The translations under genes and the position numbers were made by a program. This document shows positions 1-13,563 of a stretch of DNA of 13,563 nt, piece after piece. The stretch comes from an uncultured Deinococcales bacterium (lineage in GTDB: Bacteria; Deinococcota; Deinococci; Deinococcales; JAAFIG01). The notes under the pieces are model-generated. The model was not told the origin of the DNA, did no database searches, and worked only from the letters and a program-made list of their open reading frames with translations. The stretch lies in the NCBI GenBank assembly GCA_964244895.1, contig CAXTKV010000147.1, positions 1-13,563 of the forward strand. Reading direction: 5' to 3'. Position 1 is the stretch's first letter, and each line of letters starts with the position of its first letter.

Positions 1-139
1 CCAGCGCGTCATCCGGTGGTGGCCAGGCCAGGCACGGGCTCGAGAATCCCGTCTCGTAGCGCCAGCCGCGCAGCACCTCGAGATGCTGCGCGTTCAGGGA
101 ACGAAGGTGGAGGTCTTGACCGTCGAGCGCGCCCGGCAT
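1..139 (-). CDS. N-terminal part of a CDS running off the left edge; possibly a RimJ/RimL-type GNAT acetyltransferase
   Basis: Manual translation from ATG at 139: MPGALDGQDLHLRSLNAQHLEVLRGWRYETGFSSPCLAWPPPDDAL, open to the edge. TAGACT -10 lies 7 nt upstream (147-152). The pattern L-x-G-x-x-L-x-LR-x-L...L..W resembles RimJ/RimL N-termini; the product call is weak. Confidence 0.55.
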   Translation of the reverse strand, partial: MPGALDGQDLHLRSLNAQHLEVLRGWRYETGFSSPCLAWPPPDDAL

Positions 140-183
140 CGGCTCCAGTCTAACGCCTGAAACGCTTCAACACAGGCTGTTCC

Positions 184-1014
184 TCACGATGTTTTGGGCT
201 CGCGAGGCGATTTTGCGCGGGTTGGTTTTGCGGCGGCGACCAGCCCCGAAAGCGCGAGATCGTAATCCATCACGACCGGTGCGTGATCCGAAAAGAATTC
301 GGTTTTGTAAATAGACGCGGCCCGCGTGACCGCGCCCAATCCCGGCGTGGTGAACTGGTAATCCAAGCGCCAACCCACGTCGTTCTCGCGCGCCCGACCG
401 CGATTCGACCACCACGAGTAATGCGCGGCGTCCTGCCCGACCGCATCGCGGAAGGCGTCCCGCCAACCGGAAGCCAGGAGCGCATCCACCCAGGCGCGCT
501 CTTCCGGCAGGAAGCCGGAATTTTTCTGGTTTGAACGCCAGTTTTTCAGGTCAATCTGCCTGTGCGCGATGTTGAAATCCCCGCCCATCACGACCTCCAG
601 CCCGGATTCCCGCAGCGTCCCGACGTGCGCCAGGAACGCGTCCAGAAAGAGCATCTTGAACGCCTGCCTCGCCTCCCCGCTCGAGCCGGACGGAATGTAG
701 ACGCTGGCGGCGCTCCAACCATCGAACTCCGCGCGCAAGATCCGGCCTTCGCTGTCGAACTCCGGCTCGCCCATGCCGTACACGACTTTCTTCGGCTCGA
801 GCCGCGTCAGCAAACCCACGCCGCTGTAACCGGGTTTTTCGGCCAGATTCCAGTAGGCGTGATAGCCATCCAGCAAGACTTCCGGCAGGTGATGCTGCTG
901 CGCCCGGACTTCCTGAAGCAAGATCACGTCCGCGTCCTGCGTTTTGATCCATTCCAGCGCGCCCTTGGTGGTGGCCGACCGGATGCCGTTGAGGTTCAGG
1001 GTAATCGCGCGCAT
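184..1014 (-). CDS. xth: Exodeoxyribonuclease III / AP endonuclease (EEP family)
   Basis: Motifs NLNGIR, LQE, GYSGV, DSEGR, YIPSG, GDFN, SGFLPEER, YSWWSNR, GWRLDY and SDH are all present; short basic C-terminal tail. Confidence 0.95.
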   Translation of the reverse strand: MRAITLNLNGIRSATTKGALEWIKTQDADVILLQEVRAQQHHLPEVLLDGYHAYWNLAEKPGYSGVGLLTRLEPKKVVYGMGEPEFDSEGRILRAEFDGWSAASVYIPSGSSGEARQAFKMLFLDAFLAHVGTLRESGLEVVMGGDFNIAHRQIDLKNWRSNQKNSGFLPEERAWVDALLASGWRDAFRDAVGQDAAHYSWWSNRGRARENDVGWRLDYQFTTPGLGAVTRAASIYKTEFFSDHAPVVMDYDLALSGLVAAAKPTRAKSPREPKTS

Positions 1015-1167
1015 GATCGCGATTCTCGCACGCCGCGCTCGCCCAGAACCAGCCCGACCCTCGTGTCCTTCAAGTCCTGCCCTGCCTCGTTAGGGGAGGG
1101 GTCTTGCACCGACCCTTCGCCCAGAACCACCGCGAAATTGGCGACGCTCGAGCCACAGAAGCCAAAA

Positions 1168-1219
1168 GAGAACGCCGTCCAGCACGCAAATCTTGAAGTG
1201 CGTGCTGGACGGTGTTCTC
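1168..1219. repeat. REP-like inverted-repeat element (two 21-nt arms, 10-nt loop); may also terminate the aldo/keto reductase transcript
   Basis: GAGAACGCCGTCCAGCACGCA (1168-1188) and TGCGTGCTGGACGGTGTTCTC (1199-1219), one mismatch; 13 nt beyond the AKR stop. Confidence 0.9.
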
Positions 1220-1232
1220 GAGCCCGACAGCG

Positions 1233-2216
1233 TTACCAGCTCGAATGCACCAGGGCGCGAATGCTCGAATCGTACACGGCTTTGACGGCCTGCAAGACTT
1301 CACCAGACAGCGCGGGCGCGTCGGAAGCTTTGAAATTGTCCTCGGCCTGCGCGGGCGTTTTCGCGCCGGGAATGGCGCAGGTCACCTGCGGGAAGGACAG
1401 AATCCATTTGAGCGCGAACTGCGTCATGCTCATGCCTTCGGGCTTGAGCTGCTTCAACTCCTCGACCGCCGCCAGCGCCGCGTCATAATCCACGCCGGAA
1501 AACGTCTCGCCCTTGTCGAAGGATTCGCCCTGACGGTTGAAGGCCCGGTGATCGTCCTTCTCGAAGCTCGAGGTGGCGCTCATCTTGCCGGTCAGCAAAC
1601 CGCTGGCCAGCGGCACGCGCGCCAGAATCCCGACGTTCTTTGCGCCAGCTGCTTCAAAAAACGCGTCGGCGGGTTTCAGGCGGAGCATGTTGAAGATGAT
1701 CTGCACGGTCTTGACGTTCGCGTGCTGGATGGCGTCCATCGCCTCGGAGACCTTCTCGACGCTGACGCCGTAGTTGCGGATCGTACCCAGTTGCACCATC
1801 TCGTCCAGCAGCCCGAAAACCTCGGCCCGTCTGAACAACTCCGATGGCGGGCAGTGCAACTGCACCAGATCGAGCGCGTCCACCCCGAGGTTCTTTAGGC
1901 TCCGCTCGGCCCAGGCGTGCAAGTTTTCCCTCGAGTACCCCTCGAGGGTCTGCTTCGGCAAGCGCCGCCCCATTTTGGTGGCCACGATGATTTTTTCGCT
2001 GCGATCCTTGCGCAGTTGCGCGATCAGGCGCTCGCTGCGCCCATCGCCGTACACGTCCGCCGTGTCGATGAAGTTCACGCCCAGGTCAATCGCGCGGTGC
2101 AACGCCGCCAGCGATGTTTGATCGTCCACCGCGCCCCAGGTTCCACCGATGGCCCACGCGCCGAACGACACCGAGGAAACCTTGAAACCCGTCCTGCCCA
2201 GTTCTCTGTATTCCAT
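1233..2216 (-). CDS. Aldo/keto reductase
   Basis: MEYRELGRTG start, FIDTADVYGDGRSE (catalytic D/Y), ATK, SLKNLGVDALDLVQLH, PLASGLLTGK and IPGAKT. Start placed at 2216 rather than 2234 because TGT-CATGAT (-10, 2223-2228) sits 6 nt upstream and family N-termini begin M.YR.LG.TG. Confidence 0.95.
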   Translation of the reverse strand: MEYRELGRTGFKVSSVSFGAWAIGGTWGAVDDQTSLAALHRAIDLGVNFIDTADVYGDGRSERLIAQLRKDRSEKIIVATKMGRRLPKQTLEGYSRENLHAWAERSLKNLGVDALDLVQLHCPPSELFRRAEVFGLLDEMVQLGTIRNYGVSVEKVSEAMDAIQHANVKTVQIIFNMLRLKPADAFFEAAGAKNVGILARVPLASGLLTGKMSATSSFEKDDHRAFNRQGESFDKGETFSGVDYDAALAAVEELKQLKPEGMSMTQFALKWILSFPQVTCAIPGAKTPAQAEDNFKASDAPALSGEVLQAVKAVYDSSIRALVHSSW

Positions 2217-2301
2217 TCCCGGATCATGACACACGTTGTGTTGCTTTCCCGCGCGACAGGGGCTGGGTCAAGCCCAAGGGCATCGTTGGCTGTGCATCGC
2301 T

Positions 2302-2331
2302 GAGAGCACTGTCCCGAACGGTGTTCTCGAG
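2302..2331. repeat. Short degenerate copy of the REP-like element
   Basis: GAGAGCACTGTCC-CGA-ACGGTGTTCTCGAG; both ends match the family arms. Confidence 0.7.
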
Positions 2332-2494
2332 CCCGGAAAAGCGCGAGGGTTTTTGAACTCGAGCGGGCCGCGCCAAGGATGCTCTGCAAAGCGGTAGGAA
2401 CTGAAAGTTCCGCCGCCAGCATGCGCCGAGGCTGAATAACCAGCAGTGGGCCGCCCCCAAAAAACCGAAACGTGCATGTGTTCACTGAACCGGG

Positions 2495-2530
2495 AAAACA
2501 AAAGAGAAGACGCGGTTTTTGAACCGCGTC
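2495..2530 (-). terminator. Intrinsic terminator downstream of tRNA-Leu
   Basis: Minus strand: GACGCGGTT-CAAA-AACCGCGTC (9-bp perfect stem, 2509-2530) followed by TTCTCTTTTGTTTT. Confidence 0.85.
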
Positions 2531-2537
2531 CTACACT

Positions 2538-2624
<87 letters not shown>

Positions 2625-2640
2625 GTTCAGGGCAATGGGT

Positions 2641-2669
2641 ACTGTACTGGCTGGCGTTCGGATCGTCAA
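2641..2669 (-). promoter_or_regulatory. Sigma70-type promoter of tRNA-Leu
   Basis: Minus strand TTGACG (2664-2669), 17-nt spacer, TACAGT (2641-2646), 16 nt upstream of the tRNA 5' end. Confidence 0.8.
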
Positions 2670-2742
2670 GCCCAACTTGGGAGCACGATCGTGCGTTCCT
2701 GGAAAATCCGGCTTGCCGCTGCGCGCGCCCTCAACGCTTGGC

Positions 2743-2807
2743 CTCGAGAACACCGTCCGGCGCGCAAGATTTTCAATCTCGAGGAATGCGTCCAGGACGG
2801 TCTCCTC
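2743..2807. repeat. REP-like element (inverted pair)
   Basis: CTCGAGAACACCGTCCGGCGCGCA (2743-2766) ... TGCGTCCAGGACGGTCTCCTC (2787-2807). Confidence 0.8.
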
Positions 2808-2995
2808 AAAAAGCGGATCCGCACGCCACGGACATCCCCTCGGGCCGGCGGTCGCGCGGCCAGACGGGTGTGGCGACGCGATGAGGCTCATAGGCTCCGG
2901 GGTTCGCGCGGTGTGCGAAAACCGCACAGGCATTCAAGACTTTCACCCATAGCATGAATCGCGGAGGTCGAGACCCCGATGAACGAGGCCACACG

Positions 2996-4348
2996 ATGAA
3001 ACTGAAACGCACGACCGTCGCGGGCGCGCTGATGCTTCTGTCTGGGGCTGCCCTGGCGCAGGACGTGCGCGGACTGGGCATGGGTGGGGCGCTGCTGCCG
3101 GGCCCAGCCCTGGCGCAATACAACCCCGCCTATTCGGCGTACCCCGCTGGCGGTCAGAGCTTCACCTTGCCGCTCGGGCTGGTGAACATCTTTTTGCGAC
3201 CGCAACTCAACCCGTTGACCCTGCTGAACGCCTCCGGCAGCGACCTTTCGGACCCCAACAAGGGTTTCGATGGTCTGGCCTTCTACGATCAGGTCACGCA
3301 CCTGAACGAGTTCATCCTCAACCCGCCCTCGAGCCCGCGTTCCATCACGGTCGATGTAGGCGGTTCGGGTTTCGTGATTCGCGACGAGAACGGCAACATC
3401 ATCGACCTGTCCGGCTCATCGGCGGGTTCGACCGCCGACGTGCGCGGCGCGAGCGGCCTGGGCACGATTCTCAACGTTCCGTTTTCCCTCGGGCCGTTGT
3501 CGTTCGGGATCGGGTTGTACGCGGGCACGTCCGGGCCGGATTTCACGCCGGACGCGGCCCTGCGTCAGGCGCTGGCGGGCGGCGGACTGAAACCGAACAC
3601 GACCTATTCCTTGAACGCCAAGGGCAGCGCTTCGGCGGCGGTCGTGATCAACGCGGCCTTCGCCACACCGATCGACATCCCCGCGATCGACACCTTCCCG
3701 GCGTTCAGGTTGTACGTCGGTGCGCGCGGCAACGTCTTTTACGGCCTGGCCTACACGGACGCCGACTTGACGGGTTCGATCCAGACGAATTCAGACTCGC
3801 AGCCGGACACGAACACCTTCACCTACAACGGCAAGGTCTTCTTGTCCTACGTCGGCAACGGCACCGGTCTGGGCGCGAGCGCCGATGTGGGTGTGGCCGC
3901 CGACATCGACGGCGCGACCGTCGGTTTGGGCGTGATCGGGGCGTTGAACTTCTCGAGCTGGAGCGGCCTGACCTACACGATTTCCAACGGCAGCACCACC
4001 ACGGCCACGCCGGATTCTCGTTCGTCGGTCGGGATCAACCCGCTGGTGACGCTCAACGCTGCGTATTCGTTCGTGCCGGAAGGCTTTCCGGGCACGCTGT
4101 TGGTCTCGGGCGACGCGCGTTTCGGTCGCGGCGCGTTCGCCGGACATCTGGGGCTCGAGGCGGGTTTCGGTGGGCTGCTGTTCGCCCGCGCGGGACTGGG
4201 TTACGACAGCGGCCTGCGCTTTGGGCTGGGCGGCGGCGTGGTCTTCGCGCCGGGCCTGGGTCTCGACCTGGCGCTCACGACCCACACGGCTCCGTTCACC
4301 AACCATCTCGATTTCGGGATCGCGGCTGCGGTTCGTTTCGGGTTTTGA
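2996..4348 (+). CDS. Secreted probable outer-membrane beta-barrel protein, FadL/OmpP1/TraF/PorV-like N-terminus
   Basis: GAGG RBS (2985-2988); signal peptide MKLKRTTVAGALMLLSGAALA; mature N-terminus QDVRGLGMGGA...YNPA; amphipathic Gly/aromatic-rich strands; C-terminal AVRFGF with terminal Phe (beta-signal). Confidence 0.75.
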   Translation: MKLKRTTVAGALMLLSGAALAQDVRGLGMGGALLPGPALAQYNPAYSAYPAGGQSFTLPLGLVNIFLRPQLNPLTLLNASGSDLSDPNKGFDGLAFYDQVTHLNEFILNPPSSPRSITVDVGGSGFVIRDENGNIIDLSGSSAGSTADVRGASGLGTILNVPFSLGPLSFGIGLYAGTSGPDFTPDAALRQALAGGGLKPNTTYSLNAKGSASAAVVINAAFATPIDIPAIDTFPAFRLYVGARGNVFYGLAYTDADLTGSIQTNSDSQPDTNTFTYNGKVFLSYVGNGTGLGASADVGVAADIDGATVGLGVIGALNFSSWSGLTYTISNGSTTTATPDSRSSVGINPLVTLNAAYSFVPEGFPGTLLVSGDARFGRGAFAGHLGLEAGFGGLLFARAGLGYDSGLRFGLGGGVVFAPGLGLDLALTTHTAPFTNHLDFGIAAAVRFGF

Positions 4349-4398
4349 ACGCGCCCTAGCGACTGCTCGTACCCGAAGAACAACCCTGAAAGGCTCGC

Positions 4399-4980
4399 AT
4401 GAAGAAACTCTTTCTCAGTCTGCTCATTGGTGCGGCGCTGACCTCGTGTGCGACGTTCACGCTCGTCACGGTCAACTTGGACGCCGAGGGCTTGCTCTCG
4501 CCATCCTTGCGCAGCAATCAGATCAGCGCCCCGGCCACGGGCGGTTCCACGCGCTTGCCGAACGACACGGGCGGCGACATCACCAACTTGCCGCAACTGA
4601 GCTTTCTCGAGAAAGCCCGCGTCAAGCTGGCGTTGACCTTCACGCCGGTCGCGGGAAACGCCAGCGATCTGAATTTGACGATCGACCTGTTCCTGGGGCC
4701 TTCGAGCGCCTCGGATGTCTTTCAAACGCAGTACCGACTTTCCAGCACGACCGTCGTGGTCACCCCCACGACCGGATCGCAAGCTGCGCTCGACATCGCG
4801 CTCGACCCGGCCAGCACCGACGCGAACGCCCGCAACGCCCTGAGCGAAATCAAGAAGGGCAGCTTCAAGTACGGCCTGCGGATCGTGTCCGCCGCCAGCG
4901 CGGGCGGCAAGATCGACTACACGATCAACAATCTGGATTTCAGCGTGACGGGTTACCCGGTCAAGATCATCAAGCCCTGA
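4399..4980 (+). CDS. Lipoprotein of unknown function, predicted beta-rich
   Basis: MKK, hydrophobic stretch and lipobox LTS-C17; 50 nt downstream of the barrel gene on the same strand; GAAAGG upstream. Confidence 0.85.
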   Translation: MKKLFLSLLIGAALTSCATFTLVTVNLDAEGLLSPSLRSNQISAPATGGSTRLPNDTGGDITNLPQLSFLEKARVKLALTFTPVAGNASDLNLTIDLFLGPSSASDVFQTQYRLSSTTVVVTPTTGSQAALDIALDPASTDANARNALSEIKKGSFKYGLRIVSAASAGGKIDYTINNLDFSVTGYPVKIIKP

Positions 4981-5037
4981 AGCCGCGAGCCGCAAGCCGC
5001 GAGCCGCGAGGAAAACAGACCTCGTGGCTCGCGGCTT
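4981..5037. terminator. Heptamer tandem repeat (AGCCGCG x4) folding into an 18-bp hairpin; probable terminator between convergent genes
   Basis: AGCCGCG AGCCGCA AGCCGCG AGCCGCG (4981-5008); arm 4994-5011 AAGCCGCGAGCCGCGAGG pairs with 5020-5037 CCTCGTGGCTCGCGGCTT (one G-U). Confidence 0.7.
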
Positions 5038-5054
5038 CAATTCGAGGCGTACTC

Positions 5055-5112
5055 GGGGACACCGTCCGGCACGATGTTCTTTTGCTGCAAAAAAGAGCGT
5101 CCAGGACGGTCT
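5055..5112. repeat. REP-like element (inverted pair)
   Basis: GGGGACACCGTCCGGCACG (5055-5073) ... GCGTCCAGGACGGTCT (5097-5112), followed by a T run. Confidence 0.75.
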
Positions 5113-5121
5113 TTTTTTGAT

Positions 5122-7068
5122 TCAGTTGGCCTGCAACCAACCCTCGCGCCCGAGGTCTTCGATCGGTTCGGGAACCTCACCGAGTTGACCCCGGAAACCC
5201 ATCGCCAGATGATCCAGACGCGATCTGGCCGCCAGAGACCCGTGAAGTTCGTACACGGATCGCACCAGCAAGACCGCCGTGCCGACATTGAGCGGGTTGA
5301 TCTCGAGCAGGCGCTCCGCGAGTTCCAGGCAGGCCGCGTGCTTCCCGAGCTTGTACAAGTCCTCGACGGCCCGCAATCCGGATTCCGTCAGGCTCCACTC
5401 CAGGTCGCGGCGGTACTCGTCCGCCCAGACGCCGTCCGATCGCGGCAGGAACGGCCCGGCGTATAAAGCCAGCGCGCGCTGCAGACCCAATTCACCGCCC
5501 AGTTGCAGGGCGCGCTTGGCTTCCAGCGCATCCCATTGCACCCGCAATCCCGGATGCTCGAGTCGGTACGCGCCGCGTTCCGACGAGTACGGCAAAACCA
5601 GTCCCGGCACGGCCTTCGCGACCATCTGTCGCACCACGTGCAAATACCCGCGCGCGCTCTGCGGCGAGGATTCGGAGAACACGTCCGTCTGAATCTGCTC
5701 GAGCGTGGCCTCACCGCGATCGAGCAAGTACGCCAGCGTCTCGACGGTGCGCGCCAGACCCGTGTTGACCCGAACGGGCTTGCCATCGACGGATAGCCCG
5801 TAGCCACCCAGCGTGGTCAGGCTGACCTGAGCCGCGCCGCGGCCATCGAAGGTGCGGTAATCGTCCAGGAGCGCCCCCAGGTAATCGCCCGAGCGAGCCG
5901 TCAACGACAGGTGTTCGAGCACCGCCGGAAGTACGCGCAATTCCGCCACGAAGACCGTCGCGTTGCCCAACGCGAAACGCGCATCGACCGCGCGCGCCAA
6001 CCGCAAACGGGCATCGCCGGTGCGCCCATCGCGCAGCAGCGCTTCGGCCAGGTGCAGCTGCGTCAGACCGATCTCGCGCTCGAGCTCGAGCGACTCGAAA
6101 CCCTCCAGGGCCGATTCGAGCGCCACCAGCGCACCCTGCTCGCGCAAGCGCACCAGCAGCGCCCCGTGGCGCAAGGCCAGGTGCGCGTGCGTGCGCCGAT
6201 CATCCGCCAGCACCCGAGCTCGCGACAGGTGCGCCCTGGCCAGCGCGAAGGCATCGTCCGCCGTGGCGATCGCGGCCAGTTGCAGGCTGGAAAAGAATTC
6301 CGTGTGTGCATCGCCAGCTGCGCGCGCCAGAGCCACACCCTCGAGGTGATGCGAGGCGGCATCTTCGCTCAGGCCGCGCAGACGCGCCACCACGCCCGCC
6401 ACGTACCGCAGAATTGGCACGCTTCCCGCCGATCCAGTCGCGCGCTCGAGCGATTCTTCGGCCTCTTTGAAACGCCCGGCGTACCCCGCGCAGACGGCCT
6501 GCATCACCAGAAGCCGCGATGGGTCACCTGAAACGCCATCCAGGGCTCGGGCGAGCATTTCGGTGGCTCGGGCATCGCGTCCGAGTTGCGCGAGCACCAA
6601 CCCGAGCGAACTGGCAAACCAGGCCAGCACGCGCGACCCGACCGGATCGCCGAGCGCTAGCGTCCAAGCGTTCTCGAGGGCGTCCGCCGCATCGCGCAAG
6701 CGACCCGCCGTGAAGTGCAGCGCCCCACTCTCACGCTCTGCCAGTGCCAGCCCAAAGCTTGAGAGCTTCGTCTTGTCGAGCGATTCCAGCACGCCCTCGG
6801 CGCGGTTGATCTGTCCTAGCAATCGGTAAGCCGTGACCAGATTCGCACCCGCGTCTTCAAAGCCGCGCGCTCGGGCGCGCACCAGCCAGGCCAGGGCTTC
6901 GGCGGTGCGCCCCAGATTCAGCAGGCAAAGCCCCGCCCAACCGTCGTCCTGCGCACTCGGGGACTCGAGCGACTCAAAGTACGCCCAAGCGCCCGCTGAA
7001 TCCCCGCAGAGCACGCGCTCGAGAATCGCGTTGTTGGTCTGAATTGCGTTTGACAAGGGTTTATTCAC
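5122..7068 (-). CDS. Transcriptional regulator: N-terminal TPR-like helical repeats, C-terminal OmpR-type winged HTH and BTAD (SARP-like)
   Basis: About 400 aa of TPR-like repeats (WAGLCLLNLGRTAEALAWL, SLGLVLAQLGRDARATEML, LAEALLRDGRTGDARLRL). Then VSLTTLGGYGLSVDGKPV..ETLAYLL..EQIQTDVF..ARGYLH..GAYRL (wHTH) and ALALYAGPFL..WADEYR..LLEINPLN (BTAD). No P-loop seen; GTG start uncertain. Confidence 0.85.
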   Translation of the reverse strand: MNKPLSNAIQTNNAILERVLCGDSAGAWAYFESLESPSAQDDGWAGLCLLNLGRTAEALAWLVRARARGFEDAGANLVTAYRLLGQINRAEGVLESLDKTKLSSFGLALAERESGALHFTAGRLRDAADALENAWTLALGDPVGSRVLAWFASSLGLVLAQLGRDARATEMLARALDGVSGDPSRLLVMQAVCAGYAGRFKEAEESLERATGSAGSVPILRYVAGVVARLRGLSEDAASHHLEGVALARAAGDAHTEFFSSLQLAAIATADDAFALARAHLSRARVLADDRRTHAHLALRHGALLVRLREQGALVALESALEGFESLELEREIGLTQLHLAEALLRDGRTGDARLRLARAVDARFALGNATVFVAELRVLPAVLEHLSLTARSGDYLGALLDDYRTFDGRGAAQVSLTTLGGYGLSVDGKPVRVNTGLARTVETLAYLLDRGEATLEQIQTDVFSESSPQSARGYLHVVRQMVAKAVPGLVLPYSSERGAYRLEHPGLRVQWDALEAKRALQLGGELGLQRALALYAGPFLPRSDGVWADEYRRDLEWSLTESGLRAVEDLYKLGKHAACLELAERLLEINPLNVGTAVLLVRSVYELHGSLAARSRLDHLAMGFRGQLGEVPEPIEDLGREGWLQAN

Positions 7069-7155
7069 GGACGACCCGATCCTGGCAACGCGTGAGGAAC
7101 TTGACCGAATGGAGCATCAGCGACCGATCTCTAGGCTTGCACCAGATTTGCGAAC

Positions 7156-7163
7156 GGGAGGTG
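7156..7163 (+). promoter_or_regulatory. Strong Shine-Dalgarno sequence of the small peptide ORF
   Basis: GGGAGGTG followed by AAAC-ATG (7168); candidate -10 TAGGCT at 7132-7137. Confidence 0.85.
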
Positions 7164-7167
7164 AAAC

Positions 7168-7281
7168 ATGTTCCAGCGTATCAAACCCATGTGGTGGAAG
7201 GTTGTGATCGCCCTCATTGCTGTTGGTGCAAGCGTGGCAATGGCCGATCCCGGAGGATTGATTGGTCCGGTCGGCGGCTGA
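7168..7281 (+). CDS. 37-aa secreted propeptide MFQRIKPMWWKVVIALIAVGASVAMA-DPGGLIGPVGG (putative signalling peptide)
   Basis: Manually translated (below the ORF-track cutoff). Strong RBS, basic n-region, hydrophobic h-region, A-M-A signal peptidase I site after residue 26, TGA at 7279-7281, downstream hairpin. Confidence 0.85.
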   Translation: MFQRIKPMWWKVVIALIAVGASVAMADPGGLIGPVGG

Positions 7282-7310
7282 TCCATTCCTCGTTCCAATT
7301 TTTCAACCCA

Positions 7311-7351
7311 GACGCCTTCCGCTCGCATTCGAGGGAAGGCGTCAAATTTTT
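7311..7351 (+). terminator. Probable intrinsic terminator of the peptide gene
   Basis: GACGCCTTCC-G-CTCG-CATT-CGAG-GGAAGGCGTC (10+4 bp stem, 7311-7343) followed by AAATTTTT. Confidence 0.7.
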
Positions 7352-7360
7352 CTACAACCC

Positions 7361-7422
7361 AGAACACCGTCCAGGACGTGAATTCTCGAGCTCCAGGGAC
7401 ACCGTCCTGCACGGTGTCCCTG
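7361..7422. repeat. REP-like elements: one arm plus a compact palindromic copy
   Basis: AGAACACCGTCCAGGACGTG (7361-7380); CAGGGACACCGT-CCTGC-ACGGTGTCCCTG (7394-7422, perfect 12-bp stem). Confidence 0.8.
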
Positions 7423-7454
7423 AAACACTCATGACATCACAGTAATCTCACGGC

Positions 7455-8147
7455 GTGATCCCGATTTACGACACCATCAAATCGTCCACGATCCCGTGGG
7501 TGACGCGTACGATCATCGTCGTGAACCTGGCCGTGTACGCGTACATGGCGCTCTTGGATGGCAACTGGTTGTCTTTCGATGGGCCGCGCGTGAATGCGTT
7601 CATTCAGGAGTGGGCGTTCAAACCCTCGACGTTGCTGCAAAATCCTTTGGATGCTGTGCGGGACATCTTCGTTTCGATGTTCATGCACGGTGGGCTGGAG
7701 CACATCGCGGGCAACATGTTGTTCTTGTGGATCTTCGGGGACAACGTCGAAGATCGGTTGGGTCACGGGCGCTTCCTGGGCTTTTACCTGGTCGGTGGCG
7801 TGGTCGCGGCCCTGACGCAGGCGGCGCTCGGTGGTTTCCTGGCGGGCAATCCGTCCGGCGCGATGCTGGGCGCGTCTGGAGCCATCGGTGCGGTGCTGGG
7901 CGCGTATTTAACGCTCTATCCGTCATCGCAGATTTACACGATCATCTTTCCGCTGTTCCGGTTTTTCATTCCGGCCTACCTGTACTTGCCGTACTGGGCG
8001 CTGATTCAGTTCGTTCAGCTTTCCAGCGGTCAGGCTGGCGTGGCGCTCTGGGCGCACATCGGCGGGTTTTTGTTCGGCCTGGTGGCGGTGCGCTTCCTGG
8101 CCAGCCGAGAGCCGGATTTTATTTCTTCCGGGCGTTTCGGTCGGTAG
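7455..8147 (+). CDS. Rhomboid family intramembrane serine protease
   Basis: FMHGGLEHIAGNMLFLWIFGDNVEDRLG, catalytic GASGA and WAHIGGF; multiple TM segments; TAATCT -10 (7443-7448) 6 nt before GTG. Confidence 0.95.
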   Translation: MIPIYDTIKSSTIPWVTRTIIVVNLAVYAYMALLDGNWLSFDGPRVNAFIQEWAFKPSTLLQNPLDAVRDIFVSMFMHGGLEHIAGNMLFLWIFGDNVEDRLGHGRFLGFYLVGGVVAALTQAALGGFLAGNPSGAMLGASGAIGAVLGAYLTLYPSSQIYTIIFPLFRFFIPAYLYLPYWALIQFVQLSSGQAGVALWAHIGGFLFGLVAVRFLASREPDFISSGRFGR

Positions 8148-8276
8148 TTTCCGGCTCGAGCGAGGATCGTTCCAGACGCGCTGATTTATTTTTGAAGACG
8201 CGAGATGTCTCGCAAAAATCGAGATTGAGCCTGAAGCACGAGAATCCTCGCGCTTCGGGTCGGAGTCTCGCGAGAC

Positions 8277-9140
8277 TCACTTTATTTCGTCCTGGACGGT
8301 TTTTTCGTCACCGGATTGCACCAGTGCGCCGCGAGGCTGTTCCCGCGAGAAGCGCACGTCGCGCTCGCCTCTCCAGCTCGGATCGCGCTTCTCGAGGAAG
8401 GCCGCGACACCTTCTTTGAGGTCGTCGGTGGTGCGCACCCAGGCGTTCAGACCGACCGCGTAACGCATGGATTCTTCTAAGCCCATACCGGGCAGGCTGG
8501 CGATCAGTTCTTTGGTGGCGCTCAGGGCGGTCGGTGGGTTCTGCGCGATCTCGAGCGCCAGGGCGACCGCCGCGTCACAGGCGGTTCCGTCCGGCGCAAT
8601 CCGGTTGACCAGTCCGATGCGGTGCGCCTGTGCGGCATCGATCAACTTGCCCGTCAAGAGCAATTCTCGGGCGTGTTTTTCACCGACGCAGCGCGCCAGG
8701 ATCACGCCGACCATCGCGGCCACGAAGCCGAGCCGAACCTCGGTGTAGCCGATCCGGGCGCTCTGGCCGATCACGCACAGATCGCAGGCCGTCGCCAGTC
8801 CCGCTCCGCCAGCGATGGCCGCGCCCTCGACGGCGGCGATCACGGGTTTCGGGTAGGTGTAAAGCCGCAAGAACAACTGCGCCAGCCGCGCGGAGTCCGC
8901 CTTGATCGCCTCGCTCGAGGCGTCGCGCATGGCGCGCAAGTTGTCCAGGTCAGCACCGCTGCAGAAGACATCACCCTGGCCGGTCAGCACGACGGCGCGA
9001 ACGTCCTGACGACCTTCGAGTTCGTCCAGGCGGTCGCTCAGGGCCGCGATCAATTCCGGCGAGAGCGCGTTCTTGACTTCTGGGCGGTTCAATCTGAGTA
9101 CGGCGATGCGTCCGCGCGCCTCGAGCGTGACGAGTTCCAT
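8277..9140 (-). CDS. Enoyl-CoA hydratase/isomerase (crotonase) family, methylglutaconyl-CoA hydratase-like
   Basis: LNRPEVKNAL, FCSGADL, PKPVIAAVEGAAIAGGAGLATACD, TEVRLG and EGVAAFLEKRDPSW; TAGAAT -10 (9148-9153) 7 nt before ATG. Exact substrate is inference. Confidence 0.92.
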   Translation of the reverse strand: MELVTLEARGRIAVLRLNRPEVKNALSPELIAALSDRLDELEGRQDVRAVVLTGQGDVFCSGADLDNLRAMRDASSEAIKADSARLAQLFLRLYTYPKPVIAAVEGAAIAGGAGLATACDLCVIGQSARIGYTEVRLGFVAAMVGVILARCVGEKHARELLLTGKLIDAAQAHRIGLVNRIAPDGTACDAAVALALEIAQNPPTALSATKELIASLPGMGLEESMRYAVGLNAWVRTTDDLKEGVAAFLEKRDPSWRGERDVRFSREQPRGALVQSGDEKTVQDEIK

Positions 9141-9247
9141 GCTGCGGATTCTAGTCGTTCCGGCGCGAAGAATTGGTGTTCGATTTCGGGCCGGTGAATG
9201 TCTCGAGCGAGAAACCGCGAGCCGTCAACCTTTCGCTGCGATTCTTG

Positions 9248-9301
9248 GAAACACCGTCCAGCACGTGATGAACGCACTCTGAAGAACGCTGTCCGGCACG
9301 C
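9248..9301. repeat. Two directly oriented arms of the REP-like element
   Basis: GAAACACCGTCCAGCACGTG (9248-9267) and AGAACGCTGTCCGGCACGC (9283-9301). Confidence 0.75.
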
Positions 9302-9324
9302 TGTCTCTTCTCGGCCCCGATCGC

Positions 9325-12300
9325 TTACGGCTGCAATTCCAGATTCCGATTCGATCCGCTCACCGCAGGGTGCAGGAAGGACTGCACCTCTCGGCCCGAA
9401 CACGGAAATCCGAACAAATGCCCCTGTAGGCGGTCGCAACCGAGCGAGCGCAATATTTCAGCCTGGAACTCGGATTCGACACCTTCGGCCACGACCTCGA
9501 GCTGCAACTGGTGGGCGATGGTCACGATGGCCGGAACCAGCGAGCGCTCGCTCGGGCCTTGCTGAAGTTCGCGAATGAACGAACGGTCAACTTTCAACAC
9601 GTCCACCGGCAAATTCTTGAGGTACGACAACGACGAATACCCCGTGCCGAAGTCGTCGATTGCGACCCGCACGCCCAGCCCGTGCAGGGCCCGAATGCGT
9701 TCCGCGACCAGATCGAAATCGCGGGTGAAAACGCCTTCGGTCAGCTCCAGTTCCAGGTAGCGGGCTTCCAGGCCGTGGCGCTCGAGCGCGTCGGTCACGG
9801 ATTCCAGGAAGTCCGGGCGGATGATGTGAAGGGCGGTGATGTTGACCGCGCACGGCACGATCTCGAAACCCGCGCGCCGCCAGGCGGCGGTCTGACGGCA
9901 GGCTTCGTTCAGCACCCAAATATCGATCGGCACGATCAATCCGGATTCTTCGGCGACCGGAATGAAAATCGTCGGGCTGATCTGGGTGACGCCGGGACGG
10001 TTCCAGCGCAGCAGCGCCTCGAGCGCCACGGTGCGACCCGTGGCGTCCAGTTGCGGCTGGTAGTGAACCTCGAATTCCTCTCGTTCGATTGCGCGCCGCA
10101 ATGCGCCCTCGAGTTCCAGGCGTTCGGCGGCCATGCCTTTCATGGACGAGGTGAAAAGCTGAACGCCGTTCTTGCCGCGCAGCTTGACGTGATAGAGCGC
10201 AGCATCGGCGTTCGATTGCAGCGCGGTGGCATCCAGTCCGGCATCCGGGTGGATCGCCAAGCCCGCGCTGGCCGAGACGAAAAACTCGTGTCCGTCCAGC
10301 ACGAGGGGTTCGCGCAGCGTCTCTAAAAGGGCGTGCGCCCGAGCCAGGATCTCCTCAGGGCTTCGCAGCTCGAACACGGCGGCGAATTCGTCCCCACCGA
10401 AGCGGGCGACCATCCCCGCCAGGCCGGATTCGCCGTTCAGGCGTTCCGCAACGCGCTTCAAGAGCGCATCGCCGAAGGCGTGACCGAAGGAATCGTTGTA
10501 GTGCTTGAAGCCGTCCAGATCGAGGAACATCACGCCGACCGCGACCGTCCCCCGGCGCGCATTCGAGAGCGCCCGTTCGAGCCAGCGCTCGAACTGCACG
10601 CGGTTGGGCAACCCGGTCAGCGCATCGTAATTGGCCTGGTGGGTCAAGCGGGCCATCATGTGATCGCGTTCGATGGCGATGGCCGCCAGTTGCGCGACCA
10701 GCTTCAGGGCTTCGGTCTCTGAGGGTTTGGGCGCGCGCGGCTGAGTGAAGCACAGGCTGACCAGCCCGAGCGCGTCGCCCGAGGATGTTTTGACCGGGTT
10801 CGTCCAGACGGCCCGCATCCCGAGTCTGGCGGTCAGATCGGCCAGGTTGAGGGGCTGATTCTGGAACAGGTCTTTGATCACGGTGGGTTCCGAGAGCAGC
10901 CGCTCGAGACCGGATGCGCCCAGGATCGGATCGAGTCGCTGCGGGTCGAACACGTCCCGAACGCCATCAGGCGCACCAAAAGAGGCCAGAAGGCGCAGGT
11001 GATCGCCGTCCTGGACGCTGATCCCAGCGAACCCACCGGGAAACTGGCGCTCGAGCATGGCGCAGAGCGCTGCCAGCACGACCTCGAGCAATTCGTCGCG
11101 CGCAATCATCTCGAGCGCCCCGCTCCGATCCCGCTCGAGCGCCTGGGCGTTGCGCTGGCTGGTGATGTCGGTCTGCACGCCGCGCAGAATCGGTGCCGAT
11201 CCGGGTTCGCGCACGACCGTGACCACGTCGCGCACCCAGACGGTCTGCCCGTCGGCGGCCAGGATGCGGTAATCGACTTGCCAGCCATCGCCCTGTTTGT
11301 CCCAGTGGGTGGCCAGATCCAGGACGCGTTGGCGGTCTTCGGGGTGCAGACGGCTTTCCCACAAGTGCGGGTTCTCGAGCCAGGTTTGCGGCGGGTACCC
11401 GCGCAGGGCTTCGACCTGCGGGCTGAGGAAGGTGTAACCCGCCTGTCCGGCTACGGCCTCCCAGAAGACGCCCTTGACGGATTCGATCAGGTTCTTGTAG
11501 GCCAGCCGGTCGTTTTCCAGGGCGATGGCCGCCCGTTTTTCTTCGGTGATGTCCAGCATCACGCCGCGAAAGCGGTCCTGTTGACCGGGTTCGGAAACGA
11601 AAGACGACACGTCGCGAAACCAGACCGTGCGCCCGTCCCTGGCGATCATGCGGTACTCGCTTCGGACGCCGCGACGCTCCAGCAGCGCGTCCGCCCAGGC
11701 CCTGGATGCAGCCTCGCGGTCGTCGGGATGGACGTGATCGGCCCAGAAGTTCTCGTGTTCCAGCCAGTCCTTGACGGGATACCCGAGCAGGCGCTCGACC
11801 TGCGGGCTGTTGTAAAGGTTTCGTCCCGTGGCGGCTTCGGCTTCCCACAGCACGGCATCGACGGTATCGATGATGGTTCTGGCCTGGACTTCGCTGCGCG
11901 CCAGGGCGCGCTGCATCTCGAGTTCCACCGTGCGATCCAGCAGCGTCCCGGCCAGCCCGACGACCCGCCCAGTGTCGTCGCGACGCGCCCAGGTGTCCAG
12001 GTCCAGCCAGCCGAGGCTGTCGTCCTTTCGGGTGTAACGCGGGGTGGCGTGAACGTCCGGCACGCGCCCGGCCAGCAGTTCGGCCCAAGATTCCAGGCAG
12101 GCCTCGCGGTCGTCGAGGTGCAAGAAATCCACCAATCGACGCCCGAGCGAGTCATCCACGGTGTGACCGGTGATGGTCGTCCAGTTCTGGTTCAAGAACA
12201 CCAATCGCCCCTCGGTGTCCGTCTGAAACAGGGTTTCCTTGACGGACTCGACCACGTCCCGATAGCGCTTCTGGCTTTCGCGCAATTCGTGTTCGACGCG

Positions 12301-12894
12301 TTGGCGCTCGAGCAATTCGGCCTGCGCTTCGGCCCGGAGCTGGGCGTGTTCGAGGGTGATCGAGGCCAGCGCCGCGAATCGTTCCAACCGGTCGATATCG
12401 TCCGGGGTGAAGCACCGTACAGGATCGTTCAGACCCAAGCCGATCACGCCCACGACCTGTTCGCCGCGTCTGAGCGGCACGCCCAGGCTGACCCGCACCA
12501 CACCGTGCGGGTAGCCCACCGCGCGGCCTTCCCAGGCGTCGTAATTTTCAATCAGTAGCGTTTCGCCCGATTGCCAGACGCGCCCGCCGACGCCCTCTCC
12601 GGCGCGGAGCCGATAACCCTCGAGCCCCGAGAAGCTGCCCGAGCAGAACCGCGCCTCGAGCGCGGCTCCATCCTCAGACTGAAAGTACAAGTAGGCGTTC
12701 GGCGTGCCGACCATCGCGGCGGCGGAACGCGTCACCAGCTCGAGCAGCTCCTCGAGTTCGACGGGGGCGAACCGCAAAAGCGGCCCGTGGGACGTTCTTT
12801 CGCCTCGATCGGCCTCGAGCGATTCATTTAAGAGGCTCAATGCGTCCTGCCCCAACGTTTCAAAACCCCCCACATCATCCCCCTGAAACGGCAC
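9325..12894 (-). CDS. Diguanylate cyclase/phosphodiesterase: GAF-PAS-PAS-PAS-GAF-GGDEF-EAL
   Basis: GAF (GEGVGGRVWQSGE..GVPL..VVGVI); three PAS/PAC domains (FLHLDD, HVHPDD, RLHPED; DG..W); second GAF; DALTGLPNR, FLDLDGFK, RFGGDEF; EALLRW, LELELTE, IDDFGTGYSSL, KVDRSF, AEGVE. Start codon uncertain. Confidence 0.95.
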   Translation of the reverse strand: MPFQGDDVGGFETLGQDALSLLNESLEADRGERTSHGPLLRFAPVELEELLELVTRSAAAMVGTPNAYLYFQSEDGAALEARFCSGSFSGLEGYRLRAGEGVGGRVWQSGETLLIENYDAWEGRAVGYPHGVVRVSLGVPLRRGEQVVGVIGLGLNDPVRCFTPDDIDRLERFAALASITLEHAQLRAEAQAELLERQRVEHELRESQKRYRDVVESVKETLFQTDTEGRLVFLNQNWTTITGHTVDDSLGRRLVDFLHLDDREACLESWAELLAGRVPDVHATPRYTRKDDSLGWLDLDTWARRDDTGRVVGLAGTLLDRTVELEMQRALARSEVQARTIIDTVDAVLWEAEAATGRNLYNSPQVERLLGYPVKDWLEHENFWADHVHPDDREAASRAWADALLERRGVRSEYRMIARDGRTVWFRDVSSFVSEPGQQDRFRGVMLDITEEKRAAIALENDRLAYKNLIESVKGVFWEAVAGQAGYTFLSPQVEALRGYPPQTWLENPHLWESRLHPEDRQRVLDLATHWDKQGDGWQVDYRILAADGQTVWVRDVVTVVREPGSAPILRGVQTDITSQRNAQALERDRSGALEMIARDELLEVVLAALCAMLERQFPGGFAGISVQDGDHLRLLASFGAPDGVRDVFDPQRLDPILGASGLERLLSEPTVIKDLFQNQPLNLADLTARLGMRAVWTNPVKTSSGDALGLVSLCFTQPRAPKPSETEALKLVAQLAAIAIERDHMMARLTHQANYDALTGLPNRVQFERWLERALSNARRGTVAVGVMFLDLDGFKHYNDSFGHAFGDALLKRVAERLNGESGLAGMVARFGGDEFAAVFELRSPEEILARAHALLETLREPLVLDGHEFFVSASAGLAIHPDAGLDATALQSNADAALYHVKLRGKNGVQLFTSSMKGMAAERLELEGALRRAIEREEFEVHYQPQLDATGRTVALEALLRWNRPGVTQISPTIFIPVAEESGLIVPIDIWVLNEACRQTAAWRRAGFEIVPCAVNITALHIIRPDFLESVTDALERHGLEARYLELELTEGVFTRDFDLVAERIRALHGLGVRVAIDDFGTGYSSLSYLKNLPVDVLKVDRSFIRELQQGPSERSLVPAIVTIAHQLQLEVVAEGVESEFQAEILRSLGCDRLQGHLFGFPCSGREVQSFLHPAVSGSNRNLELQP

Positions 12895-12954
12895 GAATGC
12901 GCTTATTGAAACGGTAGCAATGCGTTACTTATGGAAAACTTACAACTCCGAGAC

Positions 12955-12983
12955 TTGCGTGCCGTGCGGCGCGTCCATACAAT
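12955..12983 (+). promoter_or_regulatory. Sigma70-type promoter of the FmdB-like gene
   Basis: TTGCGT (12955-12960), 17 nt, TACAAT (12978-12983); RBS AGGAGG at 13008-13013. Confidence 0.75.
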
Positions 12984-13020
12984 GCCTTCGGATCAGCCCA
13001 TGAGATCAGGAGGATTTCAA

Positions 13021-13362
13021 ATGCCAACCTACGTTTATCGCGGTCTGGAATCCGGAGAGGTCTTCGAGGTCGAACAACGCATGACCGAAGCGCCTCTGAC
13101 GCACAACCCGACCACGGGCGAACCCGTGTCCCGCGTGATTCAGGCCACCGGGATCGTCTTCAAGGGTAGCGGCTTCTACAAGACCGACTCCAGAGGCTCG
13201 AGCGGGAACAGCGCCGCCAAACCAGAAACGGACACCCCGAAAGCCGCCTCGCCCGAACCGAAAGCTGCCGCTTCGAGCGATACCGCACCCGCCAGCAGCG
13301 AGTCCAAAGCGGCAAGCCCACCCGAGCCGAAAGCCAGCGCGCCCTCGAGCAAGCCCGAATAG
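13021..13362 (+). CDS. FmdB-family zinc-ribbon-like regulatory protein lacking cysteines, with an Ala/Ser/Pro/Lys low-complexity tail
   Basis: MPTYVYR..G..FEV.Q.M...PL...P..G....RVI...GIVFKGSGFYKTD matches the FmdB pattern; AGGAGG 7 nt before ATG 13021. Confidence 0.9.
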   Translation: MPTYVYRGLESGEVFEVEQRMTEAPLTHNPTTGEPVSRVIQATGIVFKGSGFYKTDSRGSSGNSAAKPETDTPKAASPEPKAAASSDTAPASSESKAASPPEPKASAPSSKPE

Positions 13363-13374
13363 CCCAGATTCAGC

Positions 13375-13422
13375 AGAACCGTCCGGCAAGCGTATTTAAC
13401 CATGCGTGCTGGACGGTGTTCT
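13375..13422. repeat. REP-like element (inverted pair), possibly also the terminator for the FmdB-like gene
   Basis: AGAACCGTCCGGCAAGCG (13375-13392) ... TGCGTGCTGGACGGTGTTCT (13403-13422), the latter identical to 1199-1218. Confidence 0.85.
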
Positions 13423-13528
13423 TTGTGTGACCACTTCGAGCGACCGCCAGCTCGAATCGTTGCGCCCGTCCCCTCGAAACTTTCCGGCGGAGTCCTCAAG
13501 CGGCCTCCAGTCGGGTAAACTGCCGCTC

Positions 13529-13563
13529 GTGATTTCCTTCGGTGGCGGCGTGCGGATCGGCGG
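13529..13563 (+). CDS. Probable start of a leaderless CDS truncated by the window edge (MISFGGGVRIG...)
   Basis: TAAACT (13516-13521) 7 nt before GTG, the same geometry as other genes here; only 11 full codons visible. Confidence 0.45.
   Translation, partial: MISFGGGVRIG

Follow-up and report, generated by a model that had tools for sequence, protein, structure and literature searches.

The closest described systems are those of the RRNPP(A) group (Rap-Phr, NprR-NprX, PlcR-PapR, Rgg-SHP and AimR-AimP), which are found in Bacillota, their phages and plasmids, and in which a cytoplasmic TPR receptor is encoded beside a small propeptide gene. Several paralogous pairs with differing peptides occur per genome in these systems, and some of the precursors carry repeated units. 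Domain III of MalT, the sensor of a STAND regulator, offers another comparison; MalT responds to maltotriose and to inhibitor proteins and is not known to sense any peptide linked to it genetically. In AfsR-AfsS of Streptomyces coelicolor and in the 'large' SARPs, a SARP domain is joined to a TPR part that would modulate it, and the target of AfsR is an adjacent small gene with promoter direct repeats placed 8 bp from the -10 element (PMC10936776). More generally, Bacillota have been described as using oligopeptides for quorum sensing, and Pseudomonadota and Actinomycetota as using small molecules made by enzymes (RRNPP_detector paper, introduction; PMC10075063).

The window, by which we mean the whole stretch of 13,563 nucleotides that was analysed, was found to contain a small ORF lying back to back with the gene of a TPR-containing regulator (Table 1). 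Since this pair recurs in Deinococcus relatives and the predicted sensor half of the regulator resembles the pheromone receptors of Bacillus, it is likely to represent an undescribed peptide signalling system outside Gram-positive bacteria. Judged from sequence, the two divergent genes, that of the small ORF and that of the regulator, make up a conserved cassette. The first-pass annotation had put the locus forward as a candidate receptor-peptide cassette in a Deinococcota host, and the parts of that proposal open to computational checking (conservation, domain order, TPR structural matches and lineage) held, the assignment to Deinococcota being borne out by the relatives. The distance of 99 nt that it gave between the two divergent starts was also confirmed. 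It had further stated that it knew of no described system of this form; in agreement, literature searches found no paper describing the cassette, and a term search within the available text of two RRNPP surveys (PMC10075063 and PMC9765709) gave no mention of Deinococc, BTAD or SARP.

Table 1. Coordinates of the features of the candidate cassette in the window.
Feature	Position	Strand	Basis
Regulator gene, 648 aa, GTG start, TPR-wHTH-BTAD fusion	5122..7068	-	ORF, translation
BTAD helical domain, residues 513-646	5131..5532	-	structural match to AfsR and EmbR
OmpR-type winged helix-turn-helix, DNA-binding part of SARP domain, residues 413-512	5533..5832	-	strand/helix pattern in models; Foldseek; profile
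TPR sensor domain resembling Rap/NprR in its predicted structure, residues 14-408	5845..7029	-	
Divergent promoter region, 99 nt	7069..7167	.	sequence; equivalent regions in 40 loci with 11-nt-periodic direct repeats
Heptamer TCAGCGA, predicted promoter-proximal SARP repeat	7117..7123	+	register relative to other loci
-10-like hexamer TAGGCT, 8 nt past the heptamer	7132..7137	+	position; not called by the consensus promoter scan
Shine-Dalgarno sequence GGGAGGTG	7156..7163	+	sequence; ATG 4 nt downstream
Small ORF	7168..7281	+	translation: 37 residues and stop
Predicted Sec signal peptide, 26 codons, small-x-small junction at its end	7168..7245	+	translation, hydropathy
Gly/Pro-rich tail of 11 residues, predicted released peptide, with stop codon	7246..7281	+	translation; tail codons 7246-7278
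Terminator-like hairpin followed by T run	7311..7351	+	RNA fold -25.2 kcal/mol, z -5.9

The domain order first read from the sequence, TPR followed by winged helix and BTAD, was supported by the structural models, Foldseek, profile comparison and Pfam matches in relatives. In the AF2 model of the regulator (mean pLDDT 92.6) the winged helix comes directly after the TPR helices, and a separate model of the C-terminal part reached a pLDDT of 93.8. This C-terminal model was matched by Foldseek to the SARP domain of AfsR (8hvr_I, E 2.4e-8, TM 0.71/0.68) and also to EmbR, and a sequence profile gave the same two proteins (AfsR, E 5e-4; EmbR, E 0.009). The Pfam BTAD family (PF03704) was detected in 23 out of 51 relatives in the family alignment, and the window regulator itself gave no match to it at E<=10. 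On the structural and profile matches, the C-terminal part has the layout of the SARP family, an OmpR-type winged helix followed by BTAD. Compared with AfsR the order is reversed, TPR preceding SARP, and the NOD/ATPase module is missing: no Pfam match to an NB-ARC or AAA module was obtained, and the model has no NOD between the TPR and SARP parts. From MalT the regulator differs by having neither an ATPase module nor a LuxR-type HTH.

When the TPR domain was compared by predicted structure, the best matches were Rap, NprR and AimR receptors, and 9 of the 10 best were peptide-pheromone receptors; by predicted structure, it has the superhelical form of the peptide-binding TPR domains of the Rap/NprR type. 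In the sequence profile comparison, NprR (E 2.5e-10) and RapJ (E 7e-9) ranked below designed and eukaryotic TPR proteins, and the E values to NprR and Rap, about 1e-10 to 1e-8, are no better than those to generic TPR proteins. Neither an N-terminal XRE-type HTH nor a Rap-type 3-helix bundle was found as effector, and only about 13 residues precede the TPR repeats. The output of the cassette is a C-terminal SARP, whereas that of RRNPP(A) receptors is one of these two N-terminal modules, and its host belongs to Deinococcota, not Bacillota. The highest 19-aa hydropathy window in the regulator was 1.46, and the protein is therefore expected to have no membrane segment and to be cytoplasmic. Five near-full-length copies of the regulator were counted in genome G000, and the C217 copy has an in-frame stop.

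The small ORF of 37 residues was located where the first-pass annotation had placed it, together with its Shine-Dalgarno sequence and the hairpin that follows, as judged by translation, sequence and RNA folding. Its reported absence from the ORF track was also verified; the 60-aa ORF list leaves out 7168-7281 for the sole reason that this ORF is too short. In the encoded precursor, an N-region of few residues is followed by a hydrophobic core (15-aa Kyte-Doolittle mean 2.62, from residue 12), and from the Ala-x-Ala junction behind it we infer that signal peptidase I would cleave the precursor there. The predicted mature peptide would thus begin directly at the signal-peptidase junction, which is a difference from RRNPP(A). 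The predicted signal peptide and short tail also set the small-gene product apart from AfsS, which is not known to be secreted. Searches of the 37-aa peptide against Pfam and NCBIfam gave no family match, and those against Atlas gave unnamed clusters only (<=0.86). As for the hairpin, none of 200 shuffles was as stable as its stem (7311-7343), after which AAATTTTT occupies 7344-7351. A consensus scanner run over 6900-7500 called no terminator and no sigma-70 promoter; since the T run starts 3 nt past the hairpin stem, the hairpin falls outside the terminator rule of that scanner. A look for RNA data turned up no RNA run containing the stretch; one run of unspecified kind matched 0.08 of the sampled words. 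Hairpins downstream at other loci had z < -2 in 22 of 47 cases, a crude figure obtained with 30 shuffles only and with unreliable T-run detection.

An ORF so short, with no family match and with longer ORFs overlapping it in other frames, could have arisen by chance in a GC-rich intergenic region without being a gene. Against this, a small ORF built alike, with a signal peptide, a small-x-small junction and a short tail rich in Gly/Pro/Ser/Thr, lay divergently under either of two rules at 56 of 64 regulator-homologue loci, compared with about 0.01-0.02 expected per locus. The strict rule, which asked for a signal peptide with a short tail behind it, found it at 49 of the 64 loci; as background, G000 gave 220 matches over 10.25 Mb of strand, which comes to 0.018 per 830 nt. 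The second rule, defined by ATG, Shine-Dalgarno and a relaxed signal peptide, likewise found it at 49 of the 64, and here the background was 0.009 per locus. Homologue matches that started after query residue 45 or were shorter than 150 aa were excluded before counting, as were loci with less than 250 nt upstream, L011, L030 and L046 among them, and L071 was removed from the alignments on account of an in-frame stop. No such ORF was seen beside the five regulators L035, L036, L039, L041 and L063. Substitutions between orthologues were distributed over the codon positions as 64/43/140 (11 orthologue pairs, chi-square p 1.8e-14), a third-position bias that marks the evolution of the small ORFs as that of coding sequence. 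GGAGG-type sites lie 5′ of most of the homologous peptide ORFs, and a promoter box stands at a fixed distance from them (see below). A chance origin, which we regard as practically negligible, was rejected on the conservation and codon-position tests. The first-pass annotation had made its own proposal depend on conservation of the ORF beside regulator homologues, and the class was indeed found to be conserved. To widen the sample, a first metagenome scan for relatives and two scans of genome contigs were made and found none; a second metagenome scan gave three distant loci, and the one of them with enough upstream DNA carried a peptide ORF.

The tails of the related ORFs ranged from 6 to 45 aa under the strict rule. 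At the predicted junction, Ala followed by Asp/Asn-Pro was found in 27 of 61 candidate ORFs, and a Gly-Gly end in 12 of the 61, in a set that includes a few spurious ORFs. Two to three internal repeat units were recognised in the tails at L018, L019, L026, L029 and L059, in likeness to some RRNPP(A) precursors, and tandem peptide genes at L007, L032 and L040; the repeat-unit tails and tandem genes suggest that short units are probably the product of the peptide genes. Small hydrophobic proteins are often membrane-resident regulators, and the 37-aa product might accordingly stay uncleaved as an inner-membrane signal-anchor with a short periplasmic tail that modulates the regulator or another membrane protein. 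Such a role would agree with the conservation of the signal-peptide part, which equals that of the tail: the idea that the tail is the better conserved was rejected, since conservation was 78% for the last 10 residues and 80% for the signal-peptide part (Fisher p 0.68). However, a small-x-small junction follows the hydrophobic core family-wide, often as the Ala and Asp/Asn-Pro type counted above, and the internal repeat units restart right past similar junctions. The cytoplasmic N-region also comprises just a few residues, and no membrane segment is predicted in the regulator. We consider a membrane-resident product very improbable, and release of a short peptide is the reading followed below.

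In SARP-controlled promoters the 3′ repeat and the -10 element are separated by 8 bp and the repeats are 11 or 22 bp apart (PMC10936776). This geometry was recovered in the divergent regions at the level of the family. Heptamer pairs at an 11-nt offset numbered 61 against 9.1 expected (z 11.5), and offsets of 22-23 nt gave z 4-5. Counted by locus, pairs were present in 12 of 40 at offset 11 and in 10 of 40 at offset 22, while control offsets, chosen away from 10-12, 21-23 and 32-34 nt, averaged 3.2 loci with a maximum of 8. For the TCAG motif, 48 occurrences were counted on the peptide strand, compared with 16 on the opposite one. Among 10 loci with TCAG 45-60 nt before the ATG, TAnnnT stood exactly 8 nt past the proximal heptamer in 8, the window being one of the 8, and the -10-like hexamer reads TAGGCT in L001, L017 and L038. 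In the window, the TCAG of the heptamer starts 51 nt before the ATG, within the 49-51 nt register shared with L017, L037, L038, L040, L042, L045 and L047. It is a single clear heptamer in register with no repeat array, so the window itself shows the SARP promoter geometry only in part. With a repeat box of SARP type lying upstream of the peptide genes, the sequence evidence points to control of the peptide promoter by the regulator. What the box shows is control of the peptide by a SARP, and not sensing of the peptide.

It could be asked whether the peptide is output only. The TPR domain would then serve the regulator to sense some other ligand or a protein, and the regulator would turn on the small gene much as AfsR activates the neighbouring afsS, the peptide being a product and not the ligand. 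The peptide may then be a signal for another, membrane-bound receptor, a metal-binding peptide or some other extracellular effector. Several observations argue against this. The unmodified tails that would be released comprise just 6-25 residues, and genes for modification, export or immunity were not found conserved beside the peptide ORFs among the neighbouring ORFs of the homologue loci. The predominance of peptide-pheromone receptors among the top structural matches of the TPR domain is likewise more in keeping with a peptide ligand. Moreover, there is one peptide per regulator, and several paralogous pairs with differing peptides are found per genome, as in RRNPP(A), with which the cassette also shares a propeptide gene adjoining the receptor gene, both in the window and at the conserved loci. 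The first-pass annotation had suggested looking for receptor-peptide co-variation, and a weak one was seen: tail identity followed TPR identity (Spearman 0.32) more than SARP identity (0.20), with about 0 for the signal-peptide part, over 406 non-independent pairs. For linked genes, co-variation is expected from shared descent. We judge the output-only reading to be rather unlikely.

The explanation we favour, at about even odds, is that the cassette is a peptide loop of Deinococcota that resembles RRNPP systems, induces itself and has a SARP as its output. In such a loop the regulator would activate the peptide promoter from the TCAG-type heptamer box, which it would bind and which ends 8 nt upstream of the -10-like TAGGCT. 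Sec would export the 37-aa precursor, and signal peptidase I, cutting after Ala-x-Ala, would release the 11-residue peptide into the periplasm and then the medium. One of many oligopeptide permeases would bring the peptide back in, whole or trimmed, and it would settle in the TPR groove of the regulator with which it is paired and alter the activity of the latter, so that a density-dependent feedback loop would be closed. Each paralogous cassette of a genome would act as a separate channel. G000 gave 22 matches to SBP_bac_5 (OppA-type) and 2 to signal peptidase I, and its complement of export and import machinery appears plausible for this scheme. With slightly less assurance than for the single loop, we propose that Deinococcota hold a family of RRNPP-like quorum-sensing channels, several per genome. 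In each, an unmodified peptide of 7-25 residues would be exported by Sec and, after its re-import, sensed by a Rap/NprR-like TPR domain; the SARP activator to which this domain is fused would drive the promoter of the peptide itself. If true, genetically encoded peptide signalling through a cytoplasmic receptor would exist in a diderm phylum outside Bacillota, and the Rap/NprR sensor fold would be linked to SARP activators, a new wiring of a pheromone sensor to a Streptomyces-type activator. The cassettes would offer simple pairs open to testing, with an 11-residue peptide, one regulator and a 99-nt promoter.

An adjacent rhomboid gene was considered as a processing partner and rejected, as no rhomboid was found among the 48 ORFs that border 36 other loci on their peptide side; apart from orthologous neighbours, no family recurred among these 48. 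Because genes beyond the peptide-regulator pair are not conserved, the rhomboid gene is taken as incidental and outside the unit. The small ORF was also found on named Deinococcus plasmids, and the gene tables of two of these plasmid records omit it, peptide genes of this kind being missed by annotation pipelines. Plasmid-borne homologues were observed in cultivable Deinococcus species.

The small gene proposed in the first-pass annotation, a 37-codon ORF with its own Shine-Dalgarno site, was found where it had been placed; 99 nt separate it from the divergent regulator, which starts with GTG at 7068 on the opposite strand. Translation gave a product with a basic N-terminus and a hydrophobic core averaging 2.62 in 15-aa hydropathy; an Ala-x-Ala junction leads into 11 final residues rich in Gly and Pro, the segment predicted to be released. 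The terminator-like hairpin proposed downstream was also recovered by RNA folding, and no promoter or terminator was called by a consensus scanner run around the small ORF.

Features of the peptide gene, the divergent regulator and the neighbouring DNA in the window
Feature	Position	Strand	Basis or remark
Heptamer TCAGCGA	7117-7123		followed by 8 nt
Hexamer TAGGCT	7132-7137		8 nt past TCAGCGA
Shine-Dalgarno GGGAGGTG	7156-7163	+	sequence, 5' of small ORF
Small ORF, 37 codons	7168-7281	+	translation
Hairpin, then AAATTTTT	7311-7343 (hairpin)		RNA folding, -25.2 kcal/mol, z -5.9
Regulator, TPR helices	residues 14-408		AF2 model
Regulator, winged helix	residues 413-512		AF2 model
Regulator, helical BTAD	residues 513-646		AF2 model
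464-aa ORF	2954-4348	+	convergent with regulator
193-aa ORF	4399-4980	+	convergent with regulator
Tandem 14-nt repeat	4978-5039		long hairpin with 5020-5039
Palindromic element, ~25 nt	5056-5077 and 7396-7420		also 5093-5108 and 7363-7378
Rhomboid gene	7455-8147		
GAF-PAS-GGDEF-EAL protein, 1189 aa	9325-12894	-	2 kb from cassette

The regulator family was multi-copy, with a match in 38 of 61 related genomes (17/18, 8/11, 8/11, 1/10 and 3/10 in the genome families f1 to f5, respectively), and five near-full-length copies were present in a single genome, G000. Small ORFs were surveyed over the 830 nt next to the start of each regulator homologue, on the divergent strand; matches whose alignment began past query residue 45 were left out, as was any locus with less than 250 nt upstream. 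The resulting 64 loci mix orthologues and paralogues and are thus not independent. Under a strict rule (basic N-region, uncharged hydrophobic core, small-x-small site, then 6-45 aa of Gly/Pro/Ser/Thr-rich tail), a divergent small ORF was present in 49 of the 64 loci, against a background of 220 matches in the 10.25 Mb of both G000 strands (0.018 per 830 nt). A second, independent rule (ATG, Shine-Dalgarno site and relaxed signal peptide, 26-70 aa) also gave 49/64, with a background of 0.009, and either rule was satisfied in 56/64, so that the small ORF is indeed kept beside regulator homologues, the point on which its first description could have fallen. Eight loci were missed by both rules; such an ORF was seen by eye in three (L012, L013, L029), and no small ORF of this design stood beside the regulator in five (L035, L036, L039, L041, L063). 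Substitutions in 11 equal-length orthologue pairs of the peptide ORF were distributed 64/43/140 over the codon positions (p 1.8e-14), an overlapping ORF in another frame had a shifted peak as expected, and GGAGG-type sites preceded most homologous peptide ORFs. The explanation that this is a chance ORF with no gene present was rejected, and we give it almost no credence. The L039 and L041 regulators face a protein of ~512 aa with SBBP beta-propeller repeats and may control a different secreted product there.

Each paralogue class tended to have its own kind of tail. Of the 61 candidate ORFs, a few of which are spurious, 27 had a junction of Ala followed by Asp/Asn-Pro and 12 a Gly-Gly end, and one tail class ended in Cys-x-x-Cys. 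In f2, the second family of the order, precursors of 33 aa with tails of 6-7 residues lay 350-560 nt from the regulator; spacers in this family (L021-L027) held 2-3 copies of a ~12-nt motif, GGTTGGGAGACC, often within inverted repeats; the motif may represent a binding site or part of an RNA element. Five precursors (L018, L019, L026, L029, L059) had a tail with 2-3 copies of a 6-10-residue unit, each starting directly after a small-residue junction resembling a signal-peptide cleavage site, a layout which suggests that several copies are released from each. Tandem peptide genes, each with its own Shine-Dalgarno site, were found at three or four loci (L007, L032, L040 and L042, the second ORF of L042 looking spurious by eye). 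Taken together, tail classes, repeated units and tandem genes suggest that the active product is a short unit released from the precursor; that the precursor instead stays uncleaved as a membrane micro-protein is considered very unlikely. The last 10 residues were not better conserved than the rest in orthologue pairs (78% vs 80%), and in close pairs the tail was exactly kept in some and replaced in others.

The regulator, a 648-aa ORF on the minus strand with no membrane segment expected, was modelled by AF2 from a 51-row alignment with a mean pLDDT of 92.6. Its C-terminal half modelled alone (pLDDT 93.8) matched the AfsR SARP domain 8hvr_I (E 2.4e-8, TM 0.71/0.68) and also EmbR, and in a search with the C-terminal sequence profile the E values were 5e-4 for AfsR and 0.009 for EmbR. 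Pfam BTAD was detected in 23 of 51 family members and not in the window regulator itself; the TPR-wHTH-BTAD architecture claimed earlier is borne out by the modelled domain order and these structural matches. Foldseek with the whole model returned generic TPR matches only, and in a sequence search with the TPR half, NprR and Rap matched no better than generic TPR proteins.

Upstream of the peptide genes, heptamer pairs (at least 6/7 matches) in 39 intergenic regions peaked at an 11-nt offset (61 observed vs 9.1 expected, z 11.5) and were also enriched at 22-23 nt (z 4-5). Counted per locus, a pair was present at offset 11 in 12/40 and at offset 22 in 10/40, against a mean of 3.2 loci and a maximum of 8 at comparison offsets outside the ranges 10-12, 21-23 and 32-34 nt. 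The repeats contain TCAG, 48 on the peptide-coding strand vs 16 on the other. In the window, as in seven other loci, the proximal TCAG begins 49-51 nt ahead of the ATG; among the 10 loci with TCAG 45-60 nt before the ATG, 8 had exactly 8 nt between the heptamer and a TAnnnT hexamer. PMC10936776 gives this same geometry for SARP target promoters, in which direct repeats are spaced by 11 or 22 bp and 8 bp separate the 3' repeat from the -10 element. The window has one clear heptamer only, and the SARP-box argument is therefore strongest at the family level. From adjacency, we infer that this regulator binds the box.

We give about an even chance to a peptide feedback loop, in which the SARP domain would switch on the peptide promoter, the precursor would be exported and then cut, and the tail would be re-imported and bind the Rap-like TPR domain, closing the loop. 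Searches of G000 returned 22 matches to OppA-type binding proteins and 2 to signal peptidase I. In the main rival, the peptide is only an output, as afsS is for AfsR; this is possible and, in our judgement, rather improbable. Tail identity followed TPR identity with rho 0.32 and SARP identity with 0.20 (406 non-independent pairs, 29 cassettes), and the signal-peptide part showed no correlation across the same pairs; some correlation is predicted from linkage by itself.

Under the feedback reading the cassette would work like RRNPP systems, whereas the regulator falls outside them by its effector domain. By domain and promoter geometry it belongs to the SARPs; unlike large SARPs, it has no NOD module and its domain order is reversed. 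The earlier remark that no described system of this form is known agreed with full-text searches on RRNPP, SARP/TPR/BTAD and peptide quorum sensing with Deinococcus and on RRNPP outside Firmicutes, in which no such description was found; the terms Deinococc, BTAD and SARP were absent from the main text of two RRNPP surveys (PMC10075063, PMC9765709).

The conserved unit is two genes, the regulator and the peptide gene. Across 48 peptide-side ORFs at 36 other loci, no gene family recurred apart from orthologous neighbours; none encoded a rhomboid, so the rhomboid gene was rejected as part of the cassette and is incidental. At another locus (L056, 2915-5362), the gene after the peptide encodes a GAF/PAS protein. 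The nearest Atlas clusters were mostly from Deinococcota, and plasmid records with a regulator homologue, which carries the annotation BTAD regulator, SARP regulator or hypothetical protein, were all from Deinococcus (7/7). Two of these contain a small ORF of this design, yet the gene table has no small gene. Such an ORF is absent from a third, the Deinococcus sp. QL22 plasmid (L078), where the upstream side of the regulator has the end of a transposase gene at a distance of 243 nt, with further IS genes around; an insertion probably broke up this cassette. One of the five G000 paralogues (contig C217, L071 2998-4977) has an in-frame TAA with a same-design peptide ORF still upstream; the stop may reflect decay of the cassette or an error in sequencing.

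Neither of the two ORFs convergent with the regulator had a Pfam or NCBIfam match. The tandem repeat lies directly past the stop of the 193-aa ORF, and its hairpin is probably the terminator of that ORF. Copies of the palindromic element flank the cassette; allowing at most 4 substitutions, G000 has 75 dispersed matches over both strands, and the element is thus REP-like rather than cassette-specific.
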